Source of the DNA: Arenimonas sp.
GTDB taxonomy: Bacteria > Pseudomonadota > Gammaproteobacteria > Xanthomonadales > Xanthomonadaceae
NCBI GenBank assembly: GCA_043789195.1
Contig: JAYWIC010000027.1
Location: 2,359-66,358, forward strand
Reading direction: 5' to 3'
DNA length: 64,000 bases
This document shows, piece after piece, positions 1 through 64,000 of this stretch. Numbering within the stretch: position 1 is the first letter of the stretch; each line of letters starts with the position of its first letter. Below the pieces are notes generated by a model. The model ran no database searches. It was not told the DNA's origin and saw nothing but the letters and a program-made list of their open reading frames with translations. A program made the translations under genes and the position numbers.

Positions 1-2
1 CT

Positions 3-260
3 GCCAGCGCAAGTGACACGGGGAACCAAACCACCACACTAACGCTTACGCCAACGGGTCCCGTAATCATTGGTGCAAACATGGATGGTTACGAGCGGGA
101 CTGCTTCGCATTCCGATTGGATGGCATGGTGGATCGGGACTACCAGGCATATGGCGCAGGGTTGCGGTACGCAAATTGGACTGCTGAGCTGCAGCGCCCT
201 GAGAAACCGTTCGAATCGTTGGGTAGGTTGTTCTCGGTAAGCGCAGCACAAGATAGCTAA
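3..260 (+). CDS. 3' end of a hypothetical protein, truncated by the window edge
   Basis: Frame 3 is open from base 3 to TAA at 258-260 (ASASDTGNQTTTLTLTPTG...FSVSAAQDS*). No start codon is needed because it runs in from the edge. No family recognised. Confidence 0.5.
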   Translation, partial: ASASDTGNQTTTLTLTPTGPVIIGANMDGYERDCFAFRLDGMVDRDYQAYGAGLRYANWTAELQRPEKPFESLGRLFSVSAAQDS

Positions 261-541
261 GTTGGGTACTGCCTTACAAAAAAGCTCCGCATGGACATTT
301 CATTCAAGTTTCATATCCGGTGCGTCGGTACCTTCGAGGTTGTTGACGAATGTCCCTTATTGGCGGTCGATCAAAACCGGCAACCTTGATCAAGTCAACC
401 GGAATACACAGCTGGTTCAAATTTTGGTGCGAACTTTTAAGCCCTGAAAATTCGGCAATTGTGCCGGGGCGGTCTGGATTTAGCATTGATTGCTCAAGGC
501 ACCTAGCCTTTACTCATTTTTCGTGATGACCCAGTGGCTTG

Positions 542-569
542 GGCACAGGTCAAGGCACGATATAGGCAC
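542..569. repeat. Three GGCAC direct repeats just beyond the tRNA 3' end
   Basis: GGCAC at 542-546, 554-558 and 565-569 (11-12 bp spacing), ending 8 bp before the tRNA CCA end at 578. Confidence 0.5.
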
Positions 570-577
570 GGAGCAAT

Positions 578-654
578 TGGCGCGCCCGACAGGAGTCGAA
601 CCTGTGACCCCTACCTTCGGAGGGTAGTACTCTATCCAGCTGAGCTACGGGCGC
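578..654 (-). tRNA. tRNA-Arg(CCG)
   Basis: Reverse complement GCGCCCGTAGCTCAGCTGGATAGAGTACTACCCTCCGAAGGTAGGGGTCACAGGTTCGACTCCTGTCGGGCGCGCCA: full cloverleaf, anticodon arm CTACC-CTCCGAA-GGTAG, GTTCGA T-loop, encoded CCA. Confidence 0.97.
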
Positions 655-672
655 GTACTTAAAGCTTTTCTT

Positions 673-700
673 ATTCTACCGCTGAGCAAATCCGAGTAAA
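673..700 (-). promoter_or_regulatory. Putative sigma70 promoter of tRNA-Arg
   Basis: Minus strand TTTACT-N16-TAGAAT, ending about 18 nt upstream of the mature tRNA 5' end. Confidence 0.5.
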
Positions 701-736
701 GGATATGTGCCTTCATCTCGACCCATTTTACCCCCT

Positions 737-785
737 GAGTACTGTCTTCGGAGGGCAATACTCTATCCAGCTGAGCTACGGGCGC
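737..785 (-). pseudogene. Duplicated 5' half of tRNA-Arg(CCG) lacking the T arm and acceptor 3' strand
   Basis: Minus strand GCGCCCGTAGCTCAGCTGGATAGAGTA is identical to the first 27 nt of the intact tRNA. It continues TTGCC-CTCCGAA-GACAG (same anticodon loop), then diverges. Confidence 0.85.
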
Positions 786-840
786 TTATTTGAATGCTTG
801 CGCCTCATTTTCGCATGCGGGGGCGCTGAGGGCGAGCAAA

Positions 841-1077
841 TTATGACTTGGCTTTATACATGGCAGCATTGATGCACGACATGATGCTGACGACAAACCA
901 GCCGAAAGGCAGCAGGCTCAGGGTAATCACCCAGGTAATGGCGAAGCCGATGCAGGCCATTACAAACCAGAACAGGGCCGATAAAATCCGCCCTTGTACG
1001 AGTTGCCCGAGACCGGGAATAAACAAGCTGCAGATGGCGGCAATCACGTTACCGGTAGAACCCTGGCCCTGACTCAT
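841..1077 (-). CDS. Small membrane protein (about 78 aa) with a TM2-like N-terminal motif
   Basis: AAGGA ribosome-binding site before ATG 1077. The sequence IAAICSLFIPGLGQLVQG is followed by hydrophobic helices. Confidence 0.7.
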   Translation of the reverse strand: MSQGQGSTGNVIAAICSLFIPGLGQLVQGRILSALFWFVMACIGFAITWVITLSLLPFGWFVVSIMSCINAAMYKAKS

Positions 1078-1166
1078 GGTTGTTTCCTTATGCGGGATAG
1101 CCCCGTTCGAAAAGTATAACGCGTGCAAGACTCGTTGCCAGCGGCAACATCCGTTAACCTACCCCT

Positions 1167-2054
1167 ATGACTATCGAAGCTTTCAAAGCCATCGCGCGTG
1201 AAAGAGCCCCGCATTACTGGGCACTGATTCGCGGCGACAAACCTGTGGGCATTTTGTTGTTGTTATGGCCAACCTGGTGGGCATTGTTTCTGGCGGCCGA
1301 CGGGCTACCGCCGATCAAGATCCTGATTATTTTCACGTTAGGTGTCTGGCTAACCCGCTCGGCCGGTTGCATCGTCAATGATTACGCCGACCGCTGGCTC
1401 GATAGTCAGGTAAAGCGTACGCAACATCGGCCCATGGCCACCGGGCAAGTGTCCTCGCGCGAGGCGATCATTTTATTTTGCGTGTTGATGCTGGTCGCGT
1501 TTGGCCTGGTGTGCCTGACCAATACCCTCACGGTTTACATGAGCGTGATTGCGGTCTTTCTGGCCGCCACCTATCCGTTTTTGAAACGCTACACTTACTT
1601 GCCGCAAGTGTATCTGGGCATCGCGTTTGGTTGGGGAATACCGATGGCCTATACCGCCATCCAGGGTTCCATCCCAAATGAAGCTTGGTTATTGTTCTGC
1701 GCCAATCTGCTGTGGACCACGGCCTATGACACTTGGTATGCGATGGTGGATCGCGACGACGATATCCGCATGGGGGCGAAATCGACCGCCATTTTATTTG
1801 GCGACATGGACCTGGTTGCTCTGGGTGTTTTGTATGCCGGTTTTATCTGGGCGATGATTTTGCTCGGTCGCGGAGCCGAGCTTGGCATCAATTTCTATCT
1901 CGGCCTCGCCATTGCCTGCGGATTCATTGCTTACCAGTTTTACCGCGGGAAAAGTCGTAGACGCGAAGACTGTTTTGCTGCCTTCCTAAACAACCAGTGG
2001 GTCGGCTTGTCTATCTTTGCTGGTATCGCCCTCGATCTTCTCTTGCGGCCCTAA
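1167..2054 (+). CDS. ubiA: 4-hydroxybenzoate octaprenyltransferase
   Basis: UbiA motifs [26 protein letters not shown] and [13 protein letters not shown]; multi-pass membrane protein. Confidence 0.95.
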
Positions 2055-2082
2055 GTTCGTTCTGGGCATTTCAAGCGAAAAA

Positions 2083-2838
2083 TCATCGTGCCGGCACCCG
2101 CGCAATGACCCAGATATCCACCCGCTTGACGCCCGCTTTCTTCAATATCCTTGCGCATTCCCCCACCGTTGTACCGGTGGTCATGACATCGTCGAGCAAG
2201 GCAATGTGTTCCGGCAGAGTCGCGGCTTTCAACTCAAAAGCACCTTGGCAATTCCTGCGGCGCTCGTCGGCATTCAGGTTGGTTTGTGCTTCGGTATGAC
2301 GGGTCCTTGCCAGAATGTCGGACCGCAAGCTCACCGATTTATGCCGTGCGATCCGTTTCGCCAATTCCAGTGCCTGATCGAATCCGCGTTGCCGCAGGCG
2401 TTTGCCGTGCAATGGCACCGGTACGAGAGCATCGGGCAAGGCAATGTTGTTTGTCTTTCGGCAAAACACCTCGGCCAATAGTCGTCCGGCGGCCAGATCC
2501 TGATGAAATTTGAATCTGGGCATCAATACCGATAGGGGAGCGTGGTATTGCAGGGGCGCCACGGTGTGCTGAAATTTCGGCGGTTTTGCCAAACAGCGAC
2601 CACAAGCCGGGGCAGGCGCCGCCAAAGGCAGGGCACATATCGGACAACACAAGACATTGGCCGGCAGTTCAAGCCAACAGGCTTCGCAGAGGTCGATATT
2701 AGCCATGCCCGGCTGGTCGCAGAGCAGGCAATGGGCGGGCAATATCGACCAGATCAGACTTTTACGAAAGCCGTCGACTTTTTTCAGCAGGTTTTGGTTG
2801 ACAGGAAAGGTCATGCTGACCAGACTGCCCGTCTTCAC
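2083..2838 (-). CDS. comF: ComF/GntX family protein (double zinc ribbon + phosphoribosyltransferase); start uncertain (2838, 2814 or later)
   Basis: CLLC/CEAC/CPIC/CGRC zinc ligands, RGFDQA motif and PRT motif [11 protein letters not shown]; divergent from bioB. Confidence 0.9.
2771..2805 (+). promoter_or_regulatory. Candidate BirA operator (bioO) overlapping the bioB -35 box
   Basis: GTCGACT-N16-GGTTGACAGG. The right arm fits the BirA half-site, the left arm is degenerate, and the 16-bp spacer matches E. coli bioO. TTGACA at 2798-2803 doubles as a -35 element. Confidence 0.55.
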
Positions 2839-2863
2839 AAGGCTTTACTGTCAGGAATTCCCT

Positions 2864-3883
2864 ATGTCTGCTGTCATCCGAAATGATTGGTCGCGCGAAG
2901 AAGTACTGACCCTGATGAACCTGCCGTTTCCGGAGTTGATGCATCGCGCCGGTGAAACCCACCGCGAGCACTTCAATCCGCAAGAGGTTCAGGTCTCCAC
3001 TTTATTGTCGATCAAAACTGGCGGCTGCCCGGAAGACTGCGCCTATTGCCCGCAGAGTGCACGCTACAACACTGGCCTGAAAGCCCATAAATTGCTGACG
3101 CTCGATGAAGTCATCGAAAAAGCCACCCAGGCCAAAAATGCCGGCGCGACCCGTTTCTGCATGGGCGCGGCATGGCGTTCGCCGAAAGACAAGGACGTGG
3201 CGCAAGTCGCCGAAATGGTCAGTGCCGTCAAAGCTATGGGCATGGAGGCCTGCGCGACGCTGGGCATGCTAAGCCCACCACAGGCCGATACCCTGAAACA
3301 GGCCGGTCTGGATTATTACAACCATAACCTCGATACCGCGCCGGAAGAATACGGCGACATCATCAAGACCCGCGATTATCAGGATCGCCTCGATACGCTC
3401 GACAATATTCGCCAGGCCGGGCTAAAAACCTGCTGTGGCGGCATTGTCGGCATGGGCGAGTCCCGCGAACAACGTGCCAATTTGCTGCATTCGCTGGCGT
3501 CCCTGCCGGAACATCCGGGTTCGGTGCCGATTAACCGGTTGGTACAAGTGGAAGGCACTCCCTTGCATGGCACCGCCTTGCTCGACCCGTTCGAATTCGT
3601 CCGTGCGATTGCGGTGGCACGCATCATCATGCCGGCCTCGATGGTGCGCCTGTCGGCCGGCCGGGCCGAAATGAACGAGGAATTGCAGGCCCTGTGCTTC
3701 CTGGCCGGCGCCAATTCGATCTTCTACGGCGAAAAATTATTGACGACCGGTAATCCAGATGTTGAAGCAGATCAAGCTTTGTTCGCCCGTTTGGGTTTAC
3801 GATCTATGCCCCTGTTCGAAGAAAGCAAGACGGTACACGCCGATGTTTTGTGCCCCGACAAAACGCAGCACTGTGCCGCCTAA
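2864..3883 (+). CDS. bioB: Biotin synthase (radical SAM)
   Basis: CPEDCAYC radical-SAM motif, RFCMGAAWR and YNHNLDT. Start placed at MSAVIRNDW after AGGA, not at the ORF-track start of 2657. Confidence 0.97.
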
Positions 3884-3889
3884 AACTAA

Positions 3890-5095
3890 ATGCCGCGAAT
3901 TTTAATCAGCGATAAAGTCAAAGCCGAAAAACAGGCGCGGATCCATTCTGCTTCCGTCCGGCAACGCCGCATCATTCAGGCTCGCGATGGCGTGGTGGTG
4001 AAATGCGATGGTCGCGAGCTGATCAATTTTTGCAGTAATGATTATCTCGGCTTATCGCAACATCTTGATGTTGTCTCTGCCATGCAGGAATCCGCTGCCT
4101 ATCACGGCGTCGGCAGTACCGGTTCGGCACTGGTGTGCGGCTATCACCAGGAACACGCGACTCTGGAAACCGACATCGCCGAATGGCTCGGTTACGAGAA
4201 AGCCCTGTATTTTGGTAGCGGCTATTTGGCCAATCTGGCCGTCATGCAAAGCCTGCTCGGCCCGGGCGATGTGTGCGTGCAAGACAAATTGAACCACGCC
4301 TGTTTGCTCGATGGTGCACGTTTGGCGTATTGCGAATTGAAGCGTTATCCGCATGCCGATGTCTCGGCGGCATTACGCCAACTCACCAGCCATCGCGACG
4401 GCGCCGCCATGCTGGCTACCGATGCCGTGTTCAGCATGGATGGCGATATTGCCCCTTTGCTCGATCTTGTCTTGCTGACGCGTTCACAAGACGCGATGTT
4501 GTATGTCGATGACGCCCATGGCATCGGCGTGCTCGGGCCGGAAGGTCGCGGCAGTGTGGCGGCATCCAAACTGAGCAGCAAAGAAGTCCCGCTGCTTGTC
4601 TTGCCGATGGGCAAAGCCTTCGGCGGGCAGGGTGCCATGTTGTGCGGCAGCGAGGCGATCATCGGCCACATTTCGGAAACCGCACGCCCGTATTTATTCA
4701 GTACCGCACCGCCACCCGCCATGGCCGCCGCGATGCGTGCCAGTTTGAAATTGATTCGTACCGAACCCTGGCGTCGGGCAAAACTGGCATCGTTGATTGC
4801 CCGTTTTCGCCGTGCCGGTTTTCGACACGGCCTGCCATTGCGTGATTCGCAAACTGCCATCCAGCCGATCATCCTGGGTGATAACGCGAAAGCCTTACAC
4901 GTTGCCAAATCCCTTGAAGCACAGGGTTATCTGGTCAGTGCGATTCGGCCGCCAACCGTTCCCGACGGTCAGGCGCGTATACGCGTTACCTTGACGGCCC
5001 TGCACACCGAAGAACATGTTGACGGTTTGGTTAAGGCATTGGCCAATGCTTTGGAAGACAACCGCAGCAACTCCGAAGAAAACGCGAACGCTTAA
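3890..5095 (+). CDS. bioF: 8-amino-7-oxononanoate synthase
   Basis: INFCSNDYLGL, DDAHGIG, PLP lysine in GKAFG, and AIRPPTVP. Confidence 0.95.
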   Translation: MPRILISDKVKAEKQARIHSASVRQRRIIQARDGVVVKCDGRELINFCSNDYLGLSQHLDVVSAMQESAAYHGVGSTGSALVCGYHQEHATLETDIAEWLGYEKALYFGSGYLANLAVMQSLLGPGDVCVQDKLNHACLLDGARLAYCELKRYPHADVSAALRQLTSHRDGAAMLATDAVFSMDGDIAPLLDLVLLTRSQDAMLYVDDAHGIGVLGPEGRGSVAASKLSSKEVPLLVLPMGKAFGGQGAMLCGSEAIIGHISETARPYLFSTAPPPAMAAAMRASLKLIRTEPWRRAKLASLIARFRRAGFRHGLPLRDSQTAIQPIILGDNAKALHVAKSLEAQGYLVSAIRPPTVPDGQARIRVTLTALHTEEHVDGLVKALANALEDNRSNSEENANA

Positions 5096-5851
5096 ATGAA
5101 TATCGAGCAACGTGGCACCGGCCCGGCGCTGGTGATGATTCATGGCTGGGCCATGCATTGCGAAATTTTTGCACCGCTTATTGCCATTCTTGAAAAAAAT
5201 TTCACCTGCTATCTGGTGGATTTACCAGGCCATGGCCGCAGTCTCGATGATCATGCCCGTTTGAATCTTGCCGATATCGCGAAAGAAATTTCGGCGCGCA
5301 CGCCGCCGGCGATTTGGTGTGGCTGGTCACTCGGTGGTCTGGTCGCTTTGCAGGCCTCGCAGCACCATGATTTACGCGGCCTGATTATGCTTTGTGCCTC
5401 GCCACGTTTCGTCAAAGCAGAACATTGGCCACACGGTATGGCCGCCTCAATATTCACCGGCTTCGCGCGCGATTTGCGGAAAGATTACCGCGCCACGCTC
5501 GATCGTTTTATCAGCTTGGAAGCCCAAGGTTCCGATCATATGCGTGAGGAATTACGCCTGTTGCGGGAGTCGATATTTGCCTTCGGCGAACCGGCCGAAC
5601 GCGTGTTGTGTGAAGGCCTGGAACTACTGGAAAATACCGACCTGATCGATACTTGCCGTGATTTGAACATGCCCAGTTTGTGGATTGCCGGGAAACGCGA
5701 TCGTCTGGTATCGCCTTTGGCAATGCAGACCGCAAGCGAAATTTGCCACGGTGAATTCATCGCCATCCAGGGTGGTGGCCATGCGCCGTTTCTGACCCAT
5801 GCCGATCAAGTGGCAGACGCCATCATCGGTTTTTCCAAAACACTCACATGA
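5096..5851 (+). CDS. bioH: Pimeloyl-ACP methyl ester carboxylesterase
   Basis: HGWAMH, GWSLG nucleophile elbow and GHAPF; directly abuts bioF. Confidence 0.93.
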   Translation: MNIEQRGTGPALVMIHGWAMHCEIFAPLIAILEKNFTCYLVDLPGHGRSLDDHARLNLADIAKEISARTPPAIWCGWSLGGLVALQASQHHDLRGLIMLCASPRFVKAEHWPHGMAASIFTGFARDLRKDYRATLDRFISLEAQGSDHMREELRLLRESIFAFGEPAERVLCEGLELLENTDLIDTCRDLNMPSLWIAGKRDRLVSPLAMQTASEICHGEFIAIQGGGHAPFLTHADQVADAIIGFSKTLT

Positions 5852-6756
5852 AATCGTTTCGCACTCCGGTCCTGTTTGAAAACGCTTCGCTGCGACGCAA
5901 TTTTGGCCGCGCGGCATCGACCTACGCGCAAGTCGCCGTATTGCAGCAGGAAGTCGAAAAACGCCTGATCGAGCAACTCGATTTTCTTGAAGACCGGCAA
6001 CCGCTCCGGGTACTGGATCTTGGCTGTGGCCCGGGCCGCGCCAGCGGCGTGATGAAAAAACGTTGGTCGAAAGCGCAGGTGATCGCGATCGATGCCGCGC
6101 TGCCGATGTTAAAGGAAGTCCCGAAACAAACGCGTTTCTGGCGACCGATACAACGCGTCTGTGCCGATGCCTCGCAACTCCCTCTGGCGGATTCAAGCAT
6201 CGATGTCATTTTTTCGAACCTGTGTTTGCAGTGGGTCAATGATTTGCCCGCCACGCTGGCGGAATTTCGTCGCCTCCTGAAACCCGATGGCTTACTGTTG
6301 TTTTCGACGTTTGGCCCCGACACCTTGCTCGAATTACGCGAAGCCTATTGGCAGGCCGGTGAAAAAAATCCGCCCTTAAGTCCGTTCGCGGCGATCCAGC
6401 AAATTGGCGATGCCATGATTGCCGCCGGTTTCAAAAATCCGGTGCTCGATCGCGAGTTGTATCAACTGACTTACGCGGATGTGCGCACCTTGATGAAAGA
6501 ACTCAAAGCCATCGGTGCCAACGATGCCAGGCCGCAACGCTTGCGAGGCATGGCCGGAAAAACCCGTTTGCAAAACATGACGGCCGCTTACGAAAAAATG
6601 CGCCGTGCCGACGTATTACCCAGTACTTGGGAAGTGGTCACGGTCATGGCGTGGGGACCTCAGCCCGGTGTTTCACGTCGCGAAATGGGCGCAGATATTG
6701 CGAGCTTTCCTGCCGATAGAATTCCAATCCGCGGGAACGGCGTAAGCCGCGAATAA
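5848..6756 (+). CDS. bioC: Malonyl-ACP O-methyltransferase
   Basis: SAM motif LDLGCGPG, SNLCLQW and FSTFGPDTLLELR; ATGA overlap with bioH. Confidence 0.93.
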   Translation: MKSFRTPVLFENASLRRNFGRAASTYAQVAVLQQEVEKRLIEQLDFLEDRQPLRVLDLGCGPGRASGVMKKRWSKAQVIAIDAALPMLKEVPKQTRFWRPIQRVCADASQLPLADSSIDVIFSNLCLQWVNDLPATLAEFRRLLKPDGLLLFSTFGPDTLLELREAYWQAGEKNPPLSPFAAIQQIGDAMIAAGFKNPVLDRELYQLTYADVRTLMKELKAIGANDARPQRLRGMAGKTRLQNMTAAYEKMRRADVLPSTWEVVTVMAWGPQPGVSRREMGADIASFPADRIPIRGNGVSRE

Positions 6757-6878
6757 ACCTGCACTACTGTCTTGTGGAAGCTGCTTTTGTGGGAGCTGGT
6801 TCACCTGCGATCAGAACTTTCAGGTCTCGACACACTGAATCATCAATCGCGGGTGAGCCTGCTCCCACAGTTAAATAT

Positions 6879-7835
6879 TCACCAGGGCAACGAATCCAAA
6901 TCGACATTGCCGCCAGTAATAATCAAGCCGATTTTTTTTCCTTCGAATCGGTTTTTATTTTTGATCAATGCCGCCAGCACGGTTGCACACGAAGGCTCGA
7001 CTAGTATTTTCAAACGTTCCCAGATCAGGCGCATCGCCGCGGTGGTTTCGGCATCGCTGACGGTAAAAATTTCAAGTTCGTGCGCCTGCATGATTTGCAA
7101 GTTGACATCGCCAACGGTCGCACGCAGACCATCGCAAATCGTCTCCGAGACGATATCGGTGATGCGCTTGTTTGCCTTCAACGATTCATAAGCATCCGCC
7201 GCGCCTGCCGGTTCGGCACCGAACACGCGGCAATGTTTTGACTTGCCTGCGACGGCGATCAGGGTGCCGCTGATTAGACCACCGCCACCCACCGGCGCGA
7301 TCATGGCATCGAGTGTCGGGCTTTGTTGCAAACACTCCAGAGCAGTCGTGCCCTGTCCCGCGATGACATCGACATGGCTGTAGGGATGAATCAATACCGC
7401 ACCGGTCGTTTGCCGGATGCTTTCGGCAGTGTCGTCGCGATCTTTCATGGTGTTTCCACAGAACGTGATTTTTCCGCCGGCTTGTTCGATGGCTTTGAGT
7501 TTTGCCGGATTCGCGCCTTCGGGCACCACGATGTACGCTGGGATATTTCGGGTTTTCGCGGCCAGTGCGAGTGCAGCACCGTGATTGCCGGAGGAATGGG
7601 TAACAACGCCATTGACTGCATCCGGTTCGCTTAAATGCCAAACCGCATTGCAGGCGCCGCGAAATTTGAAAGCGCCGGCGCGCTGGAAGTTTTCGCATTT
7701 GAAAAAAAGCTCGGCGCCGATCAGGTCATTCAACGAGGACGACTGTAAAACCGGCGTGACGCGGGCATGTGGCGCAATGCGTGCAGCGGCTTCCAGTACG
7801 TCGCTGAAGGTAGGTGTGCGGATTGTGCTAACCAT
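6879..7835 (-). CDS. PLP-dependent serine/threonine dehydratase or serine racemase family enzyme (catalytic domain only)
   Basis: FKCENFQRAGAFKFRGA, SSGNHG, PVGGGGL and ITGGN motifs; no C-terminal regulatory domain. Confidence 0.9.
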   Translation of the reverse strand: MVSTIRTPTFSDVLEAAARIAPHARVTPVLQSSSLNDLIGAELFFKCENFQRAGAFKFRGACNAVWHLSEPDAVNGVVTHSSGNHGAALALAAKTRNIPAYIVVPEGANPAKLKAIEQAGGKITFCGNTMKDRDDTAESIRQTTGAVLIHPYSHVDVIAGQGTTALECLQQSPTLDAMIAPVGGGGLISGTLIAVAGKSKHCRVFGAEPAGAADAYESLKANKRITDIVSETICDGLRATVGDVNLQIMQAHELEIFTVSDAETTAAMRLIWERLKILVEPSCATVLAALIKNKNRFEGKKIGLIITGGNVDLDSLPW

Positions 7836-8777
7836 CTACTGCTCCGTTTTTTTCTGTCCCAATAAACTGCTCATGCTCGAACCGATGACCACAAGAATAG
7901 CGCCAATATAACCAAAGGCCGTCACGTGCTCGGAAGCTATCGTCGTCGGTGAAATCGCATGCACAATCGCCACACTTGCCAGACACAGCAATGGCGTCAC
8001 GGCCAATATCGCCGACACCCGCGAGGCTTCCCAATGCACCAGTGCTTCGGCAAACGCGCCATAGGCAATCAGGGTATTGATCGCGCAATACGCCAGCGCC
8101 CAGGCATGCACGCCATCGAGTTCAAATAATCTTTGCGGATGCGAAAACGGCAGCAATACGAGGGTGGCGACGGCATAGATAAAAAACAGAATCATCTGCG
8201 AGCTCAATCGCATCAACAATTGTTTTTGTATCAATGCATAACCGGCCCAGACGACGGCGGCAAAAATCACCGACCCCGAACCGATCAAATATGCTTGCGT
8301 GCCGAGTGGCGTGCCCTTGAACTGATCGCTGAAAAAAAGCAGCAGACCGCAGGCAATCGTGGCCAGGCCACACCATTGGCCCCATTGGTAAATTTCGCGA
8401 AAGACGAAAATGCCGCCCAGCGCCATCAGCAGCGGTGCGAGCTGAATCAATAACTGCGCGTTTGCCGGCGTGGTGTATTGGACACCGAACAGATAGAACA
8501 CGTAATTACCGATGAGCAACAACGCGGCCGCGCTCAAATGCCACCACCGCTTGCCGTCCAGCCCCTTGAAAGCGGACAGGCCTCCGCGCCAGCTCAACCA
8601 TCCCAGCATGACAATCGTTGCCACCAGGAAACGGAACCAGGTCAGCGTAAGGGCGTCGAGTTGCTCCAGCGTTATCTTCAAGGCAATCGGCAAACTGGCC
8701 CAGCAGGCCGCCGTGATCAGCGCCAACAACAGGCCAAGTCGCCAACGGCCCGACGCTTGATGTAAGGCCATGTGCAT
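7836..8777 (-). CDS. EamA/DMT family transporter
   Basis: About 10 hydrophobic helices in two repeats; its stop codon abuts the dehydratase start, consistent with an operon. Confidence 0.88.
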   Translation of the reverse strand: MHMALHQASGRWRLGLLLALITAACWASLPIALKITLEQLDALTLTWFRFLVATIVMLGWLSWRGGLSAFKGLDGKRWWHLSAAALLLIGNYVFYLFGVQYTTPANAQLLIQLAPLLMALGGIFVFREIYQWGQWCGLATIACGLLLFFSDQFKGTPLGTQAYLIGSGSVIFAAVVWAGYALIQKQLLMRLSSQMILFFIYAVATLVLLPFSHPQRLFELDGVHAWALAYCAINTLIAYGAFAEALVHWEASRVSAILAVTPLLCLASVAIVHAISPTTIASEHVTAFGYIGAILVVIGSSMSSLLGQKKTEQ

Positions 8778-8887
8778 TCCTTGGTTTACGTTATCGCGTG
8801 TATCCTAACATTTCAGCCTGTCGGGCCGAAAAGTTAAGTCTCGATTCACCCGGGGTCAATGACACTGCATCAACTCAGGAGTCGGTT

Positions 8888-9910
8888 ATGAAACTCAAGC
8901 TCGCCATCATCGGCCTCATCATGCTCGGCAATACCGCCTGCGTGACCAGCACGAACAGTTATACCCGCGATATCGTTTATCGCGATGGCAGTTATTACTC
9001 GCCCGCCGATGATCAAAATGGCGATTATTATTACGAGCCTGAGCCCCAGTACGACGAGTACGAATATAACTACGGATTCGGATCAAGTTTTTATGGCAAC
9101 CCGTGGTATAGCCATCACGATGCCTATCGCTGCCGCTTTATCTATCGCTACGATCGTTATTGCGACAATGGCTGGGGCAGTATTTCCTTGAACTTTGGCG
9201 GGATCTCGCTGATCTTCGGAAATTCCCGTTATTACGATGTTGGTTATGGATATGGCTATCCCTACTACGGTTATTACAACCCGCACTACGGCTATTATTC
9301 CCCAAGACCGCGGCCAAACAATGACCCCATTCCGGTGCGCAAGCCATTCAGGCCGGCCATTCAAATTCCCGATAACAGCGTAAGCAACCGGCCGAGCATT
9401 CGAGTCCGCGGTGAGCCGACACGCGTGCCTACCAAACCGGGCGTGCTCGAACCGGACACAATCGAACCAGTGGTCGAATCCAGCGCGGGACAGGATCTCA
9501 ATCCCTACACTCGCATCCGCGAACCAAGACAGAACCGCCGGCCGGAAATATGGCGAGATCGTGATCCCGCGCAGGTTGATCAGGATGACGGCATTCAAAT
9601 CGGCAACAACGAAGCACCGCGCAGTTGGGCAAAGCCAATGCCGGTGATGGATACCGATTCTGATAATCAAACTTATGAAAACCCCGCACCCCGTCAACGG
9701 CAGCCGCTGCCTTATCCGGTCTACGGCGAACCCACCGTAGCGGCCGAACCAGCAGCCGTTCCGGCAGTTCAAGCGCGTACACGTCCCGAGCGGGCAGAAA
9801 GAACCGAACGGACCGAACGACCGGCACGAGCTGAAAGAGTCGAAAGAGTGGAGCGTTCTGCACCGGCAGTTCGCGAGGAAAGCGGAGATAGAGGCAAAGA
9901 GGAGCAATAG
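8888..9910 (+). CDS. Hypothetical low-complexity protein, probable lipoprotein (Tyr/Gly-rich N-half, Pro/Arg/Glu-rich C-half)
   Basis: AGGAG RBS then MKLKLAIIGLIMLGNTAC (signal peptide ending in Cys). Contains YGYGYPYYGYYNPHYGYY and ERAERTERTERPARAERVERVER repeats. Confidence 0.7.
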   Translation: MKLKLAIIGLIMLGNTACVTSTNSYTRDIVYRDGSYYSPADDQNGDYYYEPEPQYDEYEYNYGFGSSFYGNPWYSHHDAYRCRFIYRYDRYCDNGWGSISLNFGGISLIFGNSRYYDVGYGYGYPYYGYYNPHYGYYSPRPRPNNDPIPVRKPFRPAIQIPDNSVSNRPSIRVRGEPTRVPTKPGVLEPDTIEPVVESSAGQDLNPYTRIREPRQNRRPEIWRDRDPAQVDQDDGIQIGNNEAPRSWAKPMPVMDTDSDNQTYENPAPRQRQPLPYPVYGEPTVAAEPAAVPAVQARTRPERAERTERTERPARAERVERVERSAPAVREESGDRGKEEQ

Positions 9911-10088
9911 TTTGTTAAGGCTGCGTGATCACGCTCGCTAAGCACTTATATTATTGACGTAGAGTGTCGCTTTTTGACCTATTCAAGTCGTAGTTTGCTA
10001 GATGCCGGGCGCCGATTCCCCCGGGTCACCTCTGTTCTGAAGAATCATATCGGGGCCTGCATTTTGGGTCCCGCTATAAAATCGGCAT

Positions 10089-10123
10089 AAAAAAAGCCGG
10101 GAGCTCCCCCCGGAGCTCCCAGC
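10089..10123 (-). terminator. Intrinsic terminator on the minus strand with no protein gene upstream of it
   Basis: Minus strand GCTGGGAGCTCC-GGGG-GGAGCTCCCGGC-TTTTTTT: 12-bp stem with one G-U pair, followed by 7 U. Confidence 0.85.
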
Positions 10124-10182
10124 CAGCATTCCTTCATAAACAAATTCGTCCCTGTTCGGCCGAACAAGTTATGGAGGGTGCC
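10089..10182 (-). ncRNA. Candidate sigma54-dependent small RNA (about 95 nt)
   Basis: Lies between a GG-N10-GC promoter (predicted +1 near 10182) and the terminator at 10089-10123. Internal palindrome TGTTCGGCCGAACA at 10153-10166. No plausible ORF inside. Confidence 0.55.
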
Positions 10183-10192
10183 ATTTGTAAAA

Positions 10193-10209
10193 AGCAGGAA
10201 ACATGCCAA
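10193..10209 (-). promoter_or_regulatory. Putative sigma54 (-24/-12) promoter
   Basis: Minus strand TTGGCATG-TTTC-CTGCT against the consensus YTGGCACG-N4-TTGCW, with exact GG-N10-GC spacing. Confidence 0.6.
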
Positions 10210-10333
10210 CAGATCCCGCAATCTTGTTACAAATTGTGTCGTGTTTTTCGCGATTCGCCCGGACTCTCATTTCGACCTGAAATTGCCATCAACACCAAGC
10301 CTGGCGCCAACGCTGGCCACTATCCTTTAAACT

Positions 10334-12226
10334 ATGCAGATGATGAAAAACGATTTCTTCCACTACGATGTCATTGTGATTGGCGGCGGCCACGCCGGCA
10401 CAGAAGCCGCGTTGGCATCGGCGCGCGCCGGTGCACGCACCTTATTGCTAACCCACAGCATCGAAACCGTTGGACAGATGAGCTGCAATCCGGCCATCGG
10501 TGGTATTGGCAAAGGCCATTTGGTCAAGGAAATCGATGCCCTCGGCGGCGCCATGGCGCGTGCTACCGATCGCGCCGGTATTCAGTGGCGCACACTCAAT
10601 GCCAGCAAGGGCCCGGCCGTTCGTGCCACGCGCGCACAGGCCGATCGGCAACTGTACAAATCCGCCATCCGCCATATCGTTGAAACTCAGGAAAACCTGA
10701 CGCTGTTCCAAGCCCCGGTGGATGACATCGTGTTTGAAAATGGCCGTGTCGCTGCCGTGGTCACGCAAAGCGGTTTGCGTTTCAGCACCAAGGCCGCCGT
10801 ATTGACGGCCGGCACATTTCTCGCCGGCAAGATTCATATCGGCCTAACCAACTACGCTGGTGGCCGTGCCGGTGATCCTCCTTCGATGACACTGGCAGAA
10901 AAATTGCGCGATGGACCGTTCGTTGTGGATCGCCTGAAAACCGGCACGCCGCCGCGGATCGATGTGCGTTCCATCAATTTCGAAGGTTTGGAAGAACAAC
11001 CCGGCGATACGCCGATTCCTACCATGAGTTTCATCGGCGAAAAAAGCGAACATCCGCGCCAGATTTCCTGCTGGATAACGCACACCTCCGAACAAACGCA
11101 CGACATTATTCGTGGCGGCCTCGATCGCTCGCCGATGTATGCCGGCGTGATTGAAGGAATCGGCCCGCGTTACTGCCCGAGTATTGAGGACAAAGTGGTG
11201 CGCTTCGCCGACAAGGCTTCGCACCAGATTTTTATCGAACCGGAAGGTCTCGAAACATTCGAAATTTATCCGAACGGCATTTCCACATCGCTGCCTTTCG
11301 ATGTGCAATTTGATTTGGTGCGTTCGATCAAGGGTTTCGAGAACGCGCATATCACGCGTCCGGGTTACGCAATCGAATACGATTATTTCGATCCCCGCGG
11401 TTTGAAAGCATCACTCGAAACCAAGGGTATCCACGGGCTGTTCTTTGCCGGCCAAATCAACGGCACCACCGGCTACGAAGAAGCCGGTGCACAAGGCCTG
11501 ATAGCGGGTTTGAACGCGGCCCGCCAGACGCAGGATAAGCCGGCGTGGACGCCTCGCCGCGATGAAGCGTATATCGGCGTGTTGATTGATGACCTGATCA
11601 CGCATGGCACCACCGAGCCGTATCGCATGTTTACCTCGCGCGCCGAATATCGCCTGCAATTGCGCGAAGACAATGCCGATACCCGCCTGACCGAAATCGG
11701 CCATCAAATGGGTATAGTCGATGAGCAACGCTGGGCGGCTTTTTCACGCAAGGCCGCGGCGGTAAAAACCGAAACCGAACGACTCAATAAACTTTGGGCA
11801 ACGCCGGGTAATGCCCTGGGCGCAGCCGTGCAAGCACAATTGAATGTGCCGATTACTCGTGAATGCAATGTGCTCGATTTAATCAAGCGTCCAGAGATAA
11901 CCTACGCAAGTTTAATGTCGGTCGCGGATCTTGGCCCGGGCGTCAGTGATGAAAAAGTCGCCGAACAAATTGAAATCGGCGTCAAATATTCCGGTTACCT
12001 CGCTCGCCAGCAAGAAGATATCGAACGCAACCGCCGTCATGAGGACAGCGAAATTCCGGATGATTTCGATTATCAAACCATCTCCGGTCTGGGCAATGAA
12101 CTCGAGGCCAAGTTGATGAAAGTGCGCCCGCAAACCATTGGCCAGGCGCAGCGCATTCCGGGCATGACTCCCGCGGCCATTTCCCTGCTTTTGGTCACTT
12201 TGAGCAAACGCCGCCGGGTCGCCTAG
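10334..12226 (+). CDS. mnmG: tRNA uridine-5-carboxymethylaminomethyl modification enzyme MnmG (GidA)
   Basis: [52 protein letters not shown] and [12 protein letters not shown]. Confidence 0.98.
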
Positions 12227-12458
12227 GCTCGTTTTAATGCATTAGTTGCCCGAAAAGGCACTAATCGTTGAAATAAATCGCAAAAAAGCCACCTACGCAG
12301 TGGTATGGCGATGAAAGTTCAATTAAAGTTAAGACTCTAACCGAGGTACACCTCGGAGGTGGGCCAAAGCGGTCTGCGGGGGAGGGGTCACTTTAAGGAG
12401 TGAAGACCAGCCGCAACGTGACGCTCTTATAATTTTTGTTCACGCTCAGGAGTTAATC

Positions 12459-14327
12459 ATGCCTCGTATTTCCCATCTCGCTCTCGCATGTGGTTTGGCG
12501 CTTAGCGCACAGGCCGCGCAAGCCCAGCAGTTCTCCAACGTTATCGTGATTGGCGACAGCCTCAGTGACGGCGGAAACTACACGACGACACTCGGACCTG
12601 GTTTCGGCAGCTTCACCACCAACCCCGATCCGGTCTTCGTGGAATTGGTCGCACAGAACTACGGCTTCAACCTGACCCCTTCCGGTATCACTAATACTGG
12701 CGGCTGGAACTTTGCTTGGGGCGGCGCGCCAACGGGTGCCACATTTGGTTGTGTACCAGCCGCGTTAACACCCGCTGGCTGTCAAAACGGCACCACCCAA
12801 CTAGCGAACTATTTCGCACGTACTGGCGGCGTGGCAGATCCTAATGCCCTGTATTCCGTTTTTCTGGGTGCTAATAATATTTTCAACGTGCTGGGCGGCG
12901 CTCTACCCGTTCTTCCGCAACCCGCTCCCGTGACAATCGCAAATACCGTTGGTCAAAACATCGGCATTATCAGCGCACTGCAGGCTGCAGGTGCCAACTA
13001 CATCGTGGTCTACAATGTCCCGAATATCGGTGCAACCCCATTCGGCACGAGCCTCGGCGGAGCCGCTGCCGCTCAGGTTACCGGCTTGGTTATTCTTTAC
13101 AACGAAGCGTTCAATAATGCGCTTGGCGGTCTCGGCGACGGCATTATTCCAATCAACACTTTTGGATTAATCAACGAGGTCATAGCAAACCCTGGTTATT
13201 TCGGTTTTAGTAATGTCAGCGGCACCGCTTGCGGTACCTTGTCGGGTTCCGTGAACTGTTTTCCTGCCGGCACGCCCGGTGCCCCGTTTACCTATGCCCC
13301 CGGCGCCAACCAGAGCTTTTTGTTCGCCGATGGCGTTCACCCAACTGGTGCGGGCCATGCACTCCTGGCTCAAGTGGTCGTCGCCACGATTGCTGCTCCC
13401 GGCCAGGTTTCTTTAGCCGGCGAACTACCACTGCAAGTGTATGACGACCATAGCGGTGCCATCCGCCAGGCTATTTTCGATAATAAAGTCGGCGGCATGG
13501 AAGTCGGTGAGTCGCGTGGTTTCTTCAACGCCCAGTTCGGCAGCCAAGACTATGATGCCGGCATCAATGCTCCGGCATTAAGCACCAATAGCAATACTTT
13601 CACCGGTGGCTTTGAATATCGTCACAGTGAGCGTCTCAGCTTCGGCGCCGCTATCAGTTTGGGCGGCTCAAACGGTGATTTCGCTGGCGGCGATATCGAT
13701 GGTCAGGAAGTTTTAGGCTCCCTGTTCGCTACCGCTAATTTCGGCAATGGCTACTTCGGTGGTGCTCTGTCCCTCGGCAGCAGCAGTATCGATATCAACC
13801 GCGCAATCGTGCTTGGTCCTTCCGTACGAATCGAAGAAGGCAATGCCAGCGCTTCGCACAAGGCTTTTGAACTCAGCGGCGGCTATCTGTTCGGCGACAC
13901 CGTTCGTCATGGGCCTTTCGCGAGTGCCACCTGGCAACGTGTCGGCATTGAAGCGTTCTCCGAGAATGGCGGCAGCGCCACTTCGATGCGCTTCGAAGAG
14001 TTTGATCGTGACTCACTGATCGGCCGCATCGGCTATCAGTTACAAGGCAAGTTTGGTGATGATCATGCCATTCGCCCAAGCCTGCGAGTCGCCTATGCCT
14101 CGGAAAGCGAAGATCAAGCGACCCGCGTAACCGCTGGTTCCAATTCCATGAATGGCCAATTCACGATGGACGGTTACCTGCCTTCAGATAATTGGATCGA
14201 AGCCGATCTTGGCCTGATGGTTGAATTCACCGACAAAGTAAATGGTTACCTTGGTTATCACGGCCGTTTGAGTGATGACAACCAGGACAACAACAGCTAC
14301 AACCTGGGTGTCAACGTCCAGTTCTAA
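12459..14327 (+). CDS. GDSL lipase/esterase autotransporter (EstA-like)
   Basis: Signal peptide ending AQA, GDSLSD, GANN, DGVHPT, and a C-terminal beta-barrel ending YNLGVNVQF. Confidence 0.92.
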   Translation: MPRISHLALACGLALSAQAAQAQQFSNVIVIGDSLSDGGNYTTTLGPGFGSFTTNPDPVFVELVAQNYGFNLTPSGITNTGGWNFAWGGAPTGATFGCVPAALTPAGCQNGTTQLANYFARTGGVADPNALYSVFLGANNIFNVLGGALPVLPQPAPVTIANTVGQNIGIISALQAAGANYIVVYNVPNIGATPFGTSLGGAAAAQVTGLVILYNEAFNNALGGLGDGIIPINTFGLINEVIANPGYFGFSNVSGTACGTLSGSVNCFPAGTPGAPFTYAPGANQSFLFADGVHPTGAGHALLAQVVVATIAAPGQVSLAGELPLQVYDDHSGAIRQAIFDNKVGGMEVGESRGFFNAQFGSQDYDAGINAPALSTNSNTFTGGFEYRHSERLSFGAAISLGGSNGDFAGGDIDGQEVLGSLFATANFGNGYFGGALSLGSSSIDINRAIVLGPSVRIEEGNASASHKAFELSGGYLFGDTVRHGPFASATWQRVGIEAFSENGGSATSMRFEEFDRDSLIGRIGYQLQGKFGDDHAIRPSLRVAYASESEDQATRVTAGSNSMNGQFTMDGYLPSDNWIEADLGLMVEFTDKVNGYLGYHGRLSDDNQDNNSYNLGVNVQF

Positions 14328-14345
14328 GCTTCCATTGTCAGCAAG

Positions 14346-14373
14346 AAAAAGCCGTCTTCGGGCGGCTTTTTTT
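14346..14373 (+). terminator. Intrinsic (possibly bidirectional) terminator after the esterase autotransporter
   Basis: AAAAA-GCCGTC-TTCG-GGCGGC-TTTTTTT. Confidence 0.85.
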
Positions 14374-14446
14374 GGCCCTTTGAAAGATGCAATAACACCG
14401 CTTCCGCCCATCCTGGTTCTAGCCCGCGATGATGAAGTATAAAACC

Positions 14447-14533
14447 CGTCATCCCCGAATGCTCTTGTCGGGGATCCAGTGACTTCATGCTTTAAAGCAA
14501 CGGCGCTGGGCTCCCGCCTACGCGGAGAAGACG
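14447..14533. repeat. CGTC-ended palindromic (REP/MITE-like) element, copy 1
   Basis: CGTCATCCCCGAATGCTCTTGTCGGGGATCCAG...CTGGGCTCCCGCCTACGCGGAGAAGACG, with CGTC/GACG ends and internal hairpin ATCCCCGA-N9-TCGGGGAT. Confidence 0.8.
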
Positions 14534-14552
14534 GAGTTCTTTGAAATATTAA

Positions 14553-14661
14553 ATCCCCGAATGCTCTTGTCGAGGATCTAGTGACTTCCTGCATTAGAGC
14601 AACGACGCTGGGTGACCAGCTTCGCTGTTGAAAAGCACTTCCCGCCTACGCAGGCAAGACG
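14553..14661. repeat. CGTC-family palindromic element, copy 2 (tandem, with internal insertion)
   Basis: ATCCCCGAATGCTCTTGTCGAGGATCTAGTGACTTC... aligns to copy 1, plus an extra TGACCAGCTTCGCTGTTGAAAAGCAC segment before TTCCCGCCTACGCAGGCAAGACG. Confidence 0.8.
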
Positions 14662-14734
14662 ATGCTCACATAAGCAAATTCGCAAAATAATTGCATCCGT
14701 TAGCACTTGATTCGGTTTTTTGAAATATTCGCCA

Positions 14735-14770
14735 TAAAAAAGCCGGGCTTCATTCGAAGCCCGGCTTTTA
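14735..14770 (-). terminator. Intrinsic terminator of the trimeric autotransporter gene
   Basis: AAAAAA-GCCGGGCTTC-ATTC-GAAGCCCGGC-TTTTA: perfect 10-bp stem, 16 nt beyond the stop codon. Confidence 0.85.
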
Positions 14771-14786
14771 TTTTGTTGCTAATGCC

Positions 14787-17111
14787 TTACCAGCCGAACG
14801 AGGCACCCGCACCGGTGGCGGTTTTATCGCCATCAAAAGCGGCACCAAAACTAATCGTGACCCGGTCAGACACCGTTCGCTGGAAGCCAAGCGCGAAAGC
14901 GTTTTGGCCACCGTAATTACCGATACCTACCGCCAGACGATTGTCGCTGGTATTTCCCGATGCCGACGCCGTCATTTGCGCCATCGCTGCCGACATCGCA
15001 CCGACTTGATCCACACGCTTATTCAAGCCTTGTAGTTGATTTCCAAAGCCGTCCAATTGATCCTGAAAGCCATCCAGTGAAATCACGATCGTCGCCACTT
15101 GGGCATCGGTATAGTTATTGGCCGACACCAAAACGGCCGCGTCAGCCGAGTTCATCTGATTCAAGTTCACTGCATCGGTGCCCTGGGTAGCAGCAGCCAC
15201 ATTGGTAATCTGACGCTCGGCACCCACGGCACCGACAGACACGGTGTTGTCGCGAGCACCGGTCGTTGAGCCGGCTCCGATGGCAGCACTGTTGTTGGAC
15301 GAAGCCATTGCTCCGGCACCGACTGCCGTACTACTGGTGCCGGTTGCTTGCGCGCCGGTACCGATAGCAGTGGTGTTGGTGTTGCCAGCAAGACTGTTGG
15401 CACCGGTGGCTGTTGCGCCATCAAACGTCGCCTGCGCATACGCGCCGGTGGCCGTGCTGTTAACACCGCTGGCAACGCTGTAGGCACCCAATGCCGAGGT
15501 ATTGGTATTGGTTGCCTGAGCATAGGCACCGAGTGCACTGCTATAAGTGGCATTGGCAGTACTCCAATTACCTATCGCAGTACTGTTATTGCCGCTGGCC
15601 GTACTGTACGCACCTACGGCACTCGATCTGTCCGTGGCGTAACTTGCCGCGCCGATGGCGCTGGAGTAATTGTTCGCATAACTCCCAATACCGTTCGCAA
15701 CCGATGCATTGTTGGCATAGCTGTAGGCGCCTGTTGCCGTGGAGTAATTGGTGGCCGAGCTATAAAAACCGTTGGTGACCGAGATATTGTCCGCATAACT
15801 CAACGCTCCGGTCGCGCTGGAGAGCTGGTTGGCATAACTGCCGACTCCGTTTGCAGTGGAACCAAAGTTAGCCTGACTGTAGGTGCCGATTGCGTTTGAA
15901 TAGTTGCTTGCACTGCTGTTGCTGCCAATTGCATTCGAGTTGCTTGTTGCCGTGCTATAGGCGCCTATGGCATTAGAGTTATTTAACGCGTAGCTGTTGT
16001 ATCCACTTGCAGTGGAAAGGTTTCCGGCGCTGCTGCCGTTCCCTGTCGCATTCGAATAATTGGTTGCTGTGCTGTACGCACCAACCGCGTTCGACAGGTT
16101 GTTGGAGTAGCTGTCATAACCATTCGCAGTCGAGAGGTTATTGGCAAAGCTGCTGAAACCATTTGCAACCGATGCATTGGAGGCAAGGCTATTCGCACCA
16201 TTGGCTACGGACGAATTTATGGCATCACTGTTTGCGCCGATTGCGTTCGAAAAGCCATAAGCACTGCTATTGATGCCGATCGCATTGGAACCTGTATTTG
16301 CATAGCTGCCCGATCCATTTGCGACAGAACCAAAAACCGCATAACTGCCCGCACCTGTAGCGCTGGAATAGAACGCAGCACCACTGTTTGCGCCTACTGC
16401 CGTCGAGTTGACAACGGCTGAGCTATTATCGCCGAATGCGCTCGAATTAGTATCAGCAAAACTATTATTTCCAGTGGCCACCGAGTTGTTGTTGGCATAA
16501 CTGTTGTAACCGGTCGCATTTGAGCCGTTGTTGGCATAGCTGCCATTGCCGGTGGCATTCGAATAATTAATCGCCGTGCTGTAAGTGCCGCTGGCATTCG
16601 AATTGTTGTTGGCATAACTGCCGATACCGGTAGCGCTGGAGTAATTTGCTGCCGTGCTATTGACGCCAGTTGCCGTCGAGCTGTAGCTGGCAAAACTTCC
16701 AGCACCATTGGCCACCGAGCTATAGAGCGCAAAACTGTTATTACCGGTGGCATTGGAGCCGAATCCGGCAAAGCTGTTTTCGCCCATGGCTACCGAACCG
16801 GAATAAGCCAAACTGTTGCGACCCGTGGCCGTCGAGTTCCCCGAAGCATCGCTTTGATAACCAATCGCGGTCGAATCACCGGTGGCACTGCTGTAGGCGC
16901 CGATCGCTGTGCTGTCGTTGCCGCTGGCATTGGCATTGAGGCCACACGCCAGTGAATAAGTGCCGGTGGAAACTGCCCCGCCATTGCCGCCGCCGGTTAG
17001 CTCGCAGGTATCGCCCGCCAACGCCAGCTGCGCCGACAAACCCATCAGGATTGCCGCGGCCAATTGCTGACGAATGCCCGCGCGGCGGGCATTACATTTT
17101 GTACGTTTCAT
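14787..17111 (-). CDS. YadA-like trimeric autotransporter adhesin (774 aa)
   Basis: Signal peptide ending ALA, long SxAxGxxSxA head repeat array, neck/stalk motif TVSVG...ERQITNVAAA..GTDAVNLNQ, and anchor ending GAGASFGW. Confidence 0.93.
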   Translation of the reverse strand: MKRTKCNARRAGIRQQLAAAILMGLSAQLALAGDTCELTGGGNGGAVSTGTYSLACGLNANASGNDSTAIGAYSSATGDSTAIGYQSDASGNSTATGRNSLAYSGSVAMGENSFAGFGSNATGNNSFALYSSVANGAGSFASYSSTATGVNSTAANYSSATGIGSYANNNSNASGTYSTAINYSNATGNGSYANNGSNATGYNSYANNNSVATGNNSFADTNSSAFGDNSSAVVNSTAVGANSGAAFYSSATGAGSYAVFGSVANGSGSYANTGSNAIGINSSAYGFSNAIGANSDAINSSVANGANSLASNASVANGFSSFANNLSTANGYDSYSNNLSNAVGAYSTATNYSNATGNGSSAGNLSTASGYNSYALNNSNAIGAYSTATSNSNAIGSNSSASNYSNAIGTYSQANFGSTANGVGSYANQLSSATGALSYADNISVTNGFYSSATNYSTATGAYSYANNASVANGIGSYANNYSSAIGAASYATDRSSAVGAYSTASGNNSTAIGNWSTANATYSSALGAYAQATNTNTSALGAYSVASGVNSTATGAYAQATFDGATATGANSLAGNTNTTAIGTGAQATGTSSTAVGAGAMASSNNSAAIGAGSTTGARDNTVSVGAVGAERQITNVAAATQGTDAVNLNQMNSADAAVLVSANNYTDAQVATIVISLDGFQDQLDGFGNQLQGLNKRVDQVGAMSAAMAQMTASASGNTSDNRLAVGIGNYGGQNAFALGFQRTVSDRVTISFGAAFDGDKTATGAGASFGW

Positions 17112-17239
17112 ATTCCGCCCCTGTTTTTTTGTGTTTACGTACTTGATCTGGTCAAAGCACGAATTCCCGTGTCGCGAACAAGCGCTAAAACCCCGAGCGT
17201 CAGCTGCGACAGCAGCCCTGAATGCTACTGTATTTGTTG

Positions 17240-17280
17240 CGTCATTTGTATGACGAAAAGCTTGAAATCACTGGATTTCA
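17240..17280. promoter_or_regulatory. Two adjacent perfect inverted repeats in the adhesin/sulfotransferase divergent promoter region
   Basis: CGTCAT-TTGT-ATGACG (17240-17255) and TGAAATC-ACTG-GATTTCA (17263-17280). Confidence 0.5.
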
Positions 17281-17414
17281 CTTAAATACACGGCGCATCC
17301 GGATTGGGTCGCTTTTATTCCGGAAGCTGGCGCCGTTCTGGCTGCACCGTTGGTTTCCGAGCCTCGTGATTTGCTTTAAGGTGTCGTCCTGCTCACCTCA
17401 AGCGATTCGCCCAC

Positions 17415-18995
17415 GTGGATATCACCCTCTGGCAACAAGCCAACGAACAATTCAATGCCAAACAATTCGAAGCGGCGAAGGCAAGTTGCGAGCAACTGTT
17501 GTTGCAGGAGCCCGAACAGGCCATGGTCTATTGCCTGTTGTCATCGTGTTACCAGAATCTTCGACGTCCCCGGCTGGCGACCTTCAATGCCTTCCAGGCC
17601 TGCAAACGTGCTGCCGGTTTGCCGGCTCGCGATATTCTGGCGATCAGCAATGCCTGCCTGATGGTCGGCGAAACGTTTCTTGGTCATAGCGTCTTGGCCA
17701 ATATCGATATCAACCTTCCGGCCAATCGCGATGTGCTGCTCGATGTCGGACGGCAATACAGTGCCCTGGAAGACCAACCGATGGCGCTGCGATTCGTGCA
17801 ACGGGCCCATGCCGAAGGCACCAATGGCTGGTTCGCCAACCATATTCTGAGCATCATCCTGAGCTTTACCGGCCCGGTCGAAAACGCGATTTCTGCCAGC
17901 GAGTCGTCCATTTCAAAAAACCGCATGCACGGCCATGCCCACTGGATGCGGGCGCAGTTCGGAAGCAAGGAAGGCAATGCACTTCGCGTGGCGCGCATGC
18001 GCGAAGTATTGACGCAACCGAATCTCACGCTGGATGACAAAACCTACCTGCATTACGGCATCTTCAAGGAACTCGATGCGATCAATGACACCGGTGGTGC
18101 GTGGGAAGCCTTGTGCGAAGGCATGAAACATCGTCATTCCGCGCTGCAATTTGGCATCGAGCGGGAAAACCTGTGTTTCGATAATCTGATCAAGGCGACC
18201 AGCGAACATTTTCTCGAAGTACCGACCAAAGTGCCGCAGGAAGTCACGCCGATTTTCGTGGTCGGCATGCCGCGCACCGGCACGACCTTGTTGGAACGCA
18301 TCATCGGAAATCATCCGCAAATTACCGCCTGCGGTGAATTGACCGATTTCAAGATGCAGTTGCAGTGGGCCGCCGATAAGCCCTTGCCGGTACAGATTCA
18401 TCCTGAATTTGGCGAACTGATTTCAAAAATCGATTTTCATCTGGTCGGCAACCGCTATCTGGAAAAAACCCGCCGCCTGATCGAAGGCCGCAAATTCTAT
18501 AGCGATAAAATGCCGCTCAATTATCTGTATGCCGGTCTGATATTAAAGGCGATTCCGCACGCGAAGATCATCCATCTGCGCCGGCATCCGATGGATGCCT
18601 GTTTTTCAAACCTGAAAGAACTGTTCGCCCACCATCATTACGCCTACAGCTACGACATGCTGGAGTGTGCCAATCACTACCGCAATTATTCGCGCCTGAT
18701 GAAACATTGGCACAGCATTGCACCGGGCCGCATTATCGATGTGCATTACGAACATCTGGTCACGCAACCCGAAGTCGAAGCCAGTCGCGTGCAGGAATTT
18801 CTCGGCTTGCCGGAAGTCGAAGGTGTCACCGACATTCTCGCCAATAAACGCATCACCACCACCGCCAGTACGCTGCAATTGCGCCAACCGATCCATACGA
18901 AAAACATGGGCGGTTGGAAGCGTTACGAAACCCAGCTTGAACCGATGCGGTTGGCGATGCTTGATGTGATCGAGGAATACGAAAAATTATTGTGA
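17415..18995 (+). CDS. TPR-containing sulfotransferase (Sulfotransfer_3-like)
   Basis: N-terminal helical TPR-like repeats, 5'-PSB loop IFVVGMPRTGTTLLERI, DKMPLN, IIHLRRHPMDACFS and VHYEHLV. GTG start. Confidence 0.88.
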   Translation: MDITLWQQANEQFNAKQFEAAKASCEQLLLQEPEQAMVYCLLSSCYQNLRRPRLATFNAFQACKRAAGLPARDILAISNACLMVGETFLGHSVLANIDINLPANRDVLLDVGRQYSALEDQPMALRFVQRAHAEGTNGWFANHILSIILSFTGPVENAISASESSISKNRMHGHAHWMRAQFGSKEGNALRVARMREVLTQPNLTLDDKTYLHYGIFKELDAINDTGGAWEALCEGMKHRHSALQFGIERENLCFDNLIKATSEHFLEVPTKVPQEVTPIFVVGMPRTGTTLLERIIGNHPQITACGELTDFKMQLQWAADKPLPVQIHPEFGELISKIDFHLVGNRYLEKTRRLIEGRKFYSDKMPLNYLYAGLILKAIPHAKIIHLRRHPMDACFSNLKELFAHHHYAYSYDMLECANHYRNYSRLMKHWHSIAPGRIIDVHYEHLVTQPEVEASRVQEFLGLPEVEGVTDILANKRITTTASTLQLRQPIHTKNMGGWKRYETQLEPMRLAMLDVIEEYEKLL

Positions 18996-19017
18996 TGCTT
19001 TTTTTGCGGCAGGAGAA

Positions 19018-21528
19018 TTAGGTGCCGCGCGGCTTCGCACGATGCGTCGCCGTCGCACTCCACGGATCTTCCGGCCAGGGGTGTCGCGGATAACGGCCTT
19101 TCATTTCCTTTTTGACTTCGGGATAGGTGCGTTCCCAGAAACCTTTCAGGTCCTGTGTGATTTGCAGCGGCTTTCCGCCAGGCGACAACAGATGCAAGGT
19201 CAGCGTTACGCGGCCATCGCAAATCCGCGGCGTATCGGCCAAACCGAATAATTCCTGCAGTTTTACTGCCAGCACCGGCGCGGCATCGTGCCGGTATTCA
19301 ATCGCACGTTCCATGCCCGAGGGCACCAGCATTTTTGTTGGTGCGAGTTGATCTATTTTTTGTCGTGTCGGCCAATCGAGTTCCGATTTCAGTGCCTCGC
19401 TCAATTCCTGTTCGTTTAAGCCGTCGAGCCGTGTTTTTCCCTGCAGCGCCGGTTTCAGCCATTGTTCCCGTCGCAGCAACAAGCCTTCATCGCTGAAATC
19501 GGGGAGCGACAATTCCGGTACCCATTGGCTTAAACAACGCACGCGCTCGCGCCACTGTTTCAAATTTTCCGTCCACGACAGGGCATCCAATCCGAGCTCG
19601 CCGATGGCATCGCAAAGTGCCTGTGCGGCTTTTGCCGGATCTGGTCTTCCGGCGGGTTTCGATTCCAGAATAATCTGCTCGAAACGCTTTTCGCGCCTTG
19701 CGATCAAGCCGCGGGCATCGTTATCCCAGCGAACAATATCCTGTTCGCTGAAGCGTTCAGGAAAATCTTTTTGCAGACGAATTTCATCCAGAGGTGCAGC
19801 CCTCAGAATGCTACTGTCCTTGTTGTCGAAACGACATTCGCTAATCGCCAACCAGGGCTCGCCAAACAAGGCGCTGTCATCCCAAATTTTCGCCATCCGC
19901 CCGTTCGCCATTTGATAACGGCGCGGATCATTAGGATGTTGTCTTGCGATACGCTCAGGAAATGCATGCAGCAATAAATCGCCGAGTGCATGCGCGGGAA
20001 AGGTTTTGTTTGACACTTTCTCGCAGCGCAAACGTCGCCGCCATTCCTGGCTGGCCTGGTCAATGGCGGCAATCCCGGAACGATTGATGTTGCCACTTAA
20101 GCGTCCGCTTCTGAATGCGGACAAGGCCTGCCAGCGTGACATCCAGTCATCACGCCTTTCACCCATGAGCGGATCGCGCGCTTCGATCAGGGCGGCCAAA
20201 TCGCAGGCCCGGGATTTTTCGTTTTCGTCATTTGCGGCAAGCAACATCGCGGCGATGCGCGGATGGGTGCCGAGCGCGAGAATTTTCTTGCCCAGTTCGG
20301 TAATCCGGCTTTGTTTGTCGATGGCATTCAGGCGTTGCAATAATTCGCGAGCCGCCGACATCACGCCCGTTGGCGGTGCCTCGACAAAACGCAGATCGCT
20401 ACTGCCCCAGGCGGCCAATTCCAGACACAGACCGCTTAATTCGGTTTGTGAAATTTCCGCGCTACGCATGGAGTCGAGTCGTTGCGAAGCGGGCCACAAA
20501 CGATAGTACCAACCTTCGGCAACACGGCCAGCTCGGCCGGCACGCTGGTCCGCCGATGCCTGCGAAATCATCACCGTTTCAAGACGTGAAAAACCGGAGT
20601 TAGGATCAAAGCGCGGTTCTCTCGACAAGCCGCTGTCAATCACGACACGCACGCCGGGCAAGGTCACCGAAGATTCGGCGATATTGGTCGCCAGCACGAT
20701 GCGGCGTTTGCCGTTTTTATCCGGTGCCAAGGCTTCGCTCTGTTTGTCGATCGGCATTTCGCCATACAGGCTGATCACCGAAACATTTTCGCTATTGGTG
20801 CTTGATGCCTGCAAGGCATTCTCGAGCTGGCGTATTTCTTTTTGACCCGGCAGGAAGATCAGTAAATCGCCTTCGTGTTTTTGCAGCACTTCTTCCACGC
20901 AGCGTTTTATCTGGAAAGTCAGGACTTCGTCGCGTCGAGCGGGGAAATGCGCGGTCGTGACGGGATAGCTTCGCCCTGCACTGGTAATCCGTTCCGCCTG
21001 CAGAAACTGGGCCAGTTTTTCACCGTCGAGTGTTGCCGACATCACCACGATGCGCAAATCTTCACGCAGCGATTGCTGGATATCGAGCGCCAGTGCCAAT
21101 CCAAGATCGGCGCTCAGATGACGTTCGTGAAATTCATCGAACAGGATGGCGGCAATATTTTCCAGACCAGGATCGTCCTGGATCATTCGGGTGAGGATGC
21201 CCTCGGTCACTACTTCAATTTTTGTCTTGGCCGAAATTTTGTTTTCAAAACGAATCCGGTAACCCACCGTTTCGCCCACGTTTTCGCCGAGCTGTTTCGC
21301 CATAAATCCGGCGGCGGCACGTGCCGCCACACGTCGCGGTTCCAGCATCAGGATTTTTTTATCGCCACGCCAGGACGCTTTCAATAATGCAATCGGAATC
21401 TGGGTGGTCTTACCGGCACCGGGCGGCGCTTCCAGTACCAGACGCGTTCGGGATTGCAAGCTTGAAGTAATCGCCGGCAATACCTCATTGATCGGAAAAT
21501 CCATCATCGGGTGCTTGCTGGCGAACAT
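19018..21528 (-). CDS. hrpB: ATP-dependent helicase HrpB (start may be 21507/21504)
   Basis: APPGAGKTT, DEFH, MSAT, ATNIAESSVT, QRAGRAGR, and C-terminal LQITQDLKGFW...GRYPRHPWP. Confidence 0.96.
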   Translation of the reverse strand: MFASKHPMMDFPINEVLPAITSSLQSRTRLVLEAPPGAGKTTQIPIALLKASWRGDKKILMLEPRRVAARAAAGFMAKQLGENVGETVGYRIRFENKISAKTKIEVVTEGILTRMIQDDPGLENIAAILFDEFHERHLSADLGLALALDIQQSLREDLRIVVMSATLDGEKLAQFLQAERITSAGRSYPVTTAHFPARRDEVLTFQIKRCVEEVLQKHEGDLLIFLPGQKEIRQLENALQASSTNSENVSVISLYGEMPIDKQSEALAPDKNGKRRIVLATNIAESSVTLPGVRVVIDSGLSREPRFDPNSGFSRLETVMISQASADQRAGRAGRVAEGWYYRLWPASQRLDSMRSAEISQTELSGLCLELAAWGSSDLRFVEAPPTGVMSAARELLQRLNAIDKQSRITELGKKILALGTHPRIAAMLLAANDENEKSRACDLAALIEARDPLMGERRDDWMSRWQALSAFRSGRLSGNINRSGIAAIDQASQEWRRRLRCEKVSNKTFPAHALGDLLLHAFPERIARQHPNDPRRYQMANGRMAKIWDDSALFGEPWLAISECRFDNKDSSILRAAPLDEIRLQKDFPERFSEQDIVRWDNDARGLIARREKRFEQIILESKPAGRPDPAKAAQALCDAIGELGLDALSWTENLKQWRERVRCLSQWVPELSLPDFSDEGLLLRREQWLKPALQGKTRLDGLNEQELSEALKSELDWPTRQKIDQLAPTKMLVPSGMERAIEYRHDAAPVLAVKLQELFGLADTPRICDGRVTLTLHLLSPGGKPLQITQDLKGFWERTYPEVKKEMKGRYPRHPWPEDPWSATATHRAKPRGT

Positions 21529-21561
21529 GACAAGCAGACGGTTTTTTGCGATGCTTCGGCC

Positions 21562-22347
21562 ATGTCGTCATCCAGTAAGTTCGTCAAACATTATCCCAAA
21601 ATTCCAGGCTATCGTCTTATTAAACCAAGACGCTGCCAGGTGTTTGGTGTCGGTTCGCCGAAAACCGGTACGCATTCGCTAGCCGGCATTTTCGAGAAAA
21701 ACTTTCGCGCCCTGCACGAAGCCGAAGTGAAGCAGCAAATTGAACTGCTGTTAAGGCATCTCAAAGGTCTTTGCCATCCCGGTGAAACACGGCAATGGTT
21801 TATTGATCGAAGCCACCGGCTTTGGCTTGATTGCGATGTATCGCATCTGCATGGTCATTTTGTTGCTGAGATCGCAGAAGCCATTCCGGAGGCAAAATTT
21901 ATTCTCACCCTGCGCGAACCTCGTTCATGGCTGGACTCGGCCTTTAACCAGACGCTAGGGCGTCCGGTCGGCGGTCTCTGGGCAGCGCTTAGAACTGCCG
22001 TTTATGGCGATCAGCCGGACGACTATCCGGAACAGGAGAAAGCGCTTCAGGCTCTTGGTCTGTATTCGCTTTCCCAATATCTTGATCGCTGGGCCGAACG
22101 CATCGAACGCGTTACTGCGGCGATTCCGCAGGAGCGATTGCTAATACTGAAAACCCGCGAGCTTGAAAACAGTGCAGATCGTATCGCCGATTTTTGCGGT
22201 GTCGATCGCCACTTGTTATCTGCCAAGGAAGCGCATCGCTTTCCTGCGGCGAAAAAAACCGGCGTGCTGGACAGCATCGATAAAGAATATCTCGAAGGTT
22301 TAATTCACCAGCGCTGCGGCGCGCTGCTGCAACGATATTTTACCTGA
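21562..22347 (+). CDS. Stand-alone sulfotransferase family protein (Sulfotransfer_4-like)
   Basis: FGVGSPKTGTHSL PAPS-binding loop and AKFILTLREPRSWLDS. Start moved to ATG 21562 to avoid overlapping hrpB. Confidence 0.75.
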   Translation: MSSSSKFVKHYPKIPGYRLIKPRRCQVFGVGSPKTGTHSLAGIFEKNFRALHEAEVKQQIELLLRHLKGLCHPGETRQWFIDRSHRLWLDCDVSHLHGHFVAEIAEAIPEAKFILTLREPRSWLDSAFNQTLGRPVGGLWAALRTAVYGDQPDDYPEQEKALQALGLYSLSQYLDRWAERIERVTAAIPQERLLILKTRELENSADRIADFCGVDRHLLSAKEAHRFPAAKKTGVLDSIDKEYLEGLIHQRCGALLQRYFT

Positions 22348-23469
22348 TCTGGCGCTGCTTGTCGGCGTGCCAACAGGTGACGGCTTTTGCGATGATGGTT
22401 TTTTTTGCGGGCTCTGTATCGGCGGTTTGATGTAATGCCTTTTGCTCAGCGCCGCGATGGCCAGAAGCTGAACTTCATTGAGTCCATCAACGATGCGCGT
22501 GCGTTGGTCCTTCACGAAAATAATGCCGTTGTTACCGGCGGCCCAGTCCACCCAGGGCGTTACGCCGAACGCACCGGGGCTTGATACCCGTGTCGTGATA
22601 CCGCGCGAATCGACGGCTTCGACCCATTGGCCAATGCCGTATCCGAAATTTTCCGGCGAGGGCGTGCTTAAGATAATTTTTCCGGCGGCCTGGTTAAATG
22701 CCATGAAAGCCAGCGTGTCATCGCCGAGATAATTTTCTCCACCATGCACACCGCCTGCCAGCACCATGTCCAGTACGCGTCCGTAATCGGATTGAGTGCT
22801 GCGAACCCCGCCGGCAATGCGCGGATTGCCGGTCCAGACATAGCCGTCTTGCGTCGAACCGCTAGCAAAGTCGGTAGCAGTTAATCCCAGTGGCACCACC
22901 AGCTCGTCATAAAACAACAAATTCCAGTTTTTACCGGAGGCGATTTCCGCAAGACGGCCTGCCACCTGCATCGAATTTCCTCCGTAGGAAAAACTGCTGC
23001 CAGGTGTTGATTCCATTGGTAGATCCAGAATTTGTCGCGCGCAATTATCCAGCGTAATAAATCGATTCGATAAACAGCCAGTCGTTTCATTGCCGGGTAA
23101 GCCACTGGTGTGGGAAAACAATTGCGCCATTGTGATATCGCGTTTGTTGGCAGGTGCGTCCGGCATCCATTTGCCGATCGTGTCATTCCATTGCATCTGA
23201 TTTTTCTCGACTAGTCTCGCGATCACGAGGGCCGATAACCATTTACTCGCCGAGGCAATCGGCACCCGCGTGCCGGCATTGTAATTGCCGTAATAATTTT
23301 CCATCTGGACCTTGCCGTCACGTGCCAGCCGAATACTGCTGCCATCCAGGCCATAGTCAACCATCAATGCCTGCATCGAAATATCAACCGGCCGAGTGTC
23401 GTACAAGGGTTTGGCGTATACAGAGGTGGCCGATAACAGCAAGCCGCTTGCGAGGAGTCGTGTTTTCAT
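22300..23469 (-). CDS. Secreted serine hydrolase (beta-lactamase class C / AmpC-like family)
   Basis: Signal peptide MKTRLLASGLLLSATSVYA, SASK (SxxK), LFSHTSG, PGSSFSYG and GAFG. Confidence 0.85.
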   Translation of the reverse strand: MKTRLLASGLLLSATSVYAKPLYDTRPVDISMQALMVDYGLDGSSIRLARDGKVQMENYYGNYNAGTRVPIASASKWLSALVIARLVEKNQMQWNDTIGKWMPDAPANKRDITMAQLFSHTSGLPGNETTGCLSNRFITLDNCARQILDLPMESTPGSSFSYGGNSMQVAGRLAEIASGKNWNLLFYDELVVPLGLTATDFASGSTQDGYVWTGNPRIAGGVRSTQSDYGRVLDMVLAGGVHGGENYLGDDTLAFMAFNQAAGKIILSTPSPENFGYGIGQWVEAVDSRGITTRVSSPGAFGVTPWVDWAAGNNGIIFVKDQRTRIVDGLNEVQLLAIAALSKRHYIKPPIQSPQKKPSSQKPSPVGTPTSSARSGKISLQQRAAALVN

Positions 23470-23568
23470 GATGCCGTGGTTGAATGACGGTGATGGACAT
23501 GAAAACGCGGCGGCTGCGTTCCGGTTGACCATTCTTTACACTAGCGCATTGAATTAAGCGGATTCCCC

Positions 23569-24369
23569 ATGGAATTGATCGATATTGGCGCCAATCTGGG
23601 CCATGAAAGTTTTCAGCATGATTTTGAAGAGATGCTGGGGCGCGCACGCGAGGCCGGCATCGTGCACATGGTGGTCACCGGTGCCTCGCGTGAAGGTTCG
23701 CGGGAGGCGCTGCGGCTGGCGCGGGATCATGCCGGCTTTTTATCAGCCACCGCCGGCGTGCATCCGCATCATGCCCTTGAGGTGACCGAAGAAGGCATGG
23801 CCGAATTACGTGCCCTGCATGCCTTGCCAGAGATTGTCGCGGTGGGTGAGTGCGGTCTGGATTATTTTCGCGATTTTTCGCCGCGCCCGGCACAGCGCAA
23901 TGCGTTCGAACGGCAATTGCAGCTCGCCGTCGAATGTGGAAAGCCGCTTTTTCTGCACCAGCGAGATGCCCACGAAGATTTCATGGCGCTGATGAAAAAT
24001 TTCGACGGCCAATTGAACAAGGCTGTCGTACATTGTTTTACCGGCAGCAAAAAAGAGTGTTTCGAATATCTCGATGCCGATTACTACATCGGCATTACCG
24101 GCTGGTTATGCGACGAACGTCGCGGCCAGCATCTGCGCGAAATCGTGCCGCATATTCCGGCCAATCGTTTATTGATCGAAACCGACAGTCCGTATCTGCT
24201 GCCTCGTTCAATCAGGCCAAAACCAAAATTGCATCGCAACGAGCCGATGTATTTGAAACATATCGTCGAAGAGTTGGCGAAGGATCGTGGTGAATCGGTT
24301 GAGCTTACCGCAAGCACCAGTGCCTCGAATGCCAATGATTTTTTCAATTTGAAGCTATCCCTTCAATAA
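23569..24369 (+). CDS. tatD: TatD family hydrolase/DNase
   Basis: DIGANL, GVHPH, VGECGLDY, LHQRDAH, VVHCFTG and IETDSPYL. Confidence 0.93.
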   Translation: MELIDIGANLGHESFQHDFEEMLGRAREAGIVHMVVTGASREGSREALRLARDHAGFLSATAGVHPHHALEVTEEGMAELRALHALPEIVAVGECGLDYFRDFSPRPAQRNAFERQLQLAVECGKPLFLHQRDAHEDFMALMKNFDGQLNKAVVHCFTGSKKECFEYLDADYYIGITGWLCDERRGQHLREIVPHIPANRLLIETDSPYLLPRSIRPKPKLHRNEPMYLKHIVEELAKDRGESVELTASTSASNANDFFNLKLSLQ

Positions 24370-24382
24370 CCTGGGTATTTCC

Positions 24383-25471
24383 ATGTGGGCTTTTTTTGGT
24401 TTCAGCACCCTGATCATCAGCATCATCATGCTTGGCGTGCACCGCTACGAGGCTAAGTGGTCGGGAATTTTTGCGAACAATTGCTATTACAAGGAAGGCA
24501 GAAATCATAAGACCAAGAAGCTGTACTGGATAGAAATCGGAGTCTCGACCAACAGCATTCTGGATTTCGAACTCAAGAAGGAATCCTGGCTCGACCGGTT
24601 CTTCAAGGCAATTGGCCTGTCGAAAGAAGGCCTGATCGGGAAAGATGAACTCGAACGGAGTATTTACGTGGTTTCCGATGATGAGCGCGTATTTTCTGCT
24701 CTCCAGACCGCCAATATGCATCAAGAGTTGCAGTATTTTTTTGATTCTCGCCTTCATCCCGGTTTTAGACTAAAGCGCATCGTCTGTCGCGCGGGAAAAA
24801 TACGGGCTCGCTTCAAGGTGATGGATTCCGACTCGGATTATTTCTATCTGATCAAGCTGGTACAACCGCATCTTCGGGCCATCGATGAATTGCTTCCCGA
24901 TCAGTTACTGAGCGACGAGCCGCAGCGCGATCCTTATTTCCTTAAATCGATTCTGATTCTGGCAACCAGCAGTGGGCTTGCCATCAACGGTCTTGTCCAA
25001 TTGCTGCGTGTGGGCTTCTTCAATGTCCCTTTCATCGTCGACGCCTGGCAGCTTTGGACCATGAGCCTTGTGTATGCAGCCGGAGTCATGTTGGTGTTAG
25101 TCACCGGCACGATTGTTTTACTGGCAAGAACTTCGCGTGCCCATCTGGTCTTGTTTGAAGTATTGCTGGTCGGAGGTATTGGGGCGGTAATTTCCTGTGT
25201 CGTCCATTTGCGTGATTTGAATATCGAGCTGGATACAAAACCGGCCACCGCTTTCAGCACACAGGTGATAGATAAAGACATTAGTCGCAGCCGCAAAGGC
25301 GGCACGCGCTACTACATTACCCTAGCTGGCTGGAATGAAAATTCCGGCAGTAAACGCGTCAAGGTGAGTTATACCGATTACGGCCAATACACGGTTGGTG
25401 GGGCCGTGGATGTCTACCAAAAGCCCGGTTATCTAAACATCCGTTGGGTTGAGCGTATTGAAAGGAAGTGA
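24383..25471 (+). CDS. Hypothetical membrane protein (362 aa)
   Basis: Long ORF with an N-terminal anchor, three central hydrophobic helices and a beta-rich C-terminal domain. No family recognised. Confidence 0.7.
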   Translation: MWAFFGFSTLIISIIMLGVHRYEAKWSGIFANNCYYKEGRNHKTKKLYWIEIGVSTNSILDFELKKESWLDRFFKAIGLSKEGLIGKDELERSIYVVSDDERVFSALQTANMHQELQYFFDSRLHPGFRLKRIVCRAGKIRARFKVMDSDSDYFYLIKLVQPHLRAIDELLPDQLLSDEPQRDPYFLKSILILATSSGLAINGLVQLLRVGFFNVPFIVDAWQLWTMSLVYAAGVMLVLVTGTIVLLARTSRAHLVLFEVLLVGGIGAVISCVVHLRDLNIELDTKPATAFSTQVIDKDISRSRKGGTRYYITLAGWNENSGSKRVKVSYTDYGQYTVGGAVDVYQKPGYLNIRWVERIERK

Positions 25472-25477
25472 GCCTGA

Positions 25478-26254
25478 TCAGGAGCGCAAGCCAACACCCT
25501 TGGTCAACAAACGCAATCCCAGCCATCCCAATGCCACAACAAAAAACAGCATCACAGCGAACGCAGTCCAAAGCGGCAAATCACTGGCCGATTCGCCGAG
25601 CAAACCGTAGCGGAAGGCATTGACCATATAGAAAATCGGATTGGCGTGGGTTGCGTTCTGTGCCCATTCGGGCAATACGCGGACCGAATAGAACACGCCG
25701 CCCAGATAGGTGAGCGGTGTCAGGATAAAGGTCGGAATAATCGCGATGTCGTCGAATTTTTTCGCGTAGACCGCATTGACGAAACCGGCGAGTGAGAAAA
25801 TGGTTGCGCCCAGGATTACCGTACTCAACATCACGAACGGATGCGGCACGCGGACGTGGGTAAAAAACATCGCGATAATTAATACAATAATGCCGACCAT
25901 CAAACCACGTAGCACTCCACCGGAAACATAGCCGAGCAAAATTACCCAGTTTGGCATTGGCGACACCAGCAATTCTTCCACGTGACGGCCAAATTTGGCG
26001 CCGAAAAAACTGGAGCTGATATTGCCGTAGGCGTTCTGGATCACCGCCATCATCACCAGTCCCGGCACGATGAAATCCATGTAATCAAAACCGCCCATGT
26101 CGCCAATTCGCGAACCGATCAGCTTTCCGAAAATCAGGAAGTAGAGCGTCATCGTGATCGCCGGAGGCACCAGGGTTTGACCCCAGATTCGCAATATGCG
26201 CATCACTTCGCGACGGGCGATGGTTTTAAGGGCAATCAGATTCGGGTTCGGCAT
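25478..26254 (-). CDS. ABC-2 transporter permease (YadH-like)
   Basis: RIWGQTLVPPAITMTLYFLIFG and YMDFIVPGLVMMAVIQNAYGN. Confidence 0.9.
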   Translation of the reverse strand: MPNPNLIALKTIARREVMRILRIWGQTLVPPAITMTLYFLIFGKLIGSRIGDMGGFDYMDFIVPGLVMMAVIQNAYGNISSSFFGAKFGRHVEELLVSPMPNWVILLGYVSGGVLRGLMVGIIVLIIAMFFTHVRVPHPFVMLSTVILGATIFSLAGFVNAVYAKKFDDIAIIPTFILTPLTYLGGVFYSVRVLPEWAQNATHANPIFYMVNAFRYGLLGESASDLPLWTAFAVMLFFVVALGWLGLRLLTKGVGLRS

Positions 26255-26301
26255 ATTTCATTCCAGCTCGGCGAGCTTTGGCATGGATCAGGTGGTGTGG
26301 T

Positions 26302-27237
26302 TCAGGCGGCTTTGTTGGCATCGCCGGTCAGCTTCACGAATAATTCTTCCAGACGATTCACCTTGTTTCGCATCGAGCGAACCCGGATCCCGGCCTGATT
26401 GAGCTCGCTGAAAATATGATTCAAATCCATCGCCCGCGGTTTTTCGATATCCAGCGTGTGGCTATCGGTGGCGACCAAAGTGACCTTATCCAGATGTGGC
26501 AAATTCTCTGGCAAATCGCCTTCGATATCGAGCAGGAATCCTTCGACATCCAATTTTGCCAGTAAGGCTTTCATCGGGCCTTGTTCGATGATGCGACCTT
26601 TGTCGATGATCGCCAGATTGCGACAAAGATTTTCCGCCTCTTCCAGATAATGCGTGGTCAGAATGACAGTCGTTCCGGCCAGATTCGCTTCACGCAGGGT
26701 TTTCCACATGCCGCGGCGGATTTCGATATCCACGCCGGCGGTCGGTTCATCGAGAATCAATAATCTTGGCTGCGTCATCATCGCGCGGGCAATCATCAGG
26801 CGGCGCTTCATGCCGCCGGACAAGGTCCTCGACATCATGTGGGCTTTTTCCCAAAGCTGGGCGCGTTTCATTTCTTCTTCGGCTCGCACCAGTGCCGTCT
26901 TGCGATCCATGCCGTAGAAGCCGGCGTAGTTCACGCAAATATCGAGCGGCTTTTCGAACATATTGAAATTGATTTCCTGCGGAACCAGACCGATTTGCCG
27001 CATGGCATCGCTACGTTGTTTTTGCAGATCGATACCGAAGACCTTGACTTGGCCGCTGCTGGAGTTGACCAGCGAACTCACCACCCCGATCAAGGTCGAT
27101 TTCCCGGCACCGTTTGGGCCGAGCAAAGCGAAGAAATCGCCCGGTAACACCGACAGCGACACCCCTTTCAGGGCCTCGACGCCGTTGTCGTAGGTTTTTT
27201 TGAGTGCACTGATTTCGAGTGCCGGCGAGGTTTGCAT
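26302..27237 (-). CDS. ABC transporter ATP-binding protein (YadG-like)
   Basis: GPNGAGKST, LSGGMKRR, ILDEPTAGVD and TTHYLEEAE. Confidence 0.92.
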   Translation of the reverse strand: MQTSPALEISALKKTYDNGVEALKGVSLSVLPGDFFALLGPNGAGKSTLIGVVSSLVNSSSGQVKVFGIDLQKQRSDAMRQIGLVPQEINFNMFEKPLDICVNYAGFYGMDRKTALVRAEEEMKRAQLWEKAHMMSRTLSGGMKRRLMIARAMMTQPRLLILDEPTAGVDIEIRRGMWKTLREANLAGTTVILTTHYLEEAENLCRNLAIIDKGRIIEQGPMKALLAKLDVEGFLLDIEGDLPENLPHLDKVTLVATDSHTLDIEKPRAMDLNHIFSELNQAGIRVRSMRNKVNRLEELFVKLTGDANKAA

Positions 27238-27319
27238 AGCGTTCTCCTGGTCTCCACAACGCGCGACCTGATTGCCTAGTATAATCGGCTTCCTTATTTA
27301 ACCGTCGGCCCAAAGCCTT

Positions 27320-28069
27320 ATGGCTGCACATTTCCCGCTTAAACTAATCGGCAGCCGCATGTTGGCGCCCTCCGTTCGTCATTTGAGTTTTGTTCGCGAT
27401 GACGGTGCGCCGCTGGATTTCATTCCGGGCCAGTTTATTCAAGTGCATTTCAATTATCCCGATGGCGCCGCGACCAAGCGCAGTTATTCGATAGCGACCC
27501 TTCACGACCATGCGATGGGCGCTGGTGACGCGCTTGATATCGCCGTCAGTTTTGTTCCCGGCGGTGCTGCATCAGCGCTGTTCGAAGCACTGGATGAGGG
27601 CCAGCAAATCGAATGCAGCGGCCCGTTCGGTCGTTTTTGTCTGGCGGCCAACGATGCCAACAAACGCTACCTGTTAATTGGCACCGGCACCGGTGTAACG
27701 CCTTATCGTGCGATGTTGCCGGAGCTGGCGCGCTTGATGACCGAACGCAATGTCGAAGTGGTTTTATTATTCGGTGCACGCACACCGGAAGAATTAATCT
27801 ATGGCGAAGACTTCTACGCCTTCGCCGAGCAGAATGCGAATTTCCGCTTTATTCCCTGCTTCTCTCGCGCCTTGCCGGAAAATCCACACGCCGATGTTCG
27901 TAGCGGCTATGTGCAGGAAGCCCTGAGCGAACTGGCACCGAATGCCGAGGGCGATATCGCCTATCTTTGTGGCAATCCGAACATGGTCGATGTCAATTTC
28001 GAAGCCCTGAAAGCCTTCGGCCTGCCGATCCCGCATATTCGCCGGGAAAAATATGTCAGCTCCAAGTAA
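27320..28069 (+). CDS. Ferredoxin--NADP(+) reductase-like FAD/NAD-binding oxidoreductase
   Basis: RSYSIA, GPFG, IGTGTGVTPYRAM and YLCGNPNMV. Confidence 0.9.
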   Translation: MAAHFPLKLIGSRMLAPSVRHLSFVRDDGAPLDFIPGQFIQVHFNYPDGAATKRSYSIATLHDHAMGAGDALDIAVSFVPGGAASALFEALDEGQQIECSGPFGRFCLAANDANKRYLLIGTGTGVTPYRAMLPELARLMTERNVEVVLLFGARTPEELIYGEDFYAFAEQNANFRFIPCFSRALPENPHADVRSGYVQEALSELAPNAEGDIAYLCGNPNMVDVNFEALKAFGLPIPHIRREKYVSSK

Positions 28070-28152
28070 TCGGTCTTTTTTGCTTGTAAAGGACGCTTGA
28101 CAAGCGAAAAAATGCCGTGCATTCTGGTGTCAAGCACACTTGACACTAAAAA

Positions 28153-28875
28153 ATGATCAAACCCCCGTCTTCCCGCACGAAATCCATGACGATCTGGTTG
28201 TTTGCATTTGTCGCGTGCATGATCACGTCCTGGTATCTGTTGACCCGAGTCCTGCCAGCATCTTCGGATTTGTTGCGTACAATCGTCACCCTGATTCCGA
28301 TCATTCCTCTGGTTTTCCTCATCCGCGCCGCGATTGGGCTTTTGTACGGTCTCAATGCGCAGGAATCCGGCAGCAAGCAAGCACTTCAAGACCAGCTGTC
28401 GGAAGTGCAGCAGGTCGCCAGCAGCAATGTCGATCGCCTTTTGCTCCGGACAACTGGCGACGGCAAGCCTATGCGGCCTGCACACCGGAAATATTTGCGT
28501 GCATTCATTCCCGCCATGATTGGCTACATCGTCGTGCTGTTTGCTTCGATTTTGATTTTGAAGGAAATCGGATCGGACGGCCCGATCATCCTTCGAGTGG
28601 CGCTTTCGCTGGCGCCGGTGGTACCGATCATATTTGTCTGTAAAGCGCTGATTCAATTCCTGCGCGATTGCGACGAACTCGAACGCCAGATTGAACTCGA
28701 GGCGATCGCCCTGTCCTGTCTATTCACCGGATTGATTTTTCTTTGCCTGGGTTTTCTGGCCAACTCGAAACTGATTTCCTTGGGCGACGGCGCCCTGGTG
28801 GCAATCTGGGTGTTCCCGACTTTGTGCGGCCTGTACGGCGTGACCAAATGCATTGCGAGCTGGCGCTACCGATGA
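28153..28875 (+). CDS. Hypothetical membrane protein with a partial internal duplication
   Basis: Two similar helix pairs ([20 protein letters not shown] and [20 protein letters not shown]), and [11 protein letters not shown]. Stop overlaps the next ATG (ATGA). Confidence 0.7.
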
Positions 28876-29063
28876 AAAGCCGGGTCCGCGAATTGCGCGA
28901 AAAGCAGGGCTGGTCGCAAGGCGAGTTGGCGGATCTGCTGGATGTCTCGCGGCAAACCGTCAATGCGATTGAAACCGAAAAATACGACCCCAGTTTGCCT
29001 TTGGCATTCAAGATTGCACGCCTGTTCAATATGCGTATCGAAACAATATTTCTGGAAGGATAA
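28872..29063 (+). CDS. XRE/Cro-C1 family HTH transcriptional regulator (63 aa)
   Basis: [52 protein letters not shown]. Confidence 0.92.
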
Positions 29064-29067
29064 TTTT

Positions 29068-30561
29068 ATGTCTCTTAACGTTGCCGGTTACGGCTTGGCT
29101 ATTTTGACACTGGGTGCGGGCATCCTGAGTCCTGCCGCACATGCGCGCAAACTCGGCGAACTGGATTTCCAGCCTTGTTCGCTGCAGGTCGCCATGAGTG
29201 CCACAACGGTATCGGCACAATGCGCCACGCTGAAGGTCGCGGAAAATCCCGCCCAGCCCAAAGGTCGACAGATTGAACTGGCGCTGGCATGGATCCCGGC
29301 CAAAGGCGAAGCCGAACCCGACCCGGTTTTCATGCTCGCGGGCGGTCCAGGACAATCGGCACTCGAGAGCTATCCGCAATTGCATCCGGCGTTTGGCGAC
29401 GTCATCAAAAAACGACATGTCATTCTGGTGGATCAACGCGGTACCGGCAAATCCAATCCTCTGGTTTGCAAGGACAACGGCGGAAAAAGTGCCGTTGCTG
29501 AGAACGAAGCCATTGAGGAACTGGATCTTAAAAAGGCAAAAGAGTTTGCAAAGCACTGCGCTACCGAGATCGGTAAACGTGCCGACCCGCGCTTTTACTC
29601 GACCCGCTATGCCGTCGACGACCTGGATATCGTTCGCCAAAAAATCGGCGCCGAAAAAATAAATTTATATGGCGTTTCCTACGGCACCCGCGTTGCGCAA
29701 CAATATGCCAAACGCTTTCCGCAACAAATACGCAGCATCGTGCTTGATGGCGTTGCACCAAACTCGCTGATTCTTGGTGCCGAACATGCGATCAACCTCG
29801 AAAATGCACTGAATCTGCATTTTGCCCGTTGTGCGTCCGACAAAATATGCAAACAACGTTTTGGAAATCCACGCCAAACCCTGGATGCCTTGCGTGCAAA
29901 ACTTGCGATCGCGCCAATGACGGTGAATTACAGCGACCCGATGTCGGGCGAAGCAAAGCAGGATAAATTAAATCTTGGTGCGCTTGCCAGTGTGGCACGC
30001 ATGTATTCGTATTCGCCGATGACCGCTTCCATGTTGCCGCTCTTGCTGACACAGGCAGCGCAGGGCAATGGCGCGCCGTTGCTGGCACAGGCGCAAATGA
30101 TGAACGAAAGCATGAACGAAGCCATCATGCACGGCATGCAACTGTCGGTTATCTGCAGTGAGGACGCTGCCGAGCTGAAGGAAGATTCGGCAACGGCCAA
30201 CACTCTGATCGGCAACAGCATGATCAGCTTTCTGAAAGCTCAATGCGAAGTATGGCCCCACTCAAATCGCGTCGCTGATTTTCGCGAACCCTTGAAAGGC
30301 AATATGCCGGTGCTGTTGTTGTCGGGCGAGTTTGATCCGGTAACACCTCCGCGTTACGGCAATGAAGTCGCAAAATTCCTGCCCAATAGCCGACACGTGG
30401 TCGTAAAAGGCCAGGGCCATAACGTGATGCCGGTGGGTTGCGGACCAAAAATATTCGCTCGTTTTATCGACAGTGCCGATGCGAAAAATCTCGATGTTGA
30501 ATGTCTCGACAGTCTCGCTTATGTACCGCCCTTTACCGGTTTTTATGGCTGGGAACCCTGA
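29068..30561 (+). CDS. Secreted alpha/beta hydrolase (tripeptidyl-aminopeptidase/TAP-like)
   Basis: Signal peptide ending AHA, LAGGPG, DQRGTG, GVSYG nucleophile elbow, and catalytic Asp and His in GEFDPVTP and GQGH. Confidence 0.88.
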   Translation: MSLNVAGYGLAILTLGAGILSPAAHARKLGELDFQPCSLQVAMSATTVSAQCATLKVAENPAQPKGRQIELALAWIPAKGEAEPDPVFMLAGGPGQSALESYPQLHPAFGDVIKKRHVILVDQRGTGKSNPLVCKDNGGKSAVAENEAIEELDLKKAKEFAKHCATEIGKRADPRFYSTRYAVDDLDIVRQKIGAEKINLYGVSYGTRVAQQYAKRFPQQIRSIVLDGVAPNSLILGAEHAINLENALNLHFARCASDKICKQRFGNPRQTLDALRAKLAIAPMTVNYSDPMSGEAKQDKLNLGALASVARMYSYSPMTASMLPLLLTQAAQGNGAPLLAQAQMMNESMNEAIMHGMQLSVICSEDAAELKEDSATANTLIGNSMISFLKAQCEVWPHSNRVADFREPLKGNMPVLLLSGEFDPVTPPRYGNEVAKFLPNSRHVVVKGQGHNVMPVGCGPKIFARFIDSADAKNLDVECLDSLAYVPPFTGFYGWEP

Positions 30562-30613
30562 GCCAGCTCAGGCGTTTGACCTTGATTGAAAAATTTTCTT
30601 AAGAGAACTCCTC

Positions 30614-31360
30614 ATGATCGAAGTTCAGGATTTACATAAAAGTTTCAAGACCAAAACCGGATTGGTGAAGGCCGTCCAAGGCGTGAGCTTTACCGCCCGC
30701 GATGGTGAAATTACCGGCTTGCTGGGCCCCAATGGCGCCGGCAAAACCACCACGCTCAGAATGCTTTACACCCTGATGCATCCAGACAGCGGCAACGTAA
30801 AAGTCGATGGTTTCGACAGCATCAAGGATGCCGAGGACGTCCGTCGTCGGCTAGGTGTATTGCCCGATGCCCGTGGCGTTTATAAACGTCTGACGGCTCG
30901 TGAAAACATCCACTACTTCGGAGAGCTGCACGGCATGACGCAGCAGGAAATTGCGATGCGTACGCTGGCTTTATCCAACGCGCTCGGCATGGACGACGTG
31001 CTCGACCGGCAATCAGAAGGTTTTTCGCAGGGACAACGCACCAAAACCGCCATTGCCCGTGCCCTGATCCATGATCCGAAAAATGTCATTCTCGATGAGC
31101 CCACCAACGGTCTGGACGTCATGACCACACGCGGATTGCGCGAATTTTTGAAACAACTTAAAGCCGAAGGTCGTTGCGTGATTTTTTCCAGCCACATCAT
31201 GCAAGAGGTCGCCGCGCTGTGTGATCGCATCGTCATCATTTCGAAAGGTGTGGTGATGGCTCAGGGCAGTCCAGATGAATTGCGCGAACAATTTGGTGAA
31301 CAGAATCTGGAAGACGCTTTCGTAAAAGCCATTGGCACCGAAGAGGGACTGCACGCATGA
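30614..31360 (+). CDS. ABC transporter ATP-binding protein (NatA-like)
   Basis: GPNGAGKTT, FSQGQRTK signature, ILDEPTNGLD and SSHIMQEV. Confidence 0.9.
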   Translation: MIEVQDLHKSFKTKTGLVKAVQGVSFTARDGEITGLLGPNGAGKTTTLRMLYTLMHPDSGNVKVDGFDSIKDAEDVRRRLGVLPDARGVYKRLTARENIHYFGELHGMTQQEIAMRTLALSNALGMDDVLDRQSEGFSQGQRTKTAIARALIHDPKNVILDEPTNGLDVMTTRGLREFLKQLKAEGRCVIFSSHIMQEVAALCDRIVIISKGVVMAQGSPDELREQFGEQNLEDAFVKAIGTEEGLHA

Positions 31361-32526
31361 GCGCCTTGATAACCGTGTTCAAGAAAGAAATCCGCGACAT
31401 GATGCGCGATCGACGCACTGTATTGATCTCCTTGGTAGTCGGCACTTTATTAGGTCCGCTGCTGATGTTCGGCATGCTCAAAATGATGGTCAATCGCGCG
31501 AATACCCAGCTCGAAAAACCATTGGCTCTGCCCGTCGAAGGTGGGGAGCATGCGCCAAATTTGGTGAACTGGCTGAAAGGTCAAAACATTGTCATTAAAC
31601 CGGCACCGACGGATATCGATGCGGTGATTGCCGATCAAAGTGAAGATGTGGTGTTACGCATCAGTCCCGAATTCGGTGCGCAGTGGCGCAAAAGCTTGCC
31701 GGCAAAAGTGGAATTAATTCACGACAGCACGCGCCAGGATGCTTCCATTCCGGTACAACGCGTTGAAACGCTACTGGAAAATTACAGCAGAACCGTCGGG
31801 ACTCTCCGCTTGCTGGCGCGCGGCGTCAGCCCGACCGCAATCCAATCGATACAAATCGCCCATCGCGATTTGGCGACGCCGCAAAGCCGGGCCGGTCAGG
31901 TGTTGTTTTTCCTGCCGTATCTGCTGATCTTGACGGCATTCCTCGGTGGCGCCTATTTGATTATTGATGTCACTGCCGGTGAGCGTGAACGGCAATCGCT
32001 GGAACCCTTGTTAGCCACTCCGGCATCCCGCAGTTCGATTATGAGCGGAAAAATCCTTGCTGCCTGTGCTTTTGGTTTGTTGAGTTTGATCATCACTTTG
32101 CTGGCCTTCAAAATATGCTTTCTGTTTTCTACTGGTTTCGGCGTGAAAGTGGAATTATTGCTCAGCACAATTTCATTGTTACTGCTTGTGTTGATCCCGA
32201 TTTTATTGATCGGTGCCTGCTTGCTAACCTTGATAGCTGCCAGCGTGAAGAGTGTGAAAGAAGCACAAAGCTATATGAGCATACTGGTGATGTTGCCATT
32301 GTTGCCGACGATTATTTTGATGGCTAATCCGGTCAAGAATCAGCTGTGGATGTTTGCAGTCCCGTTCTTGTCGCAGAACCAAATGATTCTGAAATTGGTG
32401 CGTGGCGAAAGTATCAGCGGCAGCGAATGGGCCGTATATTTCCTGGCCGGTTTTGGCTTGGCTGCCGTGCTCTGGGCCATTGCGGCTCGCATGTATCACC
32501 GTGAAAAACTGGCGATTAGCGCCTGA
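31357..32526 (+). CDS. ABC transporter permease (NatB-like)
   Basis: KKEIRDMMRDRRT, DVTAGERERQSLEPLLATP and KSVKEAQSY; ATGA overlap with the ATPase gene. Confidence 0.88.
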   Translation: MSALITVFKKEIRDMMRDRRTVLISLVVGTLLGPLLMFGMLKMMVNRANTQLEKPLALPVEGGEHAPNLVNWLKGQNIVIKPAPTDIDAVIADQSEDVVLRISPEFGAQWRKSLPAKVELIHDSTRQDASIPVQRVETLLENYSRTVGTLRLLARGVSPTAIQSIQIAHRDLATPQSRAGQVLFFLPYLLILTAFLGGAYLIIDVTAGERERQSLEPLLATPASRSSIMSGKILAACAFGLLSLIITLLAFKICFLFSTGFGVKVELLLSTISLLLLVLIPILLIGACLLTLIAASVKSVKEAQSYMSILVMLPLLPTIILMANPVKNQLWMFAVPFLSQNQMILKLVRGESISGSEWAVYFLAGFGLAAVLWAIAARMYHREKLAISA

Positions 32527-32559
32527 TGCATCCACACACTTTCATCAAAGGAATTATTC

Positions 32560-32781
32560 GTGGGAATAGCCTTCTGGATTAGACGCTTCATCCTGATTTT
32601 TTGTCTCGTCTTTATCGTGCTTGCTTGCGTGCATTTACTGCGTGGCCACGAGTTGCTTTTCGCGATGAAGGAAAGTCTGCTGTGGGGAATTATCACGGCC
32701 AATGTTTTCGTGGCTTCGCGAATTTACAATGCTGGGAACGGCCGATATTGCGACTTATGCAACGACACGCCGCCTGGCTAG
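32560..32781 (+). CDS. Small membrane protein with C-terminal CxxC
   Basis: GTG start, two hydrophobic helices, ends YCDLCNDTPPG; followed by a terminator. Confidence 0.55.
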   Translation: MGIAFWIRRFILIFCLVFIVLACVHLLRGHELLFAMKESLLWGIITANVFVASRIYNAGNGRYCDLCNDTPPG

Positions 32782-32800
32782 TTCAGGATTTTTTTCCGAT

Positions 32801-32831
32801 AAAAAAAGCCCGGCAACGCCGGGCTTTTTTT
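32801..32831. terminator. Bidirectional intrinsic terminator
   Basis: AAAAAAA-GCCCGGC-AAC-GCCGGGC-TTTTTTT between convergent genes. Confidence 0.88.
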
Positions 32832-32847
32832 GCGACTGCTTTTCGTA

Positions 32848-33840
32848 TCAATTGAAGTTGAAATTACGACGCACGGTGCGTGACTCATCCAATGGCTGGA
32901 ATTGCCATTTTTTCACGGTGCTCAAAACGCCACGATCAAACGTACCGCGCGGATTCGATTTCACGACGCGGACGTCGGACACCGAACCGTCACGATTCAC
33001 GACAAACTCCACTTCCACGTTTCCGGTGATTTCGTTGCGCCGTGCATCAGCTGGATAATCCGGTTGTGGCGTACTGATAGCGACCAGTGCGCTGCTGACT
33101 GCGGCGGGGCGTGCCGGGGTTGGCGCTGTTGATACGGGTGGCGCGACTACGGTGGGTGCTGGACGTGTCTCCACTGTTGCCGGGCGGGTTTCAACCGGTG
33201 CCGGAGTGGCGACTGTCGGTGCGGTTCGTGCTGCAGCAGCGGCTTTCGCGGCGTCATCTGCGGCTTTCTGTTTGGCGAGCTCTTCCAGACGCTTTTCATC
33301 TTCCGTGCGTTGGGCATCATCGACCAAGCGCTGGGCGGCATTGGCTTTACCGGTGCTAATGGCTTCGGCAATTCGCGGCAAGGCGGGGGCTTGTGAGTCG
33401 GCGCGTTCAAGCAGGGCTCGCAGGCGTTCGGCTTCGACAAAATCAAAGCGACCGATGGCTTGCTCGGCGGCAATGACGGTGTAGGGCATCAGATCCATCA
33501 GCGCGCTTTCGGCATTGGCATCGGGCTTATCGCTCTTCTTGCGAAGCGCCAGATAGTATTCCATCGCATTATCGCCGGCGGGGGCATAGAGGCGCTGCTC
33601 GCGGAAAGCCGTGGCGGCGCGCTTGCGTAGTTCGTCGACCGGCAACGCGGTGAGCGCGGCTTCGGCCGCTTGCGCTGCTTGGGCGGCCTTGGCTATTTGG
33701 GCTTCGGCCTGGGCGGTGGTATCGGCGGTGGCGGCAACTTCCGGCTCGGCTTCCTTTTTACAGGCAGACAGCCCCAAACCCAGCGAAATTAGCAGGGCGC
33801 AGGGCAATATGTGTTTCATTACTTTGGTCGGTTTGCTCAT
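32848..33840 (-). CDS. TonB C-terminal domain protein with a lipoprotein-type signal peptide
   Basis: C-terminal PQPDYPADARRNEITGNVEVEFVVNRDGSVSDVRVV...FDRGVLSTVKKWQFQP (TonB_C), Pro/Thr/Ala linker, and N-terminal LGLGLSAC lipobox. Confidence 0.8.
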   Translation of the reverse strand: MSKPTKVMKHILPCALLISLGLGLSACKKEAEPEVAATADTTAQAEAQIAKAAQAAQAAEAALTALPVDELRKRAATAFREQRLYAPAGDNAMEYYLALRKKSDKPDANAESALMDLMPYTVIAAEQAIGRFDFVEAERLRALLERADSQAPALPRIAEAISTGKANAAQRLVDDAQRTEDEKRLEELAKQKAADDAAKAAAAARTAPTVATPAPVETRPATVETRPAPTVVAPPVSTAPTPARPAAVSSALVAISTPQPDYPADARRNEITGNVEVEFVVNRDGSVSDVRVVKSNPRGTFDRGVLSTVKKWQFQPLDESRTVRRNFNFN

Positions 33841-33962
33841 AGTGATCACTGGGTTCAAGGCTGGGTTAAAAGAGTGTACGGATTTCACATGCTCAACACA
33901 TTAAAGTTTGGCCTAATGGTGACGTTTTTTCCGTATCGTGCATCACGGTATAGCATACCGGC

Positions 33963-35309
33963 TTATTTGCCTATGCAAAAACTTGTAAATATCTTGCCTA
34001 GAAGGGCATCCGCATCCATCTGGCCAGTGATTTCGCCAAGGGCGTGGTGGCTGTCACGCAGCTCCTGAGCCGCCAGCTCACCCTGCTTGTGCGCCAGCTG
34101 TTGTGCAGCTAACGCCAAGGCGGCGGCGGCTCTCTCCAATGCCTCGATATGGCGGGTTCGGGCACTGAAACTTCCGGCATCGCTTTCGTTTACTCCGGCG
34201 GCATTGCGTAAGGCCTGGCGTAGCAAGTCAAAACCTAGTCCGGATTTGGCCGATAACCATACGTGCTTTCCGTCCGCCCGTTCTTCCTGATGGACCGCCT
34301 TGCCGCTGAGGTCGCATTTATTATGCAGCCAGAGGATTTTCGGCACCCCTGATAGGCTTGTCCGCAATTCCCGGACAGAGGCTTCAGTATCACGATCATC
34401 CAGCACGGCCAGCGCCAAATCGGCATCGAGCAATTCCCGGTGTGCCCGCTTGATGCCTTCCCTTTCGACGACATCGGCGGTATCGCGCAAGCCGGCAGTA
34501 TCCACCAAGGTGATAACAACGCCATCGAGCGTAATGGATTCACGCAAAACATCCCGCGTGGTCCCGGCGATGTCGGTGACGATGGCGCGTTCTTCGCCCG
34601 CCAGACGATTGAGCAAAGACGACTTGCCAACGTTAGGCGCACCGACAATCACGACATGCACGCCATCGAGCAAGCGTTTTCCGCGCTGCGCTTCCGTCAA
34701 CAGTTCGCTTAGATTTCTTTGCACATTCAGCAATCGCGTCTGCAATTCCGGTGCGGCGAGAAAATCGATTTCTTCTTCCGGAAAATCCAGTGCCGCTTCG
34801 ATGTAGACACGCAGATTGACCAGGCCCTGTTCGACTTCGTGCACGCGTTTTGAAAAATCACCGTCCAACGAACGCCGTGCCGCGCGCGCCGCCGCTTCGC
34901 TACCGGCTGAAATCAAATCGGCGACGGCTTCGGCCTGCGCCAGATCGAGTTTTTCATTGAGGAAAGCGCGTTCGGTAAATTCGCCGGGGCGTGCCTGTCT
35001 TGCACCCAATGCGATGCAGCGCTTCAATAATTGCGATAGTAAATACGGATTTCCGTGTGCCTGCAATTCGACCACGTCTTCGCCGGTATACGAGTGCGGG
35101 CCGGAGAAATAGATCGCGATGCCGTCGTCGATGATTTCTTTATTTTCATCGAGAAGACGTCCGTAACTCGCCATGCGTGGCGCTATTTTCCTCTGTAGCA
35201 GGGTTTCGGCTATCCTGCGCGCTTTCGGGCCGCTCAAGCGAACGATACCGATACCCGCTGGCGCTTTGGCGGTGGCGATGGCGACGATGGTGTCAATGTG
35301 TTTATCCAT
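33963..35309 (-). CDS. mnmE: tRNA modification GTPase MnmE (TrmE)
   Basis: DTIVAIAT, GAPNVGKSS, GTTRD, DTAGLR, NKCD and C-terminal FCIGK. Confidence 0.97.
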   Translation of the reverse strand: MDKHIDTIVAIATAKAPAGIGIVRLSGPKARRIAETLLQRKIAPRMASYGRLLDENKEIIDDGIAIYFSGPHSYTGEDVVELQAHGNPYLLSQLLKRCIALGARQARPGEFTERAFLNEKLDLAQAEAVADLISAGSEAAARAARRSLDGDFSKRVHEVEQGLVNLRVYIEAALDFPEEEIDFLAAPELQTRLLNVQRNLSELLTEAQRGKRLLDGVHVVIVGAPNVGKSSLLNRLAGEERAIVTDIAGTTRDVLRESITLDGVVITLVDTAGLRDTADVVEREGIKRAHRELLDADLALAVLDDRDTEASVRELRTSLSGVPKILWLHNKCDLSGKAVHQEERADGKHVWLSAKSGLGFDLLRQALRNAAGVNESDAGSFSARTRHIEALERAAAALALAAQQLAHKQGELAAQELRDSHHALGEITGQMDADALLGKIFTSFCIGK

Positions 35310-35320
35310 GCGAGCATCAT

Positions 35321-35354
35321 AAACAAAGGCCCGCGTTTGCGGGCCTTTGTTTTT
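35321..35354 (-). terminator. Terminator-like hairpin between yidC and mnmE
   Basis: AAACAAAGGCCCGC-GTTT-GCGGGCCTTTGTTT: perfect 14-bp inverted repeat ending about 11 nt before the mnmE ATG. Confidence 0.75.
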
Positions 35355-35394
35355 CATATTATCCAACTAAAGCCGTCATTGGCTAAGCCCATTT

Positions 35395-37110
35395 TTATTT
35401 CACCACCAACGTCTTGTCACCATGGCGCTTATTAATGACTTGCTGCTGGGCAATCCCCAACAAGCCATTGGTTACCCAATACAACACCAATCCTGATGGG
35501 AAAAAGGCCATCAGCACACCGAACATCAGCGGCATGAATTGCATCACTTTCTTCTGCATCGGGTCCATGCCCGGCATAGGCGTCAGCTTTTGCGTAACGA
35601 ACATCACGATCAAGTTCATGATCGGCAGGATGAAATACGGATCCGGTGCGGTCAGATTTTGAATCCAGCCCATCCAGGGTGCCTGACGTAGCTCAACGCT
35701 TTCCAGCAATACCCAATACAAGGCGAAGAAAATCGGCAGCGGGATCAGCATCGGTAAACAACCGCCGGCAGGATTGATTTTTTCTTTCTTGTACAGATCC
35801 ATCATCGCCGTCGAATAGGCTTGACGATCATCGCCGTAACGTTCTTTCAAGGCTTCCAGTCGTGGCTGGATCGCTCGCATTTTTGCCATGCTTTTATATT
35901 GCGCAGCAGATAATTTATACAGCGCCAATTTCAGCAAAACCACGATCGCTATGATGGCCCAACCCCAATTGCCGATCCAGGAATGTAACAGCGATAGTAG
36001 CCAGAAAAGCGGCTGTGCGATGAAACTAAAAATACCGTAGTCGAGCGTTAGCTTGAGACTCGGATTTATTTTTTCCATTTCTTCTTGTAATTTTGGCCCG
36101 ACCCACAAGGTGGATTCGAGCAATTTCTTTTTGCCCGGCGCGACTTCAAATGCCGGGCTGACACTATTGATGACAAATTTCGTCTTGCCATTTTCCTGTT
36201 GTGTACTAGTTGAAATCTGGCGTGCTTCTTTGGTTCCGGGAATCCAGGCGCTGACAAAATAATGCTGAACCATGCTGATCCAGGTATTAGTACGCTCGGT
36301 GAGTTTTTCGTCGCCATCGGCAAAATCTTTTAGCGCTCTTTTCTCGAAGTTTTCCTGCTCGCTGTACCAGGCCGCACCTATCAGACTAAAACTTTCGGGA
36401 TTGGTGAACATGCTGTGCTTCGGTGGTGCAGGCGGCTGGTTACGCATGAATTGCTCATAGGCAAAACCTTGCCATGCTTGCGTACCGGTATTGCTGATTT
36501 CCTGCTTTACCTTAATGGCGTAACTGCCGCGTGTCAGCACCAGCGTTTTGCGAACCTGCAAACCCTGAGCAGCATCGTTCCAGATAAAGGGAATTTCCAA
36601 GGTGTTTTGACCGTCGGCCAATCGGTATTGGGCGGTGGGATTTTCGAGACGAAAAACTGCTTCGTGGGTTGGTGCATTAGTCTGCGTTGCTGACAAAGCG
36701 CCAAGACCGGATTGCGCGACATAAAAACTTTCGTCGTTATTCGCCTGCAGAACCACATTGGCGCTACCGGCTTTTTTCTCGAGTGGATACTTCAGTAGTT
36801 CGCTTGAAATCAGGGTGGCGCCGCGTGGATCTATCTGCAGCTTGAGCACATCGGTTTGTGCCGAAACGGAATTGACCGTTTGTTCAGGCGCATCGCTTGG
36901 CGTAGTCGGAGTGGGAACGGCGCTTGACGGCAGTGTTGCACTAGGGGCTTCAGGCAGACTGCTGGTTTTATTCGGCACACCTTTGGCGGCACTGGTCACG
37001 GCTGGCTTGGTTTCCGGCGTCGCGGTCGCAGGGGTTTTTGACCATTCCATGAAAAGCAAAAACGCGACCAATAGCCAAGCAAACAATAAAAACGAACGAG
37101 TCTGATTCAT
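35395..37110 (-). CDS. yidC: Membrane protein insertase YidC
   Basis: LDYGIFSFIAQPLF, GNWGWAII, YKKEKINPAGGCLP and PSGLVLYWVTN. Confidence 0.97.
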   Translation of the reverse strand: MNQTRSFLLFAWLLVAFLLFMEWSKTPATATPETKPAVTSAAKGVPNKTSSLPEAPSATLPSSAVPTPTTPSDAPEQTVNSVSAQTDVLKLQIDPRGATLISSELLKYPLEKKAGSANVVLQANNDESFYVAQSGLGALSATQTNAPTHEAVFRLENPTAQYRLADGQNTLEIPFIWNDAAQGLQVRKTLVLTRGSYAIKVKQEISNTGTQAWQGFAYEQFMRNQPPAPPKHSMFTNPESFSLIGAAWYSEQENFEKRALKDFADGDEKLTERTNTWISMVQHYFVSAWIPGTKEARQISTSTQQENGKTKFVINSVSPAFEVAPGKKKLLESTLWVGPKLQEEMEKINPSLKLTLDYGIFSFIAQPLFWLLSLLHSWIGNWGWAIIAIVVLLKLALYKLSAAQYKSMAKMRAIQPRLEALKERYGDDRQAYSTAMMDLYKKEKINPAGGCLPMLIPLPIFFALYWVLLESVELRQAPWMGWIQNLTAPDPYFILPIMNLIVMFVTQKLTPMPGMDPMQKKVMQFMPLMFGVLMAFFPSGLVLYWVTNGLLGIAQQQVINKRHGDKTLVVK

Positions 37111-37142
37111 GAGCTCAAAAAAACCTGGGCAGGATCTGCCTG

Positions 37143-37571
37143 TTAGGGATCGCGGGGAGTGACAACGCCGTTGTCTGGCGAGCCGTGCATTGTGCCTATC
37201 GCAGCGTTACTGAGCAATGATTGGGCGCGATGGAACAGTTTTTCAAGGTCTGCACGCCATTGCGTTGCGATTGCTTTTGCCGCTTCCGGTTTTGCCACCA
37301 GTACATATTCCGCTGCACGAAATTCACTCTGGTGCGAACGGAAATAATCTCGGCAGACGCGTTTGATACGATTTCTGGCAACGGCGGATTTATCGACGCG
37401 TTTGGATACGGCAATACCGAGGCGCGGCGTCGGAAAAATGTCGCCCTGGGCAAGATGTAAACGAAAGTAGGCGCCAGAGACGCGACTTCCCTCGCTAAAC
37501 ACGGCTTGGTACTCAGCCGAGGTGCGTATACGCGCACTGCGAGGGAAGCGGTGGTGGGCCGTGGAATTCAC
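37143..37571 (-). CDS. rnpA: Ribonuclease P protein component
   Basis: RFPRSARIR, and PRLGIAVSKRVDKSAVARNRIKR (RNR motif). GTG start. Confidence 0.93.
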   Translation of the reverse strand: MNSTAHHRFPRSARIRTSAEYQAVFSEGSRVSGAYFRLHLAQGDIFPTPRLGIAVSKRVDKSAVARNRIKRVCRDYFRSHQSEFRAAEYVLVAKPEAAKAIATQWRADLEKLFHRAQSLLSNAAIGTMHGSPDNGVVTPRDP

Positions 37572-37593
37572 GTCCCAGACTGCAATATTTTAC

Positions 37594-37734
37594 TTAGACG
37601 CAGAGACGCGCGCGGCCTTTGGCGCGGCGACGTGCGAGGATCTTGCGACCACCGACGGTTGCCATGCGGGCGCGAAAACCGTGGTCACGTTTACGCTTGA
37701 GATTGCTGGGTTGATAAGTACGTTTGGTGGCCAT
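37594..37734 (-). CDS. rpmH: 50S ribosomal protein L34
   Basis: [44 protein letters not shown]. Confidence 0.97.
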
Positions 37735-37857
37735 GACGCAACTCGCTTGAAGATTGTGCGGGAAAGACTTGAAAGTATAGACAATTTCCCCGGTTCCCGT
37801 CAAGCCGGATCTGCTTGGCGAATGTCTCGCAAGTCGCTAGACTGGGCCACCCCCGAC

Positions 37858-37866
37858 TTATCCACA
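37858..37866 (+). promoter_or_regulatory. DnaA box upstream of dnaA (probable autoregulation)
   Basis: Perfect TTATCCACA ending 32 nt before the dnaA ATG. Confidence 0.8.
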
Positions 37867-37898
37867 GCAGCCTCGGGCTGCCGGAATCCGTTTTGTCT

Positions 37899-39218
37899 AT
37901 GTTAACTGCTTGGCCCCGCTGTCTCGAACGTCTGGAAGCAGAACTTCCAGCTGAAGATATCCACACTTGGCTGCGTCCGCTGCAGACCCGAGTTGTGGCA
38001 CATCAATTGACCTTGTTCGCCCCCAATGCGTTTGTTCTAGAACAAGTGCGTGAACATTATTTGCCCCGGATTCGGGAATTAATGACGCATTTCAGCCAAG
38101 GACAGGCCGAAGTCTTACTTGAAGTCGGTTCCAGCGCCAAGCCTGTGGCGGCAACAAAAACCAAGGCCGCGGTATCCAATGACGCCGGCTTGGTGTTTCA
38201 AACCAATTTGGACCCCCGCTATCACTTTGATAATTTCGTCGAAGGCAGCAGTAATAAGCTAGGCCGTGCGGCGGCGATGCAAGTCGCCCAGAACCCAGGC
38301 AAGGATTACAACCCACTATTGCTATACGGCGGTACTGGCCTGGGCAAAACCCATTTGATGATCGCGGCCGGCAATTTGATGCGTGCCAATAATCCTGCCA
38401 TGAAAGTGTTGTATCTGCGTTCCGAGCAATTTTTCAGCGCGATGATGAAAAGCCTGCAAGAAAAAACCATGGATCAGTTCAAACGGCAGTTCCAGCAAGT
38501 TGACGCGCTCCTGATCGACGACATCCAGTTTTTCGCCGGCAAAAACACGACGCAGGAAGAATTTTTTCATACCTTCAATGCATTATTTGACGGCAAGCAA
38601 CAAATTATTCTTACCTGCGATCGTTTTCCGCGCGAAGTCGACAACCTCGAACCCCGGCTGAAATCCAGGCTGGGCTGGGGTTTGTCGGTCGCCATTGAAC
38701 CGCCGGATTTTGAAACACGGGCTGCAATTCTAATAGCGAAAGCGGCCGAGCGCGGGGTACCGTTACCGGACGATGTTGCGTTTCAAATTGCCAAACGCAT
38801 GCGCTCGAACGTGCGGGACCTAGAGGGCGCTTTGAATACGCTGGCGGCGCGTGCCAATTTATTCGGCAAGACCATCACGGTGGAGTTCGCTCAGGAAACC
38901 CTGCGTGATTTGCTGCGTGCGCAATCACAGGCGGTGTCCATCACCAATATTCAAAAAACGGTCGCCGAATATTTTCAACTTCGCATGGCCGATTTGCTGT
39001 CGCAAAAACGCACGCGCAGTTTGGCACGCCCTAGGCAGCTGGCCATGTGTCTATCGAAAGAATTGACCGAGCACAGTCTGCCGGAAATTGGTGACGCCTT
39101 TGCCGGCCGTGATCACACGACAGTGCTGCATGCATGCCGGGTGATTCGCGAATTATTGAATACCGATGGCAAAATGAAAGAGGATTGGGACAAATTAATC
39201 CGCAAATTAAGCGAATAA
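37899..39218 (+). CDS. dnaA: Chromosomal replication initiator DnaA
   Basis: [37 protein letters not shown] and RDHTTVLHA. Start at MLTAWPRCL. Confidence 0.98.
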
Positions 39219-39434
39219 GACTTACCAGCGGGATAAATTGTGAATAAACTGGGGATAGTTATTGGAAGTGGGTTTTATCCACAAGCTATCCCAAGCCTTA
39301 GGAGTCTTCACCCACACCCGGCGAGTGATTAAAAACACATAAAAAACAAGTACTTAAAAGCTTATCCAAGGTTTTTGGCGACTCTACCACCACCACTCTT
39401 TATATATATCCACTAGGTTAATGGGGCATACGGC
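39219..39434. other. Chromosomal origin of replication (oriC) between dnaA and dnaN
   Basis: TGTGAATAA (39239-39247), TTATCCACA (39275-39283), weaker boxes (TGGGGATAG 39250-39258, TTATCCAAG 39362-39370) and an AT tract TTTATATATAT near 39400. A dnaA-dnaN oriC is established for Xanthomonas. Confidence 0.85.
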
Positions 39435-40535
39435 ATGCGTTTTAGTCTTTCTCGTGAAGTTCTTTTAAAACCCTTACAGCAAGTCGTCAATGTGGTTGAA
39501 CGCAGACAAACGCTGCCTGTATTAGCTAATTTATTGGTTTCGGTAGAAAACAATAAACTCTCGATGACCGGTACCGATCTCGAAGTTGAAATGATTGCAA
39601 GGTCGGATGTGGAAGATGCTGAGAATGGCGAAACCACCATTCCTGCTAGAAAGCTGTTTGAAATCGTTCGTGCTCTACCTGATGGCAGCAAAGTGACATT
39701 AACTCAAACCGGCGACAAGGTGACCGTACAAGCCGGACGCAGTCGTTTCAGTTTGGCGACATTGCCTAGCCGGGATTTTCCCGCTGTGGAAGACCTCGAT
39801 CTTGTCGAACGTATTCGTGTGTCGGAATCGGCATTAAAGGAATTGATTGAACGAACTGCATTTGCCATGGCGCAGCAGGACGTTCGTTATTACCTCAATG
39901 GCTTATTGTTGGATTTACGCGAAAACAGCCTTCGTTGCGTCGCTACCGATGGCCATCGTTTGGCGCTTTGCGAAGCCCAGTTGCCTGAAGGCGCCCAAAC
40001 GCGCAAACAAATTATCGTCCCGCGTAAAGGTGTTTTGGAACTACAACGCCTATTGGAAGGCGGGGATCGCGAGGTAGAACTGGAAGTCGGCCGCAACCAT
40101 TTACGCATGCGCCGCTCCGATGTCACTTTTACCTCCAAACTCATCGATGGCCGTTTTCCTGATTACGAAGCTGTAATTCCCATCGGCGCCGATAAGGAAG
40201 TGAAAGTTGATCGAGAAGCCTTACGTGCGGCCCTACAACGTGCGGCTATTCTGTCGAACGAAAAATACCGAGGCGTGAAACTCGAAATCTCGCCGGGTCA
40301 ATTGCGTATCATCGCCAATAATCCGGAAAGCGAAGAAGCTCAGGAAGAATTGGAAGCAGAAACCAAGATCGACAATTTGTCGATTGGTTTCAATGTCACC
40401 TATCTTCTGGACGCTCTCTCTGCCTTGCGTGAAGAGCACGTTATCCTGAATCTGCGTGACGGCAATTCGTCCGCCCTGGTGCGCGAAGCCAGCCACGACC
40501 GCAGCCGTCATGTTGTTATGCCGCTGCGTTTGTAA
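39435..40535 (+). CDS. dnaN: DNA polymerase III beta clamp
   Basis: RRQTLPVLAN, GTDLEVE, QQDVRYYLNG, VATDGHRL, GRFPDY and VVMPLRL. Confidence 0.98.
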   Translation: MRFSLSREVLLKPLQQVVNVVERRQTLPVLANLLVSVENNKLSMTGTDLEVEMIARSDVEDAENGETTIPARKLFEIVRALPDGSKVTLTQTGDKVTVQAGRSRFSLATLPSRDFPAVEDLDLVERIRVSESALKELIERTAFAMAQQDVRYYLNGLLLDLRENSLRCVATDGHRLALCEAQLPEGAQTRKQIIVPRKGVLELQRLLEGGDREVELEVGRNHLRMRRSDVTFTSKLIDGRFPDYEAVIPIGADKEVKVDREALRAALQRAAILSNEKYRGVKLEISPGQLRIIANNPESEEAQEELEAETKIDNLSIGFNVTYLLDALSALREEHVILNLRDGNSSALVREASHDRSRHVVMPLRL

Positions 40536-40558
40536 TGATTGTTTTATAACCTACACCG

Positions 40559-40583
40559 AAAGCCCGGTTTTTCCGGGCTTTTT
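40559..40583 (+). terminator. Terminator-like hairpin between dnaN and recF
   Basis: AAAGCCCGG-TTTTT-CCGGGCTTTTT. Confidence 0.7.
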
Positions 40584-40595
40584 ACTTCGAGCACC

Positions 40596-41678
40596 ATGGA
40601 ACTCATTGAACTTCGAATAAAAGATCTGCGCTGCATTGAACAGGCGCAATTAGCTTTCGGTCCGGGTATCAACCTCATCACCGGCGCCAACGGTGCCGGT
40701 AAAACCTCGATTATCGAAGCCATCCACTTGATGGGCTATGGTCGATCATTTCGGGGACGGGTGCGGGATGGCATGATTCGCAGCGGTTCAAACCATTGTG
40801 AGGTTTTTATCCGGTGGCAAGATGCCGGGCCAGGAGAACGCTACGCTGGTCTATCGCATACCGGCAGTACCTGGCAAGCAAAGCTCAATGGCCAAAACAC
40901 AAACAGCCTGACAGAGCTTTGTGCAGAAATCCCGATCGTGAGTTTTGAACCCGGAAGTCACGAACTGATCGGAGGTAGCGCTGAGCATCGCCGCCGTTAT
41001 CTGGATTGGGGTCTGTTTCACGTGGAACACGAGTTCGTTCAACATTGGCGCCGGTATGCCCGTGCACTCAAGCAACGGAATAGCTTGTTGAAATCCCAGG
41101 CAAGCCCGAGTCTTCTGGATCCATGGGAACGGGAGATGGCGACCAGTGGCGAGATTATCAGCCGTTACCGCGCACTGTACCTTGAGCAACTCGACATCGA
41201 CTTCAATCACACTGTTGCCCAATACCTACCAGAACTGGGCCGCGCCAGTTTGAGCTTTGTATATGGCTGGAAGCGAGCGGAACTCTCTCTACAAGATGCC
41301 CTGGTATTGAGTCGCCAACGGGACATGGTGGTTGGGAGTACCAGCATTGGTCCGCATCGGGCAGATTGGCGCGTGGATTACGAAAACCTTCCCAACAAGG
41401 AAACATTGTCGCGTGGTCAGGAAAAACTGACTGCGCTGGCCTGCGTGATGGCACAGGCAGAGAATTACGCCCACCGAAAGCACGAGTGGCCAGTGGTCTG
41501 TATGGATGACCTGGCATCGGAACTGGATGTTCAGCATCAGGAACAGGTTCTGAACCATCTCAATGAATCAAGAGCACAAGTCATTTTGACCGCCACGGAA
41601 ACCCCGGTAATTCTAGAAAAGCAGATAGCGTTCGAAACAAGGTTTCACGTGAAACGTGGTGTAGTCTCCCCGCTCTAA
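40596..41678 (+). CDS. recF: DNA replication/repair protein RecF
   Basis: GANGAGKTSIIEAI, GRSFR, RRRYLDWG, GPHRADW, LSRGQEK and MDDLASELD. Confidence 0.96.
   Translation: MELIELRIKDLRCIEQAQLAFGPGINLITGANGAGKTSIIEAIHLMGYGRSFRGRVRDGMIRSGSNHCEVFIRWQDAGPGERYAGLSHTGSTWQAKLNGQNTNSLTELCAEIPIVSFEPGSHELIGGSAEHRRRYLDWGLFHVEHEFVQHWRRYARALKQRNSLLKSQASPSLLDPWEREMATSGEIISRYRALYLEQLDIDFNHTVAQYLPELGRASLSFVYGWKRAELSLQDALVLSRQRDMVVGSTSIGPHRADWRVDYENLPNKETLSRGQEKLTALACVMAQAENYAHRKHEWPVVCMDDLASELDVQHQEQVLNHLNESRAQVILTATETPVILEKQIAFETRFHVKRGVVSPL
41014..41029. promoter_or_regulatory. parS site 1 (ParB loading site) within recF
   Basis: TGTTTCACGTGGAACA matches the established parS consensus TGTTYCACGTGRAACA. 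Confidence 0.88.
41641..41656. promoter_or_regulatory. parS site 2 within the recF 3' end
   Basis: GGTTTCACGTGAAACG, containing the perfect 14-bp palindrome GTTTCACGTGAAAC. Confidence 0.8.
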
Positions 41679-41699
41679 GGGGAGTCAGGCAGCGCTTGA

Positions 41700-44243
<2,544 letters not shown>

Positions 44244-44246
44244 AAA

Positions 44247-45005
44247 ATGCTTACGAGCAATGAGCAAGTAACGAAAAAAAACAAGGCGCCCGGCATCGAT
44301 AAAGTGCTGGGCGCATTTTTTTTGGATATCGGCTTGCTCGGATTTTTCTGGTTTGTCGGAATGATATTAATTACCGCGATCTGGACATTGTGCGTTTACC
44401 TTGCGAATACAGGAACGATCCCTAATCCGCAGCCAAGCCAATGGGCGACCATGCTGATGGGCATTTCGTCATTGTATTTTTCCATTCTAATTGTCGGCGG
44501 CGCGCGTGGCAGAAACCTATCATTGAACCCAATACCCGCAAGCAGAACCTACTTGGCAGTGTTGGCGATCACAACAGGCCTGGCCGTGTGCTTACTGACC
44601 ATGCTGTGCACCTATGTCTTGCACTATTTAGGGTTCGAGCTACATCCTGGGAATCAGGCGTTACTTCAAGAGACTGGAAAAACCACACCGGCGATCATCG
44701 GTTTTTTGACCCTCGTCATAGCGCCGATATTTGAAGAGCTATTATTCCGTAAACAACTATTTACCCGCTTTCTAGTCGCCGGATACACGATTACCGGCTA
44801 TCTCCTGAGCAGCGTTCTGTTCGCCTTGATGCACGAGCCAACGCCCACCGAAGGATTAGTCAGATGGTGTTTGATGCTCTTGTTGTATGCCGCCATGGGC
44901 GCGGTGTTTGCCTGGGTCTATCAAAAAACCGGACGGCTTTGGCCGGCAATACTCGCGCACGCAAGTAATAACCTGCTCGCTGTCGGGATCTTGTTGCTGG
45001 CCTAG
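44247..45005 (+). CDS. CPBP (CAAX/Abi-type) intramembrane metalloprotease
   Basis: APIFEELLFR, LFALMHE and AILAHASNN motifs; multi-pass membrane protein. Confidence 0.9.
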   Translation: MLTSNEQVTKKNKAPGIDKVLGAFFLDIGLLGFFWFVGMILITAIWTLCVYLANTGTIPNPQPSQWATMLMGISSLYFSILIVGGARGRNLSLNPIPASRTYLAVLAITTGLAVCLLTMLCTYVLHYLGFELHPGNQALLQETGKTTPAIIGFLTLVIAPIFEELLFRKQLFTRFLVAGYTITGYLLSSVLFALMHEPTPTEGLVRWCLMLLLYAAMGAVFAWVYQKTGRLWPAILAHASNNLLAVGILLLA

Positions 45006-45187
45006 CCGGTGAGCCGAAAGGCATCGGGTAGGGCGGCTGCCTCCGTGCAATTACTCTTACTCCAGATCTTCACAAGGAGACAAACGGCGTTTATGTATTT
45101 GAACAAAGAACTTGGGGCTTGAGTATGGAGCCCGCGGCCCGTACCCTTGTCATCTTTAATTAGTGCTTTTGCTCTTTGGAGTTTTTG

Positions 45188-46459
45188 ATGAAACGCATGC
45201 AAGCTTTGATTGTTGCAATCGCTGCCGGATTGTTTTTATGTTTTTCCGCCACTCCCAATGTAAGTGCGGAAGAGAAAACGGGTGAAAGCAAAGAACAATC
45301 GAAGAAAAAATCCTACAAAGACAGGACGATGAACTTTGCCGAAACCTATGATCCAGACGGCAATCTCATTAAAAAAGAAGAGGCGGTAAAAATTTATCCT
45401 TTGGCGACGAGGGTAGAACCAAATCAGGATGGCTCACCAACCATGACCCGATTGCGCAACGACATGATCATTGCGTATCAAAAAGGTAAAGCTGACGCAG
45501 CCAAGGCAGCGGCGGAGAAACTACGGGCTGATCCGAAAGCCAATCTCAACGATCGCGCAATCGCTGTTAAAGTGCTTGCACTTTTGGTTACCAAAAAAGA
45601 CCCGAATGACCACACAAGTGCGATTCCCTTGCTCGAAGAGGCGATGGAAATAAACGGTCTAGACAATAATTCGCATTACGCGCAAATGTCGGAACTGGCA
45701 CAACGCTTATTACTCGATCAGGATTATGAGGAAGCCTATAAGTGGGCGGAACGCTTCCTGCAGGAAACCAAAGTAGAAAAAATCGAAGTCCTGAAAGTGA
45801 AAGGCAATGCGCTTTTCCGCATGCCCAATCGTGTGAAGGATTCATTGGTGCCATTGGAGAAAGTGCATGCAGTAGAACCGAACGATTTAGAAACCACACA
45901 AATGCTGGCGAAGGCTTATTCCGACAGCGGTAATCCGGCAAAAGCTGCAGAACTGACGAAGCAGATTCTGGCCACGACGGGTAACGACAGGGTGTCGCAA
46001 GTAAACTTGGCCATCACCTACTTCGATGCGAAGCAGTACGAAGCGGCCGCCGTAGTGATTTCACAACTACGAGCCAGCAACCAATTAGTGGATGAACGTG
46101 ATTATCTGACCGCCATGAATGTCTACACAGCCCTGAAAAAACAAGAGAAGGAACTGATAACGGTGATGGAGTCCGGCTTCAGCTCCGGTGCACTCAAGCC
46201 AACTTGGCAACGTTACAACAAGCTTGGTGATGCTTATTACGACAGCAGTCTGGAAAACAGTTTGCCCAAAGCGATAGAAAACTGGTCCAAGGCGGCACCA
46301 TTGGCCAAAGACGGAGCCATATATTTGAATATTGCGATCGTTCAATGTCAGGAAGAGATGTGGGCTGCATGTAAAGAAAACGCTAAAAATGCGATTGCAA
46401 AAGGTGGAATCAACGTGAATGATGCAAAAGCGCAGATAGCCAAGGCGGACAAGCATTAA
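45188..46459 (+). CDS. Secreted tetratricopeptide-repeat protein
   Basis: Signal peptide, tandem helical TPR-like repeats, and position directly upstream of tonB. Confidence 0.8.
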   Translation: MKRMQALIVAIAAGLFLCFSATPNVSAEEKTGESKEQSKKKSYKDRTMNFAETYDPDGNLIKKEEAVKIYPLATRVEPNQDGSPTMTRLRNDMIIAYQKGKADAAKAAAEKLRADPKANLNDRAIAVKVLALLVTKKDPNDHTSAIPLLEEAMEINGLDNNSHYAQMSELAQRLLLDQDYEEAYKWAERFLQETKVEKIEVLKVKGNALFRMPNRVKDSLVPLEKVHAVEPNDLETTQMLAKAYSDSGNPAKAAELTKQILATTGNDRVSQVNLAITYFDAKQYEAAAVVISQLRASNQLVDERDYLTAMNVYTALKKQEKELITVMESGFSSGALKPTWQRYNKLGDAYYDSSLENSLPKAIENWSKAAPLAKDGAIYLNIAIVQCQEEMWAACKENAKNAIAKGGINVNDAKAQIAKADKH

Positions 46460-46607
46460 GTAAAGCGAAGTAGCGCACATTTAGATCTCCCGAGAGATTG
46501 GATAAACCAGCATCTTGGTATAAGCTTAGAGGTTCCCGCGATATGGTTGTCGCGGGTCATGGCGCGAAAGCGTCGCGAAAACAAATTTTTTAAAGAGCCG
46601 CCACCGC

Positions 46608-47267
46608 ATGACGGATCCCAATAACAAAGATGAAAAAGCAGCCGGCTTAAGCTGGCCTCGTATCGGCGGCGTTGCATTTGCAATGGCGTTGCACGTGGCG
46701 GGCTTTATGATGTTGATGGCGCCTGTGTCGGCACCACCGCCACCGGAAGACGAAGAGCAAGTCGTGCCGGTCAGTTTTACCGACCCACCACCGCCACCTC
46801 CACCGCCACCACCGCCGCCGCCGGAACAACCGCGAGTCATTACGCAGATTGTTGAAACACCAAGGCCGACGGTGCTGCCGCCACCGCCGGAAGCGCCGCC
46901 GATCATCACGGATGATTCGAACGCCATGTCGACACCCGCACCACCGCCGGCACCGCCAACCGTTGCACAGGCGATACCGTCGGACGTCGATGCACGGGAA
47001 GATATTTCCGGCCGCGCGATGAACCCGCCGAAGTATCCTTCACAAGAACTTCGCGATGGCGTAGGCGGTTCGGTCATGTTGTTGGTGACTATTGATGCCA
47101 GTGGCACAGTGCTAAACGTCAGCGTAAAAAAATCCAGCCGTAACCGAAATTTGGATCGAGCCGCCATGGACGCAGCGCGTCGATGGAGATTCAATCCGGG
47201 TATCCGCAATGGTCAAAAAGTTGGGGGCGATGTTCTCGTTCCTGTTAATTTCACTCCGCAATCATGA
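46608..47267 (+). CDS. tonB: Energy transducer TonB
   Basis: N-terminal TM helix with His (AMALHVAGF), polyproline linker, and TonB_C NPPKYP...DRAAMDAARRWRFNP. Confidence 0.93.
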   Translation: MTDPNNKDEKAAGLSWPRIGGVAFAMALHVAGFMMLMAPVSAPPPPEDEEQVVPVSFTDPPPPPPPPPPPPPEQPRVITQIVETPRPTVLPPPPEAPPIITDDSNAMSTPAPPPAPPTVAQAIPSDVDAREDISGRAMNPPKYPSQELRDGVGGSVMLLVTIDASGTVLNVSVKKSSRNRNLDRAAMDAARRWRFNPGIRNGQKVGGDVLVPVNFTPQS

Positions 47268-47293
47268 TTAATCACTAAGATAAAGGTCATCCT

Positions 47294-48061
47294 ATGCTAC
47301 AGGACATCCTCACCCTCTCGGCCGCAGCTGCAGGCGGCGCCAATAACACCGCGGAAGCCTTCAACAAGATGGGCTTCAGCCACATGTTCAGCACCTTCAT
47401 CACCGGCGAAAACAACGTCGGCGCCATCGTATTTGCCACTCTGGTGATCATGTCGATGGGCTCGCTGTACTACATGGCCGCAAACTTCATTAAAGGGCGC
47501 GTTGTCTCCAGCCGTGCCGACAAAGTGATGGCCACCTTCTGGGAAAGCAGTCCACAAGACGCAATCCGTGCCATGGAAGAACAGCCTGCCAACGAACCCT
47601 TCTCTAAAATTGCTCTTGAGTGCGCACAAGCTGCCGCCCACCATCAGCGTAGTGAAGGCAACCGTCTGGCCGAATCGCTGAACCGTTCGGAATTCATCGA
47701 CCGTACCTTGCGCCAAGTCGTCACCAAGGAAAGTGCCCGTCTTGAAGACGGTATGACCTGGTTGGCAACCGTCGGTGCAACCGCTCCGTTCGTGGGTCTG
47801 CTCGGTACCGTTTGGGGTATTTACCACGCTCTGATCAACATCGGTGCCTCCGGCCAAGCCGACATCGGTAGCGTCGCCGGTCCAGTGGGTGAAGCCCTGA
47901 TCATGACCGCCATCGGTTTGTTCGTCGCGATTCCAGCCGTGTTGGCGTACAACTTCTTCACACGCTCGAATCGTAATACCTACGCAAAATTCGACACCTT
48001 TGCCCATGACCTGCATGACTTCTTTGCTACCGGCGCCCGCGTTGGTTCCGATAAGCGTTAA
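47294..48061 (+). CDS. exbB: ExbB (MotA/TolQ/ExbB proton channel)
   Basis: LATVGATAPFVGLLGTVWGI and VAGPVGEALIMTAIGLFVAIPA. Confidence 0.93.
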   Translation: MLQDILTLSAAAAGGANNTAEAFNKMGFSHMFSTFITGENNVGAIVFATLVIMSMGSLYYMAANFIKGRVVSSRADKVMATFWESSPQDAIRAMEEQPANEPFSKIALECAQAAAHHQRSEGNRLAESLNRSEFIDRTLRQVVTKESARLEDGMTWLATVGATAPFVGLLGTVWGIYHALINIGASGQADIGSVAGPVGEALIMTAIGLFVAIPAVLAYNFFTRSNRNTYAKFDTFAHDLHDFFATGARVGSDKR

Positions 48062-48090
48062 TTCAAAGCAGGATCTAGAAGGAGCGCTTT

Positions 48091-48504
48091 ATGTCATTTA
48101 GCACAAATTCCGGCGGTGGGGGCCCAATGGCCGACATCAATGTCACGCCTCTGGTAGACGTGATGTTGGTGCTCTTGATCATCTTCATGATCACGGCACC
48201 GTTGATGACGCATAAAGTCAAAGTGGAACTGCCGAAAGCATCGCTTGATGAAAAAGCACCAGTCAAAGTTCCGCCGATCACGATTACCGTGAAAGCCAAT
48301 GGTGAAATTTATTGGGCCGATGTCAGAGTGACCCAGGATGCGTATGAAGCCAAGCTCGATTCGATTGTCGGCCTTGACCCACAGCCGCAGCTCGATATCC
48401 GTGCCGATAAAGACACCAAGTACAAACTGATTGAACAAGCCACGACGACCGCGAAAGACCACGGTGTTCGAAAAGTTGGCTTTGTTTCCACTCGTGAACG
48501 CTGA
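48091..48504 (+). CDS. exbD: ExbD (first copy)
   Basis: ADINVTPLVDVMLVLLIIFM with the conserved TM Asp; IRAD. Confidence 0.92.
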   Translation: MSFSTNSGGGGPMADINVTPLVDVMLVLLIIFMITAPLMTHKVKVELPKASLDEKAPVKVPPITITVKANGEIYWADVRVTQDAYEAKLDSIVGLDPQPQLDIRADKDTKYKLIEQATTTAKDHGVRKVGFVSTRER

Positions 48505-48517
48505 GACGGAGTAGCTA

Positions 48518-48937
48518 ATGGCCTTTTCTTCAAACTCCGGTGGCGGCCCCATGGCTGACATCAACGTTACGCCCCTCGTGGACGTGATGTTGGTGCTCCT
48601 GATCATCTTCATGGTGACGGCGCCACCCTTGTCGCATCAAATTCAGGTCGATTTGCCACAGCCGACGCGTAATCCCCCACCGCCAGATTTAAATCCTCCG
48701 GATCCGATCAAGATTCGTATTGACGCCGGTGGCAGTGTTTCCATGAATGGTACACCGATAGATATGCAGGCCTTGGAAGCACAATTCGACGTAGTGGGCG
48801 AGCTGCCGGTTCCCGAGCAGGGCAAATTGGAAATCGATACCGACCCGGAAGCCGAATACGAAGTATTGGCCAAGGTATTGGCTAGGGCAAAAAATGCAAA
48901 GTTGACCAAAATCGGTTTTGTGAAAGCCGCGAACTGA
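48518..48937 (+). CDS. exbD: ExbD (second copy)
   Basis: ADINVTPLVDVMLVLLIIFMVTAP; C-terminal KIGF. Confidence 0.92.
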   Translation: MAFSSNSGGGPMADINVTPLVDVMLVLLIIFMVTAPPLSHQIQVDLPQPTRNPPPPDLNPPDPIKIRIDAGGSVSMNGTPIDMQALEAQFDVVGELPVPEQGKLEIDTDPEAEYEVLAKVLARAKNAKLTKIGFVKAAN

Positions 48938-48971
48938 TTCGGCAAAGCGCCTTTCATTTTGCTATGAAATC

Positions 48972-49000
48972 AAAACGCCACCTTCGGGTGGCGTTTTTTT
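48972..49000 (+). terminator. Intrinsic terminator of the tonB-exbB-exbD-exbD operon
   Basis: AAAACGCCACC-TTCG-GGTGGCGTTTTTTT. Confidence 0.88.
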
Positions 49001-49061
49001 ATTTGCCAAAAAACATAATCAGGCGTAAATATGGATCGTCAACCAACGCAAGGAGAGCGCT

Positions 49062-49445
49062 ATGCAAAGAATCCCCTCCACGAACATGATGGCCGATATC
49101 AATATCACTCCCCTGGTTGATGTGATGCTCGTGCTTTTGGTGATCTTCATGCTGGTAACGCCGGCGATCAGTCAAACGATGAGCCAGCCGATCCAGCCAT
49201 CGCCACCGGGCAAAGTACAGGACACGCATAAACTCATCGTGCAAGCGGGCGATACTTTTTTACTTGACGGAAAAATGATCAGTTCCTTCGAGCTGAAACT
49301 ACATTTCTCCGAGTCCATCCGCGCCGATGAAAAGTATACGGTCCAGGTTTACGGCGAGCCCGATGCCAGCTATCAGAGTTTCACCGAAGCCATGGCAATT
49401 GCAAAAAATGCCGGCGTTGAAAACCTGAGTCTGGCTTCGAACTAA
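49062..49445 (+). CDS. ExbD/TolR family protein (third copy, outside the operon terminator)
   Basis: AAGGAG RBS and ADINITPLVDVMLVLLVIFM; shorter, divergent periplasmic domain; stop overlaps the pdxJ stop. Confidence 0.85.
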   Translation: MQRIPSTNMMADINITPLVDVMLVLLVIFMLVTPAISQTMSQPIQPSPPGKVQDTHKLIVQAGDTFLLDGKMISSFELKLHFSESIRADEKYTVQVYGEPDASYQSFTEAMAIAKNAGVENLSLASN

Positions 49446-50194
49446 CGCGAAGCGGGAATCACACGAACGTAGTTTTGTACGGTGGCAAATAACCCATCGT
49501 ACAAAGCATCGTTGAACAGAGCATGTCCAATAGAAACTTCTTTGGTCATCGGCAAAGCGGCGAGAAACGGAAGCAGGTTTTTCTGGTTAAGATCATGTCC
49601 CGCATTGATTCCAAGGCCAAGCGATTCAGCCAGCTGAGCGGTGCGACTGCAGTTTGCGAGTGCGACGCTTGCGTTGCCATTTTCAAAACTTTCGGCAAAT
49701 GGACCGGTATAAATTTCAATGCGGGTTGCCCCAACTTCAACGGCGATCGGCAAATTTTCAACGTCCTGGTCGACGAATAAACTCACTCGTTGGCAATAGG
49801 GCTTGAGAGAGGCAATCACCTCGCGCAGTCGTTGTTGATCCTGCAAAAGATTGAAGCCATGATCCGAGGTGATTTGGCCATCACTATCGGGGACGAGAGT
49901 CACTTGTGTGGGGCGTGTTTCCTTTACGAGTGCCAACAGTCCTGGATAATCGCCGCGTGCCGATGCGAAAGGATTGCCCTCGATATTGAATTCTACTTTA
50001 TCGGCCACCAACTGCGCCAAAGCCCGCACATCCGAAGGACGAATATGCCTTTGATCGGGTCGGGGATGCACGGTAATGCCACCGGCACCGGCCGAGATTG
50101 CAACACATGCAGCGTCAAGGACGCTGGGCAAATTTCCTCCGCGGGAATTACGTAAAACCGCGACCTTGTTAACGTTCACACTCAGCAGCGTCAT
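49442..50194 (-). CDS. pdxJ: Pyridoxine 5'-phosphate synthase
   Basis: LSVNVNKVAVLRNSR, GITVHPRPDQRHI, INAGHDL and EVSIGHAL. Confidence 0.96.
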   Translation of the reverse strand: MTLLSVNVNKVAVLRNSRGGNLPSVLDAACVAISAGAGGITVHPRPDQRHIRPSDVRALAQLVADKVEFNIEGNPFASARGDYPGLLALVKETRPTQVTLVPDSDGQITSDHGFNLLQDQQRLREVIASLKPYCQRVSLFVDQDVENLPIAVEVGATRIEIYTGPFAESFENGNASVALANCSRTAQLAESLGLGINAGHDLNQKNLLPFLAALPMTKEVSIGHALFNDALYDGLFATVQNYVRVIPASR

Positions 50195-50267
50195 GAAATA
50201 ATCCGGGCTATTATCGCGAACAGAGTATCATTGAAATATTGAGCGCGAGCGGATATAAAGAGATCGG

Positions 50268-53174
50268 ATGCGACCATCAACCATGAATAACTTATTCCGC
50301 GATCTTGGCTTTATCGTGCTGGCTTGCATCTGCTTTCTGCAGAACAACCAGGCACAGGCGCAGGCGGAGAAACTCAGGGTATATGGCGCGCCGTTACTGC
50401 AGCGCTACACCGCAAAAGACTATAGCGGGAATCCGCAACACAGCACGATTGCTACCGACAAGTCTGGCCGGCTATATGTCGGCAACAACGAGGGCATCCT
50501 GCGTTTTGATGGCACGACGTGGGAGTTGATCGAATTACCCGGTAGACAAAACGTGCGTGACCTGGTGCGAGCGAACGACGGTAAAATCTATGTTGCCAGT
50601 TTCGATACCTTTGGTGAGCTGGTCACCGACCAAAGCGGCAAGACAACATTCGTTGAACTGATGACACTGTCGGGTCTGCAAGGAAAAGATCGCCATGTAG
50701 GCAACGTCTGGGAAGTTGTTTATACCGACCTCGGCGTTTATTTTCGGGCCGAGGAAAATCTTTTTTTTATCAGTTACGACAGAAACACACGGCAACAGTG
50801 GCCCATGTCGGAAGATATGCGCAGCGTGTTTCCACAGGTGAATATTCTTTATGGCCGCGTAAATGGTCTGGGCTTTTGCAGATTCGACAACGGCAAATTC
50901 ATATTACAGCCGGGCGGTGAAGTGTTTGCGAACCAGCCGTTGGCGGGCATGATCGACATGGGCAGCTGGCGTTTACTGGTGTCGGATGAAGGTTTTTACC
51001 GGGCTGACCAGAACGGTATTAAACGTTTGCCGAACAATGCCGGTGCGGAATTGAAAAGTAGCGGCGCCTATGAAGTGTTGTCGTTGTCGGACGGCAGTTT
51101 TGTCGTCGGTACCAAGCAGGGCGATGTATTCCGCTTTGGCAAGGACTTCACCGTGCTTGAACGGCTCAAGCTGGGAAGCTATTCCATCGCTGCCATTAGC
51201 GCTGACAATGAAGGTGGCCTATGGGTGGCAACGGAGGGTGATTTGGTGCGGCTGGCAATGCCCTCGCCTTGGTCGTATCTTGATGCGACGCAAGGCGTGC
51301 AGGGTGTCGCCTACGATTTCGAATGGCATGACAATGCATTATGGACTGCCAGCAGCAGCGGGATTGCACGCATCGTCCCGCTTTCCAACGGCACAAGTCG
51401 CTATGAGCAAAAGCCCTGGGCCGCCTACGAGGCCTATGCCTTGGATAGCAGCGATGCCGGCTTGCTGATCGGGCACCGCGAAGGCCTTATGGTGCTTGAA
51501 AAAGGCAGCGACACCCCGCGAAATCTGGAGTACGACCTAAACAATGCGGTCAGTCTTTTGGAAGTATCACGTTTCAACGAAAACATTATTTACGCCTTGT
51601 CGAGCAAGGATATTTTCGTCTTGTCGAAAAGCTCGGGTAAATGGCAGATTCTGAAGAAATACCCGCTCGGTGATGCCGGCGTGGACACTATCATCGAGAT
51701 AGGCGCCGGCGAAATCTGGCTCAGTGATAACTACGCCGGGCCACAACGCTGGCGGCTTGACCGGTCGACGTTCGAGATCATCGAGAAGAAAACCTTCGGC
51801 AAAAACGATGGCCTGGTCCTGGACAAGGAAAAGCCACAACATGTGTACCGGCTTGACGGCACATTGCATCTAGTCACTGGCGACAAGGGCTATATTTTTG
51901 ACGGTAAGCGCTTCAATCCCGAAATGTCACCACCGTTTAGTCTGGTGGGGCGACCACACGAGTTCTATGTTGTAGAAACCGCGATGGGCAGCTATGCCTA
52001 TACCACCCGGGAAATGTGGTTTCGACCGAACCAGAAAGAGCAATGGCAACCCTTGCGCATGGGTTTGGGTAGCGCCGCCGGGTATGGCACGGTGCGCCTG
52101 AATCATGACGGTGTCGTTCGCATTTCTACCTGGGGCGGCATCTTGCAATATAACGATAAGGAAAGGAGCCCCCAGGCCGAGCCACTGTCCCTGAAATTTG
52201 AATACGTCATTGCAATTAGTCCCGACAATAAATCCAGCCTCGATTTGCCGACGGCATCGAGCTACTCCAACGTAGATGTGCCCGCTGGCTATAGCCTAAA
52301 GCTCCGTTTCTCGCTGGTGAGCCTTGCTAGCGGAGTCGAGTTTCGCTACCGAATGCGGCAGATCTCCGATGATTGGTCAGGCTGGTCAGACCGTGACCTT
52401 TTCATTCGTTCGCAACCACCGGGGGATTATGTTCTCGAGTTGCAGGCAAGAACCCGTGCCGGCCGTGAAGCAGAAGCCATTAGCTATCGCTACACGGTTT
52501 TGCCAAAGTGGTATGAAATTTTATGGGTCCGGTTCTTGATCCTGATCATGGCCGTGGCGGTAGTATTTCTGCTGACCTACTGGATTATTCGGCGTCGGGT
52601 CGCGAAATATCGCGAAGATAATGTAAATCTCGAAAAACGCATCAGTGACCGCACGATAGAGCTGGAATCACTCAATCAGAAGCTGTCGGAACTGGCCACC
52701 GAAGATTCGCTGACCGGGGTATTGAATCGTCGTGCACTGGAACAGGGCTTGCAACGCGAATGGTATCGTTGCCTGGATCAACGGCGCTCGCTATCGGCAT
52801 TAATGATAGACGTCGATCATTTCAAACAGTTCAACGATAAATTCGGGCATCTGGAAGGCGATGTGTTGCTTAGGGAAATTGCACAGTCGCTCAAACAAAA
52901 TCACGATGCCAAGCGGGAATTGCTGGCACGTTTCGGCGGCGAAGAATTTGCCCTGTTGCTGCCCGGCGTTGGCCTTGAAGATGCCATGGAGCGCGCTGAT
53001 AAAATCAGGTTGGCCGTTTCCGCGCAAAACCGAAATGTTACCGTGAGTATCGGTGTGGCCGGGTTTATACCCAGCATCCAGATGGAGCAAATCAGTTTGC
53101 TACGCCGTGCCGATGCTGCCTTGTACCGGGCAAAACGTGCCGGTCGCAACCGGGTTGAAAAAGACAACGACTAA
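50268..53174 (+). CDS. Membrane-anchored diguanylate cyclase with a periplasmic beta-propeller/Y_Y_Y sensor
   Basis: Signal peptide, two-component-regulator propeller repeats, Y_Y_Y-like FRYRM...PPGDYVLELQAR, TM helix, coiled coil, DSLTGVLNRR, DVDHFKQFNDKFGH and RFGGEEF. Confidence 0.92.
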   Translation: MRPSTMNNLFRDLGFIVLACICFLQNNQAQAQAEKLRVYGAPLLQRYTAKDYSGNPQHSTIATDKSGRLYVGNNEGILRFDGTTWELIELPGRQNVRDLVRANDGKIYVASFDTFGELVTDQSGKTTFVELMTLSGLQGKDRHVGNVWEVVYTDLGVYFRAEENLFFISYDRNTRQQWPMSEDMRSVFPQVNILYGRVNGLGFCRFDNGKFILQPGGEVFANQPLAGMIDMGSWRLLVSDEGFYRADQNGIKRLPNNAGAELKSSGAYEVLSLSDGSFVVGTKQGDVFRFGKDFTVLERLKLGSYSIAAISADNEGGLWVATEGDLVRLAMPSPWSYLDATQGVQGVAYDFEWHDNALWTASSSGIARIVPLSNGTSRYEQKPWAAYEAYALDSSDAGLLIGHREGLMVLEKGSDTPRNLEYDLNNAVSLLEVSRFNENIIYALSSKDIFVLSKSSGKWQILKKYPLGDAGVDTIIEIGAGEIWLSDNYAGPQRWRLDRSTFEIIEKKTFGKNDGLVLDKEKPQHVYRLDGTLHLVTGDKGYIFDGKRFNPEMSPPFSLVGRPHEFYVVETAMGSYAYTTREMWFRPNQKEQWQPLRMGLGSAAGYGTVRLNHDGVVRISTWGGILQYNDKERSPQAEPLSLKFEYVIAISPDNKSSLDLPTASSYSNVDVPAGYSLKLRFSLVSLASGVEFRYRMRQISDDWSGWSDRDLFIRSQPPGDYVLELQARTRAGREAEAISYRYTVLPKWYEILWVRFLILIMAVAVVFLLTYWIIRRRVAKYREDNVNLEKRISDRTIELESLNQKLSELATEDSLTGVLNRRALEQGLQREWYRCLDQRRSLSALMIDVDHFKQFNDKFGHLEGDVLLREIAQSLKQNHDAKRELLARFGGEEFALLLPGVGLEDAMERADKIRLAVSAQNRNVTVSIGVAGFIPSIQMEQISLLRRADAALYRAKRAGRNRVEKDND

Positions 53175-53202
53175 GCGGTTGCCGCATAGCAGCGAAAATC
53201 GG

Positions 53203-53466
53203 TTACAGGGTTGAATTGTTATCGGCGTTTTCAGCCGCTTTTCGTGCGGCGGCCTGTTCGCGCATCATTCGGAGTTCTTCGGGGCTGATCATTTTGCTAT
53301 CGTCGCGGCGACTACTTTCAAGTCGAGATGCCAAGAAACTTAAAATGGAAGCGAACATAAAGCCGAGCGCACCCAAAACAAAGAGTACCGTCAGGAAGGT
53401 AGGCAGCCCCTTCATCATGGTGAAACCAAAACAAGCGGCGGCAATTAATAACAAAATCCAAGGCAT
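53203..53466 (-). CDS. Small membrane protein of unknown function
   Basis: Two hydrophobic helices then a charged tail (ISPEELRMMREQ); downstream of cls on the same strand. Confidence 0.7.
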   Translation of the reverse strand: MPWILLLIAAACFGFTMMKGLPTFLTVLFVLGALGFMFASILSFLASRLESSRRDDSKMISPEELRMMREQAAARKAAENADNNSTL

Positions 53467-53507
53467 GGCATCGACTCCGGCAGATGAGGCGCCAGTTTAG
53501 CGCAGGC

Positions 53508-54929
53508 TTAAAGCAAGGGCGAGAGTAGTCGTGCAAATGCTTCCAAAAGGCGATTCATAAAAGACGTGGCCCTATCTTTGGGAACACGTTTGCTTTTATG
53601 AATGTCGTCTTCCAGAACCTTTGTCAATTCCGCCGCCACGCCGGCATCCTCCAGCAAGATGCAAAGTTCGAAATTCAGCCTGAAACTTCGATTATCGAAA
53701 TTCGAGCTACCCAGGATGACGGTCTCCGCATCCACCAACAGTGCCTTGGTGTGCAGCATTCGGGGGTAGTAATAAATCTTGATGCCGGCCGAAAGCAAGT
53801 CATCGAAATAGGAGCGGGCGGCTGCGTCTACCAGTTTCGAATCGCTTTTTTCAGGCACCAGCAGACGAACATCCAAACCACGCAAGGCCGAGGAAACCAG
53901 GGCCATTCTGGCCGCCTCGCTGGGCACGAAATAGGGGGTTACCAACCAGACACGTTGTTGTGCTTGCGAAATGGCAAATACCTTTGCCCGATGAATCGAT
54001 TCCCACTCCGAATCCGGGCCTGAAGGAATAATCTGCGCTTTTAATTTGGGTTTGGATTGTTCGCCAAAAAATTCCGATTCCTTGGGTAAACGTTTACCGG
54101 CATAAACCCAGTCTTCTAAAAAAGCCAATTGCAACCAACGCACCACATCGCCGGAAACAGCGATATGTAAATCCCGATAGGCGGCCGGATTGATCGCCTC
54201 GTTTTCGGTATCGGTGATATTGATACCGCCGGTAAAACCGGCGATGCCATCAACCACGACGATTTTTCTGTGCGAGCGCAAGTTTATTTTTGGTTTCCAC
54301 AAACCACGCCAGCGAATGCGTGTCTGATGAAAAAAAGCGACCTCCGCTCCGGTATCAAGCAAGGGCTTCAGAAAGGCTGCGGTGATGCTGGCGGAACCAA
54401 TAGCATCGAGCAGCAAACGTACTTTGACGCCCTTACGCGCGCATTCAATCAGCGCATCGCGAAATTGTGTGCCGGTGACATCGGGCTCGAAAATATAATA
54501 TTCCAGATGCACATGGTTTTTTGCCTGGGATATGGCTTTGAGAATCGCGGAAAAACAGGCGCTGCCACCGACCAGTATTTGCGCATTGAGCGCGCTGCTC
54601 GCGTCAAAGCCGCTGCTCGCTTCTGCCAGTACCGAGAGGCTCGAGTGCGGATCAAGCGAATCGGCGCGTGCCGGTTTTCCCAGCAGCGCTTTCGAGCGCA
54701 AACGTCTGGATTGCTGGCGCCGTATGCGTTGCGGCCCAAGAAAATGGTAAATCACGAAACCCAGAACAGGGATAAAGGCAAGTGAAAAGATCCAGCTTAG
54801 CGTGGCCGCCGCCTCGCGTTTTTGCAGCACAATCCAGACGCAGAGCATGACGATGTAGAGGGCCCATAACACGGAAATACCGAGCCATAAATGTGGAAAC
54901 CAGCTATTGAGTTGTTGCCAAAGCTGCAT
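53508..54929 (-). CDS. cls: Cardiolipin synthase
   Basis: N-terminal TM hairpin (SWIFSLAFIPVLGFVIY) and two HKD motifs (HRKIVVVD, HTKALLVD). Confidence 0.94.
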   Translation of the reverse strand: MQLWQQLNSWFPHLWLGISVLWALYIVMLCVWIVLQKREAAATLSWIFSLAFIPVLGFVIYHFLGPQRIRRQQSRRLRSKALLGKPARADSLDPHSSLSVLAEASSGFDASSALNAQILVGGSACFSAILKAISQAKNHVHLEYYIFEPDVTGTQFRDALIECARKGVKVRLLLDAIGSASITAAFLKPLLDTGAEVAFFHQTRIRWRGLWKPKINLRSHRKIVVVDGIAGFTGGINITDTENEAINPAAYRDLHIAVSGDVVRWLQLAFLEDWVYAGKRLPKESEFFGEQSKPKLKAQIIPSGPDSEWESIHRAKVFAISQAQQRVWLVTPYFVPSEAARMALVSSALRGLDVRLLVPEKSDSKLVDAAARSYFDDLLSAGIKIYYYPRMLHTKALLVDAETVILGSSNFDNRSFRLNFELCILLEDAGVAAELTKVLEDDIHKSKRVPKDRATSFMNRLLEAFARLLSPLL

Positions 54930-55004
54930 CGGTTTGTCGTAGAAGTTTGAGCAGACGCTATCATGGCAGAGCTGCGCCAATCGTGCAGCTTCGTAAACGA
55001 CATG

Positions 55005-55035
55005 AAAAAGCCCGCAGTTTTTTAACCGCGGGCTT
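55005..55035 (-). terminator. Intrinsic terminator after the TraB/GumN gene
   Basis: Minus strand AAGCCCGCGG-TTAAAAAA-CTGCGGGCTTTTT. Confidence 0.7.
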
Positions 55036-55064
55036 GAGCAGAACCCATTGAAACCTTTGCCCGA

Positions 55065-55943
55065 TTATTTCATCCGTTCAATCTTGTAGCCCTTGTCTTT
55101 CAGTAGCTTTACCACGCCGTCATCGCCGACCAGATGCAGCGCGCCGACGACGACCAAAATGTCGTCGCTTTTGTTGGCTTTCAACAAGGCTTCCAGTTTT
55201 GGCAACCAGGCTTTGTTGCGATCGGGATTGATACTTTGATAGAGCTCCGGATAATCCTTGCGCATCTCCATCGCCATTTTATCAAACAGGGTTTTGTCAT
55301 CGGCCTTGCGCCAGGTGGCGTAAAGTTCATCCATCTTGGCTTTTATCTCGGCAGAATCACCGAGAGCATCGAGCAAGAATTGTTCCTGCTGCAGGGACGA
55401 CATACTATCGAAAATGGCAATTTGTGAATCACCGGTTTCCAGCCCTTTTCCGGGTTTGCCCGATTTGGCGGCGCGGTCCATGAAATGTTTGTCCAAGCCT
55501 AGTGCCGCATCCAGACCGATCTTTTGCATTTCGGTCACGGAGAGAATCAAACCCACGAACCAGGGCTCGAATCCCTGGAAATTTGCGACCGGCAGATTGT
55601 TTTTTGCTGCATAGGCTTCGAATTTTTTCCAGGTCTCGGCCGAAACGCTTTGCTGCAGATTTTTGCCATGGGGAAGCATGGCGGCCTGTGCCATTTTTTG
55701 ACCCAGTGCCGGGTTATTCATTTCTTCCGGCGATAATTCAAAATACAGTTGCTCGGCATCGTCAAAAGCGACATCGGTACTTTTGGCAAGCGGATAGTCA
55801 TCGGCTTTGAGCATGTGGAACGACCCGAGCAGATACAAACTATTGTCGGCATCGCTGACTTTCCATAACAGGGGTTTAGGTGCTTCGGCGCAGGCAATAT
55901 TTGAAGCGAACAGCAAGAACAGGAGTGAAAAAATTTTTTTCAT
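55065..55943 (-). CDS. TraB/GumN family secreted protein
   Basis: Signal peptide, LLWKVS...YLLGSFH, GLDKHF, GLET, RNKAW and VVVGALHL. Confidence 0.9.
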   Translation of the reverse strand: MKKIFSLLFLLFASNIACAEAPKPLLWKVSDADNSLYLLGSFHMLKADDYPLAKSTDVAFDDAEQLYFELSPEEMNNPALGQKMAQAAMLPHGKNLQQSVSAETWKKFEAYAAKNNLPVANFQGFEPWFVGLILSVTEMQKIGLDAALGLDKHFMDRAAKSGKPGKGLETGDSQIAIFDSMSSLQQEQFLLDALGDSAEIKAKMDELYATWRKADDKTLFDKMAMEMRKDYPELYQSINPDRNKAWLPKLEALLKANKSDDILVVVGALHLVGDDGVVKLLKDKGYKIERMK

Positions 55944-55991
55944 TTGAATCTCGAAAATGAACAGCGATTTAAAATGCGGAAATAAGTGGCG

Positions 55992-56711
55992 TCATGCACT
56001 TGGGTACAACACCTCGGCGCGTTGATACAACACCCAGCTGGTCGCGATGTATTTATCGCCGTTTACCGGCTTGTTGCCGCGATGGGTGTGGGTGAAAGCC
56101 GTCGGAGCGATGAGCAGCGAGCCGGTTTCGGGCCTTATTTTTTTATGCTGATACAAAAATTCGGTTTCGCCCTCGTCGAATTCGTCGTTTAGATAGAACG
56201 TCCACAACACGGCGCGATGCAAGGTGTCGCAGGAAGCGTCTTTAGGATACAACTCGCAATGCCAGTACGGATAACCGCCCTTGTTGGCGGTATAGCGCTG
56301 GATATTGATGGCGCCGGGTCGCAAGACCGCACGCACGATATCGCCTAACTGTTTTTCCGGCATGTGTTTGAAATCTTCGGCACTCAAGCGACGAGATGCG
56401 GCGCCATCGGCACCGGGAACTTGCAACATCAACGGAGCAATCAGGGTATGCGGATATTTCCGGATGTATTTCATCAAGCCTTTGAACATCGCGGCATTCA
56501 GGGCATTCTCGATCTCGCGCCATTCCGGGTTGCCGGTGATCTGGAAATCGCTGCTGTCTTTCAAATCCGGCATCACGCCGCCGCCGACTCTGCCTGGCAC
56601 GGCGGCGCGGCTGTCTTCAAAATGCTTGATCATCGCGGCGCAGGCCTGCTTCGACAAAGACTCGGGATAGACCTCGATAAAATCAGACGGGGTGGCGTTG
56701 TCCGTTGGCAT
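55992..56711 (-). CDS. 2OG-Fe(II) oxygenase (prolyl-hydroxylase-like)
   Basis: YWHCE (HxD/E), FYLND...EGETEF, and HTHRG...KYIATSW facial-triad and 2OG-binding pattern. Confidence 0.88.
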   Translation of the reverse strand: MPTDNATPSDFIEVYPESLSKQACAAMIKHFEDSRAAVPGRVGGGVMPDLKDSSDFQITGNPEWREIENALNAAMFKGLMKYIRKYPHTLIAPLMLQVPGADGAASRRLSAEDFKHMPEKQLGDIVRAVLRPGAINIQRYTANKGGYPYWHCELYPKDASCDTLHRAVLWTFYLNDEFDEGETEFLYQHKKIRPETGSLLIAPTAFTHTHRGNKPVNGDKYIATSWVLYQRAEVLYPSA

Positions 56712-57727
56712 CAGGAATTTTTTTCATCGAATTGGGCGTGATAACGAACCGCCGTTTCCACTTCCGCTTTCGAGCCCATGAATACTGGAACGCGTTGATG
56801 CAATCCGCTCGGCTTTACATCCAGCATTCGCATACGCCCGGTGCTGGCGGCACCGCCGGCTTGTTCTACTAAAAAACTCATCGGGTTGGCTTCGTACATC
56901 AATCGCAATTTGCCGCCTTTGTCGCGGCATTTACTGTCGAGCGGATACGAAAAAATACCGCCGCGCGTCATGATGCGATGTACGTCGGCGACCATCGAGG
57001 CGACCCAGCGCATATTGAAATCCTTGCCGCGAGGACCTTCCTTGCCGCTCAGCATGTCGCCGACATAAGCCTGCATCGGTGCTTCCCAGAAACGCTGATT
57101 GGAAACATTCACGGCAAACTCTTTTGTTTCGTCTGGAATCTGCATATCGCGTTTGGTCAGCACGAAACTGCCCTGCTCTCTGTCCAGCGTGAAACCGTGC
57201 GTACCGCGACCGACCGTCAGCACCAGCATCGTGCTTGGCCCATAGGTCGTGTAGCCGGCGCAGACTTGTTCACTGCCTGGCTGCAGAAAATGTTCGTCTT
57301 CCGGCGCGATGATGCCGTCGGGGCAACGCAGTACCGAGAAAATCGTGCCGACCGAAATGTTGACGTCGATATTCGAACTGCCATCGAGGGGATCAAACAA
57401 TAACAAATAATTGCCTTTCGGATAGGCGTTCGGAATCGGATGCGAGTGTTCCATTTCCTCCGAAGCCAGGCCAGCGAGATGGCCGCCCCATTCATTGGCC
57501 TCAAGAAAAATTTCATTCGAAAGCACGTCGAGTTTCTTTTGCGCCTCGCCCTGAATATTGCCAGTGCCGGCTTCACCGAGCACGCCGCCCAACTCACCTT
57601 TGCTAATCGCTGTTGAAATGGTTTTGCAGGCGCGGGCCACGACTTCAATCAGTAATCGCAAATCGGCATTGATAAAACCGGCATGTTGTTCTTCGATCAG
57701 AAAACGGGTCAGTGAAATGGATTTCAT
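56711..57727 (-). CDS. fbp: Class 1 fructose-1,6-bisphosphatase
   Basis: [33 protein letters not shown] and [10 protein letters not shown]. Confidence 0.96.
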
Positions 57728-57801
57728 GAAGGGCGCTCGAAAGTCAGTGCGCTATTGTCTCGCCCATACCCGCCCTTGCCAAGCGGTGGCACAATGGACC
57801 G

Positions 57802-59046
57802 ATGCCGAATATCGATTTTTCCCTCTTGCCCGTTTTGCTCGCTGCGCTTGGTCTTGGCTTGTTGATTGGTGCTGTGCGCGAGCGCCAGCACAAGGATCCG
57901 ATGGCCGGTGTACGCACGCATGCCCTGGTCTCGCTGCTCGGTGCCATCGGTTTGTATATCAGCATCTGGGCACTGGGTCTGGTTTTGCTGCTGCTGGTCG
58001 GGCTGGTATGGATTTCGTATTGGCGGCAATCGGAAAAAGACAATGGCATGACCGGCGAAATCGCCTTGTTGCTGACCTGTCTGCTGGGGGCCTTATGCCT
58101 GACGCAACCGGCACTGGCGACCGCATCCGGTGTTGTTGTTGCCGTATTGCTGTACGCAAAAAACAGCTTGCATCGATTCACCAAGGAAATTCTCAGTGAA
58201 GCCGAAGTCCATGACGGCCTGATCCTGCTGGGCTCGGCTTTGGTCATTCTGCCTTTGCTACCCGACACCGCGATGGGACCGAATGGCGTGCTGAATCCGA
58301 CATCGATCTGGCGCCTTGTCGTGCTGATCATGTTGATCAGCACCATGGGTCATATCAGTTTGCGATTGGTCGGCAACCGCTGGGGGCTTGCCCTGGCCGG
58401 ATTTTTTTCCGGCTATGTGTCATCCACGGCAGCCGTTGCCGGCTTTGGCGAGCGCGTACGCGAGCAAGCCGAGTTATTGCGTTCCTGCGTGGCCGCCGCG
58501 ATGTTCGCCAATCTGGCGTCACTGAGTTTGTTCATTCCGGTTTTACTGGCCGTGTCACCCACGCTTTTGAAAAGCCTGTGGCTGGAACTGGGCGTGGGCG
58601 CAGGCATTCTGCTCGCCGGTGGTTTGCTCGGTTTGCATGCCGGCAAAGATGAAAAAAAGAGTGTGCCCAATATGCAGACCCGCATGTTCCGGATCGGCCA
58701 TGCCTTGATGTTGGCGGGCATGATTTCCGCGGTGATATTGATTTCGGCCTGGCTGACTCAGCAGTTTGGTTCGAATATTGCCCTGTTAGCCAGCATGTTT
58801 GCTGCACTCGCCGAAGTGCATGCCTCGGCGGCCAGTCTGGGGCAATTGGTAAAAAGCGAAGCGATCGATTTGCAGACGGCGCATTGGGGCTTTTTCGGCA
58901 TCATGGCCTTCAGCGCGGTAGCCAAGTCGGCTGTCGCCTGGGTCAGTGGAGGCAAGGCATACGGTCTTCGCGTCACGATTGGCCTAGCTGGGATGCTGGT
59001 GGGTATTTTATTGATGGTGATCGCAAGCCAATTTCTTGGTTGGTGA
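57802..59046 (+). CDS. MgtC/SapB family membrane protein (DUF4010-type)
   Basis: GLLIGAVRE, AGVRTHALVSL, GMTGEIA and SGYVSSTA; about 12 TM helices. Confidence 0.85.
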   Translation: MPNIDFSLLPVLLAALGLGLLIGAVRERQHKDPMAGVRTHALVSLLGAIGLYISIWALGLVLLLLVGLVWISYWRQSEKDNGMTGEIALLLTCLLGALCLTQPALATASGVVVAVLLYAKNSLHRFTKEILSEAEVHDGLILLGSALVILPLLPDTAMGPNGVLNPTSIWRLVVLIMLISTMGHISLRLVGNRWGLALAGFFSGYVSSTAAVAGFGERVREQAELLRSCVAAAMFANLASLSLFIPVLLAVSPTLLKSLWLELGVGAGILLAGGLLGLHAGKDEKKSVPNMQTRMFRIGHALMLAGMISAVILISAWLTQQFGSNIALLASMFAALAEVHASAASLGQLVKSEAIDLQTAHWGFFGIMAFSAVAKSAVAWVSGGKAYGLRVTIGLAGMLVGILLMVIASQFLGW

Positions 59047-59052
59047 GGCCGA

Positions 59053-59373
59053 CTAGTTTTTTTGTTTTTCCAGTCTGGCTTTGGCGATAGAAATCGCTTC
59101 GGCATCGGCCGCTTCGACGATTTCCAGTCGTCCGAGAATGTCGATATTCGCACCACTCTCGATTTCGATATTGCCCTTGATGATGACATTCGCGCTTTTG
59201 CCGATCACGATATTGGCGCCCTTCGAAATCACAACATTGCTTTCGCGTGGATCCGCTTTCAATTTATAAACGCTATGGCAGTAGGCGCAAGCGACCAGTT
59301 CGTCATCGCGGCGGTCAAAAGCGCTTGCACCGCATTGGCTGCACTGCGCTTGCAACATTGTCTTTCTTGCCAT
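59053..59373 (-). CDS. Small protein with a zinc ribbon plus a short beta-solenoid segment
   Basis: CSQCG...CAYC followed by VVISKGANIVIGKSANVIIKGNIEIESGANIDILGRLEIV. Confidence 0.7.
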   Translation of the reverse strand: MARKTMLQAQCSQCGASAFDRRDDELVACAYCHSVYKLKADPRESNVVISKGANIVIGKSANVIIKGNIEIESGANIDILGRLEIVEAADAEAISIAKARLEKQKN

Positions 59374-59382
59374 GTGAAGCGC

Positions 59383-60021
59383 CTAGATAATTTTCAGCGT
59401 GATGGCTTTCAACACCGCACGTGTGCGATCACGGGTGCCGAGTTTGTCGAGAATATCCGAGACATAGTTTTTCACCGTGCCCTCGGACAGAAAAACCGCC
59501 TTGGCGATTTCCTTGTTCGAATAACCACCGGCGAGCAATCGCAAAATGGAAATTTCGCGATCATTGAATGTATCGGTCGGTTCCTGCACGTCGCGATAGG
59601 CATAGCGTGCACGCACCAGATCCGTCGATACCGGAGCAAATAAAGTCTCGCCTTTGGCAACGCGTTCGATGGCATCGACCAGGTCTTCGGGCGACGCATC
59701 TTTCAACAGAAATCCCTGTGCACCGGCCGCCGCCGCCTGCAGCGGAAAATCCGCTTCATCGAAGGTGGTCAATAAAATCACGGGAGTGCTGATGTTTTTT
59801 GCACGAATGTTTTTCAGCAGCTGGAAACCATCCATGCCGGGCATGCGGATATCGGACAAAATCACGTCGACCGGATTGTCCGGCAAGGCGCTTAGAAGCT
59901 GTTCGCCATTCTCCGCTTCAATCAGGACTTCCAGATGCTCAAAGCTACCGAGCAGGGCTTTCAGCCCCATCCGCACAAGGGCTTGATCATCGGCCAGGGC
60001 GAGGCGAATAAGCGTGCTCAT
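59383..60021 (-). CDS. NarL/LuxR family response regulator
   Basis: LADDQ, ILSDIRMPGMDG, LTTF and FLLKD, plus the LuxR HTH GYSNKEIA...SEGTVKNYVSDILDKLG. Confidence 0.93.
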   Translation of the reverse strand: MSTLIRLALADDQALVRMGLKALLGSFEHLEVLIEAENGEQLLSALPDNPVDVILSDIRMPGMDGFQLLKNIRAKNISTPVILLTTFDEADFPLQAAAAGAQGFLLKDASPEDLVDAIERVAKGETLFAPVSTDLVRARYAYRDVQEPTDTFNDREISILRLLAGGYSNKEIAKAVFLSEGTVKNYVSDILDKLGTRDRTRAVLKAITLKII

Positions 60022-61154
60022 GCGGCCACCGGAAGCCAGGCTTCGATTTGCATGCCGCCAGTACTCGAACGCTCGCATTGCAGGCCACCGCCGAGGTTTT
60101 CAAGCCTTTCGGTCATCCCCGTCAAGCCATTGCCTTTCTGCCATTGACTGGCCATCCGGCCGTCATCGCGAATGCGCAAATGCCAGCGCTCGGCATCGCG
60201 TTGCAAGACCACCCAAAGTTGCTGCGCCTGACTGTGGCGGGCACTGTTGGTGAGTGCTTCCTGCACGGTGCGTAACAAGACTTCGGCTTGCTGCACGGGA
60301 ACCTGATGCGCACTGTCGTCGATGGCAAGTAATACATTAGGCCGAGGAAACGGCGCCGCCATTTTTTCGATGGCGATCTGCAGATCCATACCGTCGTGCA
60401 GTCGCATTTGCTGCACTACATCGCGAATATCGGCCAGCAATTCATCGGCCAGGGCCGCGCAGGTTTCGATACTTTTGTGTTTTGCCAAATCGGGATGGCG
60501 CACGAGTGCGGTCAGATTCAATTTCAGTGCGGTGAGTTTGTGGCCGGCAACATCGTGCAGCTCGCGGGATAATCGCAGGCGTTCGGAATCGCGTACGGTT
60601 TCCGCCAGCAGCGTTCGGGTCGCGATCAAATCGGTATTGAGCAACATCAATTCATCCCGGCGTTTTTCGGCCTGGCTTGAATACCAGGCCATCAACATCG
60701 CAAACATCTGGAAGCTGGAATAAATAAATACCGAGACGATGGGATTACTGACGCGCCATAAATCCCGATAGATAAGAAACAGGCAGATATTGCTGACGAT
60801 GAACAGCATGGCCAGCCGCGATGGCGCAAACAAAACCGCCGTCACGGCACTGGCAACGATCAATAATATCGGTGCCGATGAAAAGCGCGAGACCATGCAA
60901 ATAGCCAGCGCAATCAGCACCAGCGCTATCGACAAAAGCTGGGCCCGAAAGCGGTTTTTATCGAAGACGGTGCAACTGATAAATACCACCAGAAACAGCA
61001 GATGCAGGAGCATCACGACAGGCTGAAGTAATCCCTCGTCCACGATACCGGTGCCATTGGGCTCGCGTAGCCACACCTCGGCCCCTATCGCCACCCAGGC
61101 GATGTAGGCGGCAATATTCATCGGGGCGAACAGGCGTTTCAGTAATTCGATCAT
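60018..61154 (-). CDS. Membrane sensor histidine kinase (HisKA_3, DesK/LiaS-like)
   Basis: Multi-TM N-terminus, ERLRLSRELHDVAGH, EALTNSARHS, IRDDG and GNGLTGMTERL; ATGA overlap with the regulator gene. Confidence 0.92.
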   Translation of the reverse strand: MIELLKRLFAPMNIAAYIAWVAIGAEVWLREPNGTGIVDEGLLQPVVMLLHLLFLVVFISCTVFDKNRFRAQLLSIALVLIALAICMVSRFSSAPILLIVASAVTAVLFAPSRLAMLFIVSNICLFLIYRDLWRVSNPIVSVFIYSSFQMFAMLMAWYSSQAEKRRDELMLLNTDLIATRTLLAETVRDSERLRLSRELHDVAGHKLTALKLNLTALVRHPDLAKHKSIETCAALADELLADIRDVVQQMRLHDGMDLQIAIEKMAAPFPRPNVLLAIDDSAHQVPVQQAEVLLRTVQEALTNSARHSQAQQLWVVLQRDAERWHLRIRDDGRMASQWQKGNGLTGMTERLENLGGGLQCERSSTGGMQIEAWLPVAA

Positions 61155-61206
61155 GGCGACAGCTTGGCCTCTTAAGCGGGAATGCTCAAGGTATGCACGG
61201 AAGATT

Positions 61207-61253
61207 ATGACTTCCGGCACCCGGGATTGATGACATTTGGCACGACCACAGCA
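61207..61253. promoter_or_regulatory. Tandem ATGAC-N4-GGCAC motifs between the divergent kinase and membrane-protein genes
   Basis: ATGACTTCCGGCAC (61207-61220) and ATGACATTTGGCAC (61230-61243). The second continues TGGCACG-ACCA-CAGCA with GG-N10-GC spacing. Confidence 0.45.
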
Positions 61254-61304
61254 ATTTTTGCAGGTGCATCCTGTCTCTCACGGATTCGAGCAAGGAGAAC
61301 CTGC

Positions 61305-62018
61305 ATGTCCTGGTATTCAAACACCGCACTTTTACACGCCGCCGTCGGCACCACGGCCCTGGTGACCTTCTGGGTTTCCGGCATGGCAAAAAAAGGCAGC
61401 CCGGTGCATAAGGCGTCCGGCAAGATTTATTTGCTGTCGATGGTCGGCATTTTGTTATCGGCATTTCCGATGGCCACTTACATCCTGCTCAACGGCAAGC
61501 CGGTGATCGGTGGTTTCCTGCTGTATTTGCTGATTATTACCATGACCAGTGTCTGGAATAGCTGGCGTGCCATTCGCGACAAACGCGATTGGAAGCGCTA
61601 CACCGGTCCCGCTTACAAAGCGTTGATGGTATTGAATCTGCTCAGTGGTTTGGCCATCGCCGGCGTCGGCCTGTTTCTGGCTCAACAGATGCAGATGGTG
61701 ATCACCAGTTTCTCGCTGATCGGCTTAATCGGCGCGTATCAGATGTATCACTTTCAGCGGAAAGCACCGAGCGACCCGCGCTGGTGGATGCGCGAACATT
61801 TGACCGCGATGGTCGGTAATGGCGTGGCGACGCATATCGCATTTATGCAAATCGGCTTGCCGAAAATACTGCCAATGATCGCCGGCCCGGTGATGGTCAA
61901 TATTGCCTGGATGGGCCCGCTGTTTGTCGCGGTAATCGCAGGGACTTATCTGACCCGCAAATATGCACCAAAGCGTGCCGAGCCCGCCGCAAAAACAAAC
62001 ATGGCAGAAATGACATGA
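61305..62018 (+). CDS. Integral membrane protein (DUF2306-like)
   Basis: AAGGAG RBS, LHAAVG, KKGSPVHKASGKIY and WWMREHLTAMVG; about 7 TM helices; divergent from the two-component genes. Confidence 0.78.
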   Translation: MSWYSNTALLHAAVGTTALVTFWVSGMAKKGSPVHKASGKIYLLSMVGILLSAFPMATYILLNGKPVIGGFLLYLLIITMTSVWNSWRAIRDKRDWKRYTGPAYKALMVLNLLSGLAIAGVGLFLAQQMQMVITSFSLIGLIGAYQMYHFQRKAPSDPRWWMREHLTAMVGNGVATHIAFMQIGLPKILPMIAGPVMVNIAWMGPLFVAVIAGTYLTRKYAPKRAEPAAKTNMAEMT

Positions 62019-62278
62019 ATAAAATCAAAGCAAGCCATCATCACAAGCACTTCCTTTATATTGGCTTGGCACTTGCCTTGCTGGCGTGTTGGTGGATAGG
62101 TTGGCGGGATTTTGACCCGAACATTGCGCAGGAATTAGTCCGCGAGAATATTCGTTCAAGCATACGCGGGCTGATCCAGATTTCGATTCAGTACCTCGTA
62201 CCGATCGCCATTTTGGTGTTCTTCACCAGTGAAATTTTTAACGGCATTCCACTGGGGCAGGATCGGGACGAAACCTGA
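62015..62278 (+). CDS. Small hypothetical membrane protein
   Basis: ATGA overlap with the upstream gene; two hydrophobic segments. Confidence 0.55.
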   Translation: MNKIKASHHHKHFLYIGLALALLACWWIGWRDFDPNIAQELVRENIRSSIRGLIQISIQYLVPIAILVFFTSEIFNGIPLGQDRDET

Positions 62279-62288
62279 GATATTCTCA

Positions 62289-62355
62289 AAAGCAACGGCG
62301 CTGGATGACCAGCTTCGCTGTTGAAAAGCACTTTCCGCCTGTGCGGGGAAGACGA
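62289..62355. repeat. CGTC-family palindromic element, copy 3 (right half)
   Basis: AAAGCAACGGCGCTGGATGACCAGCTTCGCTGTTGAAAAGCACTTTCCGCCTGTGCGGGGAAGACGA aligns without gaps to the right half of copy 2 (about 14596-14662). Confidence 0.85.
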
Positions 62356-62364
62356 TCGTTTAAT

Positions 62365-64000
62365 TTACTCGCGTTTGAGTTTGTCGAGTAACAGGCGCAT
62401 CGCCTGATCCACCGGCGATTCGCTTTCGAACACTAACAATTCATTACGGCGTTTTAAATCGACCAATTCTGTCGGCGACAACACCAATACGCGGGCACCC
62501 CGGCGATTGACCAGCATGATGGAGCCGGAAATACCGCTAATCCACGACACTTTCAGTTGCTGAAAACCACTGTCTGGCTTGGGCAGTTGCAGCCAGGTGC
62601 CGACAACATAAGTACGCACCTCCTCGAGTTCGGCCTCCGTCGGTTCGGCATGTGTCTCGAGCGCCGGCATTTCCTGCGGCGATTCAGCAACGGCAATATC
62701 ACTGTCGCGCTCAATGATGGCGGCAGCAGTGGCAGACGGGGTGGCAGCGAAGCCAGTCGTGTTTGTCGCCACGGGAGCGACGAGGATTTGGCCGTAACTC
62801 GAGAGCTCAGCTTCTGGTGGCGTGACGATTTCTTCGGTCCATTCCGAGACGGCATCGATGAGCGTTTGATAAATATCCATCGCAGCGTCTGCCTGCACGC
62901 CGGAGCTGGACAAGACTTCCTGAGTTGAGGCTTCCAAGGTATCCAGATGCGACAAGGGTAAAGGCTCACCCAGGCTGGCCATATCCAATAGCGCAATCCA
63001 CGGCATGGCGATACGCGAGGCAGTAGCAAACTCATCGCTGTCTTTGCCTTTGCGCAGTGCCGTCATCGACAGGTGGTGCAGCCATTCGGTATTGAAAAAA
63101 TTCCGCAACTCGACCGGTAACGCATATTGGCGGGTAATATTTTTGACGACCGCACTGGCTTGCAACCGGGCAACTTCCAGACGCTCATGCCCTTGTTGGG
63201 TTTCGCCAGCCCGCTTTTCGGTTAGCAGAACGCGTTTCCGATGCGTCTGCATTTGCGTCGACAGCTGCGCTTCGACGGTTTGAAACTTACTGACATCGCC
63301 ATCGTATTCTTCGCCGATTTGTTTGGCTGCCGTTTCGACATGGCCAAGTAAATCGCGTTCCTGTGGCGTTTCACCCAGATTGTCTTCGCAGGCTTCCGAC
63401 ATGGTGTTTAGCAATTGCCGCGCCGGATGGTGGCGTTCCAGAAACAGTTGCGGGTCACTGACGGCGGCGCGTACAAACGGCATCACCATTTGCGACAGCA
63501 CGGCAGCGACCGCATCGCCGTTCGGACGATCTTTCAACATGACATCGAATAAATTTCCGGCCAGTTTAACCGCCGTATCTTCTTCGGGGGCCAATACCGC
63601 TTGTTCATCACCGAAGGTGATGCCTTCTTGTTCGGCGTTATGCGTCAGCTCGCGTTTGATCGCATCGGCAATCGAGCCATCGTGCTTGCCAATGGTGGCC
63701 AGCAGGGCATCGATGTTACTTTTCCTATGCTGCATCTTTTGCAGCATGGCCAGCGTTTCGGATTTCGCCATCGCGCGTTGCGGTTGCGTCGGTGGCGGGG
63801 GTGGATTGCGAGCTTGCAGGCTTTTAAGTTGCTCAATCAGGCCATTGAACAGGCTGCGGTCGGTTTCACCGACACTGCGATCGTAATGGGCGGTGGTGCC
63901 CGCACCTTCGGAGCCAGCGTTTTCGTGACCGGTATTGGCAGCGGCAGAATTATCGCCTTCCTTGTCGGCACCCGTTTCAGCGAGAGCAGTCGGCACTTTG
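62365..64000 (-). CDS. DUF1631-like large helical protein, 5'-truncated by the window edge
   Basis: The frame stays open to the window end. PFVRAAVSDPQLFLERHHPARQLLN and C-terminal GTWLQL...LKVSWIS...MLVNRRG resemble DUF1631 proteins. Confidence 0.72.
   Translation of the reverse strand, partial: KVPTALAETGADKEGDNSAAANTGHENAGSEGAGTTAHYDRSVGETDRSLFNGLIEQLKSLQARNPPPPPTQPQRAMAKSETLAMLQKMQHRKSNIDALLATIGKHDGSIADAIKRELTHNAEQEGITFGDEQAVLAPEEDTAVKLAGNLFDVMLKDRPNGDAVAAVLSQMVMPFVRAAVSDPQLFLERHHPARQLLNTMSEACEDNLGETPQERDLLGHVETAAKQIGEEYDGDVSKFQTVEAQLSTQMQTHRKRVLLTEKRAGETQQGHERLEVARLQASAVVKNITRQYALPVELRNFFNTEWLHHLSMTALRKGKDSDEFATASRIAMPWIALLDMASLGEPLPLSHLDTLEASTQEVLSSSGVQADAAMDIYQTLIDAVSEWTEEIVTPPEAELSSYGQILVAPVATNTTGFAATPSATAAAIIERDSDIAVAESPQEMPALETHAEPTEAELEEVRTYVVGTWLQLPKPDSGFQQLKVSWISGISGSIMLVNRRGARVLVLSPTELVDLKRRNELLVFESESPVDQAMRLLLDKLKRE

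Follow-up and report, generated by a model that had tools for sequence, protein, structure and literature searches.

A shortened asX1-type small RNA with a sigma54 promoter in Arenimonas, its candidate activator PilR and a convergent C-loop hairpin

The minus-strand unit at 10209-10089 of the 64,000-nt stretch of Arenimonas DNA analysed here (the window) is, judging from comparison with its relatives, a shortened orthologue of the small RNA asX1 (RF02235). The initial annotation had presented it as an undescribed family, a claim displaced by same-genus intermediates, synteny and shared structure. The explanation that best accounts for the locus as a whole, and which is probably right, is that of a shortened asX1 orthologue driven by sigma54, with PilR as its likely activator, that may work as a pairing RNA through a G-rich loop. 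asX1 has been an Rfam entry since 2012, but its promoter logic, regulator and function were not known. Together with 6S and sX13, it is one of the few sRNAs conserved across the Xanthomonadaceae, which include the plant pathogens Xanthomonas and Xylella and the opportunist Stenotrophomonas. What may be new is a family-wide sigma54 promoter with probable PilR control, as well as a conserved complementary hairpin next door. The former would make the function of asX1 directly testable, and the latter, with its C-rich loop, is a concrete candidate partner.

asX1 was originally found by dRNA-seq in X. campestris pv. vesicatoria 85-10, where it maps to 447108-447223 and was confirmed by Northern blot at about 110 nt (PMC3300014). 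It has also been annotated in Xylella and detected by RNA-seq in Xylella cells (PMC12189769). The copy in the window lies between two plus-strand genes, and it is therefore divergent from mnmG and convergent with a gene for a lipoprotein-like protein (Table 1). Comparison with relatives found no conserved protein frame in the unit, and a small-protein reading based on a 16-codon ATG frame at 10183 was rejected, as this frame is absent from the relatives; the unit contains no protein gene, just as had been claimed. The layout initially described for the minus strand matches the sequence, with a GG-N10-GC spacing that is exact.

Table 1. Features of the asX1-type locus, numbered from the first letter of the window
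Feature	Position	Strand	Remarks
Tyr/Gly-rich lipoprotein-like ORF	ends 9910	+	signal peptide MKLKLAIIGLIMLGNTAC
Palindromic operator-like element GGTCAAAAAGCGACAC-N-ACGTCA	9951..9980	.	relatives: CGTCnC-AAW-GnGACG-N4-GGTCA
Conserved hairpin, putative RNA convergent with asX1	10001..10066	+	apical loop GUCACCUCUGUUCUG, then UUUU; about 25 nt beyond the asX1 terminator
asX1-family sRNA transcript, about 92-94 nt	10089..10182	-	5′ end predicted at 10182-10180; 3′ end within the T7 run
Intrinsic terminator: 13-bp stem, GGGG loop, T7 tail	10089..10124	-	from terminator scan
P1 closing helix, 3′ strand GGAAUGCU	10125..10132	-	directly before the terminator
Apical-loop motif GAACAGGG	10150..10157	-	apical in fold; relatives carry (G)GAACAGGGG
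P1 closing helix, 5′ strand GGCACCC	10176..10182	-	pairs with 10125-10132 in single-sequence and alignment folds
Sigma54 (-24/-12) promoter TTGGCATGTTTCCTGC	10194..10209	-	GG 10207-10206, GC 10195-10194, spacing exactly N10
mnmG (gidA)	10334..12226	+	Pfam GIDA, 563 bits; conserved divergent neighbour of the sRNA

Read over its longer extent, from 10209 to 10193 on the minus strand, the promoter is TTGGCATGTTTCCTGCT. The segment TGGCATGTTTCCTGCT matches 10 of the 12 sigma54 consensus positions (TGGCAC-N5-TTGCW-like), and GGCACCCUCCAUAACUUGUUCGGCCGAACAGGGACGAAUUUGUUUAUGAAGGAAUGCU follows at a distance of about 12 nt. The predicted +1 is at 10182-10180. The 64-kb window contains a single match to TGGCAYG-N5-TGCW, where 0.22 would be expected, a count that is not significant on its own, given that 18 of 100 shuffles yielded at least one match. 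It is conservation that lends weight to this reading. A covariance model (R1) was built from six same-genus copies, that of the window included, using the transcript only and excluding the promoter. In 33 of the 36 R1 hits TGGCAY-N6-TGC ends 8-11 nt upstream of the model start; since the promoter had been left out of the model, its recurrence at a fixed distance amounts to an independent confirmation, and conservation in so many homologues is more than chance would give. The three exceptions (L013-L015, all from genus g29) also lack the synteny with mnmG, the GAACAGGG loop and the partner hairpin, and they probably represent another RNA with hairpin modules in common with asX1. In the Rfam model, position 1 goes back to a read cluster mapped in Xcv; it is found about 14 nt past the -12 GC, as a sigma54 start would allow, and in the window it corresponds to the CACC at 10180. 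The sigma54 reading is well supported by conservation, and the promoter appears to be common to the whole asX1 family.

The genome encodes a single rpoN (219 bits) as well as enhancer-binding proteins. The best intergenic sigma54 sites of this genome are those of two pilin genes and glnA; the coding filter of the genome-wide scan removed the asX1 promoter despite its score of 10/12. Transcription of asX1 would require sigma54 RNA polymerase together with an enhancer-binding protein. No link between asX1 and sigma54, RpoN or PilR was found in the open-access literature; the two papers there that mention asX1 are both silent on sigma54 and RpoN, as a term search confirmed for the original description (PMC3300014).

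The identity of the RNA emerges only through its relatives. RF02235, with a gathering threshold of 70 bits, has no match in the window copy at E<=10 (searched over 9000-11500), and genome-wide it finds nothing at E<=1 in the window's own genome. A plain Rfam scan could not have revealed the family, since the model fails on this copy, which lacks hairpin 1 of the canonical 115-nt form. Membership consequently rests on transitive homology, synteny and structure. BLASTN of relatives recovered seven same-genus copies, all of them divergent from mnmG, with TGGCAY-N5-NTGC and a 5′ GCACCC, and all sharing the terminator GGRAUGCUGGCUGGGAGCUCC-GGGG-GGAGCUCCC. In same-genus genomes RF02235 scores 67.5-78 bits. 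The Rfam scan of the loci of five relatives returned RF02235 ('Xanthomonadaceae sRNA asX1', threshold 70) in Xanthomonas (131.5 and 127 bits), Stenotrophomonas (92), Luteimonas (80.8) and Arenimonas malthae (74.9), so that the answer obtained from Rfam is negative for the window and positive for the loci of its relatives. The two models meet in intermediate sequences: R1 and Rfam give 82.4 and 77.9 bits for G147, 84.9 and 74.9 for A. malthae (L052), and 26.7 and 131.5 for Xanthomonas (L044). The window copy scores 93.1 bits with R1, being itself among the six sequences of the model.

R1 detects a single copy in each of 65 genomes, out of 201 in the family, and these belong to 27 of 64 genera. 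A pattern scan of named genomes assigned the hits to Luteimonas, Stenotrophomonas, Xanthomonas, Arenimonas, Lysobacter, Pseudoxanthomonas, Thermomonas, Aquimonas and others. In an order-wide sample the RF02235 hits are confined to the Xanthomonadaceae, apart from one weak match. The position next to mnmG is retained as well: about 50 of 57 named loci have mnmG divergent from asX1, 69-366 nt away. The genus of the window is probably Arenimonas; at this locus the same-genus genome G187 is identical to 'Arenimonas sp. MALMAid1274'. The window copy and asX1 thus have in common the locus divergent from mnmG, the 5′ CACC start, the closing helix, the GAACAGGG apical loop, the G-loop terminator and the single copy per genome. 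They differ in length (about 93 nt against 115 nt), in the loss of hairpin 1 (GCGYCAGGGGCGY) from the window copy, in its remodelled hairpin 2 stem, and in the apical loop, where the GGGG of asX1 is reduced to GGGA. Shortened Arenimonas variants are missed by the Rfam model, which implies that the asX1 family is under-annotated in metagenome-assembled genomes.

For the 96-nt RNA the predicted folding energy is -46.7 kcal/mol (z = -5.06), which no shuffle out of 200 equals. In the family consensus, taken from the Rfam alignment, P1 encloses two hairpins, the second of them with a GGAACAGGGG loop, and is followed by the terminator, whose loop is G-rich. Hairpin 1 is absent from the window copy and from G013, G005 and G022, all of which keep P1, one irregular hairpin with the GAACAGGG apex, and the terminator with, in the window, its GGGG loop. 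Among the unpaired segments, the apical-loop motif is the one best conserved across the family. Helices 1 and 2 covary, with changes on both sides in 7 of 8 pairs, and the 3′ strand of P1 takes the conserved form GGGRAUGC in relatives. The terminator hairpin GGCTGGGAGCTCC-GGGG-GGAGCTCCCGGCT spans 10124-10095 and runs into the T7 tract at 10095-10089; the scan reports 13 pairs, 9 of them G-C, and a 4-nt loop. Compensatory changes are found in 12 of its 13 stem pairs, and 99.3% of cells are paired. When P1 and the terminator were tested together on 33 distinct promoter-blind hits, 94.2% of pair cells were standard and 19 of 21 pairs showed changes on both sides. None of 500 shuffles reached the observed values, and slid controls gave 27-52%. 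These two helices are therefore well backed by covariation, and the initial description of a stand-alone sRNA gene with a sigma54-type promoter and a terminator, divergent from mnmG, is borne out by the conserved promoter, the fold and the position of mnmG. On this sequence evidence, 10209-10089 of the minus strand is a real, stand-alone small-RNA gene.

The same structure bears on how the RNA might work. It had been proposed that the transcript is an Hfq-dependent, trans-acting translational repressor whose single-stranded 5′ end exposes a CCCUCC anti-Shine-Dalgarno seed. The 5′ end of the window copy does read GGCACCCUCCAU, an A/U-rich stretch precedes the terminator, and Hfq is encoded in the genome. 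However, the 5′ CACCC is one strand of the closing helix P1, where it is paired in a conserved manner with compensatory changes, and the CUCC is not conserved, relatives reading CACCCAACG, CACCUGCC or CACCCGAC at this place. Across the family only CACC(C) is kept at the 5′ end, in the forms CACCCAACG, CACCUGCCA or CACCCGACG, each with a matching 3′ partner. Of the two motifs whose conservation was in question, the GG-N10-GC promoter is thus retained and the 5′ seed is not. The A/U-rich linker, which had been taken for an Hfq-type feature, is absent from the G+C-rich relatives. In addition, sX13, the best-studied sRNA of the Xanthomonadaceae, is independent of Hfq (PMC3771888). A free-seed, Hfq-dependent repressor is on these grounds very unlikely.

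A further reading is a sponge of the CsrB/RsmZ type, which would titrate CsrA/RsmA by means of repeated GGA loops, and the window copy does carry ACAGGGAC, GAAGGAAU and GGGGGGAG. CsrA-antagonist sRNAs are poorly described in the Xanthomonadaceae. Against such a role, the motifs are mostly GGGGC and not GGA in relatives, they number only three to four, and tblastn found no CsrA at E<=50 in a genome that is 96% complete. Since no CsrA gene was found, a CsrA sponge is highly improbable.

Sigma54-dependent sRNAs include Qrr1-5 (activated by LuxO), GlmY/GlmZ (GlrR), CrcZ/CrcY (CbrB), NrsZ and NfiS (NtrC), and Pxr of Myxococcus. Like them, asX1 is a stand-alone gene with a -24/-12 promoter, an RNA of similar size and an intrinsic terminator. 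The -24/-12 promoter implies that the output of the sRNA is gated by a signal-sensing enhancer-binding protein. The window copy shows no sequence or structural homology to these RNAs and has no Rfam match to any of them; asX1 differs further in its candidate activator, PilR, and in a functional motif that is G-rich instead of anti-Shine-Dalgarno or CA-rich.

Which protein would act as the activator has been approached by elimination. The window's own genome, 96% complete, encodes only two true enhancer-binding proteins. One is NtrC, found with NtrB (TIGR01818, 664 bits), and the other is a PilR-like REC-AAA+ protein, cut by a contig end and encoded next to a PAS histidine kinase. NtrC is the classical sigma54 activator, and NtrC-dependent sRNAs occur in other gammaproteobacteria, so that an NtrC/sigma54-dependent RNA responding to nitrogen limitation, analogous to NrsZ or NfiS of Pseudomonas, has to be considered, the more so as the genome holds NtrB/NtrC and a sigma54 promoter at glnA. 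However, an NtrC box (at least 10 of 12 matches to TGCACC-N5-GGTGCA) is missing from all 84 asX1 upstream regions, although glnA of the window's genome has a perfect one, TGCACAATATTGGTGCA. A second argument comes from G049, a complete 2.8-Mb genome of a Xylella-like relative that retains asX1 (97 bits) with the promoter TTGGCACGCTTCATGC. At E<=1e-20 it has a single activator, a REC-AAA+-HTH_8 protein that adjoins a histidine kinase and a PilB-type T2SSE ATPase, and that is 69% identical to the partial PilR-like protein of the window's genome versus 38% to its NtrC. By way of comparison, Xylella fastidiosa is reported to possess only NtrC and PilR (PMC3224663).

Provided that these activator counts are complete, PilR is the most likely activator of asX1, with about an even chance of being the right one. 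asX1 would accordingly be switched on through PilS/PilR, the two-component system of type IV pili, by its PilR orthologue. NtrC is a far less likely activator, and a nitrogen-responsive asX1 is quite improbable. Among the regulons suggested in the initial annotation, motility (type IV pilus/PilR) is therefore the best remaining option, and nitrogen is disfavoured by the lack of NtrC sites upstream. We know of no reported sRNA target of PilR, and no PilR consensus for the Xanthomonadaceae was found in the open-access literature. No upstream motif is common to asX1 and the genome's own pilA or glnA promoters (pilA2 is cut by the contig end), and inspection of the upstream alignment by eye found nothing consistent that resembles CbrB, LuxO or IHF motifs. 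Searches for the NtrC box, for motifs of the own pilA and for the downstream palindrome identified no enhancer (UAS) for asX1. As the distance between the sRNA and the mnmG start can be as short as 69 nt, a UAS would sit inside the mnmG coding sequence or downstream of the sRNA. A TGTGA-N6-TCACA palindrome (Clp/CRP-like) is seen upstream only in Xanthomonas proper.

Beyond the terminator, nearly all genomes carry the element CGGAACAGGGGGGATCC (as read on the asX1 strand), flanked by covarying stems. A 16-mer from it, GGATNCCCCCTGTTCC, is present as a single copy in 174 of 201 family genomes and in 60 of 64 genera, with no hits for the reversed-pattern control. The plus strand of this element folds better in 54 of 70 cases, asX1 itself folding better in sense in 79 of 82, and its stems contain 152 G-U cells versus 9 A-C cells. 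In Arenimonas-type genomes a T-run follows the hairpin on its own strand, and elsewhere a bidirectional terminator follows. Together, the better folding, the G-U excess and the T-run or terminator indicate that the element is transcribed from the strand opposite asX1. Rfam has no match to it in the window or in the five relatives' loci scanned, and no convincing sigma70 promoter was found for the plus-strand hairpin RNA. An opposite-strand frame across it, 'WIPPVPA', was rejected because its flanks covary as a stem.

A cis-antisense role is a further reading. In the original study asX1 was listed as 'cis-antisense', with no function given and with signals of up to 900 nt (Schmidtke et al. 2012, NAR, PMC3300014). 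Such an RNA would act on plus-strand read-through, either a 3′ extension from the lipoprotein gene or hairpin or a long mnmG leader, by full-length pairing or transcriptional interference. In the window, the plus-strand hairpin converges on the asX1 terminator at a distance of about 25 nt and ends in a weak UUUU tail. On the other hand, in many genomes a strong bidirectional terminator stands between asX1 and the hairpin, and a conserved -10 element that belongs to mnmG is situated between the asX1 promoter and the mnmG start codon. Moreover, asX1 of genus g18 is conserved despite being inverted, with the same orientation as both neighbours and with the partner element upstream of it, which argues against a purely cis-antisense mechanism. 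A true cis-antisense RNA is for these reasons unlikely.

Another, tentative reading is that asX1 may meet the hairpin through their loops. In relatives the partner loop reads GGAUYCCCCCUGUUCC, and the complementarity of this C-rich loop to the asX1 loop suggests a kissing pair. Full-length RNAduplex comparisons, in which only 19 of 70 real pairs outscored every shuffle, are uninformative because G-rich against C-rich composition gives long spurious duplexes, and they were replaced by a count of contiguous helix restricted to the loops. By this measure the two loops form 8-15 nt of contiguous helix, most often 12 nt, and shuffled loops form 4-10 nt. In the window the complementarity extends over only 8 nt, one G-U included. 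Loop-loop pairing shows no compensatory changes, as the two loops hardly vary; the asX1 loop deviates in L030 and L165 (GGAACGGGG), and the partner loop does not follow. Among the promoter-blind hits L002-L037, the copies without GAACAGGG (L005-L007 and L013-L015) also lack the partner element. A protein or DNA-level ligand shared by the repeated GGAACAGGGG motif is another possible reading.

It is a tentative proposal that asX1 works by pairing its G-rich apical loop with C-rich loops of other RNAs; the convergent hairpin RNA would be the first candidate target, and sX13-type C-loop sRNAs are a further possibility. asX1 would then be an RNA antagonist or partner, and not an anti-Shine-Dalgarno repressor with a free 5′ seed. 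The arrangement is reminiscent of CopA/CopT and RNAI/RNAII, in which complementary apical loops (here 8-15 nt) also belong to RNAs convergent at one locus. It is unlike these pairs in that it is chromosomal, with non-overlapping genes and complementarity limited to the loops, and in that the interaction is a prediction only.

A second parallel is found in sX13 (RF02232), which represses mRNAs by CCCC-GGGG loop pairing without Hfq and has pilH among its targets (PMC3771888); hfq is another known target. Both asX1 and sX13 are Xanthomonadaceae RNAs of about the same length, both are highly structured and expose their functional sequences in apical loops, and both are conserved as far as the Xylella-like genome. 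The window's own genome contains a divergent sX13 copy (42 bits, below the threshold of 50) with three hairpins that carry CCCC in their loops. The polarity is opposite, however: the CCCC loops of sX13 bind GGGG motifs in mRNAs, and asX1 presents G-rich loops. asX1 thus looks like a target or decoy of sX13 rather than a paralogue. More speculative still is the complete scheme, in which asX1, under the control of PilS/PilR and sigma54, would kiss an uncatalogued, family-wide C-loop hairpin and perhaps also titrate sX13. If true, it would represent a pilus-linked module of RNA-RNA antagonism, conserved from Xanthomonas to a Xylella-like reduced genome and Arenimonas.

Finally, a palindrome lies further downstream of asX1 (Table 1). 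As a regulon-wide site, for instance for PilR, it was rejected, since it is essentially single copy and its extra hits equal the reversed-pattern background. It is uncertain whether it forms part of the asX1 unit. The palindrome is found in 67 of 93 downstream regions, and in relatives it is followed on the minus strand by a -10-like TAGCTT.

Beside asX1, the Xanthomonadaceae sRNA of Rfam RF02235, lies a conserved hairpin RNA whose C-rich loop is complementary to the asX1 apical loop. The C-rich loop carries the 16-mer GGATNCCCCCTGTTCC, which is present as a single copy in 174 of the 201 family genomes. In the stems of the hairpin, the asymmetry of G-U versus A-C pairs (152 versus 9) indicates transcription from the plus strand. 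Rfam holds no entry for this plus-strand RNA, which may represent the 3′ UTR of the lipoprotein gene located upstream. The predicted product of that gene, which matches no Pfam family, has a very high content of Tyr, Gly and Pro. Similar ORFs, also devoid of Pfam families, occupy the equivalent position at locus L099 in Xanthomonas and locus L079 in Stenotrophomonas.

Features at the asX1 locus and an sX13-like sRNA elsewhere in the genome
Feature	Position	Strand	Remarks
Lipoprotein-like ORF	8888-9910	+	lipobox LGNTAC
Conserved palindrome	9951-9980		CGTCnC-AAW-GnGACG, then GGTCA
Conserved hairpin RNA	10001-10066	+	convergent with asX1
Likely mnmG -10 and ATG cluster	10324-10345	+	TAAACT, ATGCAGATGATG
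Divergent sX13-like sRNA (RF02232)	C157:10426-10539		locus L174, own-genome contig outside the window

The conserved palindrome occurs in essentially one copy per genome and is therefore locus-specific; it is a putative operator or promoter of this locus. In relatives, it is followed on the minus strand by a -10-like TAGCTT or TAGGAT and a GCG...CGCAAG hairpin.

On the mnmG side of asX1, TAAACT, likely the -10 of mnmG, directly precedes a cluster of ATG codons (ATGCAGATGATG), and because the two abut, the mnmG mRNA of this Arenimonas genome may be leaderless or nearly so. Seen only in Xanthomonas proper (loci L044, L074, L099 and L105), a perfect or near-perfect TGTGA-N6-TCACA palindrome, which resembles a Clp/CRP site, is placed between mnmG and asX1; it precedes the promoter of asX1 by about 20 nt.

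The arrangement of the locus varies in other genera. In genus g18 (L018 and L019), asX1 is inverted, lying upstream of mnmG in the same orientation, and the C-loop hairpin is found upstream of asX1. Three loci of genus g29 (L013-L015), matched by R1, the covariance model built from six same-genus asX1 copies, have the GCGCCGGGGGGCGU hairpin in common with asX1, as well as its terminator, GGGAGUUCC-GGGG. Neither the sigma54 promoter nor the partner hairpin is present at these loci, the GAACAGGG loop is missing, and synteny with mnmG is not kept. Judging from this composition, their RNA is probably a separate sRNA made of asX1's modules.

Regarding other regulators, the sX13-like sRNA scores 42.3 bits with RF02232, below the threshold of 50, and carries CCCC in the loops of its three hairpins. 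The complete 2.8-Mb Xylella-like genome G049 (locus L185) encodes only one sigma54 activator, of the PilR type, whose gene adjoins that of a PilB-like ATPase. Finally, a tblastn search of the Arenimonas assembly, which is 96% complete, detected no homologue of CsrA/RsmA; Hfq is encoded on contig C193 of this assembly.

Follow-up and report, generated by a model that had tools for sequence, protein, structure and literature searches.

The layers that make up the heads of YadA-type trimeric autotransporter adhesins (TAAs) have a canonical length of 14 residues, those of UspA1 have 15, and insertions and deletions fall in exactly the return loop that leads from the outer to the next inner strand (PMC9543794). 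The C-terminal head of BpaC from Burkholderia pseudomallei (7o23) is an ungapped beta-roll of 42 layers, each rising 4.8 Å, with a hydrophilic trimer core made up by Thr at position 5 and Thr, Asn, Ser or Gly at position 7 (PMC9543794). Its layers are strictly of 14 residues, follow a three-layer GDN/GEN/GSN super-repeat and are encoded by very similar DNA tandem repeats (PMC9543794). AtaA from Acinetobacter sp. Tol 5 (3wp8) is the TAA of an environmental non-pathogen and sticks non-specifically to abiotic surfaces (PMC3498257, PMC4910087). On a 13-residue TAA head repeat, the literature within our coverage contained nothing relevant; many subscription papers lie outside that coverage and the absence is not proof.

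Here we analyze an adhesin gene in a stretch of 64,000 nucleotides (the window) from contig JAYWIC010000027.1 of Arenimonas sp., a freshwater bacterium. The preliminary description of this gene had pointed to 33 uninterrupted 13-residue head repeats. Taken jointly, the evidence makes it quite probable that the gene encodes a TAA with a YadA-type roll of about 43 layers, that its 13-residue repeats are layers shortened in a loop and derived from a founder unit, and that the head would act as a sticky rod.

Results

Domain layout of the Arenimonas adhesin

The gene lies on the reverse strand at positions 14787 to 17111 and, according to the list of open reading frames, is complete, encoding 774 residues and closing with a stop codon at 14787-14789. 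Positional orthologs in Arenimonas metagenome-assembled genomes (MAGs) cover residues 1-774. Residues 1-32 (17016..17111, reverse strand), MKRTKCNARRAGIRQQLAAAILMGLSAQLALA followed by GD, were read by eye as a predicted Sec signal peptide with a basic n-region, a hydrophobic core and A-L-A preceding the cut; Pfam returned no PF13018 match that would mark an extended ESPR-type signal peptide. An N-terminal cap carrying C36 and C56, together with a first layer of 14 residues (53-66), is encoded at 16914..17015 on the same strand. Both cysteines are kept, and cap and first layer are conserved in the orthologs L011 and L007. The best YadA_head stretch that Pfam finds in the full-length protein spans residues 49-74. 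The 33 layers of 13 residues (67-495; 15627..16913, reverse strand) come next, recognized by their period and invariant columns, followed by nine canonical 14-residue YadA-head layers (496-621; 15249..15626, reverse strand).

The neck (NTVSVG...ERQITNVAAAT.GTDAVN) and a short coiled-coil stalk occupy residues 622-723 (14943..15248, reverse strand) and are nearly invariant across orthologs, and the neck motif aligns with the sequences of the BpaC and 3s6l structures. A YadA-type beta-barrel membrane anchor (PF03895) ending in ...GAGASFGW forms residues 724-774 (14790..14942, reverse strand). Against Pfam, the full-length protein scored 42.6 bits for YadA_head and 44 bits for YadA_anchor, both exceeding the cut-off. 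With the C-terminal fragment, YadA_head reached 58.8 bits over six stretches, YadA_stalk (PF05662) 31.5 bits with a cut-off of 28.4, and the PF03895 anchor 44-46 bits with a cut-off of 22.7; a profile search of the genome contigs also matched the anchor here. The arrangement that identifies a TAA, a PF05662 neck/stalk between the head and a PF03895 anchor, is thus what Pfam returns. Among PDB sequences, the 14-residue part matched BpaC 7o23 (1.4e-31), 3s6l (Hep_Hag family) and YadA 1p9h, the last of which aligns with residues 498-655, and AtaA was a weak match (1.1e-07). Because head, stalk and anchor all lie above cut-off and are joined by the matches to BpaC, 3s6l and YadA, the encoded protein is, as judged from sequence, a trimeric autotransporter adhesin of type Vc secretion belonging to an Arenimonas species. 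A terminator scan also found, 18 nt downstream of the stop codon, a palindromic GC-rich hairpin of 14 pairs, 8 of them G-C, with A- and T-run flanks (14738..14769), which likely serves the adhesin gene and the convergent gene for a lipase autotransporter as a shared bidirectional terminator.

An exact array of 33 units

The array was found to be as regular as first proposed. Residues 67-495 divide into 33 units of S-x-A-x-G-x-x-S-x-A-x-x-x with zero indels, in which S1, G5 and S8 are present in 33/33 units and A3 and A10 in 32/33. The autocorrelation proposed as a check gave an identity of 0.53 at lag 13, as compared with a maximum of 0.21 in 500 shuffles. The values at lags 26 and 39 were 0.50 and 0.48, and a super-period of 26 or 39 residues was not seen. 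The units satisfy the YadA-head pattern for the inner strand, alternating small and large residues up to an invariant Gly and then S-x-A, and depart from the 14-residue layer in keeping a period of exactly 13 throughout all 33 layers. From residue 496 the period switches to 14, as had been described, but nine such units rather than eight were counted up to residue 621, the ninth running into the neck NTVSVG; the single 14-residue layer at 53-66 stands ahead of the array. The composition also agreed with the first reading. The residue before Gly is Thr in 11 units, Asn in 8 and Ser in 2, as against Ile in 8, Val in 2, and Met and Phe in one each, and the array is rich in Asn, Ser and Tyr (S92, A80, N70, G53, T34, Y34), and just 11 of its 429 residues are charged.

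At the DNA level the units are diverged. Their pairwise identity averages 53% and peaks at 77%, and Tandem Repeats Finder reported a single 2-copy match only. The sequence comes from a MAG fragmented into 234 contigs, which raises the question of whether so long and perfect an array was produced by misassembly of repetitive DNA. With units only 53% identical and long exact repeats absent, an assembler had nothing to collapse or expand. Moreover, in the contig L003, which was assembled independently and is collinear at 96% DNA identity, the last 150 array residues recur without an indel, and the same 13-residue unit type occurs in orthologs of ten other MAGs. An artefact is therefore extremely unlikely and was rejected.

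The serine codons carry a further record of the array. In the 13-residue units of all orthologs, S1 is encoded by TCN (about 95%) and S8 by AGY, whereas S1 of the 14-residue units is mostly AGY. This difference in codon family suggests that the 13-residue units descend from one founder. Together with the divergence of the DNA units, it supports the earlier view of an old, selected array with no recent slippage. In the alignment of the window protein with L011 and L007, the gaps are mostly multiples of 13, which points to gain and loss of whole units.

The 13-residue unit as a probable beta-roll layer

How does a unit of 13 residues relate to the canonical layer of 14? A profile of the 13-residue block matched BpaC 7o23 at E=8e-12, with a one-residue insertion per repeat in BpaC that always comes after the outer-strand Ala and before the next Ser. 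When the units were aligned by MAFFT with the orthologous 14-residue units, the gap appeared at the same site. Across 193 units of 13 residues and 238 of 14 from the orthologs, position 12 is Gly in 66% of the longer units and, correspondingly, Asn in 36% of the shorter ones. AlphaFold2 (AF2) models, run as monomers on shallow alignments (9-11 rows) and to be read as prediction only, gave a single-chain solenoid in which each repeat contributes an inner and an outer beta-strand; DSSP placed the strands at positions 2-4 and 9-11 of each unit. The pLDDT of the block model was 85 (90-98 over the first 170 residues) and stayed at 92-98 unbroken across the junction between 13- and 14-residue units, and it fell below 50 in the neck and stalk, as expected of a part that depends on the trimer.

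A different fold for the block, such as another trimeric beta-solenoid or an interdigitated fibre like those of phage tails, would fit the failure of several searches. With residues 67-495 alone, Pfam YadA_head (PF05658) gave no match at E<=1 and phmmer found no PDB chain at E<=10. A Foldseek search of the PDB recovered no significant match, and thus no TAA head, from the 13-residue model, and one of BFVD gave weak matches only, to predicted solenoids among uncharacterised phage proteins, giant-virus 'collagen-like' proteins and one 'LbR_YadA-like' phage protein. In addition, 13-residue repeats of the S-x-A-x-G type occur in phage-like proteins in which an autotransporter anchor was undetected. 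However, Foldseek also failed with a control of nine 14-residue units that match BpaC at 1e-31 by sequence; the method is insensitive here and nothing was inferred from it. The regular profile alignment to BpaC, gapped once in each layer, the presence of each of the five interior residues of the canonical motif in at least 32 of 33 units, and the continuous AF2 confidence over the junction all speak against a separate fold. So do the interleaved 13- and 14-residue blocks within single ortholog heads, which two separate folds would hardly accommodate. We regard another fold as very improbable.

The profile alignment, the predicted strands and their confidence, and the ortholog mosaics together indicate that the 13-residue units are homologous to YadA-type layers, with the outer loop of each layer one residue short. 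The description of the protein as a YadA-like adhesin is upheld for the array as well, the units behaving like canonical beta-roll layers minus one residue.

Orthologs and the rarity of the period

The syntenic orthologs combine the two unit lengths in different orders. L007 has 25 units of 13 residues, 2 of 14 and 13 of 13; L004 has 9 of 13 and then about 36 of 14; L013 has 10 of 13, 10 of 14, 15 of 13 and about 40 of 14. Judging from these mosaics, layers of both lengths would be structurally compatible in one head.

The variation among orthologs also bears on what the block does. Between orthologous loci the adhesin is only about 50-68% identical, as against 83-96% for the genes around it, and its unit number and block order differ. 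Within the units conservation is limited to the columns that face the interior, and every exposed column varies. The block may accordingly be mainly a variable shaft or spacer whose length and surface change fast under diversifying pressure, which phages or grazers could exert if the fibre serves as their receptor; specific binding, if any, would then lie elsewhere, for example in the N-terminal cap. Yet the bias to Tyr, Asn and Ser and the near absence of charge hold in all units, which suggests that the composition of the surface has itself been selected. We give the spacer explanation a modest chance, well short of even; it is compatible with the sticky-rod explanation rather than exclusive of it.

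Next to the adhesin gene, a divergent gene for a TPR-sulfotransferase is present in every Arenimonas orthologous locus checked, and its close orthologs were found only in the four genomes that carry the adhesin. The two may be functionally coupled through Tyr sulfation, but their co-occurrence is explained by shared ancestry, since all four genomes belong to a single close subclade and the gene order is lost in more distant ones.

Long runs of period 13 are rare. In 120 diverse TAAs, a sample dominated by Burkholderiales and Xanthomonadales, 2456 steps of 14 residues were counted as compared with 113 steps of 13, which formed runs of 4 at the most. The 13-residue block was matched in 3 of 401 genomes of the order, all in the same ortholog group. 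The preliminary description had named two findings that would together refute it, commonness of such periods among annotated YadA_head arrays and a match of the model to the canonical head geometry; the first of these is contradicted by this rarity.

A search of a representative library with the 13-residue block returned 49 matches. A few other metagenomic TAAs (P0001-P0012, P0034, P0049) have 9-14 consecutive 13-residue units followed by 14-residue units and a neck; their arrays are shorter than that of Arenimonas and have another consensus, for example AMSxGxAxGxxST in P0049. Phage-like proteins with SHAEG or SFAQG repeats (among them P0039, P0047 = phrog_25468, and P0026) resemble the array in having 13-residue S-x-A-x-G...A units, but an anchor was unmatched in the checks run. 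These other carriers, both the metagenomic TAAs and the phage-like proteins, are all uncharacterised proteins. Several library matches were rejected as homologs because they are unrelated repeats of period 13 that share periodic composition only, such as SYAVGDDSVPHDS in P0013. Lysostaphin, whose N-terminal repeats came up in the PDB profile search, was discarded as a similar chance match.

Core and surface of the array

The polar core proposed for the array is only semi-polar. In 14 of 33 layers neither core position is hydrophobic, as had been suggested; one layer has hydrophobic residues at both and the rest at one. The proposed regular ladders of Asn and Tyr did not hold up. At x9 the commonest residue, Tyr, reaches 36% and recurs over at most 3 successive layers; at x12 the commonest, Asn, reaches 52% and recurs over at most 7, the longest run in any variable column.

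Beta-solenoids are a frequent scaffold for ice binding. Could a tighter roll with regular Asn/Tyr ladders dock on ice, a mineral face, crystalline polysaccharide or some other ordered lattice? The nearest copies come from MAGs of glacier-fed streams (record titles GL26_DN, GFS_11667, GFS_13036 and GL122_UP), and the surface is rich in Tyr, Asn, Thr and Ser and nearly chargeless. Against this, the irregularity of the exposed columns leaves binding to ice or another ordered surface unsupported. The flat regular Thr/Asn/Ser ladder of ice-binding solenoids is missing, and Pfam gave neither a carbohydrate-binding family nor a known ice-binding one such as DUF3494. Orthologs also occur in MAGs whose titles carry no glacial hint (such as MFD02832, USDV, LC038 and H1-B1), and there 14-residue units take the place of most 13-residue ones. 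Docking on a lattice is very unlikely. The same low probability applies to the stronger proposal that the 13-residue layer makes a distinct, tighter beta-roll with another twist and cross-section, whose uncharged faces rich in Tyr and Asn expanded in cold-stream Arenimonas for an ordered substrate; if true, it would amount to a new class of lattice-binding adhesin head. For a special function of the 13-residue head there is no evidence yet.

Discussion

We propose that the head is a single long YadA-type beta-roll of about 43 layers, one of 14 residues, 33 of 13 and nine of 14, which would be roughly 20 nm long at the rise per layer of BpaC. Each 13-residue unit would be a normal layer in which S-x-A-x-G forms the inner strand and S-x-A the outer strand, with small residues filling the interior of the roll, and the return loop towards the following layer's inner strand would be one residue shorter than usual. 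In terms of the canonical 7+7 unit (SxAxGxx SxAxGxx), the change would be to 7+6, the second Gly having become mostly Asn and one loop residue having been lost. The shortened type presumably arose from one founder unit inside this adhesin lineage and then multiplied by duplication and loss of whole units of 39 nt, and the copies would have diverged under selection that fixed no more than the five interior positions. Layers of the two lengths would stack in blocks within one rod, with canonical 14-residue layers always last ahead of the neck. From family and composition, the head may be a long, almost uncharged sticky rod rich in Tyr, Asn and Ser that would provide low-specificity, multivalent attachment or cell-cell aggregation in stream and sediment biofilms, and gain and loss of units would tune its length and surface.

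A head built mostly of 33 consecutive layers of 13 residues is a rare structural variant of a well-known adhesin family and apparently undescribed. A natural ungapped array of this length would widen the known geometric range of the YadA-type fold, and the natural mosaics would offer a ready system for studying the effects of layer length on twist, stability and trimer packing. Standard domain models are blind to the 13-residue block and leave 55% of the protein unannotated, so such heads are probably under-counted in environmental genomes. The serine codon family provides a simple tracer for the origin and spread of repeat classes. Biologically the variant matters only modestly unless specific binding can be demonstrated.

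Among the described systems, AtaA is the most plausible functional analogue. AtaA has 3630 residues and many domain types, whereas the Arenimonas protein is a minimal head-neck-anchor TAA whose adhesion is inferred. With YadA and its left-handed parallel beta-roll head (Ylhead, 1p9h, PF05658), it shares the family and the order of signal peptide, beta-roll head, neck, coiled-coil stalk and anchor, as well as the logic of the layer: small and large residues alternate along the inner strand up to an invariant Gly, and the outer strand is S-x-A. Unlike YadA, 33 of its roughly 43 layers have 13 residues and escape Pfam, and its core positions are mostly Thr, Asn or Ser instead of Val or Ile. UspA1 from Moraxella catarrhalis (3PR7) has no sequence similarity to the 13-residue block in the phmmer search of the PDB and is a precedent for a whole head that departs from period 14 through a change in the loop region (PMC9543794); its layers are longer, with 15 residues and an extra conserved Gly, and those of Arenimonas are shorter. 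BpaC is the best PDB match both for the 14-residue part and for the 13-residue profile. In contrast to BpaC, the Arenimonas array lacks a super-period, its units are diverged in DNA, and its core is mixed rather than fully polar. The hydrophilic core already known in BpaC (PMC9543794) gives the semi-polar core of the Arenimonas head a precedent.

Domain layout and the 13-residue array

The adhesin is the product of a 774-aa ORF in the ORF list (14787-17111, minus strand). Its sequence reads as a Sec-type signal peptide (residues 1-32), a cap with Cys plus one 14-residue layer (residues 33-66), 33 layers of 13 residues (residues 67-495; 15627-16913) and nine layers of 14 residues (residues 496-621), which the preliminary description had counted as eight. 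After residue 621 come the neck (NTVSVG...ERQITNVAAAT.GTDAVN), a short stalk and an anchor ending in GAGASFGW. In Pfam, YadA_head and YadA_anchor both exceeded their cut-offs, and YadA_stalk was also found once the C-terminal fragment was scanned alone; NCBIfam gave only partial, sub-threshold likeness to named adhesins of the trimeric autotransporter type (TAAs), for example YadA, BimA, Ata and EmaA. Among PDB sequences the protein best matches the heads of Burkholderia pseudomallei BpaC (7o23, 1.4e-31), 3s6l (Hep_Hag family) and YadA (1p9h), with all three alignments confined to residues about 496-660. In the N-terminal cap, C36 and C56 (DTCELTG...YSLACG; 16944-17006, minus strand) are kept in the related loci L011 and L007 and may be joined by a disulfide, stapling the roll's cap. 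A palindromic hairpin with a perfect 14-bp stem and AAAA/TTTT flanks (14738-14769), 18 nt beyond the adhesin stop, is by its sequence likely a bidirectional intrinsic terminator common to the convergent adhesin and lipase genes. No Rfam families were found in the adhesin region.

Divided at every 13th position, residues 67-495 fall into 33 units with zero indels, exactly as first described, with S1, G5 and S8 invariant and A3 and A10 each present in 32 of the 33 (consensus S-x-A-x-G-x-x-S-x-A-x-x-x). Autocorrelation bore out the period: identity peaks at 0.53 at lag 13 against a shuffle maximum of 0.21, and no super-period of 26 or 39 residues was seen in the block. The block consists largely of Ser (21%), Ala (19%), Asn (16%), Gly (12%) and Tyr (8%), and only 11 of its 429 residues are charged. 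Since the 39-nt DNA units share a mean identity of only 53% and Tandem Repeats Finder detected essentially nothing in the array DNA, the array is old and held by protein-level selection, as had been proposed.

Structure of the 13-residue layer

The period itself is a confirmed observation, and the preliminary interpretation is partly supported. The head is best read as a YadA-type one with layers one residue shorter. A profile built from the alignment of 13-mer blocks matches the BpaC crystal-structure sequence (8e-12), and in each repeat of that alignment BpaC carries a one-residue insertion at the same site, after the outer-strand Ala-x-x and before the following Ser. MAFFT sets an identical gap when 13-mers are aligned with orthologous 14-mers. 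The insertion lies exactly where rare indels occur in solved heads, between layer position 14 and position 1 of the next layer (PMC9543794). Column profiles of 238 14-mers describe a 7+7 unit whose positions 5 and 12 (66%) are Gly; those of 193 13-mers describe a 7+6 unit in which Asn mostly stands at position 12 (36%) and the loop has lost a residue. AF2, run as a monomer with the ortholog alignment, predicted a regular solenoid for the 13-mer block, its strands lying at unit positions 2-4 and 9-11 (mean pLDDT 85; 90-98 for the first 170 residues), in agreement with the daTAA description of the Ylhead repeat as one inner and one outer strand (PMC2373917). A second model, of seven 13-mers, nine 14-mers and the neck, kept pLDDT 92-98 right across the junction, with the trimer-dependent neck and stalk below 50. 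Foldseek returned no significant match for either AF2 model, including the second, whose canonical layers made it the control. A head of this kind is moderately interesting for structural biology and TAA annotation.

Rarity of 13-residue runs

The 13-mer block alone gave nothing with Pfam YadA_head at E<=1, and phmmer found no PDB chain at E<=10. To avoid period bias, 120 diverse TAAs were fetched with the C-terminal portion of the query (14-mers, neck and anchor). In them 14-residue steps numbered 2456 and 13-residue steps 113; nearly all of the latter stood alone, the longest run being 4. The period did not prove common, which the preliminary description had named as grounds against its reading. 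The literature gives the head layer as canonically 14 residues, or 15 in UspA1 (PMC9543794), and a 13-residue TAA head repeat was not mentioned in the literature searched. Within the same order, only 3 of 401 genomes (99 genera) matched the block, all in the adhesin's ortholog group. Among 1.84 billion representative proteins there were 49 matches, counts that are lower bounds because the Arenimonas orthologs are absent from that set. True TAAs with 13-runs among them are a group of P0003 (P0001-like) and P0034, in which about 9 13-residue units precede 14-mers, and P0049, which bears an ESPR and has about 11-14 units whose consensus is unlike that of Arenimonas. Uncommon as it is, the array is not unique, with 13-runs in at least three TAA lineages.

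The other matches are phage-like proteins with SHAEG/SFAQG-type 13-mers or unrelated 13-period repeats. Long 13-residue S-x-A-x-G...A arrays occur in phage-like metagenomic proteins of the SHAEG type (P0019, P0039 and P0047, which match phrog_25468, P0047 also having a tail-protein N-terminus) and the SFAQG type (P0026, P0033 and P0052). No autotransporter anchor was detected in these proteins; their arrays suggest that 13-residue YadA-like rolls may be commoner in phage fibres than in TAAs. The 13-residue AEVETSKAPVENT repeats of prelysostaphin (PDB 6rk4; P0020), found by the 13-mer profile, were set aside as a periodicity artefact, not homology.

Orthologous loci and origin of the 13-mers

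Scanning one genome per species yielded 15 loci. L003 is a partial copy, 96% identical, in a glacier-fed-stream MAG; full-length relatives (48-68% identity) come from ten Arenimonas-type MAGs, and more distant TAAs from Lysobacter and Dyella. The MAG holding L003 (JAYVAQ010000429.1) is labelled Rhodanobacteraceae and is placed by the genome search in another family than the window's genome; the contig may be mis-binned, or the taxonomy may differ between sources. The Arenimonas loci are positional orthologs, as the order hrpB, TPR-sulfotransferase, adhesin, GDSL-lipase autotransporter, mnmG is kept and the flanking genes, named by Pfam, are 83-96% identical.

Parsed by Gly-to-Gly spacing, the Arenimonas heads are mosaics of 13- and 14-blocks: 9x13 then about 36x14 in L004; 25x13, 2x14, 13x13 in L007; 14x13, 3x14, 10x13, then 14s in L011; and 10x13, 10x14, 15x13, about 40x14 in L013. 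Such interleaving implies that both layer types stack in one rod. In every mosaic 14-mers precede the neck, the Lysobacter and Dyella heads are essentially all 14, and of the 13-runs seen, the longest without a break is that of the window protein. The protein's ends are collinear with L011 and L007, and most gaps in the middle measure a multiple of 13, a pattern in the alignment that indicates whole-unit gain and loss.

Codons were compared in eight Arenimonas-type proteins, seven of them orthologs of the window protein. Throughout the set, 13-mers encode Ser1 by TCN about 95% of the time and Ser8 by AGY (32/33 and 33/33 in the window array), and each protein has a single AGY codon as its exception at S1; the 14-mers mostly use AGY for Ser1. 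A switch between TCN and AGY takes two substitutions through a non-Ser intermediate. This barrier and the codon-family split argue that the 13-mers are one lineage from a single founder unit. Repeated independent deletion from 14-mers was rejected, as it runs against the serine codon partition. Serine codon family by repeat position thus makes it possible to trace lineages of repeat units.

Core, surface and possible function

In BpaC numbering (Gly as position 8), x2 and x4 of the 13-mer are trimer-core positions 5 and 7. They hold N11, T9, V8, S5 and T11, I8, N8, S2, V2, M1, F1, respectively. Of the 33 layers, 14 have only non-hydrophobic residues there, one has a hydrophobic residue at both positions and the remainder have a single one, so that the core, proposed earlier to be polar, is better called semi-polar. 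A hydrophilic core has already been described in BpaC (PMC9543794), and that of Arenimonas is similar but less extreme.

Outward, x9 is rich in Tyr/Phe (aromatic in 17/33) and x11-x13 in Asn, which fits a generally sticky, uncharged surface. The regular Asn/Tyr ladders that had been envisaged were not borne out: the columns are irregular, with identical runs of at most 3 layers (Tyr at x9) and 7 layers (Asn at x12), which argues against lattice matching of the antifreeze-solenoid type. Binding of ice or mineral by the head would accord with the glacier-fed streams from which several adhesin-bearing MAGs came, but other orthologs are from MAGs whose titles give no sign of glacial sampling, and we give it a low probability.

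Pfam annotation of the neighbouring genes held no hint of a specific ligand. A classical (type Va) autotransporter, whose passenger is an EstA-like GDSL lipase, is encoded convergently with the adhesin (12459-14327, plus strand) and is 62-80% identical across the orthologous loci. Divergent from the Tyr-rich adhesin lies a TPR and Sulfotransfer_3 protein (17415-18995, plus strand), which adjoins it in every Arenimonas orthologous locus checked. Orthologs of this protein at >=85% identity occur only in the four adhesin-carrying genomes, a co-occurrence explained by these carriers being one close subclade, and modification of the adhesin by Tyr sulfation is neither supported nor excluded.

The rod, of about 43 layers, would be roughly 20 nm long if each layer adds 4.8 A, and gain and loss of units would adjust this length. 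By analogy with the environmental TAA AtaA (PMC3498257), the Arenimonas adhesin would serve life in biofilms as a fibre for non-specific adhesion or autoaggregation.
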